Assembly (NCBI GenBank): GCA_010093815.1
Contig: ML996577.1
DNA length: 64,000 nucleotides
Source: Pseudovirgaria hyperparasitica
Lineage: Eukaryota
Strand: one strand, 5' to 3'
The notes below the pieces were generated by a model, which searched no databases, was not told the DNA's origin, and was given only the letters and a program-made list of their open reading frames with translations. The translations under genes were made by a program, and so were the position numbers. Shown here one piece after another: positions 1 through 64,000 of this stretch (positions are counted from its first letter, which is position 1; the number at the start of each line of letters is the position of its first letter).

Positions 1-435
1 GTATTGCCAGTAACTCAGGTGTGGTGATGTGAGCTTTGGTATTTCCCTGTTGATGTTCTTTATGAGGTTATCCGGGCATGCGCTACATGCATTTGGTGTC
101 ACGGACATGGGGTAGACTTTTGCTATAAAGAAGCAAGAGACCAAACCAAATCAAGCAAATAAATCAATTAGTCCAACACTCTGGAACCTGCGGACTGGAA
201 CGTGAACGGGAAATGACGTATTGACGAATATTGCTGATATCAACTGAGGTGCTATACCGTGATGTCAACCCGTGTGATTATGCATTCGTATCGCTGTTGA
301 GATCATGGCGGCTACGGCTGAGGCACGCAAGGCTGAGGGCGCGAACAAGAACGCCCCACCGAGGGCCGCCCCTGAGTTTACCCAGCACTCTTTTCTTGAA
401 TCGCGTCGCTCTTCCGCCAACACCACAATGTCTTG

Positions 436-2057
436 ATGCAAAAGTCCGTACTTTTACTCCGGCTCGTCCGGGTTCTATTTCCTCTTTCTGTTATTGGCAC
501 CGTGTATATTTACTTTTACCCTTTCTTCCACAAATGTCACTTCCCCGAGCCGTGGACCGCGCCCGACTGGAACGAGCAATGCGCCCACTATGTACGAGAA
601 CCACATATAGCACCCTTCCGACTCCTTGCACTTGGTGACCCGCAGCTCGAAGGAGACAGTTCCCTTCCTGGCGGTGCTATCGAGCCACCTCCCAGCATAC
701 CTTCTATATGGCGCGACACGTTGGGCTTGAGTGAGGAGCCACGCGCATGGGTTGACATACTTCAATACGACATTCCCGACCTGTTCGTGAAATGGCGGAA
801 ACAGATAGATCTCTTCGGCAACGACTTCTACCTCGCACATCAGTATCGCACCATGCGTTGGTGGACGCGCCCATCCCACATATCCGTGCTAGGGGACCTC
901 CTTGGGAGTCAGTGGAGTACGGACGAGGAGTATGAAAGTCGATCGCAAAGGTTTTGGAATAGAGTCTTTAAGGGAGGACTCAAGGTTTCAACAGACATCA
1001 CTTCACCGAATGAGACAACGGGCAGAGTGGAGGTGCTGGGGGACGACGTGCTTTGGGAACAACGGCTCATCAATATTGTGGGCAATCATGATGTTGGGTA
1101 AGTCCGCAGGTGACTAGAATACATGTCACATAGCGCTGACAGAGAATTAGATACGCCGGCGATCTGGATGAAACTAGAGTCGATCGGTTTGAAAGAGCGT
1201 TCGGCCAAGTTAATTGGGACATACGCTTTGAACTGCCGCAGTTCTCTTTAACGAACCTGAATCTAAATGAAACGACAGAAAAGATACCGTCGCTGCATAT
1301 AATCGTCCTGAACTCCATGAACCTCGATGGACCGGTACTATCGGAGAAGCTACAAGGAGACACTTACAAGTTCATCAACGATGTCATAAGTTCCAGATCC
1401 GCTCCAGTTGAGGATCATACATCCGCCACACTACTGCTCACTCATATACCGCTGCACAAAGAAGACGGCGTCTGCATTGACGGGCCATTCTTCGACTACT
1501 TCCCATCAGAAGAAGGCGGGGGGATAAGAGAACAAAACCATCTTAGTGAACATGGAACCAAATCGGTGCTCCAGGGAATCTTCGGTCTCAGTGGGAACAA
1601 AGGAGCTCCCGGCAATGGCCTGGGCCGAAACGGTCTCATAGTAAACGGACATGATCACGAAGGTTGCGACGTATGGCATAGCATTCGCTATGGGGAGGAA
1701 TCATGGCGAGCGGAGCGGTATCCGCCCGCGCAGAACACGAGTGAATCAATGTCCTTACCTGGCATCCGCGAAGTCAATCCCGGTCTTCGCGAGATCACAC
1801 TCCGAAGCATGATGGGGGAGTTTGGTGGCTATGCAGGCTTGCTTAGTGCATGGTACGATCCGGGAGCTGGCAAATGGGAGTTTGCCTTTGACTACTGTAG
1901 CATGGGCATTCAGCACTACTGGTGGGCGATTCATATTGTGGACATCGTCACCATTATTTGTATTCTCGCCATCATCCCTGTCCGGCTCTTAGAGCGATTG
2001 CCAGACGGAAATGAAGGAGCGAGGCATAGGGGAGAGAAAGCTATGAAGCGCGATTAG
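436..2057 (+). CDS. TED1: Ted1/MPPE1-like metallophosphoesterase (GPI-remodelling family), 2 exons: 436-1097, 1151-2057
   Basis: Motifs GDPQLEGD, GNDFYLAH, VLGDLLGSQW, GNHDVG|YAGD (across intron 1098-1150, GTAAGT..GCTGAC..TAG), LLTHIPLH, NGHDHEGC, LRSMMGEFGG; N- and C-terminal hydrophobic helices. Confidence 0.85.
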
Positions 2058-2581
2058 AAACAAATTGTCCCAAGTAATGAACAAACAAAAGATATGTGGT
2101 TCTGCATTGTACGTGCTAATTGACTTGCGAAATCGATTCGGGACTTTTAAGCAAAGTGACATTTTAATACCGATCGTTTTCAGGGACCCTCTATAACCTT
2201 GGCAAGGCTGCAGATGCTTGCCAAGGATTATGTAATGAAGCGCCGCGACTTGATTATCTTCAACTAGGTAAAGTTTCACACGCGATTCCGTCGTTCGCCA
2301 TCACCACCTCCACCTCCACCTCTACCATCGTTCTTCTTCGCGCGTGGAACTTTGGGTCGCAGAGGCTGGAACCATCTTAACAACTATCTAGCTACTGCGT
2401 GGGCAGTTTAGTTGGTGTGAGCTGCTACCGCCGCGTGGACTCAATCGCCTCCTCGCGAGCACCGTTGTGCTATCAAGGACGACTTATACTTGTCCACGAG
2501 TGGTGCGCATCTGCTGCCACGCAGAACCGACCTCTCCGCCGGCTTGACGAAACAACCTGAAATCCGAATATCACGAACACG

Positions 2582-5500
2582 ATGTCTGGGCCACCACCAC
2601 CGCCCCCTCCGCCCTTCGGTGCTTGGGCGCCTCCACCACCACCCCCTTCTTTTGGACCTCCAGCTGTGGGAGCACCACCACCTCCTCCAGGCTTGCCCCC
2701 AGCACAATCCGCTGCCGATCTGAAATTTGCGCAAAAGAAGAAGGAATGGCTACGGTACCAGCGCCAGAGGTTTGGTGAGAAGAGACGGGCTGGGGCTGTT
2801 GAGTTCCCAAAGGTCGACACACCACCAGAAATGCTGCGCAAAGCATTCAAGGACATAGGTGATGTGTCTCAAAAGAAGTTTGACAAAGACAAGCGGGCTT
2901 ACCTTGGAGCCCTGAAGTTCATGCCGCACGCGGTCTTGAAGCTACTTGAGAATATGCCAATGCCATGGGAGGACAGGCGCTATGTCAAGGTGCTTTATCA
3001 CGTCAATGGATGTCTCACCATCGTCAATGAGGTACCTCGGGTCATCCAACCAGTCTTTCATGCTCAATGGGCAAGCATGTGGGTGACAATGAGACGCGAG
3101 AAGCGGGACAGACGACACTTCCGACGCATGCGTTTCCCTCCCTTCGACGATGAAGAACCACCAATCAATTTCTCTGAGAACATAGAAGATATCACGGATC
3201 CACAAGAGCCGGTACAAATGGAACTTGACGGAGAGGAGGACGCCGAGGTCGTGGACTGGTTCTACGAGCACCGACCTCTTGCTGAAAGCGAACACACCAA
3301 TGGCCCAAGTTATAGGAAGTGGCACATGAGCATTCGACAAATGGCCACACTCTACCGCTTAAGTCATCAGCTACTAAGTGATGTTGTCGATAAGAATTAC
3401 TATCATATGTTTGATCTCAAGTCATTCTACACCGCGAAAGCACTGAACGTTGCGATTCCTGGTGGGCCGCGCTTTGAGCCTCTGTACAAAGATATCGATC
3501 CGAATGACGAAGATTTTGGGGAGTTCAACGCCATAGACCGTATCATCTTTCGTCAACCAGTTCGAACCGAATACCGAGTAACCTTTCCTTATCTATATAA
3601 TTCTCTGCCCCGCAGTGTCAAGATTGCTTGGTATGCTCACCCGCAAACCGTCTATATCAAAGCAAACGATCCGGCTTTGCCGGCCTTCTACTTCGACCCC
3701 GCTATCAACCCAATCTCGTCCCGCTCTGTTGCGCCGAAGAACCTAACTGTGAGCCACGAAGATGAGGTATTTGGTAAGGGCAACAACGAGGATGATGAGT
3801 TTGAGCTACCAAACGAACTTGAGCCGTTTATGTCCGAAGAATCAGAATATACCGAAGATACAGCCGATGCCATCATGCTATGGTGGGCACCATATCCATT
3901 TGACCGTCGCTCGGGAAATATGGTGCGTGCCGAAGATGTCCCCTTGATCAAGCAATGGTACCTGGAGCATTCGCCTCGTGAAGGACCGGTCAAGACGCGT
4001 GTATCATACCAGAAACTGCTTAAAAGTTACGTCTTGAACGAGCTTCACACTCGCCCACCAAAAGCGATGAACAAGCAGAACCTCATGCGGACTCTGAAGT
4101 CTACAAAGTTCTTCCAACAGACGACACTAGACTGGCTGGAAGCCGGCCTTCAAGTTTGTAGGCAAGGCTACAATATGTTGAATCTACTCATTCACAGGAA
4201 GAACCTGACCTACCTGCATTTGGATTACAATTTCAATCTCAAGCCGATTAAGACGTTGACGACGAAGGAGCGAAAGAAGTCAAGGTTTGGCAATGCTTTC
4301 CACCTGATGAGAGAGATTCTTCGATTGACGAAATTGATCGTGGACGCGAATGTGCAGTATCGTTTGGGCAATATTGATGCATTCCAACTTGCCGACGGCA
4401 TTCTCTACGCCTTCAATCATGTTGGTCAGCTTACGGGTATGTACCGGTATAAGTACAAGCTTATGCACCAAATCAGATCTTGTAAGGACCTGAAGCATAT
4501 CATATACCACCGCTTCAACAGTGGACCGGTTGGAAAAGGACCTGGGTGTGGATTCTGGGCCCCAGCTTGGAGAGTTTGGTTGTTCTTCATGCGGGGTATC
4601 ATTCCGTTGCTTGAACGATGGCTCGGAAATCTGCTGTCTCGTCAATTTGAAGGTCGTCATAGCAAAGGCGTTGCGAAGACGGTTACCAAGCAGCGCGTTG
4701 AATCTCACTTCGATTTGGAATTGCGTGCGTCTGTCATGGCGGACCTCGTCGACATGATGCCCGAAGGCATCAAGCAAAACAAGATTCATCTGATCTTGCA
4801 ACATTTATCGGAAGCTTGGCGATGTTGGAAAAGTAATATTCCTTGGAAGGTCCCTGGCCTACCGGCACCAATCGAGAATGTTATCCTGAGATATGTAAAG
4901 AGCAAGGCAGACTGGTGGGTTTCAGTGGCCCACTATAATCGTGAGAGAATCCGGCGCGGAGCGACGGTCGATAAGACGGTTGCGAAGAAGAATCTAGGGA
5001 GACTTACCAGACTGTGGCTCAAAGCTGAACAGGAGCGCCAGCACAACTACATGAAAGATGGCCCGTACGTGTCCTCAGAGGAAGCTGTTGCGATATACAC
5101 GACAACAGTACATTGGCTGGAGTCGCGAAAGTTCCAACCGATACCGTTCCCTTCAGTGTCGTACAAGCACGATACAAAGATGTTGATTCTGGCCCTAGAG
5201 CGCCTTCGTGAGGCTTACTCCGTTAAGGGACGACTCAACCAAAGCCAGAGAGAGGAGTTGGCTTTGATCGAACAAGCTTATGACTCGCCTGGCACGACCT
5301 TGGCACGAATCAAGCGTTTCTTACTGACACAGAGAGCGTTCAAGGAAGTCGGGATTGATATGAACGACAATTATAGCACAATCAACCCTGTCTATGACGT
5401 CGAGCCCATTGAGAAGATCACAGATGCATACCTGGATCAGTATTTGTGGTACCAAGCAGATCAGCGCCAACTGTTCCCACCATGGATCAAGCCTTCTGAC

Positions 5501-8500
5501 TCGGAAGTTCCACCGCTTCTGGTGTACAAGTGGGCTCAAGCAGTGAACAATCTTGACAAGGTTTGGGAACACGAAAATGGCGAGACAAACGTGCTCATTG
5601 AGACTCAACTGTCCAAAGTCTATGAGAAGATTGATCTGACCCTTCTCAATCGCTTGCTTCGTCTCATCATGGATCACAATTTGGCAGACTACATCACTGC
5701 AAAGAATAACGTGTTGCTCAACTACAAAGACATGAACCACGTCAACAGCTATGGTTTGATCCGAGGTCTACAGTTTTCGGCCTTTGTCTTCCAGTACTAC
5801 GGTCTCATCATCGATCTGCTCCTCCTAGGTCTGAAAAGAGCAAGCGATCTAGCTGGCCCGCCGAACAGCCCGAACGATTTCTTGCAATTCAGGGATCAGG
5901 CTACCGAAGTCAGACATCCAATCCGCATCTACACTCGCTACATTGATAAGATCTACATCTTCTTCAGATTCAGTGCCGATGAGTCGAAGGATCTGATTCA
6001 ACGTTTCTTGACGGAACAGCCAGATCCCAATTTTGAAAACGTGATAGGCTATAGAAACAAGAAATGTTGGCCTCGAGATTCGCGAATGCGCCTGATGCGC
6101 CACGACGTAAACCTCGGACGTGCTGTCTTCTGGGACTTGAAGAACCGTCTCCCACGATCAGTCACCACGATCGAATGGGAAGATACATTTGCCAGTGTGT
6201 ACAGCAGGGACAATCCGAACCTGCTATTCTCTATGGTTGGATTCGAGGTCCGGATCTTGCCCAAGTCACGTAACCTGAACGAGGAGTTCAAGGTTCACGA
6301 CAGTGTTTGGAATCTTGTCAATAATACCACTAAGGAAAGGACAGCCCACGCATTCTTACAGGTGACCGAGGAAGACATCCAGAAGTTCAACAATCGAATT
6401 CGACAGATCCTTATGTCCTCTGGATCCACAACCTTCACGAAGATCGCCAATAAGTGGAACACAACGCTGATTGCCTTGTTTACCTACTACCGTGAGGCTG
6501 CGGTCTCAACGGTCAACCTTCTCGATGCGATAGTCAAGTGCGAGACGAAGATTCAGACCAGAGTAAAGATTGGCCTGAACTCGAAGATGCCTTCTCGTTT
6601 CCCGCCCGCTGTGTTCTATACTCCGAAGGAACTTGGTGGTCTCGGTATGATCTCCGGCTCCCACATTCTCATCCCTGCTAGCGACAAGAGATTTTCTATG
6701 CAGACGGATACCGGTATCACACATTACCGCCAGGGCATGTCTCATCAGACCGAGGAGGAAACGTTGATTCCGAATATCTTCCGCTACATCATACCCTGGG
6801 AGTCCGAGTTCATCGATTCTCAACGTGTGTGGATGGAGTATGCACAAAAGCGTCAGGAGGCTGTCCAACAGAACCGTAGGCTTACTCTGGAGGACCTGGA
6901 GGACAGCTGGGACCGCGGTCTGCCACGTATCAATACGCTGTTCCAGAAAGATAGAAGTACTCTTAGCTTCGACAAAGGCTTCAGAGTGCGCACCGAGTTC
7001 AAGACTTACCAGCATATGAAGAGCAATCCCTTCTGGTGGACAAGTCAAAGACATGATGGTAAATTGTGGAACCTCAATGCATACAGAACCGATGTTATTC
7101 AAGCTCTTGGTGGTGTGGAGAATATCTTGGAGCACACCCTCTTCAAAGGGACGGCATTCCCTACCTGGGAGGGTCTGTTCTGGGAGAAGGTAAGTGGCTC
7201 AAATATTGTATGCCAAGTTCACCGCTAACACTAATCAAGGCTTCTGGATTCGAAGAGTCGATGAAGTTCAAGAAGCTCACGAACGCGCAGCGTTCGGGTT
7301 TGAATCAAATTCCCAATCGTCGTTTCACACTTTGGTGGTCACCCACCATTAATCGAGCAAATGTCTATGTCGGTTTCCAAGTTCAACTGGATCTCACGGG
7401 AATCTTTTTGCACGGTAAGATTCCGACATTGAAGATCTCGCTCATTCAGATCTTCCGAGCCCATTTGTGGCAGAAAATTCACGAGTCAGTTGTTATGGAT
7501 CTTTGTCAGGTGTTCGATCAAGAACTTGAAGCGCTCGGTATCGAGACCGTGCAGAAGGAGACAATCCATCCTCGTAAGTCGTACAAGATGAACAGCTCGT
7601 GCGCGGATATTCTCTTGTTTGCGACACACAAGTGGGGTGTTACGAACCCATCACATCTGCACGACACGCGCGATCAAATCATGCCGGTAACAGCGACGAA
7701 ATTCTGGATTGATGTGCAACTCCGATATGGCGATTACGACTCTCATGATATCGAGCGGTACATTCACGCCAAGTTCATGGACTACAGTTCCGACCAAATG
7801 AGTATCTATCCATCGCCTCATGGGCTGATGATCGGTATTGATCTGGCATATAATGTGCACTCAGCATATGGTCAGTGGTTCCCGGGTCTCAAGCAGCTTG
7901 TGCAAGCGGCAATGGCCAAGATTATGAAGGCAAACCCTGCACTCTACGTTCTGCGAGAGCGCATTCGGAAAGCCCTGCAGTTGTATGCCTCTGAAAGTAA
8001 CCAGGAGTTCCTCAACTCCCAGAATTACTCGGAGCTATTCAGCGACCGCATCCAGCTCTTTATCGATGACACCAATGTTTATCGAGTGACAATCCACAAA
8101 ACATTCGAGGGCAATTTGACCACCAAACCAATCAACGGCGCCATCTTCATTTTCAATCCTCGGACTGGACAATTGTTCCTGAAAATTATCCACACAAAAG
8201 TCTGGGCCGGGCAGAAACGTCTAGGTCAACTAGCGAAATGGAAGACTGCGGAAGAAGTCGCGGCTCTTATTCGTTCCTTGCCTGTTGAAGAGCAGCCGAA
8301 GCAGTTGATTGTTACTCGAAAGGGTCTTTTGGATCCTCTCGAGGTGCATCTGCTGGACTTCCCCAATATCTCGATTCGTGCGTCGGAGCTGCAATTACCA
8401 TTCCAGGCTGCCATGAAGATCGAGAAGCTCGGCGACATGATCCTAGCTGCTACTGGACCACAGATGGTACTATTCAACCTGTACGATGAGTGGCTGAAGA

Positions 8501-9735
8501 CGATATCCTCGTACACCGCGTTCTCTCGTCTCATTCTGATTCTCCGTGCACTTCACGTCAATCAGGATAAGACCAAACTCATCCTGAGACCGGACCACAA
8601 GGTCATCACCGAGTCTCACCATATTTGGCCTTCTCTTAGTGATGAGGATTGGATGAAGGTCGAGACGAGCCTCCGTGACCTGATTCTGAATGACTACGGA
8701 AAGAAGAACAATGTGAACGTTTCCAGTCTGACGAGTAGTGAGGTTCGCGACATCATCCTTGGTATGGAAATTAGCGCCCCTTCGTTGCAGAGACAGCAGG
8801 CTATGGAGATTGAGAAGCAGGAGGGCGATCAACAGCAGCTCACTGCTGTCACCACAAAGACCCAGAACGTGCGCGGAGAGAACATCGTCGTTACGACAAC
8901 GTCGCAGTACGAGCAACAGTCATTCGCTTCCAAGACCGAATGGCGGACTCGAGCCATCGCAACCACCAATCTCCGCACACGCGCCAACCACATCTACATC
9001 TCGTCGGAAGACATTCGCGAAGACGATCATTACACATATGTCATGCCAAAGAACATCCTGAAGCGCTTCATCGCAATTGCGGACCTCCGTGTTCGCGTGG
9101 CTGGGTATCTCTACGGAAGCTCCCCCAAGGACAATGACCAGGTCAAGGAGATACGAACGATCGTGCTCGTCCCGCAAGTCGGCAGCACCAAAGAAGTGCA
9201 GCTACCTCAGCAGCTTCCCGAGAATCCGGCTCTGAACCAGTTGGAACCCCTAGGCATCATCCACACCATCAGTGGCAACGAGCTCCCGTACATGACTGCT
9301 GCAGATGTGACGCAGCACGCTCGTCTCATGGTCGCCCACAAAGCCTGGGACAAGAGAACGGTGACCATGACAGTCAACTTCACACCCGGCTCTGTCGCCC
9401 TTACGGCATGGTCGCTCACCACGGACGGCTACAAATGGGGCGCCCTGAACAAAGACATGATGTCCGACGCGCCCGAGGGCTTCTCAACCGAGTACGGCGC
9501 TAAGTGCCAGCTGCTGCTCAGCGACCGCATCAAGGGATATTTCATGGTGCCTGACCACAATCTATGGAATTTTAGCTTCTTGGGAACTGTGTTTGCGAAC
9601 TTGGAGAAGAAGAGGGTTTCTGTCAAGATGGATGTACCGGCCAGGTTCTATGATGCATTGCATCGCCCTATTCATTTCCAGAACTTTAGCCAGTTGGAGG
9701 ATATCTGGGTTGACAAGGAGGATTTCTTCGAGTGA
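2582..9735 (+). CDS. PRP8: Pre-mRNA splicing factor Prp8 (U5 snRNP), 2 exons: 2582-7189, 7240-9735; intein-less allele
   Basis: Highly conserved Prp8 sequence ([63 protein letters not shown]-terminal Jab1/MPN region); single intron 7190-7239 (GTAAGT..GCTAAC..AAG) joins FWEK to ASGFEES. Confidence 0.99.
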
Positions 9736-10001
9736 TTGATGGATGTGCGAGATGATATTGGCCTGGCGTTGGGTTGGATGGCGAGGCATAGCATGTATAC
9801 GTGTGTAAGATTGGAACTATGAGTGAGAAGGGGTTGTTGGAGCTATAGCACGAGCAAAAAGGGTCCGCGAGTAGTAATGGTTCAGGAGCTGGCATGGCGC
9901 CTGGCGATACTTGTAATATACAAAACCATGATGGATCTGAGTAGCCAACATCTGCCATGTCCACAACCCATCCACATCCACATCCCAATTCCGATTCCCA
10001 C

Positions 10002-11751
10002 TCATCCCTCCTTCTCCACCCTCCTCGCCCTCCACCGCCCACCCCTCCACTGCAACACCAACACAGGCAACCAACCCACAACAAACACAATCCCAGCCAT
10101 AAGCCCTCCACTCGCCCCAACCCCCAACTTCGTAATCATATCCGGAAACCAAAACGGCCCAATAAACCCCCACGTACTCCGCACCACATTGACAAACACC
10201 CCGATACTGCTCGAGTGCTCGCCGTGGCAATCCACCGCATACGTCACCAGCACCGTCGTCACAATCTGGTTCCCCGCCGCCGCAACCGCGATCCCGACGA
10301 TGGGCGTCACATTCCAGTGGCCCTTTGCCGCCTGCTCCGTGCGCACGCCAAACACGACCAGCCCGACGATCGCGAGCAGGAAGCCCAGGTACGAGAGGTA
10401 CAGGCGGTGTTCGGGCCGGGGCCTAGGCCGCGGCCGCGCACTGCTTTGTTCACTCCCATCCCTATTCCGGTTCCGGTTCATCCACCAATCGCTCAGCGGG
10501 CCGGCGAGTTGCTCGCCGACGACACTGCCGACGACGATGCCGAGAAACTGCAGGCCGAGGCCCTGGGGCGAGAGGGCGAATTTGGGAATGAAGATTTGGG
10601 GGATTTCGACGGTCAGGTAGACGGATGCGAAGCCGAAGACGAAGGTGTAGCTGAGGGTTGGGATGAGGATGGAGGGGTATGCGGCGAGGGATAGGGGGTG
10701 GAGGAATTCGAGGGCGGTGAGGGGGGTGGGGTCGATGCGGGTGAGGATGGAGAGGTATTGGGCTTTGAAGGGGGAGGGTTTGGGGTTGGGTTTGGTTGTT
10801 GTGGGTGTGTGGGAGACGCGCATGTAGCGGGTTTCGGGGCCAAAGGGGATGTAGAGGAGGAGTTGGACGAGGTTTGTGATGGCGAGGACCCAGTATATCC
10901 AGCGGTAGCCGATGTGTTCGGCGACGAAGCCCATGAAGAAGGGGCCGGCGGGGGGTCCGAGGGTGACCATGAGGCTGGAGGGAGAGGGTTAGTGATGCTG
11001 CTTGGGAGAGATGTGGGTATGGTGTGGGTATGTGTATATACTCACGTCCAGACGCCCATGAACCGGCCTCTGTCCTTCTTGAAGAACGTCTCGACAACGA
11101 CACCCGACCCGATCGCAATAGCGGGACAGATGAAGAAGGCAACAAGACAGCGGCACGCCGCCATCGCCGCATAGTTCGGACTGACCGCACAGCCTACATT
11201 GCAGATACCCGACAGAGCGACCGACACGAGCCAGACGGGCCTGCGGCCGTAGCGGTTGGAGATGGGCTTCCAGAGCAAGGGCCCGAAGCCGAGAACGGCG
11301 ATTTGCATGCTGGTGAGATAGGAGGCCTTGACGAGGGAGACGTCGAGGTCTTCGGCGATGATCTCGAAGGCTGGGATGATGGCGGCGGCGGTGAAGGTTG
11401 TCATCATGGCGTGGACTGCGACGAGGATGAGGTTTGCGGTTTTCTGGACGGGCGTTAGTCGGTGGGTTTGTATACGCTTGCTCAGCACGAGGGCAGGGAG
11501 ATGATGATGCTCACCTTCCAGCCGGGCCAGTTGTAAGGGTCAGCGGGATCCATTGAGGGCATAGGGTCCAGCGCCAGAGTTCCATGGCGCTGGAGGAGAT
11601 AGTCGCGATGCTCCTGCGGCAAGTGGGCAAGCGAGGAATCATCAATATAGGTAGACTTGAGCCCAAGCTGCTTCTCCTGATCGCGAGACGACGACGACGA
11701 TGTCTCTTCCTCCTCTCGCATCTCCAAGGCCGGTTCCTTGACGGCAGCCAT
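10002..11751 (-). CDS. MFS transporter (DHA1-like multidrug family), 3 exons: 11751-11515, 11443-11046, 10974-10002
   Basis: DPADPYNWPGWK|K N-terminal motif, loop motif SNRYGRRPV, ETFFKKDRGRFMGVWT, RPEHRL, many hydrophobic helices; introns 11444-11514 and 10975-11045 restore the frame. Confidence 0.92.
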
Positions 11752-11835
11752 CAAGACAGACGCAGAGTTCGCTTTAACGTATACGTGCGTGCTACTGCTG
11801 GGGAAGGTGTAAAGCTCAAACCCAACGATGAAGAA

Positions 11836-11872
11836 AGACAGACAGATATACAGACAGACAGACAGACAGACA
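11836..11872. repeat. (GACA)n microsatellite upstream of the MFS gene
   Basis: Imperfect GACA tandem run seen directly. Confidence 0.85.
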
Positions 11873-12162
11873 AAAGACCACGTTCGCAGAAAAGGCGAAC
11901 CAGAGCTCATTATCTACTCAACCGACCACCATACGTACCGTTCCTCATAACCACACCCCCCCAGCAGCCTTCTCCGCATTTAAAACGACGTCGTTCCATG
12001 GAGACAGGCCCCATCAGCGGGAAGCGCCATAAGGCCCCAGAATTCCCACCAGAAATCGAATGCAAGTCACTGGCTATCAAGACGACTTGACTTTTGTGGA
12101 TATTACCCGCTCTTCCCGGCATCCCCCACACGACAGGTTCCAGGTTTTGGGCTGTGATAAGT

Positions 12163-12209
12163 ATGTGTGAGTGTGAGTGTGCGTATGTGCGTATGTGTGT
12201 GTGTGTGTG
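12163..12209. repeat. (TG)n-type microsatellite
   Basis: Degenerate TG tandem run seen directly. Confidence 0.85.
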
Positions 12210-13489
12210 CGATGACCTGGCGGGACCCCGGAGAAGAACGGCAATGGATCACAGACACTCGCCTCGACACCAAAGCACACGAAACATGTCAGTGGTATAT
12301 TAAATATAGTTTCTGCATCCATCCCGTGGACTGGCTGGCTGGCTGGCTGGATTTCTGGCTGATAGAACGGCGAATCCCCCCCGCACTTCCACAAAGTTTG
12401 ATACAGCGAGATAGAACAGTCAGAACAGACAACAAGACCATCCTCACAACCGCCCCCGGCGCAGAGTCTAGATCGATACAAGTCCGGTCGGAGCTTAACG
12501 GAGGAAAGCAAGATACAAAAAAGTGTGGTTGAGGTTTGCTGTGGGGATGACACGCACGCGCGCTGACTGGACGTGTGTAAATCCATACAGCCAGAGTCGT
12601 AGTAGTTAGTAATCCTAGGCGTTGGCGAGACCAAACCGACGCGTCTGCCGAACTTACTGCCGCGAATTTTTCCCACCAAGCCTCCCTGCTTCGGAGGAGC
12701 CATATTTTCCAAAGCACCGACACGAAATCCTACAGACAGTGTTAAGTGTGGACAGACATCCAAGGGTAATTGCTGTATTTCTTTTTCCTTTTCCTTTCAT
12801 CTTCTTTTGCAATCCTCGAATCCTCTGGCCTGGAAGCTCCTTCCTAAAATCCCCCACTCCCCGTGTCTCCCCGTGTCTCCCGCTCTCCGTTCTCCGGTTT
12901 TTCTTTTTTAGTCTCCATTATGCGGACCGCTGATAATGCGACGAAGGAGAGAGGATTAATAATAATAGTAGCAGTCTGGCAGGCTCGAAGTAGCCCTCCT
13001 CGTAGGTGTTACTCTTGGCATGCTTTTTAGCTTACAGTAGCGTGCCTCACAGACATTGTGATTTTGTGTACTTCCCTGTTGTTGTTACGCTGTTTTAGCT
13101 TGCTTGTTAGGTAGAGGACTTTACTCTTGTTCTATTCTAGCTCGGTAATAGGAGATTATAATTCTTGATGAGGAAGATAGCAGGAAGGGAAAGAGAGTAA
13201 GAGACTAAGTGTTTGTATTAATCTTCAGAATTAATACACGCTGTCTAGACACGATGCTTCTTAACAAAATTCTTATTCTTATATTATCCAATAGACATAC
13301 ATAAAAGAAAGCTTACGTTGTGCTGTTATCATAGTGTGTAAATCGCCGTTAGATAAGTACTAAGAGTAACGGCGAATCTGAGCCCGAACGGATCCACGAT
13401 ATCTCTCTATTTACTCTGTCCTTTTCTTCTCCCGTCTACTCTCCTATTTTCTCAACCCACCTAATTGAATCTTCAACTACCCGCCTCCT

Positions 13490-13620
13490 TATCCTTCCAT
13501 CTATCCTTCCATCTACCCTTCCATCTACCCTTCCATCTATCCTTCCATCTATCCATCCATCCATCCTTCTATCCATCCTTCCATCTATCTTTCCATCTAT
13601 CCTTCCATCTATCCTTCTAC
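13490..13620. repeat. 12-bp minisatellite (ATCCTTCCATCT-like, about 11 degenerate units)
   Basis: Tandem units atccttccatct / acccttccatct visible; explains the RIDG and SFHL periodic ORFs in the track. Confidence 0.85.
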
Positions 13621-13861
13621 CCACCCACCCGTCCATCAACCTACCTCACCATCATACAGCCAGCAAGCAGTAAGAGTCCGCATCTCAGACTAGGTCTAGA
13701 TCAATATACTAGTGCATAAAGAATAGGCAAGATAGCACTCATTACTCAAGGGATCAGTATCTATCTGTGTAATCCTTGGTCTATGCGTAACTGCTATAGT
13801 ATCGCAGCTTGATTCATCTACTAACTTATTCTTCTTATACGTATCCTTCGTAGATGAATCG

Positions 13862-13862
<1 letters not shown>

Positions 13863-13905
<43 letters not shown>

Positions 13906-13959
13906 GTGTGTGTGTGTATATGTGTGTGTATATATGTGTATATATGTGTGTATATGTGT
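13863..13959. repeat. Compound (TA)n/(TG)n microsatellite
   Basis: About 17 perfect TA units followed by mixed TG/TA. Confidence 0.95.
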
Positions 13960-14789
13960 GCAGGGAGACGCTACAATGAGTGCACTAGTCCGTATGACAG
14001 ACACGGGGCTTCTTATCACTTCACTGATGTGGCATCGTATGTTGGACTTCGTATAGTATGATGGTAGGAGCTGACGAGGTTGATAACTCTCAAAGATACG
14101 CGGTAGGCGTGCCATGTGTATATCCGCATGTATGCTGAGATAACATTCCCGACACCAAGAAAACCCACCCAATCTAAAGAAAGATATGAAGAAAATCTAG
14201 CAGAATGCTGCTCGTTCGTCGAGTATCCTAGATTATCATCAAGAGAGCCATGCTTTTACCTTCCCCCCCTACCTTCCTCTCGTTCCATGTCCATCCGCAC
14301 CAAACTACACAAGCACACAAATCACCCAACACGACATACTTCCCCACTATCACTGCGACGGTATAGATTCGATATAACTTTACTTGATTGGGATATCATT
14401 AAAATCGACCGTCTTGGCATGGAAATTTCCCTCCACTTCGCCCATTCCCATTTCCCTTTACATAGCCCCGTGTCCATATGGGCTTCCTTGTCCATGTACC
14501 AATCAATACATGCATGTATATATAGCCATGTACATATCCAGACCGCCCAGCTGTGTGTTGCGCCCGCGTACAAAGGAAAAGAAAGAGAGAGAAAGTCGAA
14601 GGAATGACTATGCGGGCGTGGGCCTGGCATGTACAAACAGACGGACAGACAGAGAGACAGACAGGTAGACAAAATAAGGCAAGGAAAAGAAAGGTGCCAT
14701 GACGATGACGGTGTGTGTGTGTGTGTGAGAGTGTGTGTATCCAGCCCCCCCTTTGGGCTTTTCCTTTCATTCATTCCCATGCAAGCTCT

Positions 14790-17602
14790 TCAAACAAACC
14801 GAATCGCGCCCTCCTCAACCCAGCTCGTCCCCTGCTCCCCTCTAAACACCTTATCCCTCTCCTTATCCTCCAGCTCGCGCTCCCGCCTATCATCATCAAT
14901 CCGCTTCGGGCTCCTGACAGGAACATCAGGCACAGGAGGCAACGTACGACCGTTATAGCGCGCAATCATGCGGCGCTCGTCGAGGAGCTTCTTCTCCATG
15001 CCACGGCGCTCGATACTGCGCTCGCGCTCGCGCTCGTATTCGCGGTCGGGGCTGCGGACCTCGAGGTAGTCCGAGGACGCCGTGGAGTGGATGCCGGTGT
15101 TGAGGTGGAGGTTGAGATGGGAGTTGTGGTTGGAGTACGGGTTCGGGTTGTTGCGGTCGCGCTTCGCGTTGCCTGTTGCGTCGAGCTCGACGGGCGGGAG
15201 CGGGAGGGAGAGGCCGCGGAGTTTGGACTCGAGGGCGCGGGTGGGCGGGATGAGGCCTTCCCAGCGCATGGGCGCGAGCCAGCAGTAGCTTTTTGTTTGG
15301 TCTGCTTCCCAGACGGTTTGGGGGAAGAGCGAGTCCCATGGTGGGCACTTCTTTAGGCTGGGGCAGAGGAGGTAGCTTACGGAGTCGGAGAAGCGGAGGC
15401 CCTCGGCGTCGACGGAGAGGGTGGAGAGGGTCTGGAGGACGCCGTAGATGAGGATCCAGCGGCCGATACGGGCGTCTTGTGGGGAGATGGCTTTGAGCTG
15501 GGCGGACTTTTCGTATTTCTCGAGGGCGTCGATGAGGTCGTTTGAGGCGAAGGAGGTGCCGAGGCGGTGGATGTTGGATGCGTCCGAGTAGATGACGGCG
15601 GCTTGGAGCTTCTCTTTCCAGTCTTTTGTGGACTGGGGTGCGGGCTTTTCTTTTCTGAATGCGCTGAAGATGTTCTTCTTCTTCTCGGGCTGGGATGCGG
15701 CGCTCGCTGCTGCGCCTTTTGGTAGGAGAGGGTATGGGTGCGGAATGTGTTTGTATGAGTGTTTGTTGTCAAAGGAGAGTAGCATGTCTGTCAGTGGCAG
15801 CTCAGCGGTCTCGATGGCGAGAAAGTCTGGCTCTGGTCGTGTGGTGACCATCTGCCATTTGCGTGACGATCGCTCTTCGCGCTCCTCCCAACAGACGTCA
15901 CGGTCGACGAGAAAGTCGTACGCAGATCCGAAATCCTGCTGCATCTGGATCACCAGGTCGCGCGTGAGCCAGTGGCCGTTCTTCTGGCGAGGGGGCGGCC
16001 ATGATCCGTAGGTGGAGCTATAGAAGTCGATGAGAAAGTCTCGGAATGCATTGAAACTGCGTTGATGAGTCGTCCCAGCCGGGTTCTTGGTCTTCGGCGG
16101 TGGGAATATCTCGTGCAACTCGAACGCGGCAAGACGCTCCTCGGCTTCGACGACGCGGAGTTTGAGCAGCGTAGAGGCGTTGTTCAGATTATACCGCGTA
16201 ACGGTAGAGAGACGCTTGAACTCGGCAGATTCACATATCCTTGGTGTGAGCATGCCCGCGCAGTGAACGAAGGCTTCCATGTAGCCTGCCTGCCACCGCA
16301 CACTGTCCTGCTCACTCCAGGCAAGCAGCCCGAGAGCCATTCGCCAATTGTTACGCACGTCATCCAAATGACGATCTGTGAGATAGTGTACAATGTACTG
16401 TACGCCCTTGTGCGACTGCGACCTGTCTAGCTCGTAAAATGTCTTGATGACGCTCTCCAGCTCGACAAGCATCTCAAAGAAGTCATGCCCGACCAAGGGT
16501 TTGTTGTACAGCAGGGCGATAAAGTTGCGCTGTGCGAGATGGTGGCGTCTTTTGGCTTGCGGGGTCTTCAAAAACGCCGGAGCTGGAAACCAAACCTCGT
16601 GCGTGACTTCGATTTCCTTTACGCTTCTCCCGGTAGACGATCCGCCATCACTCCCGATGGGGCTGTACGCCGGCTCGTTGAGTGACGGCAGTCCGTCGCG
16701 CAGGCCGCCCCTGACTGGTGATCGTGAGTAGCTCCGTGGAGTCCACATATTCGGATTACGCTGTGAAAAGTCATCCGACTGTAACGAATCTGTCCCTGCC
16801 GACAGAGTAGAGGAGATTGTCGTATGTCGCGATGCTACGGAACTGTAGCCAGCGCCTGGCGAGACTGGTGTTATCTGATCCTCATCCTTGTTGATCGCAC
16901 TGTACTTTAGTAAATTGTTCAGCAGCGTGGATCGCGCCTTTTTCAGCCTGCGGGTGTGAACACGTAATGACGGCCTAGGGTTGTCGCCCATGGACTCCTC
17001 AGTGAAGAAGATGTAGCAGTCGCCGTTCTCCATCCACATATCCATGTCCTAGAAAAGGTGAGCATGGGGGCTGGCAGGTTGTGATATGAGGAACAATCAT
17101 GATCACGTGGTGTACATACATTGTCAAGTCCCCGGTATGGCTGCGGCGTGATGCTGTTGCCATACCAGATTTGTGCGCCAGGCCATCTGCCATCTCCCCC
17201 GGTAGAGTCCCCTCGTCGTCGTGGAAGTTCTCTGGAGACGACTGATGGTGCTCTGTTGCTACTCGGCGGCGCCTTGTTGGGCACACCACCACCTCGACCT
17301 CGCGGAGCTGCCGTTTCCTTGCCCTTGGCGGCATACTTTTTGGTGCCGTCCGTCTTGTGACTACCATGTGATATCGCAGAGAAACCACTGGGACTGGAAG
17401 GTCTCGAACTCTGGATAGATACTCGAGAATTCTTTACGCCGCTGGTCGACGATTGCTTGACCGCAGCAGAATTCGTTCGTTTTGAGCCTTCGGAAGAGAG
17501 AGTCCAAGCGTCGAATGGTGATCTGATCTGGGTGTCCTTCTTCTCCTTCTTCACGAGTTCCTTGTCCAACACCTTGCGGCTCCTTGCACCCCGTGCGGCC
17601 AT
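14790..17602 (-). CDS. Conserved uncharacterised fungal protein (resembles the DUF8004-type family), 2 exons: 17602-17120, 17048-14790
   Basis: 751-aa ORF plus an upstream exon joined in phase 0 by intron 17049-17119 (GTATGT..TAG), giving YRGLDN|DMDMWMENGDC; motifs RNFIALLYNKPLVG, EAFVHCAGM, YGSWPP, ARIGRWILIYGVLQTL; family name from memory. Confidence 0.8.
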
Positions 17603-20449
17603 TTTCCAGAGTGTGCAATGCTAGGAGGACCCTGTCGAGATGTCTAAGTAGTCAATGACAGGACACTACTTAAGCAGCGAGAGAAAAAAAAAGTGGGTTG
17701 GGCGCCGGACGAGGGCTCTCCCAAAGGAGGGGGGACAATGATGTCGATATAATTTAGGGACAGGTATGGATGGCATGGACAACCAAAGTCCGACGGGGAG
17801 AAATGAAGGCGAGCAACAAGACTAGATATCTTAGTTGCAATAAATGAGGCATAGACTGCGGGACGTTCAGAGTCTTAGTCTGGCCGCGGGACCCTTAGAC
17901 CGGACTAGCGCTCTGCAGAGCGCACGGAAGCAGAGCTAAGGCAGAGGTATCAATAAACCAGACGAGATGGGCACTCGGCAGAGAGATGCTACGAGATTAC
18001 AGTTTGATAGGAGACCGATAGAACGGACCGGAGCTGTTGATGACGATGATGCGGGCAAAGGGCGTGGCAGTGGTTCATGTTCAGGTGGGGTTGACGTTGG
18101 ACCTGGGGCGTGGAGCAAGCTTATGTTGCGAGCTGTGAGGAGTGAGGGAGTCTTGAATGAGAGGCAACAGAAGAACAATGATCAAGAGTCCAGTCGACTC
18201 GACTCGACGTCTTGACTCTCAACAAGAAAGATGAAGCGACAGACAGGCCCAGGAGAGATCCGTGGAACGTGTGAGGCCTGTGATTAAGACGGCAGCTAAG
18301 CCTGACAAGTATCGCCGGACTGGCGGGTCGCTGTACTAGGTCCTGTGTAGTGTAGTGTGGTGTGGTGCCTGATATTAGTGGGCTCCAGCTCGCAATCCGT
18401 GAACAGTGGACGATCAGGAATGATGAAGGGGGGGAAAGAGTCGTCGAAGGAGAGGAGGCACAAAAGGGGGCCGAGAGTGACAGAACGGGACAGCTGGGGA
18501 AGAGAAGTAATTAATATCTAGCTATGTCTACTACCTGGGCCCTTCTGCTGCTGTGTGCGATAACTCCAGCCGTATCGTTCAGCCCTCTCTCCGAGGGCTG
18601 GAATGCGTCCGGCCATTCTTGGCATGGATGCAGTAAGTGGCACACAAACACCTGCAACATGCACATGCACCACCCAACAGGGAACAGGCATGGGACAGAC
18701 ACAAGTGACAAGTTGCAAGCACAGAGAGATATATTTACTACAGCTACGATACATCAATCCAGACTGTCCTTGTAAGCCACAGCTAGTAGCCATAGCATAT
18801 CCAAAACTCCTGCATCTGCATGCCGTTCTCGTCTATCTCGTCTATATTACCCATCTACCATACCCCTACCCACCACCAGTCTGAGACGCGAACCAGCAAG
18901 GATACTGCCCTATATCCCCTCCTATCCTAACCCTTCTCACCCCTCCTCCAATCCCGTCCTATCCCTCGTCTGAAAGCCCCCAAACAGCCGCAGTCGCAGT
19001 CGCAGTCGCAGTCACAGTGCCAGCAGGGCAGCAGGCAACAGGAGTAAGCAGCAGCAGCATCTTACACTTTCCGCCCGCCAGCCAGGCCCCGAGCCAGACC
19101 ACCACCGAACCCAGCCAGAAAACAAGGAACTCACGACTTGCAACCCCGTATCCAAACCAGCGCACCTCGGAGGAATAGTGCTGTCTGCATACATTCAGTC
19201 CCGAGCCAAAGCCACAGTCCGCTCCTCCGTTCCTCAAGGCAGACCTTGATGATCGCCAACTCGACAGTATATCGCGTTCTACATTGAGCACTGTATACCC
19301 TGGTAGAGGACTAGTAGTAAACAGTGACAGTCGTAGTAGTGATTAACACTGCAGATCAAAAAGTACCCCAATCCTTCTATCGCGCTGCACGCAGGACTTC
19401 TGCGGGTCCGGCAAACTGCCAGCCAGCCTGTCCGTGGGGATCTTGGGGGGAGGGGAGGGTGGTCTGGGGACAACAAGGTCAGGGCACGGGGCAAGGGGCA
19501 AGGGGAGAGAATAAAGGGGGCGTTTTTCTAAAGGATCCACGACGGCGCGCGCTCGGCTGGGCGACCCCGGTCCTCCCCGCTTGACTGGTGTACCTAAGAA
19601 TGCATTTATGTAGTTGATGCATTCATTTCGCTGTTTGCTGCAAACGCTCGCACGCGAACTAATGTATTAACTGAACCACCTGGCTTTGCGCCTGCAGTCG
19701 CCATGTTGATCTAGTGATGCACAGCGCTTATGGGATGGATCTAGGTTTCTGGTTAATTAGCTGCTCCCCCTTTGCCGAGTTATATGTCTGGTTGCTGGCC
19801 TCTAGGTACACATCTGTGTCTTCGTCAGGAGCATTCACCGCAATCGTAGGCCTACTACTGCTGCCCAAACTTGTGCATCAAGGTAGAGTGAATCATGTCT
19901 ATAAGCGGAGATGTGAAAAGCCCCACCATCGAGGATCTCATATCCAGAGATCTGACACGTTTCCCACAACTCATCATATGCAAAATCCGCATCTTTGGAA
20001 TCTTGGCATGTGACTCTGTCTGGAAAGGATATAACCACATGTGCTAATATACCCCATTCATTACGCCTCAGGCGCGCGCCGCCGCTCACTAACCGCTCCC
20101 CACCGCCCGGCAACTCTGTTTGTGAATCTGTGATCTTTCTCCTTTCCCCTTGTCGATCTTGCTGATCTCCCGCTTTTCTGCTCTCTGATCAGGATCAAGA
20201 TCATCGAAATTGATTCTTTTGCTCGGCGCCGGCACTAACTCCTTTATACATCCATCCTCTTCCCATCATCTCGGGAAGCCTATTATTCAGGAATCGGATG
20301 CTCATTATTGCTTCCAATAGCTTCTTTCCCTTCGCTGATCAACCACGCGTACGGCGTGCGGTGTGCCCGCCTGATTTCTCATCTCGCATCATTCTATGGT
20401 TCCCAATGCGCCATTACGACTTCTCTTTCCGTTAGTGCTCCACCTCCTT

Positions 20450-21571
20450 TCACGTCTTTCCAAGCTTTCGTTTCTTGTATGCCGACAGTACCTCTGGAGC
20501 GGGGCTGGCGTTCTCCTTGTCAACTTCCTTGATTTCGCCAATTCTGCCAATCTCGCTTTCTATCGGCAATCTAAGTGCGAGAAATCGCTCCTCGGCCCGC
20601 TCCATCCTATCAAATACATCTTCCATGTACTTTTGCACCTCCGAGGGCGCTCGTACTGCACGCATAAGACACTCTAGACTATTCGCATTGTGCGAGTACA
20701 AGTACCCCGTCACTGGCTGGTAGAAACGTGGACTACTGTCCTTTTCGGCTTCTGCAGGTGTCTTCACCATTGCTGTAGACGTCTGATCTGGCGTGTTCGA
20801 CGATGCCTGCCCTTCAGCTGGCTTCGCCTCTAACTTTGGCTCTGGCTTTGGCTCCTCAGGAGGCTTGATGACCAGGAATGAAAACCGCACCTGTTGTCCA
20901 CCAGGAAAATACTCTAGAATGCTGTTCTCAGGAAATATAAGACGATCACCAGGCCCCTCTATGAATTCAAAGTAGATCCTACGAAGAGGCGGTTTTGGAG
21001 GTGGAGGAGGCGGAGCATAAGGTGAGTGTAGTGGTGGTGCTTGATTGTATTGTGGATGGGTTGGCATTGGCGGTGCTTGACCGTATTGTGGATGGCTTTG
21101 TATTGGCGGCGCAGCGGCTGCAGTGGGATGTTGCGGCATAGCTTGTGATGAATTTTGACCGCTAACTGCAGGTGCCATCGGCGGCGCGCCTACTGGTGGT
21201 GTTGGTGTCGGATGAGCGCCAGCTGTGTTGCTACGAGCATCATTATTCATGATGGGAGCAGGAGAAGGTAGCGCAGACGCAGGAGCTGCAACAGATGGTC
21301 CTGGATTTGCTACCTGTGCTTGCACATTGGAAGTCGTTTGAGACCCCGTCGGCTGACCTTGCTGCTGTGCTATCGCTGGGCTTGGTGCAGTTTGTAGTTG
21401 AGATTGAGGCTGCGGTATCGATAGCGCTGGTGCAGCCTGTGGTTGGGATTGAGGCTGCGGTAAAGCTTGAGTAGGTGTCTGTTGTTGATTGTGAAAAGCT
21501 TGTGATTGCGTGTGAGGAGGTGCAGCTGATGCTGTCTGACCGGCAACAGGAGCCACAGGAGCCATAGGAGC

Positions 21572-21621
<50 letters not shown>

Positions 21622-22774
21622 TAGGAATAGGAACAGGAACAGGAGCCGCAGCAGCAGCGGCCTTCCTCGCCTCAATCATTGCCGTCAACTCGCTGATGTG
21701 ACCCTGGAAGTATTCGAGCTGGGCCGGAGTCGCTTTGCCAGCCGCAACAACCTTCATGACAGCCTTGAGCTTCATGTCCGTCCCTGCTCTTCGGGCCAGC
21801 TCGTGAATGACCGGGTCCGGCGCACCTGGAGCTGCTGGTGGTGGTGCACGATTACCCTGTGTCGAGGGTCCCGGAGCCTTTTGTTGGCTCATTTGCGAGT
21901 CCAACGGAGCTTTTGGTGGTTGCTTTGGCTGGTGGGTGTACTTTGGGGTAGAAGCTTGAGGAGCTTGGTGGTAAGTAGGAGGTCCCTGTCCGCTGTTGTA
22001 TACAGGCGGCGAGGCCTGATACGGCGCATAGTTCTTGGCAGCTGTGTTGTGGTACGTTTGGTGGATTGGTTTGTTCGGAGTGCCCCATTGTTGTTGTTGC
22101 TGGCGATGTGTATTGCTTACTGGTGGCTCCTTGGTCATATATAGAGCCACTCGAAAGACGTGTGGTTCGATCGTCATTTCGCATTCTCCAATTCGTACCA
22201 TGTTCTTGAGGAGTTGTTTGTCTTTTGCCATCTGCTCCTTGTCCTCAGCTGTCCTGTCCTTGACCTTCTTAGGTATCGTTTTCGTGAAATATTTGGTGAA
22301 GTGTGCTCCGCTGACCCATGAGTCTCTCGAGCGCTTTATCGAGGCAGCCAAAACTCCGCTATATAGCATTTAGTTTTCGAATTCGCCTAGACATATTTCA
22401 GGCGCTTACCTCTGAGCAATGGTCTGATAGTAGTCTCCATTTTCTTTGAAGGACTGTAGCTCTTTCAACGTAGGCAATGGCTCTCCATCCGTAATCTTCG
22501 CAGGTAGCAGCTCAACAGCCTCTTCAACAACGCCATCATCCTGAACGACCTCAGGTTCTACTACAATACTATTTCTTGGCCTTCCGATGCCTCTCTTTCC
22601 AGACTTCTTCGCAGACTTGCTCTTTCCTTCTACCGGAGTCCTTGTACCTGGTGTTGCTAATGAACGCTTTCGAGGATTGGGTGTATCGGTGGAGCTCGCA
22701 TCATTGATGGGCGTAGACAGCTCTGGCTTGCTTTTTCTAGCCGATCGGCGCGTTTGTCGGGGTGTCTCAGACAT
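20450..22774 (-). CDS. SWC3: SWR1-complex Swc3-like protein, Pro/Gln/Ala-rich, 2 exons: 22774-22410, 22358-20450
   Basis: Intron 22359-22409 gives YQTIAQS-GVLAASIKRSR; motifs PDPVIHELARRA..LKAVMKVVAAGKA, FEF..GDRLIFPENSILEY, YQPVT resemble Pezizomycotina Swc3-like proteins; (GCAGGA)n coding repeat near 21570-21620. Confidence 0.72.
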
Positions 22775-23404
22775 CTTGTGAACAGGCAGTCAAGACCTGA
22801 CTGATATCGCAGTACACGATGCGATGGCAGACGATGCGGCGGAGTTCGGGGGTGACGTTGCGGAGGTTTCGTGGCTTGCGCGGGAAGGATTATGGGCTCA
22901 TGGCCACGCGTGGAAAGGGTTCATGTATGCCCTGAACGAGTTGGAATTTAACCCCAAGCAATATACCCGTATTCTGCAGCCTGCTCTGGTGTCTGAATGA
23001 ATGGCGTTGCCTTGTGAATTGGCAGTGTACTTGCGTCGTACTCACCTCATTGCGCCGAAGTAACGCCGCGTTGGCAGATTGGTATATAAGACAATCGACG
23101 ACAGTCGACAACACTCATTCACATGAAAAAGTCGGGGCTCAGCAATCAACCCATTTGCATTCTGTACACATCTCTTGTAAGTAATCCTTCTCATCTCGCC
23201 CTGTTCCCTGCTCTTATCCAGCATGTCGAAAGAGAATTGCCGAGGCATGGTGTATATCTTGAAACTCACATCCATCTGTCTACAATGACTAAGCAAAACA
23301 TCATTCTGGCGGACTTCGTGCGATCTTGTCTATGCATAGTCCTTTTCTTCTATAATTCCTAACCCCGTCGAATAGAATCGTCATTGCGGACCTCCTGAAC
23401 AGCG

Positions 23405-24797
23405 ATGGTCTCACGACTAGTAGTCAAAGCCTACTGGACCTTTGCCGCACTGGGAGGCATATATGCTATTATATTAGGCCTCCTAACTCAACCCCTATTA
23501 CAAAGACAGTAAATCACCCCCGGAAACTCAATCTGAGCATGTACTAACATCTCTCAGTGCACTATACGCCCACAAGATCCACACAGGAACATGGTGGAAT
23601 AACATCTCAGAACCCGAAACGTTCGGCTTCGCAAGCAAGTGACCCCCTAACAACAAACTTATCAACAACCAACCACTAACCTCCAAACTAGAAAACCAAG
23701 TAACCCCATTCTACCTCCCCACCCCGGACGGCGAACGTCTCTACTGCTGGCACATCCTCCCCCTCAGCATCTACGCCCAACACCAAGACACCATCACCAC
23801 CCAACCCGCCGGCCCGGTCGCCGACTTCACCACCACCACCGCCCACGCCCTCCTCCGCGCCGACCCAACCTCCCGCATCGTCATCAACTTCCACGGCAAC
23901 GCCGGCCACCTCGCGCAGGGCCACCGCACCCAAACCTACGCCTCCATCACCGCCCTGCCCGCCGCCCACCTCCTCACCTGCGACTACCGCGGCTTCGGCC
24001 TCAGCTCCGGCTCCCCCTCCGAGCAAGGCCTCATCACCGACGCCCTCACCCTCACCTCCTTCGTCCTCCACACCCTCAACCACCCGCCCGCCCGCACCCT
24101 CATCCTCGGCCAATCCCTCGGCACCGCCGTCGCATCCGCTACATCCCTCTTCTACCTCGACCCCCACTCCCCACTCCTCCCCGCCTCCCTCTCAAACACC
24201 ACCACATCACCACCACCAACCCCCATATCATTCGCATCCACAATCCTCGTCGCCCCCTTCCCCTCCCTCCCCGCCCTCCTCCTCAAATACCGCATCGCAG
24301 GCCTCATCCCCGTCCTCGGGCCCCTAAAAGGCTACCCGAAACTCCTCGCCTACATGACCGCCCGCATCATCGACCCCTGGCCCACGCTCCCCCGCTGGCA
24401 AGCAGCCTTCGCCACCGCACGCGCCCTCAACGTCCCGCTAAACCTGCACATCTTGCACGCGCGCAACGACGCGGATATCCCGTTTGCACAGGGCGAGGCG
24501 CTGTTCGAGGGTGTATCTGCGGTGATGCGGGATGGGGTTGGTAGTGGAGAGCAGAGTGTGCTTCGGGAGATTCATGAGCGGCGGTCGGAGGTTGGGGATG
24601 CGGTGAGGCGGGGCGCGTGGGCGTATCGGAGGTGCGTGGATGGGGAAGGGGTGCGGGTGGGGGATGATGGGATGGCGAAGGTGACGGCGCGCAGACGGGT
24701 TGAGTTGGAGATTACGCGGTGGGGCGGACATAATCGGATTGTTGCGGGGGCGCAGGTTGCGCTTGCTGTGCGGCGGGCGTTTGAGGAGGCGGCGTGA
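23405..24797 (+). CDS. ABHD12/Bem46-like alpha/beta hydrolase with N-terminal membrane anchor, 3 exons: 23405-23508, 23558-23634, 23692-24797 (mostly missed by the ORF track)
   Basis: Manual translation: MVSRLVVKAYW..LLQRHALYAHKI..PETFGFAKNQVTPF..FHGNAGH..DYRGFGLSSGSPSEQGL..GQSLG (nucleophile)..HARNDADIP..GGHN; intron 1 23509-23557 GT-AG, intron 2 23635-23691 GC-AG. Confidence 0.88.
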
Positions 24798-24810
24798 GCT
24801 TGAATATGAA

Positions 24811-24884
24811 AGAGGGAGGGAGAGGGACAGAGAGAGAGAGAGAGGGAGAGAGAGAGAGAGGGAGAGAGAGAGAGAGAGAGAGAG
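24811..24884. repeat. (GA)n microsatellite between convergent genes
   Basis: Long AG run seen directly. Confidence 0.95.
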
Positions 24885-25242
24885 GCAGGTGGATAGAGGG
24901 TAGATTCCATAGAGGACTCAGTCACTCAGAGATAGAGGAGCAGTCGGAGTCAGGGGCGTTTTCCGCAGGATTTGTACATTATAATACAGTAGTAGTAGTG
25001 TAGTAGTGATGAGACCATCCGTCTATGTGAAGACCCGGGGCGGCATATCATGACGACCGCAATGAACCCCCCTTTTGGCCCCAAACCCCCTTTCCCTCTA
25101 AATGCAGTCTTGACAAACCTTCACATATCATACAGACATACAATACAGCAGAGCACATCTCTAGATACCCACCGGCTCAACCGCATGCGACGGCGTCACC
25201 AATCTCATCTCTTCTTTTCAAATATACATCCACACACACACC

Positions 25243-27782
25243 TCACTTATGCCGATCCGCCTGCTCCTTCTGATACTTCGCAATCAACTCCCTCTGCAGC
25301 TGCACCGGCGCAGGCGCATAATGGCTAAACTCCATGCTAAACTCGCCCTTGCCCTGCGTCGCGGCACGCAGCTGCGAGCTGAAGCCAAACATGCTATTCA
25401 GACTGCAATCGGCCTGCAGCACAAAATCATCCGTGCCAATCTCCGTGTCGCTGATGGTGCCGTTGCGCTTGTTGAGCAGGGTCAGGATGTTACCCTGGAA
25501 CTCGTTGGGCGCGGTGATGGTGGTCTTCATGACGGGCTCGAGGATCTGGGGCGAGCACTCCTTGACCGCCTTGCGGAAGGCTTGCTGCGTTGCTTGGTAG
25601 AAGGAGTAGTCGGACGAGTCTGTCATGTGGGTTACGCCGTCGGTGATGTGCATGCTGGCGCCCAGGACCTTGTGCCCGATCAGTGGGCCCTTCTCACATA
25701 TCGCGTAGAAGCCCTTCTCGCAGGACGTGAGGTATTTCTCGGGCACGGTTCCGCCGGTGACTGTATGCTTGAACTTGTTCGTCGTAATGTCACCGGTTGG
25801 TTCCAAGTGGCCCATAACACGAGCAAAGTCACCTGGACCACCCGTCTGTTTCTTGAGTAGGTGATCGAAGTCAGTGCTGCCTTCAATGGTCTCGCGGTAG
25901 GCAACGCGGGGTTGTCCAGTGACTACGTCGACTTTGTATTCACGTTTCATACGTTCAATATAAATTTCCAAGTGCAGCTCGCCCATACCAGAAATGATGG
26001 TCTCCTGAGACTCGGGGTCTAGAGTGACACGGAATGTGGGATCTTCACGCTGGAATCGGGACATGGCTTTTTGGAAGTTGTTATAAGATGCCGACGTCTT
26101 GGGCGCAATGGACAGAGAGATGACCGCTTCCGGTACGAACATGGACGTCTGAACAACATAAGCTTGATAGACAACAAACCTGACGTTGACTTACCATTGT
26201 ATATTCAAGCTTACCATCCGTGAAAGTATCTCCTGATGCGCATTCCACGCCAAACACAGCGCAAATCTCTCCGGCTCCAATTTCCTGTACATCTTCCATC
26301 TCATTCGAGTGCATACGCACTATTCTAGGAATCTTGACCTTCTTATCTGACCTTGCATTGAACACAGTCATCCCTCTTCTAAGCGTACCCTGGTACACTC
26401 GAATGTATGTTAATTGACCAAAGTTGCTCTCTTCCAGCTTGAAAGCCAAACCAACGAACGGTAGCGAGTTGTACGATACGAGCTTGACCGACGTTTCCTT
26501 TCTTCTGCGGTCTAGAGCAAGATTCTCGACTTCCGAGGGATTGGGCAAGTAGTCGACGACTCCGTCCAGCATCGGCTGCACCGCTTTGTCAGCCAGCGCG
26601 CTTCCCATGAAGACTGGCGAGAATTTGAGGCTAATAGTAGCCCTACGAATGGCCGCCTTGATCTGGTCTTCCGTGGGCTCTTCCTCATTCAGGAAGAGCT
26701 CTGCGATTTCGTCGTCAGCATCCGCAAGCTTCTCGATAAGCAATTGACGCTTCTCATTTGCAAGCTCGACTAGATCAGCCGGGATCTCGTCGGTTTCTCT
26801 CACGATTATACCCTTCTCGCCCTCGCTATAGATTGCCTTCATCCGAATTAGGTCCACGACTCCGATGAAGCCGTCTTCGCTTCCAATCGGTATCTGTACA
26901 GCCGCAGCATTAATCTTCAGTTTGTAATTAATCTGCTCGATTGGCTTCCACGGGTTTGCGCCCATTCTGTCCATCTTGTTGATGAATGTTATCCTTGGGA
27001 CGTTATATCGCTTCATTTGCCTGTCCACTGTGATCGTCTGACTCTGGACTCCGGATACAGCACACAGAATCATGACGGCACCGTCCAGGACTCTTAATGC
27101 TCGTTCGACCTCGATCGTAAAGTCTACGTGGCCGGGTGTATCGATCAAGTTGATGTGGTATTTCTGGTCCACGCCATCCTTGTCTTTCTTCACCCAGTCA
27201 CAGAATGTCGCCGCAGACTGAATCGTGATACCCTTTTCTCTTTCCAGGTCCATAGAGTCCATCTTTGCGCCTACCGAGTCTCGCCCTCGAACCTCATGTA
27301 TAGCCTTTATGCGGCCGGTATAGAATAAGACGCGCTCGGTGGCAGTCGTTTTGCCAGAGTCAATGTGCGCCTAGAAATTGAAATCAGAAGCTGCGGGCTG
27401 GAACCGATGGAGTCTAAGCGTATACATACTGCAATACCGATATTTCGGATGCGAGACAACCGTTCGGCCTCCACTGGATCTAAGTTCTCTATGATTGTCT
27501 CCTGAGCCAGTGTGCCCGGCGTTGTCTTTGCTTGCTCCAGCCTGTGCGACTGTCAGGACCATGAGTTGTTATATGGTCTATAGTAATCACTCACACTGCA
27601 GCAGCAGCACCAGACTGATACCTCCGGGGTTGCTGCCATGGTAATGAGGCGGATGTGCTGCGCGTGGCACCCGACAAGATCGTAGGGGAGTATCGCGATG
27701 CACCGGCGACGCGGCTGCAAACGCTGAAGGAGCGCAAAGCAGTCGCCTGTGCCCTGACGATACTACTCGGACGCAGGATCAT
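25243..27782 (-). CDS. MEF1: Mitochondrial translation elongation factor G1, 4 exons: 27782-27595, 27541-27430, 27370-26195, 26148-25243
   Basis: Arg/Ser-rich presequence; [59 protein letters not shown]; introns 27542-27594, 27371-27429, 26149-26194. Confidence 0.97.
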
Positions 27783-28681
27783 AATTCGATTGTGGGAGAG
27801 GTGTAGGGCTGGTTGGGAAGAGATAATCCAATTGAACTTCTTTGCAAAAAATACCTGTCTAGAGCTAGCCATCCATTGCTGTATTTGGTCTAGTGTGAAA
27901 AGCAACCATCCCGTCCCTTGGTCCCTTAAGGCAAAAAGAAACCTTGTCACATTAATTATCTCCGACACGACCATAAACAACAGAAATCCAATGTCTAACC
28001 AGCACAAGATAACCAAAGGGCCATTAAAACCAGTCCTGAGGACTCCGGCCACAACTGCTTCAAGCGCTCGTGGCGATCTTACGTTCATCCTACCAGCAGA
28101 ACAGCCAAAGCACAATGGTGCGTGCTCTTTTGCGAGATCTATATCAATAATACACAATTTTCTGAATCATCTCAGCAGTGATCACTTTCAATTCCACTCG
28201 CTTCCAATCACCTTTTCTGTATCCAGCGAGTTCCGAAACGAAGTTGGGAAAGCACACGTATACAGCAGGTCTGCGAAGTCGAATTAGGGGGGTTGAGGAC
28301 GCACTTTAGTTTATACGAGAATCATGTGTATGTTCGATGGCTTCCATTATTTATATCTGTATCTGTGAAACGGCTGATAAGCGTGATTTCTGACAGCTGC
28401 GACGTTGTATTTCCAATGCGTGAGAGACACAGAAGACAAAACGCCAGACAATGCAAAGATATACTGATGTCTTCCTGGCAAGTATATAGGTACGCTAATT
28501 GAAAGAGGTAGCGCTCTGCTTGTAGAGAGTATGAACAGCAAGCAACAAGGAATTACAAGAAGCTTGAAGTAGTGGTATCAGGGAGCTACAAACCTCCAAA
28601 CAGCCAATCAAAAAACATTAGCAATATAAAATTCCATGAGACGTCCTGAAGGCTCATCAAGCCATGAAAGCCTCTCGCCAT

Positions 28682-31600
28682 CTAGTCCGCATCCGGCGTG
28701 GCTATGCCCGTCATATTCTCGCCTGTAGGGCTAGGCGGGCTAACGATTGTTGTCGGCGTATTTAACTTTCCTTCTTCTTCATCATCATCATGAGCACCGT
28801 CACCAGTAGTCTCAATATTAATCTCGCTCTCGCCTTCTTCAGGAATCGACGGGCTCAGCGGGTTTCTAGGTTCGCCACCACTTGGATTCTGCGCAGCCCT
28901 CCTTCTTGCTCTTCGTCTTGACCTTTCATCATCTGCGCTTTCTCGTCTCCGCCGCACGCGAATTGAGTCATCTCCACCAGGCGTATCATCTCCGCGCAGA
29001 CCTTGTAAGAGACTTGCGGCACGGTCCGCAACGTCTTCTTCCTTGACCTCTGGGTCCGGGCTTGTTGTGCCATTATTCTCATCACCTTCACTTCGGGGGC
29101 TGACCATGCCATTCTCTTTCTCGTATGTAGTAGGCAGTTCAGGCATCTTCTGTCCACTTGCAACACGAACTTCGTGGCGATCCTTGAGTCTTGCTCGGCG
29201 GCGACGATCGCGCTGGTCGCGCACCTGGGGTGCTGCAGCACGAAGCTTCTCAAGAAGGCTGTCCATCGCACCAGTGGATGCAGGCGATACCGGGCCATCA
29301 GGGCCGATGTCGCCGGCCGTACCCACTGCGAGCTGATTCTTACGGCGCATCGAGGCTTCATTGCGACGTTTGAGGTCTTCAATTGCCATGTTCTTTTCTT
29401 TGGATTTCTTCCATTCACTGACGAAGATAGCAAGCTTCGAGAAAAAGTCTCTACGAGCGTTTTCGTCGAGTGGGTCTTCACCGTAGAAAGCCATAATACT
29501 CTCGTATTCGCGGCTCATCTCTTCGAGGTGGACTTGCATCTGCTCAGCTTTGCGCCTGGCATCCTTCATAGACCGCTGGCATACGATATTGACACGATCT
29601 TCAGGATGAAACTTCTTGGGATCGCTCAGGTTACCAGAGTCCAAGGAACCCTGGACGTTCTTGATGTTTTCAATGTATCTCTTTGCATCGAGTTGGAGCT
29701 GATCAACATTGATTTTCTTTGCGGCAACAACGCCGGCAATCTCCTCCGTAAAGTCTTCCCATCCAGGATACTGCGTCCGCACGACTTGCTCCACTACATC
29801 TGCAAACGTTCGTTCGTTGTTATGGTCTTTGACCATACCAAGCCGTGACAATGAGCTCAATTTGAAACCAGACGCTTGTTTGTTTGCGTCGTTCATGAAA
29901 TTACCGATATCGAGGATGAGTCCAAATACGCTAAGAAGCGAACTGGAGTCTCGAAGAGACGCTGAAACTTTTGATACTTCGTCTAGCTTTTTGTATATCT
30001 CATCATATTCAGGCTCAAAGCTCCTGGTCAATGCAAGAGCTCGTATACGGGATTTCCAGTAGTGGTGAAGTTCGAATGAAGTGAAGAGGTATATTTGATC
30101 TTCGCGTGTCAGCTCCTGAGGATCCTGTTCAGGGGGTGTATTGGCGGCATTCGGTCCCGTCCAATCGCGGCTGTAAGGAGCAAGAAGTTTTACTGTGTTC
30201 TCCGGGATGTTGCAAAGATCCGGCTTGCCAAGGAATTCCATGACAACGTCGTTGTCCAGCACTTCGCGATCACAATGGATGATCATACGTACAATCTCGT
30301 CGACAGATTTGCCCGATAGCTTTGCTAGAGCAACATCTACAAACAGACAGACATGTCAGCAAAGACGTGATGAGGAATATATAGGTAAGAACTTACGATA
30401 TGCTTTGCGAAGGTCGGCCGAGATGAGCGATTTTTTGTCGTCCTTTTTACCTGATGCCTTTCCAATCGCCTTGATCTCCTTGGCTAAAAACAGCTTCTCG
30501 ACCTCGTCCAAAACACCCTTACGAGACAGTTCGATGTATCTCTCTTCTTTGGCTTCATGCGTGGGAGCATGATTTGTCCAGAGTGTGTCCTGAACAGTGT
30601 CGACCTTCTCCCAGTGTAGCGCCTTGAGTTTCTTCTTCGGCCTGGCAACTCCATGACCGACTGTTGGAGATAGAATCGCGTTATGCTTGGGTAAAAAGCC
30701 ACCTATACGCATGCCTGGTAGGGGAGGGGCACCAGGAGTTGGAGGAGGTAAAGGAGGTGGAGGAGGTCCCATTCCCATTCCCATACCCGGCATCGGAGGT
30801 GGTGGAGGGGGTGGAGGACCAGCACCATCGTGGAATCCTGGCATAGGAGGCGGAGGGGGCGGCGGAGGTCCACTTCCAAACCCAGGCATCGGAGGAGGGG
30901 GCGGTGGAGGAGCCCCGTTTGTGAAACCAGGCATAGGAGGCGGGGGCGGAGGAGGTGGGCCAGTCTCAAAGCCTGGTATCATGCCAGGCATTGGGGGAGG
31001 AGGTGGTGCTGGTGGTCCGTCGAATTCGTTCGAGCCATCCGCTGGAGTCTTGAGAGGTTCAGAGTCAATGCTGGGTTGCGAAGGACCAGTTGTGATACCT
31101 TCGTCCTCAGCTTCGTCGTCACTAGCTTCGTAGCGCTTGACTTTCGATGCAATCTCGCCCAGAAGTCCGGTGGCTTGCTGAGCGTTCATCTTCGGACGCT
31201 TCATTTCGACTATTCTGGGCTTTTCGTACACCACGTCGTCTTCATCTTCCTCAGTGACAGGCATTTCGGTCAGTGTTTCAGCACTGCTTGGAACAGGTTT
31301 CCTATGGGGTCTTCCAGCACTGCTCTGTCCTCTATTGACCTTACCCAGGTAGCCAGCATCCATATGCCCACTAAGATCTGGTTGGCCGCCCATTTCACCC
31401 TCCATCTGTTCGCGTAGTTCCCGGAGCTTGTCTGATGGGCTGAAATTTTGCAAGATACGACCACCTTCAAGTGTAGCTTGCGTTTTAGCCCGCTGCAGCT
31501 GGATCTCGAGTCGCTCCATAAGCCTTTCCCGGTCAAGGATACCACGCATCTGGGCTGGATCTGTAGATATAGTTTCTTTGCCGCCCTTCTGAGCAGCTGA

Positions 31601-34087
31601 TGCTGCAACATCTTGAGCATCGCGAAGCATGAGATAAAGTTCTCGGGTTTCTAGCTCGTTTCGCTGGAGGTCTTGAGCACGGAGTCTTCGCACGTCAGCG
31701 AGCTCAGCTTTCATCGCTTCTGCTTGGCGACCTCGGAGCTCTATGATGGCAGCCTGTTCGTCAATTTGCTTCTGCAGTTTCGCAACAACACCATCTGCAC
31801 CTAGCTCCAGTTGTGCTTTGTATTCATCACGCTCCGCAATCGCGGCGTCTGCTATTTGTCGTGCCTCTAGGGCTTCGTCCCGGACTTGTCGTGCCTCTGA
31901 GTCGGTGTAGAGTTTATCAAGAAGATTTTGCACAGTGAAATTGAGACTTTGCTTCAGGTCCATGTCCGGGAGCCTCCTGTCCATAGCGACATAGCTGAGC
32001 ATTGAGTCTACGAGCTGGAACATCCTTAGTCGATCCTCACCCTCGTTGTCCCGGATAAGTAGAAGATGCTGCATGGCTGAGACAAAGTAGTCTTGTGCTC
32101 TACTGTTCTGTATCTTGCTCATGATGGCATCTGTGATCTGCATGGGGTCATTCAAGTCCTTGACTGCTCCCTCGATGCTGTCGACCATGCTGCTGTTCTC
32201 TTTCTCAAGTACATCTTCATAGTCAACACCTTCGTTGTCGTAGTAGCGTGCGATTTGCTTGTCGATTACATCGTACTGGAAATCGGCCATCTTCTGGAAT
32301 ATACGCTTTATGCCACATGCCGTAAATTGAGCGCGAATATGCATTCGCAGCTGCACATCTGCCGGCGCATCGACCAACATATTAATGAGCATCAGAGATG
32401 CTACGGCATATTCCATAAGAAGATTCTCCATGCCAATGCCCCCACTACGAACCTCATCGCTCGCACCTACAAGGCTACCCATCTTTCCCCTGCCATCTAC
32501 TGTGACTTCGACGATGCGCATCCAGGAGTCGAATCTGCCATTTTCGTTTTGTTGCGATTTCAGGAAGTCCAATGCTTGCAACACCTTTTCATGCCCATCT
32601 CCTTCGCCCCAATGGCACAGAAATGTTACGACCTCGCTGACAAGTTTGCGAGTATTTAGACGGGGAGATGTAAGAGATCCTGCAAGAGCCATCACAATGC
32701 CGACATGGGCCAGGGCGTTATCAGCACCATACTTGTTGTTCATGAGCGCCTTCAGACACTTCACGATATCATATTCTCGGTCCAAGTCCTTTTCGGTAGA
32801 ATTTCCAGATGGAGGCGCGGGCCCCGTTGCTTGTTTGCGATTAATTTTTCCCAGTACATTGGTCAGAGCGACTTGACCTTGTGCTTCTACAAATGATTTG
32901 ACCCAGGCAATTGGTTGTGTGCGCAGGCTGACACTTAGACTTTGAAGCTGCTTCGCAGTGATTGAATTGTCCATGAGCTTCCGCACATACCATTCTGGAC
33001 TACCCTCCTCGTCAGCTCTGCCGAGGATTCCGAGCGACTCTTGACCGCCGATAGTGAGTCGTGCATGTTGCTTTTTCTTTTGGTCGGTTTGGTATTCAGA
33101 AAGCTTGTCCTGATATACAAGTGTCCATTTCTTTGAGACAGGATATGCCTCCATTTGCCTTTTTGCTGCGTCAGGTAACATCTTCCAACCGCGTTTGACC
33201 ATAAGTGCCATGAACTCTTGTTCTATTATACGTGCGTCGCTAGGTTTATCGAGATTGAAGCCCTCGGGAGAGATTGGTTGGGTGGAGGAATTACTTGAAT
33301 GGTGTCCGAAACCATGCCGATGATGCGAGTCGCGATTCGAGCCGATCGTAGGTAGAAGGGTGGACTGATCAACACCAAGTGAGGAATAAGTTGAATGTGA
33401 AGGGGTGAGCAAAGAAGTCATGCTTGATCCTCTGTACGCTGAGCTATTCGAATATATGCTTGCTTGGTCGGATGCTGCTCGTGTATTGTTAGAGGAGTCT
33501 GAACCAGCATATGAAGGGTTATACGAGCCCGTTGCTGTGCTCGCCCTGGCATTACCGCCCCATTGCTGCACTGAGACCCCCCGATCACCAGGTTGACTTG
33601 ATGCCATCGATGTACCTGTGGTATGGGGTGGCGGTCGTGGACCAGGTACGCTGGTATATCCGTTGGATTGTGGTACGGGAGTGAATGCTGGGTACTGATG
33701 AAAGTCGCCGCCAGCTTTGGCCAAATGATGCGGTTGCGGTTCGCGGGAGCGGACAGTCCGTGGGTCATTGCTCTCCTGAGGAAGGTATTCCACGGGTATT
33801 GGCGAACGCGCATCAGCTGTCCTGTCGTATGGAATTGCAGTTATTACACCAGCTTGCATGTTGATGCCCTGACTATCGTGACCACTTGAAGACGGACGAT
33901 CTATTGAGGCCACAGATGTCCTATGTGAGTGGCGAGAGGATTGTGAATTTGTTATGCTTGGCGCTATACTCGAGGTCTCGGCGCGGCTATCGTGAGATCG
34001 ATCCTTGTGAAGTCTTTTCCCGAAAAACGATCTACCGCCGGAAGACTGCCGCGACTTTTCATCTTGTGGAGTTGAAGACGGCATCAT
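28682..34087 (-). CDS. sepA: Diaphanous-related formin (SepA/Bni1 type), 2 exons: 34087-30397, 30336-28682
   Basis: GBD/FH3 region (SVSLRTQPIAWV, KCLKALMNNKYG), poly-Pro FH1 repeats at about 30700-31020, FH2 (KLKALHWEKV, GNFMN), DAD-like MDSLLEKL; intron 30337-30396; start could be 34087 or 34084. Confidence 0.95.
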
Positions 34088-34863
34088 GGGAGGTTCCGAA
34101 ATATATAGCAGTTGATATCCGGCAAGATGCACGCGCCTCGGAAACCACCTCTTGTGCGCCACAGACCAAGCGCTGCAATTTCAGAAAGAATGGCGCTGGA
34201 CAAGAACGCGGCGAAGCGTTTGAAGCCGCGTGTGTGGACTATTCTCCGGACTGTCGCGAGTATGAGGGGGCGTTATGTAGTGAGAGGGGGCAGCTACGGA
34301 GGAGAAATGTATGCCGCTGTAGGTCGTCCGTAGGGGTAGGGAGCGGTGCAGGACGTATAGGAAAGGCGACGCGGAGCGAGGATTGCGAACGCATCAGTGT
34401 AGTCTGCTCATGGCCCAGGTCGTGTGAAGTGAGCGAGAATGCGTTCAAGGTAATTATTACGTTGTCGACGAAGAGAGCATTGGGGCATTGACTTCCTCAG
34501 TTAGACCCTGGCCTAGCCTAGTAATCGTGTTTCAGGGGGCGCTCACGTGCTACCGCGCGGAAGTGGAAACAGCGATCTCTTCGAACGTCTTGATATTCTG
34601 AGACCACTCACTCTCCTACGCTTGCGTTTAGTCTATAAGCACATTTTTAATCCCCGGATAATCAATATCGAGTCCCCGGGAGAAGCGTGTGGATACGCTT
34701 CCAAACCTCGTATCGGTGAGACTTGCCAGCACAGAGGCGAGGCCGTCCTTCATCATCTGGCCAATTCACATTCACTGAGACGTCGCGTCTGTTTGTCCTG
34801 TTTTTGCCACATCGCACCAAGCATCGCACCCTCCGACCTTCAAAAAATCACGGCGACGGAGAT

Positions 34864-35393
34864 ATGACGGCGTTTGGGAGCTTTCTCAAGGTGTGCATTA
34901 CGTCCACTACTGTGTTATTTTCTTGGTTTAGAAAAAGAAAACCTGACATGCTTAGGCTATCCTGGCACCCGCGCTCATTGCGCTTGTAGCTTATATACTC
35001 CTCAGCTATTTTGTATTACCATTCATTCGGCGACACCGTCAGCGTTACAACCAGTACTTGCCTGTCAACGGCGGCCTCTCCACCATCTCCAACACAGCGC
35101 TCACAGTCAGACAACGTGTTGGTGATGCATTGATCACTTTCTTCCTCCCGTCATACGGGTTGCGTCGAGTGATAGACGGCTCAAGAGACCCAAGAGGGAG
35201 CGAAGATGTGATGTTCGATGACGAAGAAGGCGAGGATATGGTTGGGTTTGACATAGACGAGCGACGGCGAGAGGCCCTTGAGCGAAGAAGAAGTAATGTT
35301 GGGGAAGAAGATCTAAGACTGAGCCGTGATCTAGAGGAGGGATTCAAGGATGACAGCGACGATGAAACGACTGGGAGCAGAACAGAGCGATGA
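34864..35393 (+). CDS. Small single-pass membrane protein of unknown function, 2 exons: 34864-34890, 34956-35393
   Basis: MTAFGSFLK|AILAPALIALVAYILLSYFVLPFIRRHRQRYNQYLP...RLSRDLEEGFKDDSDDE; intron 34891-34955 (GTGTGC..CTGAC..TAG); divergent from the formin gene. Confidence 0.8.
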
Positions 35394-35583
35394 CAAACTT
35401 GTCCGCCCAAATTTCGCATCGTTACTTATACATTCACATGCAGGCTTGGACTTGAACTGTGAACCTTTCGTATGGTTATGAACGCCCAGATGAGTCGCTA
35501 AGAATGCTTCCGTTCTGGCGATTGACCGACCCGAACATATGATCAACCAACATTTTTCCGTTCCAACGGACCAATTGAGATAT

Positions 35584-37051
35584 CTACTTTCTCTGTCCAT
35601 ATGCCTTCGTAGCATAGTCACCAGCGTGTACAATCAGATCCTCAGGCCTGTAATCGAGACGGCCCGAGAAATAAGAATCGAGGATAGCTTTGGTGCCGGC
35701 AGCGTAACGCTAAGAAAAAGGTTAGCCCGTTCTTCGATATTTCAGAATGACAATCACGCGAGCACTTACCTTCTGAGCGTCAATGGAAGTACCAGACATG
35801 TGGGGAACCATGGCGTTACCGCCACCCCATGCATTCTGTGCGTATCGAAGAGGGTGGTCCTTGGGTGCCGGTTGCGGGAACCAAACATCACCTCCGTAGC
35901 CACGAAGTTGACCATTCTTGAGAGCCTCGGCAACATCCTCCTTGACAACGATGGCACCACGAGCAGTGTTCACCAGCCATGAGCCTAGCAGGATTAGTAA
36001 CCTGGTGTCTGCGATTATGACATGTTTACGTACCCTTCTTCATCTTGGAAAGAAGTTCCTTGTTAAAGAGACCACGAGTCTTCTCGTGGAGGGGACAGTT
36101 GATGGTAACTACATCACACTGACCCAGCATCTCCTCGAGAGTCTCGACACGCCTGCAGCCAATTTCCTTCTCCTTCTCAGGAGATAGGGCCTGGTAGTCG
36201 AAGTATAAGAGCTCCTTACAGTCGAAGGGCTTCAATCTGCGCAGGACACGCTCACCGATACGGCCTACAGCCACGGTACCAACGACCTTACCCTCGAGAT
36301 CATACTCGTTCTTTGCAACTTCGGCGACGTTCCAGTCACCACGGGCGACCTGTTCGTGAGCGGGAACGAAATTGCGGACGAGGGTCAGAATGGTCATGAC
36401 GACATGTTCAGCGACTGAGACGACGTTGGAGCCAGTCACCTCAGCGACAGTGATGTTGTGTTTGTTGGCTGCGTTGAGATCGACGTGATCAGATCCAATA
36501 CCGGCAGTGACAGCGAGCTTGAGTTTCTTTGCCTTGGCAAGACGTTCCTCGGTCAGATAGCCAGGGTGGAAGCTACAGGAAGAATACAATCAGTATGGCG
36601 CCAAAGGTCAAGGCGGACGTGCTTGAAAGTTGGACACTCACGGAGTCGTGATGATGACCTCTGCATCAACCAATTCTTTGTCGAATGTGGAGTTCTCGCC
36701 CTCCTTGTCGGACGTAGTCACGAGAGTGTGACCTTGCTCTTCAATCCACTTTCGAATGCCGAGCTCGTTCTCTGTGGTTCCGAGCAATTGAGGCTCCTGT
36801 TCGGCATGGACACCGCCCTGGGAAAACGTCAATTAGGGACAGTTCGAGGTTGTCACGCAGGGTTCACTCACGTCATAGAGAACCAACAAAACTTTACCCT
36901 GCATTTGCGAGGTAGCTGTTAGCGTTCTGATACCAGTACAGTTGGGATGTGCCCGGAAGGTAGGGGTAGCATTGTATCGTGAGACAACCCGGACGAAGCT
37001 GGGCACGGAGGTTGGGCGTGCGAGGCGGGACAAGGACTGAGCAAATACCAT
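35584..37051 (-). CDS. FDH1: NAD-dependent formate dehydrogenase; exons 37051-36872 (contains optional intron 36899-37048), 36817-36642, 36572-36034, 35984-35770, 35709-35584
   Basis: [70 protein letters not shown], ends [10 protein letters not shown]; all introns GT-AG and in frame. Confidence 0.97.
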
Positions 37052-39066
37052 TGTGTATGAAGAAGTGAGAGTGTAACGGAGACGTGATCAGGAGGCGGAA
37101 GGTAGCTGGTTATAAAAGGTCAGCTATGCCAGAGCTCCAGGGTAGCCAGCTAGACGAATTGATGGTGAGAGGGGGAAGAGGCGGCAAGGACAAGGGCAAG
37201 TGCTGATTAGCTGTGATGACGTTGCAGCACGCTGAGAGCGAACCTGTTGACTTACGGAACAGAGTGAAATTGAGTGGACTGAGCGTGTTTTGGCGTTGGT
37301 GGTGATGGTGTGCAGTGAAGAAAGGTCTAGTGTGCAGATCGGTCGACAGTGTTTATTGCAGGTCCCGTTGATGCGGAGAGGGGCAGCAGTTTGAAATATA
37401 TGTGCGTCCAGGTCCGTCAGTACTAATAGAAGTAGTGCTCGTGCTCGGTATGGACAATGAATTTGCTCCAATCTTTTTTGTCGCCGAATGCGCAGGCTAA
37501 TAGGTGATGCCCCATTTCTCCACACCTAGGCAGATTTCTTCTCGTCATGTTCCATCGATGAATGATGGGCGAGACCGCACCGCCGCCATTACCATCCATC
37601 CAGTGTATTGGACTGGCCTGGAGAGAGAGCTAGACGTCAGACCTCCCCCTCCCCCACTTTCGTGTAGTGAAGCGTGAGGTCTGCGCTGCGTATTACACCG
37701 TCTGCTGGCCATAGCTCCATCTCCCACCTGCACATCATTCTGCTGTGGTGGTTGGCGCATTATCGGCAAATGCGGGGTCGTGTCCAATCGCGAGTAAGTC
37801 CATGGTGAAGACTGCTCCTCTTCGGCCCAGTGGGAGCATTCATTCAAGCATGTATTGATTCTTGAGCCACAGGTACACTAACCGGCTATTGTTGATGTTG
37901 TTTCCCTCCTAGGATTTCTGTGGGATCATTGCTATTGTCTTTCCGCGTGGGTCTGCTTCTAGCTGCAGATGTTGACTCTTCGGACTTCTCTCGTTCTTTC
38001 TAACCAACTCAGATCAGACTACCAGCAACATCCCTGGTACTGTAGAGCGCCAATTGCCTCGACTTGGAACTTCGGCATTGGTCTGTCCAGGGACCAACGG
38101 CTAACACGGAACGCTGTCGTTGTAATGTTTGGCACCGCAATTCTGCCTGTTGCCGCCGAGGATGTCCACTGAAAGCATCCCAAGAGAACACACTCGTGCA
38201 GCCAGCTAATTAAATCAGAAGCAGCTTTTGGCGTGTTGGGTTCTCGAGTTGGATATTGATAGATCATATGACCTCGTTCCTGCGACCAGGTCCAGCTTAC
38301 ACTTGTATCCCACTGTACATGCTGATTAGACCGCATCAAACCGGACTCCACCACAGAGTCTTCCAGAAAAGCTTGCTCGTGCGCCAGTCCATGTCCGGGA
38401 CTCAGATATGATACCTATTAGATGTCACGAATCCATTTCCAGCTCAAGCCTTCCGTTTGTCCTGCCCGGTTAGAGTTGCTTTGCTGTTCTGTATACCCAT
38501 CTATACAGCCCACCTCACTCAGCAATGTATCCCAGCGAGCGCGCATTATTGTGACATCACATGATATCCCTCCAACAGCCCTGTCGCATGCTTGTATACT
38601 GCGAACCTGCCCTGTACTATCGTGTATCTTTCTACCAATGGTAGAAGTGAAAACGTGTTCGGATCGATTGGAAAAGTTGGTCACGCGAGACTTGAGGGAT
38701 ATTATTAGCAATTCTGCAACTGTTCACAGTAGTCTGGCAGGGCCGCACTTTCGACTTACTCCCATATCGTGTTTGCACGGCTCGAAAATGCCGGAGCTGG
38801 CTGCCTTGCAGATGAAATCGCCGCGATAGCCGGACTGCTGTAATGTACGGCAGTCTCCATTTGAAGCTTTAGATTGTCTGCGCTTACGAATCGCATGCAA
38901 TTCTGTTTAGGATAAGTGAGCTAGGACATGTACACAACATCAGGTAGAGCTGAGCGCGCGAGCGTGTGTGTGTGCCAAGGTCGACGCGCATGGACCCGCG
39001 CAAACGGGGAAGGTCGAGCGAGTTGAATGATGAATGCACATCTTCTCAGCAATCCCTTAGCGACGT

Positions 39067-40445
39067 ATGCCTCGTTTACTCCCGCGATCAATTCTGCATG
39101 CTCAGTCTGAGAATCCTCTCCTCGCGAAACTACTCCCTACATGCAGAAGTCTCGCGTCTGCGCGTAATGAATTGCGATGGCTCCGTGAGCACGCTATCGA
39201 CCACCATGCCACTGAGCGTAGCCCGGCTTCCAAGGGTGACAATAACAATTGGAGAGCGAGATTGAAAGAGCTAGTCGCACGACGAGCGAGAGGTGAACCT
39301 CTGCAATATGTTCTGGGAACTGAATGGTTCGGAGACCTTGAGCTCGTGTGCCGCCCGGGTGTACTCATACCGCGGTGAGTTCAGTCGACACCATCAGCTC
39401 ATGTAACGTATATGAGAGAAAGAGATGCTGGGTCTACGGAGTTGTGCTCTTGCAATAATATCTCGAGACATACGTCAAGTGAAATGCGCCCAGCATGCGA
39501 ATCAACGAGCGTGCCAAAGCCAGCTTGTGTTCATGCAAGACAACTGCCGTCTGCCGAGCGACCTGTGTGTACCACAGCATTTTGCGACTTGCTGCTAACC
39601 CAACGATCAGGCCGGACACCGCGACCGCTATAGGCTACCTCGTACAGCGGATGCTCGAGCGTGACCCTCACAAGTGGAGAAAGACACTTCGAGTGCTTGA
39701 CCTTTGCACAGGCTCTGGCTGCGTATCTTTGTTTTTCCAGCACGAATGGATCAGGTTCATGCCCGTAATCCCTGAAATCCGCACTATAGGTGTGGATCTG
39801 TCTCCGAAAGCTATATCACTTGCACAGCTGAACCGAGACCGCCTGCTGAGAACTAAGCATGAAGACGTTGAACGGCACAAAGCATCACAGGCCTCTCACT
39901 TCTACGATACTGCATTCATTGAAAGTCTGAGCAACACCAGCTTCCTGCACGCTGATGTTCTCGAGGAATCACAGCTATGGCAAAAGCTAGAGGCTGAGCA
40001 TAGCCTGGCAGCGGACATACTGCTGGCCAACCCACCATATATATCAAGATGGGGCTTCCAGCATTCGACAGAACGGTCAGTGCGTAGACATGAGCCTAAG
40101 ATGGCTCTTGTGCCTCCCTTGCCATTCTCAATCCCAGGCAAGGACTGCCCTAAACGAGCAGACAGTGACGACCTGGGTGACTTATTCTATGAACCATTAG
40201 TCAAGACCGCATTAAAATCCGATGCAAAGATAGTTTGGTTCGAAGTTGCAGATATTGAACAAGCCGCACGAGTGGCACATCTGATCACCTCGATGGCTTC
40301 CGCGCGCCCAGAACAGCTGGAACTGTGGAGAGAAGAACCGATGCCTGGTATAGAAGGCCTGGAAGGAAAAGACGAGATATATCAGGGTTTTATTGTCAAG
40401 GGCAGAGGAAATGGCAGATCTGTAGTCTGGTGGCGAGATGGATAG
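39067..40445 (+). CDS. MTQ1: HemK/PrmC-family N5-glutamine methyltransferase (mitochondrial release factor, Mtq1-like), 2 exons: 39067-39374, 39611-40445
   Basis: RRARGEPLQYVLG, VLIPR|PDT, SAM motif LDLCTGSG, NPPY, HEPKMAL; intron 39375-39610 (GTGAGT..GCTAAC..CAG). Confidence 0.88.
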
Positions 40446-40974
40446 CGATAGCCACTGATGATCTGGTGGAGATTGGCCTCATGCTTACACGATTGACATA
40501 TAGTTAGACATTCTCGTCGTACGCCTATTGTGCCTGATGTTCACAATATTAAGAGCAAGGTTCATGGGAGGCAAGGACAGAATGCTTGGTATTATTCTGT
40601 GGAGCTCCGAACTACCCCACCAGAGCTCCTCCTGCCGAAGTCGGATCCATATGCAGATTTGAACAGGCAAACCGTGACCCAGGCGTGTATGGTAACTTAC
40701 TATACATACCGCTGCTATTACTGTCCATCTCAGCGTACTACCCTTGTGAATCAGACGTCTCTCCTCAGCTCAACAATCGTGCTTAAACAAACATTGAAAG
40801 GTATCCAGACTCTTTGTCGCAAGCCATCCTACCTCTATCAGATTACACTATTGCCCTAGTCCCGAGGTCGGATCGAACAGTCATTCGAGAGCACGTGTTT
40901 TAGGTCATTCAACTCATCATATATAGTCGAACCCCAAGACATCAGCACAATTTTATCGACGCTACACAATAATA

Positions 40975-42323
40975 ATGCCAGAACGGTCAGACGTACATTA
41001 CTTCGGCGCTGGCCCGGCACCACTTCCATCTGCAGTGCTCGAACGTGCTTCTCAAGCCTTGCTCAACTACAAAGGTCAAGGCGTTGGCATATGCGAGATC
41101 TCGCATCGATCGGCGGACGCAAATGAGATACTTGCCGACGCAAAAGCAGCCCTCACGAGCTTGCTTGACATACCTGAAGATTACGAGATCTTGTTTCTTC
41201 AAGGCGGAGGTAGCGGAGAGTTCAGTGCGGTCGTCTATAACCTAGTCGGCGTCTGGGTTGAGAAGAGGCGTGCACAAGCCGAGAAGGACCTCAGCGCCTC
41301 TACCGATGCCAAGGGTGAAGCACTTGAGCAGAAGATATTTGAGCGGGTTCAACGAGAAGTCAAAGAAGAACTTAGACTCGATTACTTGGTCACAGGATCT
41401 TGGTCACTCAAAGCTTCCCAAGAAGCATCTCGACTCATAGGTGCAGAGTATGTGAATGTTGCAGTCGACTCTCGCAAAGCCAATAACGGCAAATTCGGTG
41501 TGATTCCGTCAGAGTCAGACTGGAAGCCTACACCAGGGAACAAGGCTGCGTTCACATACTTCTGTGACAATGAAACCGTTGACGGTGTAGAGTTTCCCCA
41601 ATTCCCAAAGAGCTTGGAAGGAGCAGATGCCCCCTGGGTCGTTGCAGATATGTCATCCAACTTCATCAGCCGCAAGGTGGATGTCAGCAAGTATTCGGTC
41701 ATTTTCGGTGGTGCACAGAAGAATGTCGGTAATGCCGGGATTACAATAGTGATTGTGAAAAAGTCGTTACTTCCACCGGCATCACCTCAGGCCGCACCAG
41801 AATTACTACGGAGGCTCAATCTCCCCATTGGTCCAATTGTTTTCGACTGGCCGACTATTGCCAAAAATAATTCGCTCTACAACACCTTGCCCATATTCGA
41901 CGTCTGGATTGCGGGCCAAGTCATGTCTGACCTTGTATCCACCTATGGGGCAAAGAAGATAGCGGGCCAAGGGGAAATATCTGCTGAGAAGGCAAACATC
42001 ATATATGGCACGCTAGAACAGTACCCAAATGTGTACAAGGTCGTTCCCGACAAAACAGTCCGTAGCAGGATGAATATCTGCTTTCGAGTAAACGGGGGCG
42101 ACGAAGAGAAAGAGAAGACTTTTCTTGCGGGTGCTCAGAAAATCGGCCTGCTGGGCTTGAAGGGTCACCGAAGTGTTGGTGGCATACGCGCAAGTAATTG
42201 TAAGTGCGAGGAAAAGCTTTGGCTCAGCCAGATTGCTGATTGATCATCACAGACAATGCCGTGTCACTGGACGGCGCTAAGAAGCTCGTTACCTACCTCG
42301 AGACGTACGCTACCGGTGCATAA
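40975..42323 (+). CDS. SER1: Phosphoserine aminotransferase, 2 exons: 40975-42199, 42253-42323
   Basis: FGAGPAPLP, EISHRS, QGGGSG, TGSWS, NETVDGVEF, ADMSS, PLP lysine in GAQKN, SLYNT, KGHRSVGGIRASN|YNA; intron 42200-42252. Confidence 0.97.
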
Positions 42324-44229
42324 TCCTTCACTCTGTAAAATATGTGTGTTTTGTTTACATTTGGACTCGAATTGGTACGTGCGACGCAATTCCGTAACAT
42401 AGTCTCCGAAGCAGACATGCTCATTCAACATGATACCCACACTAGACAATGGTTTCAAAACAGTGAAAGTAGAAAATTGGCAGTGCACGAAGTCTTGAAA
42501 TAGTAGCGAAATCCAGGTAGTCTCCGAAAGTGGATGCCGTAGCATTAGATGGTGTAAAGAGACCCTATATCTTACCAACCCTTGATCCCAGTCAGTGAGA
42601 CCACGGGCTCCCGAGACCGCCAGTATGCTTGTCAGCGACATCAATGCATACTGAAGTATAATGCCAAGTACTTAGTTCGTGTTTGTTTGACTTGGATCGG
42701 CGTATTCTGCTATGTTTAGGCAGTGTGGCGCACATCATACAGACAGATGACGGCACCGAAACCACTCCTTACAGCGCCTCTCAGCATGAACAGGAATGAA
42801 CACGACAGTTCGACATTGGAAGATGCGTAGTTGCCAATAATTCCAGGACACAAAATGATAACCTGAAGCTTGTTAAAAGTGGGGCTCCCAAGCGACCGAG
42901 CGGCTTCCCGGATACCCTGAGATCTCAAACTGCGATGTGACATCTACGACGCCATCAACATCGACCTCATCAATGCACCCTACATCTTATTCTCTCTTTG
43001 GCTATAGGATATAATTGGGTATATCTGCTATCGGCGGATGACCCTGTCTCTTCCACCGGCTACGAGGCGCGCGACATTCTTAACGCTTCATACGACAGGG
43101 CTAGATGCAAGCTCTACACACGAAGCCATGTAGACCAGCACCATCGATCTGACTCCAACCAGGGTCATGTTCGTCCCAGGTTGCCACGCTCACTCAGGTC
43201 AGCTCTGACTGTAACTTGTGCTCGCCATGGGATGACGGATGTGCACACTACATTCATTACCTCGAGACTTCGTATAAGAGTATTACGCGCAATGAGCAGC
43301 ACGCCTTTTGCGATTATCAACGGCGAAGTAGTCCGAGGGGTCTAGGATATTCTTATGGTTCTTACAATTCTGTCTTGGTACCTGACTATCGATGTTCTCG
43401 TTACGCTGAGTCTGGCACTGTTCGCGTTTCAGGGCCCCCCTTGGCTGCTTGAACCCATTCTGCGTGCGCCGCACCTCTCAAGCGTGAGAACGATCTCCGA
43501 GTTATCCCACCAACTGAAGTGAGTGTATCTGATGCAAATGATCGGAGGGTGCGAAGCATCCATGGCCCGTCTACGTCATAGTATTCAGACAATGAGCTCG
43601 ACGATCTGCTAATTCAGCCAAGGGCTATTGAAGCAGGTAGGATAGCATACAAATGTGGATCTTGACTGTCTATGGTTGAACTTCGCTGGTGATTTTTGGT
43701 TGCAGACATCCTTTCTGTGTTTTAGAAATATTCTTGGCCGCTGTCAAATGCAATGAGAGGGTAAAGACTGGCTTATACGATCGTGGCGCTTCTATATGGA
43801 GTATCGGATTGGCCGCAGCCGGTATGTCGATTATTGCATGAGCATCAGGTCTCTTTCACGTTTAGCGTCTTTCGCTTGACAGTTCGATCTCACCTATACT
43901 GCAAGCCCTTTGAGGTTCCAGGAGTCCAGGTCACGAAACCCAAGGCGCCATCAATCGATGTCTCGGCTTGTTCATATACCTTTGCTGTCTCATGCTGTTG
44001 CCCCCTCCAGATGCTCCGCTCTTACATTCCTTCACTTTCTCTCTATCCGGGCTGGTACCAATTTTTCCTATTTGTTTTCTAAGTATCAACAACCACGCGT
44101 GTTTCCTCTTTTCTCGGTTTGGGCATTCTTCATGAATCTCCTCACCATTACGTTCTTTCAACAAGACTGGTCTTCGTTGTCACACTAGTTCGCTCATTCA
44201 TTGCTTTCGGATTTGTGCCAGTACAAAAC

Positions 44230-46364
44230 ATGGGAGAATGGCATCTTACACAGGTATCGAATATAAAGAGAGCAGATGGCTCATTCGCACAATATGAGCA
44301 ATCCACGAATATTACGACGATAACACTCCTCGAAATTATGGGGATGATGACGGAGATGGATACACAGAGCCTGGACCAGTTCGGACAGGTCAGGGCGCTC
44401 ATCGACAGTCTTATCCTGAGCAAAGTTGAGACACTTCGGACAATGCACATCGCTTTAAGCTGTATAGGTATTGCCTCTGTGCTCGTGGTGATCTTTTGCA
44501 TCTTGCAAGAAGCCAGGAGGTCTGCAAAGCTACGAGTAACACTCAGACCACGGTTAGTCGATCAGTGGTTTTGTCCAAGACTCACTGACATGGATAGAAA
44601 ATTTGACCTCCTTCATGACGTGCATGAGGCTGAAAAATTCCCTCTTACGCTTGTGTTCACAGCTTTGATCCAGCAAGCTGTGTTCGTTGGTGTGCAGAGC
44701 TCAGCTCTGCATAGTGTTGTAGTGACGGGCTGCTCGAAGGTTGCGCAAGTAGTTTTTCCCGGTATAAGAGATCAATGCAAAAAGGTGGTCTATAAGCTGA
44801 CATAAGTGCTGTAGCTATCTTCCTTCTAGGGTACACTACTTTCGTGTACGGCGTGGAAATAACGAGACGTTCGCTTGGATCGAAACCATTCAGACCAAAA
44901 GGCAAATGGACCGGTTCCATATGTACCGCTTCGGTGGCTCTGCTTCTCCTTTTCACCTGGATACCAACCGCTATCTGGCGATCACCAGATCGCTGCTTTG
45001 GCAATCTACTTTGGTTTCCTGTTCGATACAACGTCATTGCAATTAGCGTTGTATCATTACTGATATTTATTTTGATTCTTATGGGAGTGATTGTCATTAC
45101 GCAGCTCAAGAGAAGCGTACAGGTCGATGAGAACGAGAGACTGTCAGCATCATTGATCTGTTACTACATCTTTCTGACTGTTTTTATATATGTAAGTCCC
45201 TGTTGTCTTACAAATCTGTGATAGCCACTGAACATATACTAGACGCTCATTCTTCCTTTCTTTATCCAAGCTCTTCTTCACAATTTCGACTCCAACCTTA
45301 CGAGTTCTCGTTTGGCTGAAGTTGCTTTATTCGGTAACACCCTTTTTCTTGTCACATTTTATTTCTTCTTGCGCGTCAACGCAACTCGTTTGACCATAAA
45401 AGCTCCTGGTGCCCTCGGTTTCTCAAAGGGACACCGTGGCAGGAGTTTTGGCCCCGGCTATATGGCATCAAGTATCAGTGAACCAATTCTCTCGACTACC
45501 CACGATATCGACAAGACCATTCTGCTGTTCGATAAGAAAGGTCATCTAGAACCTGACTTCGATCCTCGAGCAGAGACGTCTAGCATTACCGAGCAGGGTA
45601 TACTCTCACCGGGTCGACTTGACCCCTCAACCTGGCCATCGCCCCCTGACCCTTGCAGTCCGACCACAGCCAGTCCTTCAGATCTGACGAAAAGGACAAA
45701 GTCAAGCTATTCAATCTTCCCAACTCGCGCCGATGAAATACCTCGGCTGCCTCCTTCTGTCTATTCCTTCAACAAGTCAAGCAGCTTGAAATCATTCGCA
45801 CCATTCAAGCGCACCACGACTGCGTCTGAAGTAGCCTCTATCACTGACGTATCTGCGTCTTACGAGGGTCCACTTCGTCCTCCATTACCCCTATTTGCAC
45901 ACCGTCATCGCCGAGATAGTAGCGGTGGGAGCAGTGCAACTGTACAGATAGGACTGAGACTATCTGTTGCGCCTGCTACGATTGCAGCTGGGCACATTAC
46001 CACACAAAATCGCACAATACCAATCCGGCGACCAACACTGCCTGCGCACCCTGCAGTGCTTCGTCGCGATCACAGTAATCCAAGTGTCGAAAGCCTAGTT
46101 CTGCCTATCCAGACTCCATCAGGATTTACTTCCAAAGACATTACCACCTCTCAGGTGCAACCACAAAAGGCCGGTGAGACTTCTACCGAGACTGAGACTC
46201 GCATCACACCGACCGAGAGCAGTGGAGAATATCTCGAAAAAGCCCGCGACAAGGTCCTGCCACCGATACCTCATCCATCTGGTACCCGTGGCGTCAGTGG
46301 ACTCAGGCTGAATCCGGTTACACTACCACCTGCAAAACCTGCAAACAACGCGGGCTGGATATGA
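44230..46364 (+). CDS. Multi-pass (GPCR-like topology) membrane protein with Ser/Pro-rich cytosolic tail; exons 44230-44552, 44598-44761, 44815-45191, 45243-46364
   Basis: About 7 hydrophobic segments across three ORFs joined by GT-AG introns 44553-44597, 44762-44814, 45192-45242; tail motif HRRDSS..SSATVQIGLRLS; start codon uncertain. Confidence 0.78.
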
Positions 46365-47149
46365 ATTCTCTATTGGCATATCTGTAGACAAGCCTTATGC
46401 TACATTCATCAACAACAACCACAAGCCTGTCGCGCGCATATCCAAGTCTGAGACAAACTATCCCCCCGCCTAGCCTGGGGGTGATTCAATAAGTGTTTCA
46501 TCAGCGTCAGTGGCGAAACAGGGCTTTTGAGTTCTTCTAACGCCAGCATGAATCCACACAACTCTGACTCGCAGAACTTGACCCCATAACGACTCTACTT
46601 TGGCACCTACTACTTTCATTCGTCCGCTATGACAGCCGTATGATTCTTGGTGTTTTGTCTTTGCCGTACATTTATACCTTCTACAATATAGATTTGGGGA
46701 TGTCACTATTCCTAGATCGAGTTTTCGTGTACATTATATCTTACGATGCAGTCGAATAGAAGCGGACTTTTGATTGTTTTGGTTCGATTGGGAGGGAATT
46801 ACTGATGTATGATGCCTGTGATACGTGATGATTGAATATCGAAATATCGACCAGGTTCATTGAACATGAGTGTCGCGTACAGGACACTGTACCAAGACGG
46901 ATGAGTGACCTTTTGGGACTTATGTTTGCTTTATGTGGTAATCAGTCTTGATTGCGGTAAGTATATTCGATCTTTGAATTATCTTGTATGTATAGAATTC
47001 TAGCCAATCATGGCGGAGGCTCTGCTTACGTAATGGAAACTCACTCCGTAACAATTCGAGGTTTTGGTATTGCGCGTGGAAGTCCGCAACGCGACTACGA
47101 AGGTCGCCAACTTCATCTTCTCAATCCCTCACTCCCACATATCGCAATC

Positions 47150-48709
<1,560 letters not shown>

Positions 48710-49090
48710 GGGGCAAAGTGAATGGTAGACAGATTTGATAGCAAAGGCGTTTAGGCATAGACACTCGTAGGCAGGCTAAAAGTGAGCACCCTATGTACCA
48801 ATATTGTATCGCTAACAGGCGTGAGAAAACTATGAATAGTCTATTGATGGAACAATAGAGTCGTGTCATCATTCAGGATATGCTGGGTGGGCCTTCACTG
48901 TGGCGTACAATAGCTAAAGTTGACGCACTTTCACATTCTGACTCACGTCAATAGGCAAAATAGTTTGGGTATGAGTAATCGAACTTAATTGCACCCCCTT
49001 GCCTCTATATGCCCCGGCACTGGAATGACTTTACTTTAATTCCATTTACAGTTTTTTGAGAAATTCACAACATACCTTTAATACATCAAC

Positions 49091-50572
49091 ATGGCATACG
49101 ACTTAGATATGAAGTCGAGAAAGGAGCGTCAGCATCAGGACGTCTCAGAAGATGCTAATTGCCATGATACGAATCTCACTCAGTCTTATTCGGACAAGAA
49201 ATCACAACGGCAAGGCCACATCCCGCACTCGAGGAGATCCAGAAAAATGATTTCCGCAGACCAATTTCATGCAGACTCAGCCTCTTATGAGTGGACACAT
49301 TCACCATTCAGCACGTTCAGATCACTCTATCCTCCTCGAAATCACCTCACCGCTGAACGCAGACGCCAAATTGATGACTTCAACACCTCGTTCGGGGGCT
49401 CTCAAACTGCACATTCCACACCTACGGACCAATACAAAAACAGTCTCAACGCATACATGCTCTCGACATACCGTCGCTTCGCCGCGTTTCAGAACGAATA
49501 CCTCTGGCTCCATGACAAAGCAGACTGTTATCACTGCCAGGACATCCTCCTCGAACACTTCCGTTCCTCGTTGCGCTCGGTTGAAAGCTACCTCGATGGT
49601 CTCATCCTCGAAAATGCTCTGGACCAGCCGTATAACACAGACTACGATATCATGGGGTTGTGGTGGAGTGCCAATGGGAAGGCTTTCGAATTCAATAAGC
49701 TCCCGACGGAGCTTCGTGCTCAAGTCTTCAAGCTCTGTCTTCCGCACGAACGGCACGGTCGCAGGTTGTCAATGCATAAGGCCGGTCTCAACAATGTTAG
49801 CGCTCTGTCTGCCCTGGGCAAGTTTCTTGGAGATGGATTCAGGTCCCTCCTGCTTGTTTCCAAAAGCATACAATTCGAAGTCATGAACATCGCGCTTAAT
49901 GCAGGAACCTGGGTTGTCACTAGGCACCACCATCTACTCCGCATGCAATCAATCTTCACTGGTTTCTCTATCCGACAAATCGTCACGCTGGAGCTTGACT
50001 TTGACCAGCTTCTTAGCCCCGGAGAAGTCTTTCCGAAGGTGTGCTTCGATGCCGTCGCGGCACTTCCGCTCAGGAAAGTCATCGTTAAACTACCCTCACC
50101 GAACGACGAGGTCATCCTACGTGGTGGTCGAAGCTATAACATGCCGCAGCGGCCGATGTGCTACCGGCTTCATAGCGCCTGGATCCTGTGGGCTGTGCAG
50201 CCGCTGGTTCGCGACGTGCCATGTGTCCAGGTGACAGGATTTGCGACGAAGAAGCATTTACGCCATTTCATGAGGACGATCCGGGAGCATGCACGGATCG
50301 TTGCAAAGGCGCAGACTGTGGAGCTCTCACATTTCCGATACAGCGAAGAGGATGACATGGACGAGGGGGGAGTGAGCGTTGGGTTGGTGGATGAAGGGAA
50401 GGCAGATAGGCCATTGGAATATGTCGCCCCTCGCGAGGGTCATAGATCGATGCGTTCCCAACCGCGGGTCCACAAGGGAGTGGTGAATGAGGATATTTCG
50501 GCTAGGGTTCTCAAGTGTGAGTGTACGCCGCCGTGTAGTCCGGAATCTCTTGGGCAGTTCCTTGAGCTATGA
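49091..50572 (+). CDS. Hypothetical protein with F-box-like motif (intronless 493-aa ORF; true start uncertain)
   Basis: Long open ORF; FEFNKLPTELRAQVFKLCLP resembles the fungal F-box-like LPxE(L/I)R motif; C-terminal KCECTPPC. Confidence 0.7.
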   Translation: MAYDLDMKSRKERQHQDVSEDANCHDTNLTQSYSDKKSQRQGHIPHSRRSRKMISADQFHADSASYEWTHSPFSTFRSLYPPRNHLTAERRRQIDDFNTSFGGSQTAHSTPTDQYKNSLNAYMLSTYRRFAAFQNEYLWLHDKADCYHCQDILLEHFRSSLRSVESYLDGLILENALDQPYNTDYDIMGLWWSANGKAFEFNKLPTELRAQVFKLCLPHERHGRRLSMHKAGLNNVSALSALGKFLGDGFRSLLLVSKSIQFEVMNIALNAGTWVVTRHHHLLRMQSIFTGFSIRQIVTLELDFDQLLSPGEVFPKVCFDAVAALPLRKVIVKLPSPNDEVILRGGRSYNMPQRPMCYRLHSAWILWAVQPLVRDVPCVQVTGFATKKHLRHFMRTIREHARIVAKAQTVELSHFRYSEEDDMDEGGVSVGLVDEGKADRPLEYVAPREGHRSMRSQPRVHKGVVNEDISARVLKCECTPPCSPESLGQFLEL

Positions 50573-50989
50573 AGGGGGCGGATATTTAGATATCTACATA
50601 GGGGCGCCAAGGAACATTGTCTGGCAAAGACAGACACAAATATGATCCTTGGAAACAGGCCAATGTTTGTAGATTAGGATATGTGAACAGACAATGGTGG
50701 ATCTAATTTCAGGTCAATTCACTAGGCAAACGCGTGAACAGCCCGTATCCTCCGTGACTCAATCTAACACTGTGTAACCTTTTCTGAATATATAACAACA
50801 ACGCCAACACAAACTCAGATACAATACAACACGTCAAGTGAAATTCAGGTTTTCTCTCGCCCTATCGGATATAACGGCACTCCAGCCGATGCACGTAGAG
50901 CTATTCACCTTACTTTGAGCTGAAAATTTCAAACTCAAACTCAACACAGCACAGTCACGTAGACAGCCTCACACACCCGCTACTACATC

Positions 50990-52432
50990 ATGGATTCCTG
51001 GAAGTTGAGGGAACCAACCGTAGACTTCCAATTGTTCGATGATGGAGAGGATGGAGAGAACGGCCTCGATCAAACCCAGGGCGCAGGTTCACGACATCTT
51101 CCTCGAGATGAAGCACAAAGTGAAGGATGCAAGACTGACCCGGAACTCACTACGTCCAGCAATGACCTCTTCCAGGATACGGACAGTCGAGCACAGAGAC
51201 ACGGGTTTGGAAAGAATATGATCATGGATTGGCTGAACAGTGGTGAAATCAAGAAAGTCGACAGCGATTCTCCTACTCAAGACCAGATTCTCCGTGATCT
51301 GGGAGCTATAGAGCAACGTCGCAGAGCTTCCAGCGAGGCAGCCGGACCCATGAATCATGCCAGCTCACCAGAGTTGCCGAAAAGAAGTTCACCCCCAGCG
51401 GAAGCGGAGGAGGCAAAGAGGCCGCGACTGACAAGAGACAGCCACAGTTGGGACTCTCAGTACAAGTACTACAACAAGTCCATGGCCGCTTTGATCATGA
51501 ACACACCACCATCCCCGTGCCCGAGCCGCCGCTACCGAACCTCCGAGCCCAAAGGCAGCGACAACACAGTACGCCGCAACCTCTTCGGCGCCATCGGCGA
51601 GAACCGCCCACAATCCCACCGTCGACCCAGAGATCCCAGGCCCATCCTCCACCCTATCGCAAACAACCCACAGCTAACCCGTGAGTCCGCACGCAGCCCC
51701 CCTCAAATCACCCCTTTCTCACCAAGCCGAACCTACAACCTCCCGCTCACAAAGCGTCCTTGCCAAGAGCACCTCCCCCTCGAACTCCACGCCATGTGCA
51801 AATCATGCACGACCAACCTCCTCAGCGCCACGCGCAAGCATCCCGCGTCAAACCCCCCCGGACGCCTTTCCTACCCACGCATCAACAACGAGTGGTCGCC
51901 GTACAAGGATATCCCGCTGTGTCAGCAGGCTATACTGCAGAGATGGGCGCGGAATAGTGGGAATACGTGGATCGATGCGATGTATAAGTACCATGAGGGG
52001 GCGGGGTGTGCGTTCATCGACGTGGTCATCAGATATCGGACGGAGTCTAGATATCAGCGGAAGTTTCCGGGGCGGGCTCTTCCGAGACCGCGCGCGAGGA
52101 AGCGCGGGCAAGATAGATTGGAGAATCAAGGGATTGGGAAGGGGGGTTTTGGGGGTCAGGAGGGAGATGGTGGTGGGGATAGCATTATGGGGGATGGGGA
52201 GCAGGCTGCTGTAGTTGCTACGGTGGTCGATAAGGTGGAGTCGGGATCTGAGGATGGGATTCCTAAGCTTGATGAGGAGGGTTCTATTGAGGCATGTGAG
52301 AAACTTGTTGATGATACTGGCGATGAGTCTGATGACGCGATAGATCATAAGCTGGTTGACGGGTCTGCTTCTGCGAAGTTCAGCTTGGAACGTTATTTCA
52401 AGACTGAAAGTGAGGAGAAGAAAAGTTCTTAG
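50990..52432 (+). CDS. Hypothetical low-complexity protein (intronless, 480 aa)
   Basis: Long ORF with good ATG context (catcATGg); disordered N- and C-termini around a Cys/His/Trp-containing core; no family recognised. Confidence 0.6.
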   Translation: MDSWKLREPTVDFQLFDDGEDGENGLDQTQGAGSRHLPRDEAQSEGCKTDPELTTSSNDLFQDTDSRAQRHGFGKNMIMDWLNSGEIKKVDSDSPTQDQILRDLGAIEQRRRASSEAAGPMNHASSPELPKRSSPPAEAEEAKRPRLTRDSHSWDSQYKYYNKSMAALIMNTPPSPCPSRRYRTSEPKGSDNTVRRNLFGAIGENRPQSHRRPRDPRPILHPIANNPQLTRESARSPPQITPFSPSRTYNLPLTKRPCQEHLPLELHAMCKSCTTNLLSATRKHPASNPPGRLSYPRINNEWSPYKDIPLCQQAILQRWARNSGNTWIDAMYKYHEGAGCAFIDVVIRYRTESRYQRKFPGRALPRPRARKRGQDRLENQGIGKGGFGGQEGDGGGDSIMGDGEQAAVVATVVDKVESGSEDGIPKLDEEGSIEACEKLVDDTGDESDDAIDHKLVDGSASAKFSLERYFKTESEEKKSS

Positions 52433-52791
52433 ATTCTGAGACGTCGTAGTACTAATTGAGATATTCTCGTGTTGCTGATGAATGTTGATTGAATGAGGCA
52501 TGATATGATGGATATCAGGTACAAGTGAATAACCGTGACGCTAGTAAAGTGGGTCCAGAAGGGCAAGCCGGACTAATGGTTTTTGTAAGTATGTACGATA
52601 CATACGTAGCTGGACTGCTCTTTCTCAGCAACAGCCACGCCCTCATGATACACCCACAGCTTTAAACTCGACTTCAGCTCAACTTTGAGCAGCAGACACC
52701 TTTGCATAGCCATGTGTTTCGGAGAAACAAACCCTCGTTCGGGCTCATAGCTCTTTGAGAACGCCAGTCAACGCGCTGTCTCGAGCGCGCC

Positions 52792-55700
52792 ATGACTTCC
52801 ACTACGTCTACTCTGACAAGATTCAAGCCCGTCATTCTATTTACAGCCGGTGCTGCCGCAGCCCTAGCATCCTACTATCTCTACATCTCATCAACGCCTC
52901 CGACTGGTTTACAGCGCAGCAATGCCGTTCGCGAAAGGCACAGGCGACCGCCGGCACACCCTACCCGAGACGCACGCCATGAACGAACAGCGCAACCTGT
53001 CTATCCAGAGGGCGGTACCGAGGGTGTGCTCGAGCGACTCGCAAATATTGACCACGATTTCGTGTATGGGGAGGTACGACACTTTAATACAGCTATTCCG
53101 TTGACTCTACGGACCATCGCTCCATTAGAGATACGGAATCGGCTTACGCCCTCGGTGCTCCCCGACACCGTTCCCGATATTGATTGGGACAATGTTGTGG
53201 ATGAGGTGCACAGGGACTTTATACACCATTTTATGAGGGTGGAATTTGCCCGTCGTCCAATCGAACTGGACGAGCTGGTAGTAATATTCTACTGGTTGCT
53301 GGATCGACTTGTGAGGGCGGAACTGATCGCGGAATGCTTTTCTGCATACTCTGGAGGGATACCGGATATTGGAGCTCGACTACAGCAAGAGACGACTGAG
53401 CAGCCAGGCACTTCGGACCACGTCGAGGTAGTCGAGGTTCCGGAGACAGAAGCGTCGCATCGCGTTTTCGATGACGCCGAGGACGACGGACAAGTGCTTC
53501 AAAGAGCTGTGTACTACATCGCAGAGGAGCGCACGAAACAAGAGGGCGTTATCCATAGAGGCATTACGTGCGACCAGTGCGATACACGACCTATTCGAGG
53601 CATCCGTTGGCGCTGTGCAAACTGCGCAGATTTTGATCTTTGCTCGTACTGCGAAGCCGACAATCGTCATGACAAAACGCACATCTTCTACAAAGTCCGC
53701 ATCCCAGCCCCGTACTTGGGCTATCCCCGACAGCCCTTCACGCCAGTATACCCCGGCAGGCCTGAGATGATGCCAAACGATATACCACGCGAAGTCAAGA
53801 AAAAGATGATGAAGGAGATTCCCAAGATGCCATACGAGGAGCTTGATGGACTATGGGACCAATTTACTTGTCTGGCTAATGCAGTCTGGAAAGAAGATCC
53901 AAACGGGATAGGATGGGCAATTGACCGGAAGGCCTTTGATACGGCTTTCATACCGCACTACTCTCTGTCGACGTCAACACCGAACCTTATATACGACCGT
54001 GTTTTCGCTTTCTATGATTCAAATGGTGATTCACTCATTGGGTTCGAGGAATTCCTACGTGCAGTGAGCTCGGTCCATTCCCGAAGTCAAGGTGTACGTT
54101 TACGGATCGCATTTGACGGATACGATATTGATGGCGACGGTCTGGTGACACGTAAAGATTTTCTACGATTATTCAGGGCGTATTATGCGATCCAGAAGGA
54201 GAGCACGAGGGACTACATTGCTGTTCATACCGAATCGCTCGGCGTTGCAGGGGCACTCGATACTATCATGTCGAGCCAGCCACTTGCATCCCACTTCAGC
54301 GAGATTCCGATTCCATCAGGAAGACGCAATAGGGCGCCACCCGACAAGAACAGAGATCAATTCGGTGATCCAGTCAGTACAGAGGCCGTGGTCTCGGAAA
54401 CCAATGAGGGCGTGGATCGAACTCAATTTCTTGAATACGAAGCGCTCATAGGACATCTTCGAGGCAGCGCTGACCGGAGTAATCGAAGCAATCTGCCCCT
54501 CGAGCGTTGGGAAAGGCGCGAATTCTATGTTGATGTGGAAGAGGGCTATAGTCCAGGAGCGCATATCCGTGGTGGCAGTCGACTAGATGAGACGAGCAGT
54601 ATGACAGCCGCGGATGGTACATACACAGACGCTACCTCAAATACTGGCGCCACTTCTGAGCCGTCCAAGGTATCAGATGACGGTGAGGATTCTACTACCT
54701 CTCACGGGCAAGCAGGTGGCATTGTTCAGGACAAAGCGAGTTCAGATGAAGAGAATACAAATGAAGAAACTACAGGCGATGGTCCGGCTGAGACCGGGAC
54801 CTTTGCCAGGACGTCAAGATCTTCTTCGAGAGTTCGCTTCCAAGATGACGTAGATCTGGAGACCAGATCCAATGCTTCCACTCATGCGTCAACGTCTTCA
54901 CGACCAGCTGGGGAGCGATGGGGAGGCTACGAGGTTCCACGGGCGGAGAAAGACCTTGGCAGGGAGCTGCTTTACCAGATCACCCAACAAGGCTTCAATG
55001 AGCTTCTAGATCCTCTTTTTAGAGAAAAGGAGGACCTTGCGATGGAGACATATGCGACCCAAGAGGAGCGCAAGAAATGGAGACATCTTGTGGAAGAGCA
55101 CATGGGAAAACCGATTAGTTCCTTGAACAATGTAGCAATCCTGGCATGTCTACTTGGTGTGGAAATTTTTGAACAAGACTTCCGACGCATCCTGCATATT
55201 ATCACCGACAAGCATCGCGAGGCCTACAAAGAGCTTGGCCCGGAGCGAGGCTGTTTGTCTTATCTTGATGATGTACGGGATGCTGAGCGACAGCTCCTGC
55301 ATGATAATGTCAAAATCATAGAAGAACACACCCAGGCTATAGCTAAAGCAGACCTTGACAACGCGATGGAGTCTCGCCAGAAAGTCATCAAGGAGACGTG
55401 GGAAAGCATTCGAAAATCGCTGTTCTCGACGAAACAACTGTCGTCGCTCGAAGTCGATGAGACTGTTCTGGATGCCAATATTCTGAGTCAACCACTCGAG
55501 AACCTGCTCGCGTCAGCAGGTTATGAGGTCGACGGGACTCTGGATCCACTGGAAGATGGATATCCACAAGAGCCGGCAGTTGACCAGGCTCATATTGCTG
55601 CACACATAGCAGATGCACGGCAGCAAGTCGAGGCCATGACGCAGGCATTTGAACAGGAACCACACGCCAACGCCTCTGACTATGTATATAGAGATCCTAC

Positions 55701-56358
55701 GCTTCCTCAATTCCGTCCAAACACAGCAGACGATGAAGTAAGAGCATCACCATCCACACCAGAGGAAACGCTGATGAGCGGCGCCATCCAGCCTGGTTTA
55801 TCCCAGTTCTCTCGCCTTCGCCTCGGTCTCCTTCAATCGCGTTACGCGATTCCAGGCGAATCTCAGTCGCCCATCGAGGTTTCCCCATCCAGCCCCGGTA
55901 GCTCCTCATACGGCAGTTACTTCACCAGCTCAGCCGCCGAAGAGGCCGCGTTTCGCGCACCCCGAACCGCTATCCCTGTCGTCGTCGACCCTCGAAGTAA
56001 TCCTCTCGAGCGTTCGGAAACGGCCGAGGAAATGATTCAGATCCTGCAGTCTGCTGCGTACATGCAGGACAGTTCGACAGTCTCTACCAATTATTCTCGC
56101 GAAGATCAAGCTGCACATCATGCTGCGTATATGACCGCAGCGAGGTATTTCCGCCCGGACCCCGAGGTTGGGGATCGAGTGCCGCCGGCCTGGAGACTGG
56201 ATCGGCTTGTGCTGCTGGAGAAGCATGAGAGCGAGATGAGGCAGCGCAATGGGGCGGGACGGATCACGTTCGAAGAATTCGAGGAGCTGGTGCGCAGGGA
56301 CGGGGATGTGGGCAGGCTGAGGTATGTTGAGAGGCTGCTGGAGAGCATCGGCATCTAA
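52792..56358 (+). CDS. ZZ-type zinc finger and EF-hand protein with N-terminal hydrophobic anchor
   Basis: HRGITCDQC..IRGIRWRCANCADFDLCSYCE..HDKTH (ZZ); EF-hands DSNGDSLIGFEE and DIDGDGLVTRKD; 1188-aa intronless ORF. Confidence 0.92.
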   Translation: MTSTTSTLTRFKPVILFTAGAAAALASYYLYISSTPPTGLQRSNAVRERHRRPPAHPTRDARHERTAQPVYPEGGTEGVLERLANIDHDFVYGEVRHFNTAIPLTLRTIAPLEIRNRLTPSVLPDTVPDIDWDNVVDEVHRDFIHHFMRVEFARRPIELDELVVIFYWLLDRLVRAELIAECFSAYSGGIPDIGARLQQETTEQPGTSDHVEVVEVPETEASHRVFDDAEDDGQVLQRAVYYIAEERTKQEGVIHRGITCDQCDTRPIRGIRWRCANCADFDLCSYCEADNRHDKTHIFYKVRIPAPYLGYPRQPFTPVYPGRPEMMPNDIPREVKKKMMKEIPKMPYEELDGLWDQFTCLANAVWKEDPNGIGWAIDRKAFDTAFIPHYSLSTSTPNLIYDRVFAFYDSNGDSLIGFEEFLRAVSSVHSRSQGVRLRIAFDGYDIDGDGLVTRKDFLRLFRAYYAIQKESTRDYIAVHTESLGVAGALDTIMSSQPLASHFSEIPIPSGRRNRAPPDKNRDQFGDPVSTEAVVSETNEGVDRTQFLEYEALIGHLRGSADRSNRSNLPLERWERREFYVDVEEGYSPGAHIRGGSRLDETSSMTAADGTYTDATSNTGATSEPSKVSDDGEDSTTSHGQAGGIVQDKASSDEENTNEETTGDGPAETGTFARTSRSSSRVRFQDDVDLETRSNASTHASTSSRPAGERWGGYEVPRAEKDLGRELLYQITQQGFNELLDPLFREKEDLAMETYATQEERKKWRHLVEEHMGKPISSLNNVAILACLLGVEIFEQDFRRILHIITDKHREAYKELGPERGCLSYLDDVRDAERQLLHDNVKIIEEHTQAIAKADLDNAMESRQKVIKETWESIRKSLFSTKQLSSLEVDETVLDANILSQPLENLLASAGYEVDGTLDPLEDGYPQEPAVDQAHIAAHIADARQQVEAMTQAFEQEPHANASDYVYRDPTLPQFRPNTADDEVRASPSTPEETLMSGAIQPGLSQFSRLRLGLLQSRYAIPGESQSPIEVSPSSPGSSSYGSYFTSSAAEEAAFRAPRTAIPVVVDPRSNPLERSETAEEMIQILQSAAYMQDSSTVSTNYSREDQAAHHAAYMTAARYFRPDPEVGDRVPPAWRLDRLVLLEKHESEMRQRNGAGRITFEEFEELVRRDGDVGRLRYVERLLESIGI

Positions 56359-56698
56359 AACGGCGAAGACATTGTCCTAGCCTTTGGGTTGTTGCATTGA
56401 ATCCGGCATATCTCCACATACCACACATACCTCCCTTTCTTCCGTCCTGAGCGAAGCCCGCTCGCTCGTAGGAAGGCTCAATTGATGACTTGGCACAATA
56501 TGGGACCCCAAACAAGCTCTTCGAATATACAGCTCAATGATTCACTCGCAGAACTTTGTGGGCTGACTTTGGTGTGTGCGGGCTATCTAGTGCCTCCCAC
56601 TTCCTCGGTCGGAGGTTCAACCTGATCTGGTGGGAGGGCGAGGGGTTCAAGCGGTGGTGTGAGCGGTACGCGCTCGAGCGGGAGATGGGATGGTCGTG

Positions 56699-56722
56699 AA
56701 AGCGAAGCGAAGCGAAGCGAAG
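56699..56722. repeat. (AAGCG)n short tandem repeat
   Basis: aagcg x4 followed by aagt. Confidence 0.75.
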
Positions 56723-59700
56723 TGAAGCCGAGCAAAAAGCGTGCTCGGCTGAGATTGTGATGTGTACTGTGTATGATGACGAGACGACGTTATGATGTGT
56801 GTGCATGCATGCGTGGCATAGAAGGGAGGGGGCATTGGTGGTGCGATTGGTGTGGCATTTATTGCGTCTGGAGGGGGTGGGAAAGGAGGTGTCACTGTGT
56901 ATTGATAGCTTTGGAGAGGGGGGAGAGGGGATAGAGATGGGTTGTGAGGGGGGAGGGTGTGTTTATTCTTTGTCTTTCTCTTTCTCATTCACTCATCTAC
57001 GGACGTACGTGCATGTATGCGCACGTATGAGCAGCGAGAATATGGAAGGGGGTATATGTCATGTGCGCTCTGTGAGTGGGAGTGAGAGTGTGTCTTTCTT
57101 TCAGACTTGTATTGCTTCTCGGGTCTGTACGGAAGTATTCTTGGGATATCTATCTACCTGACGAACACACTACTCACTACCCTGCCGTTGCATTCTCCTT
57201 TAGGACTGGTTCGTTAATCTTCGCATCTCTTCGCCGCTTCAAAAAAAGCAAGCAAACGGAAAGATACCATCTCACACTCACAATCACACCCACGCACGGT
57301 ACCGCGTAGCTTACTATACGTACAACACAACACAACCCGCACCGTGTTTTTGTGGTCAAACTCTTTGTTCTTCGCTGGTTATTGAGAGATCCGCCGGCAC
57401 TATGCATCAGCATAATAGAAGCGTGTGGAGCGTTGGATCTGATGGGGATCAACGTGAGCGGGATTTGGGACCTGAGGATGGGCAGACTCGTGCACGTAAA
57501 CGCACACATATACATACACACCCACATGCCAACGCCCACGGACACGCCCACGGACACGCCCCCGCCAAATTTGAAACTCGAATCAGACCCGAAACGCAAA
57601 CGCAAATCCAAACTCCCACTCCAATCCAACATCCCACCCCCACCCCCACCCCCTCATCCTCACATACCCAAACACCGACACAAGCCCGCCTCACAGCGTA
57701 TATCGGCGCGAACGGGGATGGGTTCCAGCCTGTAGCGTGGGCACTGAAGTGCTGGGTGGTGTTTATCGTTGTTCTTGGGATTGTGTGCTGGGTTTTTATT
57801 GTGTTGAAGCTGCATCGGAGGGTGGAGGGGTGGGTGAGGAGGATGAGGATGAGGGGGAGGGTGATAATAATGGGGAGGGAGGGGAGGGAGAGAATAGGGG
57901 AAAGTATGGAGGGGGGGATCGAGGGGAGGGAGAAGGTTGAGTAGGTGATATGTCTTGCACTTTGGCGGCTTCGACGTATGCCGAGTGTGGGAAACAACAT
58001 AACGTTTGGTGTCGCCTGTAGTCAGATCCAGAAATCTCCTTCAATATCCCCCCCAATAACGATGAGCGCATAGAGTGATAAGCGATGTAAATGGGGCGTA
58101 TACCCGTATAGGTATGTGCATGCGATGATGGCGAGCCATGTGTTTATTACGTAGTGCGTGTAGGTAGCACAGCGGCGAAAGAATTTATTTTGTGTGCATT
58201 CTTCGGCTTTTGATGTTGGGTACACGTACACATGCTAGTCTAGTCGTGTGTGGTACGTGGTAGTCGTACCAATATGGTCATCCATGGCTCCTTGTAGCGA
58301 ATGCCGGATGGGAAGACTGGGTGATTGATCGGAAGGGGGGTTTTTTGATCCTGGTCTGGCGGCTTGGAGTCAAGATACGTGGTTGAGGCTACTTGATCGG
58401 TTAGGCGTCAGCTGGGAGGTATGTGCAATGTAAGTTCTTGTCGGTATGTCTTGGCGTATGCTACGAGGGTTTGTTGTCGGTGCTATAGTTCGGAGGATTG
58501 TATGTAGTTCGCGCGGAATGGGCTTGTGATGTTTGGGCAAGTACATGTAGAGGTCTAACGAGTAGGTCGTGTGGCTGTACGAGGTCAAGTAGATAGTTAT
58601 TAGGAGAGCCAAGCAAGGATGTATAACAGTTGATGAAGCTATTGACCGACAGATATATCATATCAGCCACCTGCAGCTTGCACGTGGTAGGCTGTCGGCA
58701 GTCGCGGAGTATACACACACAGATAGCAGAAAGATGGCTTGGAAGGGTGTCGAAGTGTAACAACAGTGTATGTGGCTGCTTGTGGCTACAGATGGTTGGA
58801 GGTGGCTTTGTAGTTCGTACTAACTTTTGGTGTTCGTATTTTATATACTATCGCGACTGAATATACGCGTAGCCTTGCCCGGATCGGCAGTTGAGCCGCC
58901 GGTGTGGGGAAATCCCGCAGGCTCAATCCCTGCACCCAGCCCGTTCCGAAGCGCGCGGCATTCCCTCGGTCCCATACAGAGAACTTCACCCCCAACCATC
59001 TTCTTCGCTGCCTTCTTTGCTGATACATCACGCTCATGACCCAATACGCTGACCACACGCCAGCATTGCATACTGGACGGTAAGACAAATATGGGCTACC
59101 TGATGTCAGCAAGGCGAATCGCCATGCGGTGTACGAGCATTAGTAGCATGAAGTCATCGCGTACGCCGTTGGGTTGCACATCTCTCGTCTTTTTCCAAGT
59201 CGTCAACTCTATCCAATCTTGTTCAGAGTCTTGCGAATCCCATCAACGACGTGTCGCTGAATATGGTGCCGTTGTCGATCATGGACGCTTTGTTACTGAT
59301 GATCGTCAAATGTCCGAGTGAATTCGTATTATATATATTCGCCTAATTGCTGCCATTGCAGATATTGGCCTGATCCAAATATATCTCTCCGGCGATCAAC
59401 AACAACGACCATTCACCGATGCAAAGAGACCCTTCCATCGTCGCTCCCTCACGTCGTGGTACTAGTGTTTACATTGGTGCTGTCGCCGAAGTGTGGTAGC
59501 CACCACCTGCAATCACCTGCCGAATCCACCTTTGGTTCGCGTGGTTGGGAACACACTCACCACCGACTTAGCACTACAAGTAAACTCAGCTGGCCTTGTA
59601 GTGGGAGGGCAGTTTGTTCGATGCATCGCCGTGCAACCGCATTCTTATCGCCATTCGCTCATCATCAATAACTACTCTCGGTCGATAAGCCCTACTGCCA

Positions 59701-59902
59701 CCGCTTCATTTTTTTCTCTTACTGTTCACATGCGGTCACATCCCATGTTCATCTGTCTATCTGCACGATATAAGACGCCTGGTTGACACGACAATTCAGC
59801 CGCTATCTTGCTCTCCTTCGCGGGTATAGACTTTTGTATTCTTTTGTTCAGGATATTCTTTTTCTTGTCTTCCAGCACCCTGGGTTTTACGCATTCTCCA
59901 AC

Positions 59903-61820
59903 ATGCTGGGACTATCATCGATAACCGTGCTCCTTGCGTTGGCTACTCTGGCCATATCGTCTCCTCTCCAGCGATTGGAAGATCACATCACACAGATTGG
60001 CAGACGCCAGTCAGGGACTTTTGCCGTCACGGGTGCGACGGGCGGTGCCTACCCTCGCCTTGAGATTCGAGATATGCAAAAGAATGCGCCGCTGTGGAAT
60101 TTGTTTCTTGCGGCTCTGGAACGGTGGCAGGCGGTCGATCAGGATGACAAGACTTCCTACTTCCAGATAGCCGGTACGTGCAACTTTCCACATCAGCCAA
60201 TGTGGCACAACTTTCGCTAAATCTTCTGTGTAGCTATCCATGGTCAGCCATTGATACCCTGGGATGGCGTAGGCGCAACAGGTAGTAACCAAGTGGGAAT
60301 GTGCCCACATGACTCCAACGTGTTTGGAACGTGGCATCGTGAGTATATCTGAAAAAGTTATCATGTCACAGCTAATGATGGCTAGGTCCTTATTTGGCAC
60401 TTCTCGAAGTATGTACAACATGATAGCTGGAAAGACCTTTGGGACTAACATTTTCTCCCTTTCGCAGCAACTTCTTCAAGTACAGGCTTTCAATATCGCA
60501 AACTCTCTTCCCGATGGCGACACCAAATCCAAGACTCGTGATCTGGCAAACCAATTGCGGTTCCCCTATTGGGACTGGGCCATGAATCCGCCCAATGGAG
60601 GCCCTATCCTGCCAGACTCGGTCACTGCCCAGACTGTAACCATTGTGTATCCCGATGGAACGAAAACGAATCGACCGAACCCTCTCTTTCAATACAGATT
60701 CCACCCCCTGAAAGCCAATTGGTTCGGTGGTGCATACAACAAATGGGACCACACTGTCCGAAATCCAGCTGACGTCAACAACGTTCAAAGTCCTAGCAAC
60801 AATGGCGAAGCCGAGTCCAAACTGCAGCAGGGCCATGCCAATCGGCGTAGCTCACTCTACAACATTCTGACTCAGCATCAAACTTTCAATCAGTTTTCGA
60901 ACCATGGAACAGGAAACTCGCCGATTGGTAATCTAGAGACCATCCATGACGGAGTACATCAAGTCTTTGGCGAAGGGCACATGCAGTACCTCACTGTGTC
61001 AGCATTCGACCCAGTCTTCTGGCTCCACCACATAAACGTAGATCGCTTGATCACGCTCTTCCAGACGGTGTACCCCGATACCTGGGTTGAGCCATGGTCG
61101 CAACACGGAGACACTTGGGTGTACAAATCAGGCACAACCCTCAACAGCGACTCAGCACTCCTCCCATTCCATGCCTCCACCGACGGTCTATCAGCGTGGA
61201 ATTCTGCAGCAGCAGCAGACTGGACCCGCCTCGGCTACACATACCCAGAACTCGTCAACAGACCCTCCAACGCAAGCGTACGATCAGCAATCAACAAGCT
61301 CTACGGCAACAACCAAGCAGCCCAGAAAGGCATCTCAAGCCGAAAGCGCAACGCCAGCGGCAAGACCTACCTCGCCGCCATCGAAGCACCCGTACAAGCC
61401 CTCGACGGCCCCTACGAAGTCGAAGTATGGCTCGGCCCAATCGACGGTAAAACACTCGGCTATGGCCCATCATCATACGTCGGCTCCATGGCCATCCTCG
61501 CCACTCCCGGCATGAATATGAACAACGTCATCCGCGCAAGCGTGCCGCTCACCGAACGCCTAAACGAAAACGGCATCGCCGGCATACTACCCGACCTGGG
61601 CCTCGATAGCATCCTATGGAGCCTCAAGAAGGAACTGCACTATCGCGTCATGCAAAAGGGAGTGGAAGTGCCAAAGGAGAGGATTCCAGGCCTCAAGGTC
61701 GCTGTGTTTAGCGCAGACGTCAGTCCTGCGGCTACCGATGAGGACTTTCCCATCTGGGGCGATCTGACCAAGCATAACGACATCACGGACGGTTGGTCGG
61801 CGTGGGATGATGATACTTGA
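59903..61820 (+). CDS. Secreted tyrosinase / polyphenol oxidase with C-terminal domain, 4 exons: 59903-60173, 60234-60338, 60386-60408, 60468-61820
   Basis: Signal peptide MLGLSSITVLLALATLAISSP; CuA AIHG..CPH..FGTWHRPYLALLEQ after splicing 60174-60233, 60339-60385, 60409-60467; RFPYWDWA; CuB HDGVH..FDPVFWLHH; LGYTYPEL. Confidence 0.93.
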
Positions 61821-62152
61821 TGAGGAGGACGGGTAGATGTAATGTTGAAGGCTTGAGCCGCGGACGCATTTTCTGTTATCGTCTGGAACTTGGGGCAGTG
61901 TATCTGGTTTTTGCATAGGGAGCTGCATGTAAGAAGATTGAGTAAGTTATAGACGATTGGCCGGCTATATAGAGAGCCTGGACAGGTTTCATTATTAAAT
62001 GCTAGGAAGCTTTTCCAAATTGCAATTGTATCACAATCTTATATGTGAATCCTATGCATGTAAGCGAGAGTGATTCATTCTTTACACTCATATGTATCTT
62101 CTTCGCAGCCAGATAGCCAAATATATATCAACATTCACCACATGTGTCCTCT

Positions 62153-64000
62153 CTACTTGCCCCCATCCAACAACGCAGTCGCCGCCTCAATCTTCTTCAC
62201 AATGATCCCCACCCACTTCTCCGCATTATCCCAATCCCCAGCCTCAATGCTCTCCACCAAGCCCGGAAACGTCGCTCCGGCATACCCGGTCCAGATCCCG
62301 GGCGCAAAAACGACATGCTTGAACCAAGACCTTCCGTCGAGCCCTTCCTCGTGCAAAAACTGTCTCTCGAGCGTCTTGTATTTTGTATTCACTTTGCGGG
62401 TGAGGTAGTACAGCCGGACACGCTCCCACCATTTCCACGCTGGCGGGGGGTCCTTGAGACTTTCGCCGAGGTCTGCGGCGGATTGGTCCAGTTTGACAGA
62501 CGCAGAGTAGAGGGACGTCAGGACTTGCTCTATCGGCTCGAAGATGGACGCGTGCTTGGCGGGGGTGCCTTTCTGCGCAGTCTTCTTGGCGCGCTCGAGA
62601 TAGCCCGAGAGTCCGGTTGCATACTCCGTTGCGTTCAGAGCTAGGACGGGCGTCTCGACGAGTTTCGCCGCGAGCAGTGCCCAGACACGTGCGATTGTGG
62701 CATGGTACTGGAAGCTTGGATCGCCGAATTTCTGCATCCAGGAGAAGGAGTCGTAGTTTGAGTGGTAGTGATACACGGCGCTGTGTTCGCCTGGCTGGAA
62801 GCCCATGTCGATACTGGGGATGCCGGCGAAGTCCTGGAATGCGGTGAAGTCGGAACCGCTGCCCATCGTGGCGATTTTACCATCCCAGAGATCAGCGAGG
62901 GTCTGGTTCACGACGGTCTGGTTGGGTGACTGAACTTTGCTCAATGTAGAGACAAAGGCGGTGTTCAAGAGCGGCGCGGAGGCGACGTGAAGATGTGGTC
63001 CGGATGTGCCAACGTCAACATTCAGGTATGCGACAGTGGAGGTTTGGAGCCAGGGGAGGTATTCTTCGACCCATCTGAGAATTGTTAGCCTGTATATAAG
63101 ATGTTTGACAGCTTTGACACTTACTCAGTTGAGCCAATGAGCCCATATTCTTCGCCGTCCCAACTGGCGAAGACAATGGTTCTCAGTGGCTTCCATCCGG
63201 CGTCGAGTGCGGTACCAAAGCTTCTAACGACTTCATTCATAGCTGCTGAGCCACTGTTCGGATCGCCAGCTCCACCAGCAATCCATGCATCTCGGTGGTT
63301 GCCAAGCACAATAACTTCGTCAGCTATCGTTCCGTTGATTATACCTATCACGTTCCATAGAGGAGTGATCTGATAGTCTTGCTCGTTGGACAAGTTGATG
63401 ACAAGATCATCTGGCGTGGGTCCAATATTGTAGTCCACACCTTTGTAACCGAGTCCACCGCCTTGCCAAAATTTATTGAACTTAGATGCCTTGGGTCCGT
63501 AGCCATTGAGCGCCTTCAATAATGGTAGAGCTTCTTTGTACGAGATTGGAAGAGACGGGATTGAAGGGATGGCATGGTCAACAGGTTTACGCTCAGCACC
63601 GGGGAGAGAAGGGTAACCAGGTGTTGTTGGATCACCAGGGGCCATGCCTGAAGTTGTTAGATCCTGAGGTTTGCATCTTATTAGACAAATACTGACTCAA
63701 AAATTGAACACTTCCTCGCTGGACGCTACTTTCCTGTCTCGCAAGACCATGTGGGTAAGGCTTATCGCCATTCTCTTCTGTAACGCCACCGTCATCACCC
63801 GGGTCCGTATACATAATTACTCCAACCATTCCGAGCTCTTGAGCACGTTTGACTTTAAGTCCCCGAAAGACGCCTCCGTATCGAGCAAGAGCAATCTTGC
63901 CACTGAGAGTGACGTTAGCATCAACGAGGTCCTGGTAGTCGTAGACGGTGCCATAATTCACGTATACATAAGGAGCCGTAACGTTTCCTGAGGCACTATA
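62153..64000 (-). CDS. Glutamate carboxypeptidase II / M28B peptidase (Vps70/Tre-like), 5' end outside the window; exons >64000-63697, 63647-63125, 63074-62153
   Basis: PA domain (VNYG, ARYGGVFRGLKV), GDPTTPGYPS, GNHRDAW, GDPNSG, WDGEEYGLIGSTE|WVEE, GSGSDF, YHYHSNYDSF, WFKHVVFAPG; introns 63648-63696 and 63075-63124. Confidence 0.93.

Follow-up and report, generated by a model that had tools for sequence, protein, structure and literature searches.

A single-copy gene for NAD-dependent formate dehydrogenase (FDH) very probably supplies both cytosolic and mitochondrial enzyme, because an intron with a weak donor, placed directly behind its start codon, is spliced out of only part of its transcripts. 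The gene lies on the minus strand of the 64,000-nucleotide stretch of DNA analyzed here (the window), and coordinates below refer to that strand unless marked otherwise. The coding intron (intron 1; 36899..37048) is 150 nt long, a multiple of three, and free of stops in frame with the ATG at 37051-37049. The sequence coordinates bear out the arrangement described in the original prediction, ATG|GTATTT...GCTAAC...CAG|GGT AAA GTT, with GGT AAA GTT following the CAG that ends at 36899. When exons are joined by coordinates, removal of the intron gives a short FDH of 361 amino acids and its retention adds 50 residues to give 411, also as proposed.

Judged by its sequence matches, the gene product is an NAD-dependent FDH of the D-2-hydroxyacid dehydrogenase superfamily. 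Exon 4 matched the FDH equivalog profile NF005750 with E 1e-74 (next family, 2.5e-39), and the same profile was the best match of exon 3 (E 1e-13); PF02826/PF00389 were matched as well. Single exons score under the NF005750 whole-protein cut-off of 329 bits, and P0011 and P0039, homologues with 91-92% identity across exon 4, clear it with 451 and 455 bits. All 29 PDB sequences found at E <= 1e-50 are named FDH, with matches down to E 1e-100, and the closest named fungal homologues (Corynespora, Fulvia, Hortaea, Zymoseptoria) are 92-93% identical over exon 4, which places the host among the filamentous ascomycetes. The spliced protein contains AVGRIG (170), YFDY (192), NTARG (254), PQP (285) and PHMSG (309), which, with the Asp of YFDY, we take to be nucleotide-binding and active-site motifs of FDH. 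No second FDH gene was found among the seven matches listed for this genome (G000), the six others being 27-36% identical and the next best 35-36%. In the region 36465-36455 of exon 4, where many homologues read AANKTNGGITVAEV, a surface loop is shortened by a deletion of two residues.

The exon structure was established with contigs of three public sequencing runs (X1, X2 and X3) from two studies, X2 and X3 representing one sample. The runs are not recorded as RNA; their contigs join across GT-AG introns, and we therefore infer that they are RNA-derived. Contigs were aligned to the locus at 80% likeness, and the depth of each is one figure per contig rather than a read count. All three runs contain a non-coding upstream exon without ATG (37256..37397); 37397 marks the start of the X1 contig rather than a mapped 5' end, and the X2 and X3 contigs extend past 37500. 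It is followed by a 5' UTR intron (37106..37255; GTAAGT...GCTGAC...CAG) with a strong donor, the second intron of exactly 150 nt in this gene, which is joined out in 3/3 runs (joint 37105/37256) and was overlooked in the earlier reading. In other loci, a branch-plus-acceptor pattern lies no more than 90 nt from the ATG in 9/49 cases with 400 nt of flank, a count made without a control. A TATA-like TTTTATAA occurs at about 37117-37110, inside the pyrimidine tract of this intron. It resembles a TATA box and might serve a nearer transcription start; the contigs do not discriminate a proximal promoter.

The next exon (37049..37105) carries the start codon at its very end, with A at -3 and G at +4. 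An in-frame stop precedes this ATG and the upstream exon has no ATG of its own, which rules out a protein extended farther toward the N terminus. The signals of the coding intron comprise a weak GTATTT donor without G at +5 (37043..37048), which doubles as codons Val2-Phe3, the branch site GCTAAC (36918..36923), 25 nt from the intron end, and the CAG acceptor, so that a GT donor, a CTRAC branch and a YAG end are all present. Beyond it lie coding exon 2 (36872..36898; 27 nt, GKVLLVLYD), intron 2 (36818..36871; 54 nt, GTGAGT donor, in-frame stop), used here as an internal control for ordinary splicing, and the remaining FDH coding sequence (35584..36817), which is interrupted by introns at 36641-36573, 36033-35985 and 35769-35710, all with joints in run contigs, and ends with TAG at 35586-35584. 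By eye, neighboring ORFs of the window resemble a large formin-like gene in two ORFs (28682-34087, minus strand; a poly-proline stretch, then a long conserved-looking domain), a HemK/PrmC-type methyltransferase (39067-40445, plus strand) and a phosphoserine aminotransferase (40975-42243, plus strand).

Contigs of both predicted RNA forms were found. The joint 36897/37048 (skip of 150, CT..AC), from which the coding intron has been removed, is present in 3/3 runs, at depths of 4.1 (X1), 3385.2 (X2) and 14211.5 (X3). On one side of this joint the match spans 27 letters, the whole of exon 2. X1 contains a 284-nt contig, free of mismatches, in which upstream exon, ATG exon and exon 3 are connected, 27 intervening letters fitting exon 2. 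Unbroken contigs that run from exon 1 through the retained intron were obtained from X2 (36871-37077, depth 3793.8) and X3 (36871-37076, depth 9145.5), that is, from one sample; among the contig pieces listed, X1 has the spliced form alone, at its depth of 4.1. Spliced and retained depths sum to 7179 (X2) and 23357 (X3), near the depth of the exon 2-exon 3 joint (7000 and 21589), and the retained share is therefore roughly 0.5 and 0.4 (0.53 in X2 and 0.39 in X3, rough figures for one sample whose conditions are not on record). Contigs that retain intron 2 reached depths of 48.2 (X2) and 124.8 (X3), or 0.7% and 0.6%. Hence both RNA forms exist, and the retained form stands well above background retention. 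The joint is neither never spliced nor always spliced, as the original prediction required. Contigs of this kind do not prove that the retained RNA is processed to completion, exported or translated.

The simplest cause of partial splicing is the weak donor, with T at +5; the same T is the middle base of a hydrophobic codon, and the two constraints are inseparable here. RNA structure gave no explanation of retention, exon 1 plus the intron folding no better than shuffles (z 0.34; 128/200 as good).

To trace the arrangement in other fungi, metagenomes were scanned with an exon-3 pattern that is blind to the intron, which returned at least 116 loci. Left out were 19 duplicates, 8 loci whose searched 450 nt did not contain the exon-2 motif, 7 that start ATG-G/V-K-V, and 10 without ATG-GT in range, nine of which have less than 190 nt of flank, the tenth (L086) being a true exception. 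The 72 loci kept formed 54 clusters at 90% identity, with the window excluded. Among the matches listed, the first-intron segment is a multiple of three in 49/54 and both a multiple of three and stop-free in 48/54; it ends in AG in 52, contains CTRAC in 47 and has all features in 41. In 47 loci the open segment is between 114 and 243 nt long, always a multiple of three, and one more measures 69 nt. For intron 2 in the same loci, leaving out the 17 that have none at that position, the corresponding figures are 13/37 (multiple of three) and 0/37 (open). The difference in open frames, 48/54 versus 0/37, gives a Fisher p of 1e-19, uncorrected for relatedness; with clustering at 80%, 38/44 first introns are open versus 0/30 second introns. 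These counts show, at the level of genomic sequence, that the segment is kept as open frame and as intron at once across filamentous ascomycetes, and so bear out the suggestion that it might be conserved in other fungi.

Of the six loci scored as non-open, four (L006, L012, L019, L044) keep an open leader of 129 nt with branch and inner CAG, and carry a second intron of 54-59 nt directly after the leader CAG, a layout also seen in L078 and L111. Since their 129-nt presequence is intact, these four were not counted as losses. Genuine losses were found in L016, which has a frameshift and a stop, in L112, in L074, where CAG has become TAG and which fell into the cluster of L035, and in the short, degenerate L067; L086 and L059 are without the arrangement, L059 having no intron. 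Two of the eight loci dropped for want of an exon-2 motif, L011 and L057, have open introns (270 and 285 nt), and five have too little flank. In the six loci with adjacent introns, the GTT donor of the 54-59-nt intron follows the CAG so closely that the exon between has zero length, the upstream branch and CAG being kept; these are candidates for recursive splicing or alternative donors. Judged by eye, P0045, P0054 and P0116 (Xylographa, Lambiella, Bachmanniomyces) have annotated N-termini that resemble mis-calls of this layout. L074 has TAG in place of the CAG acceptor of near-identical L035, L084 and L094, so that it could still be spliced and its long form ends in a stop; it is a candidate natural variant or an assembly error.

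These data bear on a reading in which the intron is an ordinary one that is spliced slowly, the retained RNA is unfinished pre-mRNA and the enzyme is cytosolic only. The weak donor is compatible with it, as is the inability of the run contigs to show which introns a single molecule retains; Aspergillus transcripts often keep introns, mostly without a productive outcome, and in A. nidulans retention typically introduces a stop codon (PMC4046813). Yet a slowly spliced intron accounts neither for 47 stop-free segments of 114 to 243 nt that vary by threes (plus the one of 69 nt) beside intron 2, open in none of 37, nor for the acid-free composition and fixed cleavage motif described below, and retention of intron 2 is under 1% in the same runs. 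We consider this reading quite improbable.

If the retained RNA is translated, as the preferred reading of dual supply from one gene holds, the leader should have the properties of a targeting peptide. Its 51 residues include 6 Arg, 6 Ser and 7 Thr, with no Lys and no Asp or Glu, in agreement with the original description of it as Arg/Ser/Thr-rich and acid-free. An open frame of 150 nt arises in 29% of 20,000 base shuffles and is therefore weak evidence on its own; 1.6% of shuffles are open, lack Asp/Glu and have at least six Arg/Lys. The strong evidence comes from the RNA-derived joints and from conservation, not from the open frame. Orthologous leaders are likewise without acidic residues in 38/48 cases and have a mean net charge of +7.4, and the hydrophobic moment of the first 15 residues is above the leader's own shuffle median in 51/52. 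In the window, the moment of residues 1-13 is matched by 0.45% of shuffles, the lengths of the residue spans being the analyst's choice; for residues 1-25 and for the whole leader the figures are 6% and 5.75%, not significant. There is no long hydrophobic stretch, and a Pfam search of the leader gave no match.

The leader ends in a so-called R-10 motif, R-X|(F/L/I)-X-X-(S/T/G)-X-X-X-X|, which marks successive cleavage by MPP and then MIP/Oct1 and in which Arg at -10 is described as not critical (PMC7996597). The motif (36899..36928) ends exactly at the CAG acceptor, which encodes its final Gln; the MPP cut is predicted after Thr and the Oct1/MIP cut at the exon junction. Its end coincides with the acceptor in 38/40 CAG-ended orthologues, versus 1/1479 other positions in the loci listed, and it is found in 38/42 long-form database proteins. 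The branch site lies within it, CTA AC forming the codons of Leu(-8) and Thr(-7), and the 25 nt from branch to intron end span the octapeptide L-T-A-T-S-Q-M-Q. This overlap of branch site and cleavage motif is new here. Two-step cleavage of the retained leader by MPP and Oct1/MIP is predicted to leave a G-K-V start. Removal of the start Met from the spliced form would leave G-K-V as well. Because the branch site encodes part of a motif that ends at the acceptor, both routes should give the same start. In ten loci the intron ends in AAG (...R-E-K|V-K-V) instead; these do not fit R-10, and the branch is 22 nt from the end in nine.

Composition, a possibly amphipathic N terminus and the exactly placed R-10 motif together lead us to regard the leader as a putative cleavable presequence for the mitochondrial matrix. 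It might instead be translated for another compartment, or for stability or assembly, as a retained in-frame intron of yeast PTC7 can target elsewhere (PMC3372373). Against this stand the lack of a long hydrophobic stretch, the Arg/Ser/Thr-rich composition that is acid-free in 38/48 leaders, the fixed position of a matrix-protease motif and the finding of FDH in purified fungal mitochondria, which make it highly improbable. That finding concerns NAD-FDH as a spot in Percoll-purified mitochondria of Penicillium expansum, for which three programs predicted no targeting (PMC3130790); with an enzyme this abundant, the spot may reflect contamination.

Codon choice speaks to whether the splice signals themselves are under selection. 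G at +5 of the donor occurs in 2/54 first introns (L016 and L067) versus 37/37 second introns. Val2 is written GTA in 48/52 open segments, compared with 29/932 Val codons (3%) in FDH exons and 4/61 elsewhere in leaders; the branch Leu is CTA or CTG in 49/51 (FDH exons, 235/856 or 27.5%; elsewhere in leaders, 64/269), and the final Gln is CAG in 40/40 (126/179 and 40/88, respectively). The loci are related, so that p-values for these comparisons overstate the significance. As read from these synonymous preferences, donor, branch and acceptor are maintained through codon choice. The ten AAG-ended loci (L010, L026, L029, L037, L040, L048, L052, L070, L099, L109) have the rarer Lys-encoding acceptor, and second introns use CAG or TAG only (37/37). 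AAG may be a further weak signal, possibly favoring retention.

The branch motif is absent in 7/54 loci (L005, L014, L017, L039, L056, L060, L119), in which the leader peptide is kept. All four loci that have no GTA donor, and the two that do not end in AG, are among these seven, a pattern that looks as if splicing had been lost as a unit, and they are candidate long-form-only genes or second copies. L017, on a 175-kb contig, is also without the next two introns. Among 117 fungal homologues in the database, 42 are called long (MV...Q/K), 39 short (M-x-K-V), 14 otherwise, and 22 are partial; two long/short pairs, P0089/P0207 and P0208/P0206, have identical mature sequence. Intron-free contigs of both kinds were found, five of transcript size that keep only intron 1 (L043, L069, L072, L076, L113) and seven with the spliced start ATG-G/V-K-V.

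Hence it is very improbable that the enzyme is mitochondrial only, the splice signals having arisen by accident from the peptide sequence and spliced RNA being noise. Donor, branch and acceptor do each overlap conserved residues (Val2, Leu-Thr and Gln), and the seven branch-less loci, two of them also without AG, keep the peptide. But synonymous choices favor the splice signals far over background, spliced contigs equal retained ones in depth, short M-x-K-V forms make up 39/117 homologues, seven intron-free contigs have the spliced start, and every one of the four loci that lack a GTA donor is branch-less, as expected if signals decay together once splicing is lost.

The original prediction also offered the in-frame ATG at 36904 (36902..36904; Met at -2) as a second route to a short form. 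This part did not hold up: as a conserved route it was rejected, since Met at -2 occurs in 0/52 orthologues, and with C at -3 the codon is probably incidental. The earlier reading had overlooked an out-of-frame ATG at 36972 (36919..36972; A at -3, 17 codons, its stop being the TAA within the branch site), which would catch leaky ribosomes ahead of 36904. That the short form arises mainly from 36904, by leaky scanning or an intronic start site, is thus barely credible: the codon exists, dual targeting by downstream AUGs is frequent in fungi (PMC7049704; Bol3, PMC11285713) and contig depth is compatible with transcription starts inside the intron, but orthologues have no such Met, the start context is A at -3 with G at +4 for the first ATG and C at -3 for the second, with the out-of-frame ATG between them, and the spliced junction is observed directly in contigs.

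We therefore return to incomplete splicing of a weak-donor intron after the ATG as the preferred mechanism. Spliced mRNA would yield the cytosolic 361-residue enzyme, (M)GKVL..., and retained mRNA a 411-residue precursor whose basic, acid-free and possibly amphipathic leader would direct entry into the mitochondrial matrix. There, MPP would cut after R-T and Oct1/MIP would then remove L-T-A-T-S-Q-M-Q; because this octapeptide is encoded by the branch-to-acceptor spacer, the mature matrix enzyme would start G-K-V like the Met-trimmed cytosolic form. The likely purpose would be to let a single gene provide for formate oxidation, and hence NADH, in both compartments. The retained-to-spliced ratio may be regulated or may be a fixed leak, so that the original term "switch" goes further than the contigs do. 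Tentatively, and with rather more doubt than the mechanism itself, we suggest that across filamentous ascomycetes the last 30 nt of the intron are read both by the spliceosome and by MPP plus Oct1/MIP to the same mature N-terminus, that lineages retune the balance, and that the ratio is a regulated dial. A lineage that lost branch or acceptor would make the long form alone, and one that lost the frame the short form alone; other routes could be AAG acceptors or the insertion of another intron right behind the CAG (L006, L012, L019, L044/L078, L111), and the ratio would act as a dial for where formate is oxidized.

If the mechanism is true, many filamentous ascomycetes have cytosolic and mitochondrial FDH from one gene, and the site of NADH yield from formate changes. 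Formate arises from oxalate, one-carbon or methanol metabolism. Since gene models are near-evenly split (42 long and 39 short of 117), location predictions and metabolic models built on them would be half wrong either way. Selection on one stretch of DNA both as intron and as peptide could, moreover, be tested cleanly at this locus, where single synonymous changes should lock either form.

For one orthologue, two kinds of FDH mRNA, one encoding a signal peptide and one not, are already in print, and the detail at this locus is undescribed: we found no publication on the intron anatomy, conservation or branch/R-10 overlap, in a search whose coverage of subscription journals was incomplete. A similar presequence-coding intron may occur in Aspergillus nidulans glrA; our literature search gave no support for it, and no weight is placed on it here. 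The primary report of the Histoplasma isoforms is said to be Hwang et al. 2003. According to a 2011 review, alternative splicing in Histoplasma (Ajellomyces) capsulatum (AjcFDH1/AjcFDH3) gives mRNAs for forms of the same enzyme that have or lack a signal peptide, as proposed here; the review suggests that the isoforms go to different organelles and names Aspergillus, Penicillium and Mycosphaerella as fungi whose FDHs have extended N-termini (PMC3347622). Its text on Histoplasma FDH differs from the present account in giving no intron anatomy, breadth of conservation, branch/R-10 overlap or localization experiment. The Histoplasma event is likely to be retention of this same intron. The review describes microbial FDH as cytoplasmic and plant FDH as mitochondrial; the plant enzyme, of the same family, has a cleavable N-terminal mitochondrial presequence, as proposed here, but plant presequences simply extend the N terminus in the ordinary way, and FDHs of bacteria and yeast are without one (PMC3347622). 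Formate is not mentioned in the main text of a survey of Cryptococcus and Neurospora (PMC7049704), nor formate or aciA in the main text of the A. nidulans study of intron retention (PMC4046813).

Among other genes with comparable isoform pairs, the spliced form of PTC7 is reportedly the mitochondrial one, the intron adding a membrane segment. Retention in Saccharomyces cerevisiae PTC7 produces two isoforms, one at the nuclear envelope and one in mitochondria (Juneau 2009; PMC3372373); FDH differs in that the retained intron itself would be the presequence and lies directly after the ATG. Yarrowia lipolytica MDH2 likewise serves two compartments from one metabolic gene via splicing, but through alternative 3' splice sites that alter the C terminus, between cytosol and peroxisome (PMC3372373). 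Long mitochondrial and short cytosolic forms are described for A. fumigatus Bol3 (PMC11285713) and in the Cryptococcus and Neurospora survey (PMC7049704), and in mouse Prx V, which has an R-10 motif, two-step cleavage gives a mature protein that does not differ from the short form (PMC7996597). All of these use two start codons, whereas FDH here would use one ATG and let splicing decide.
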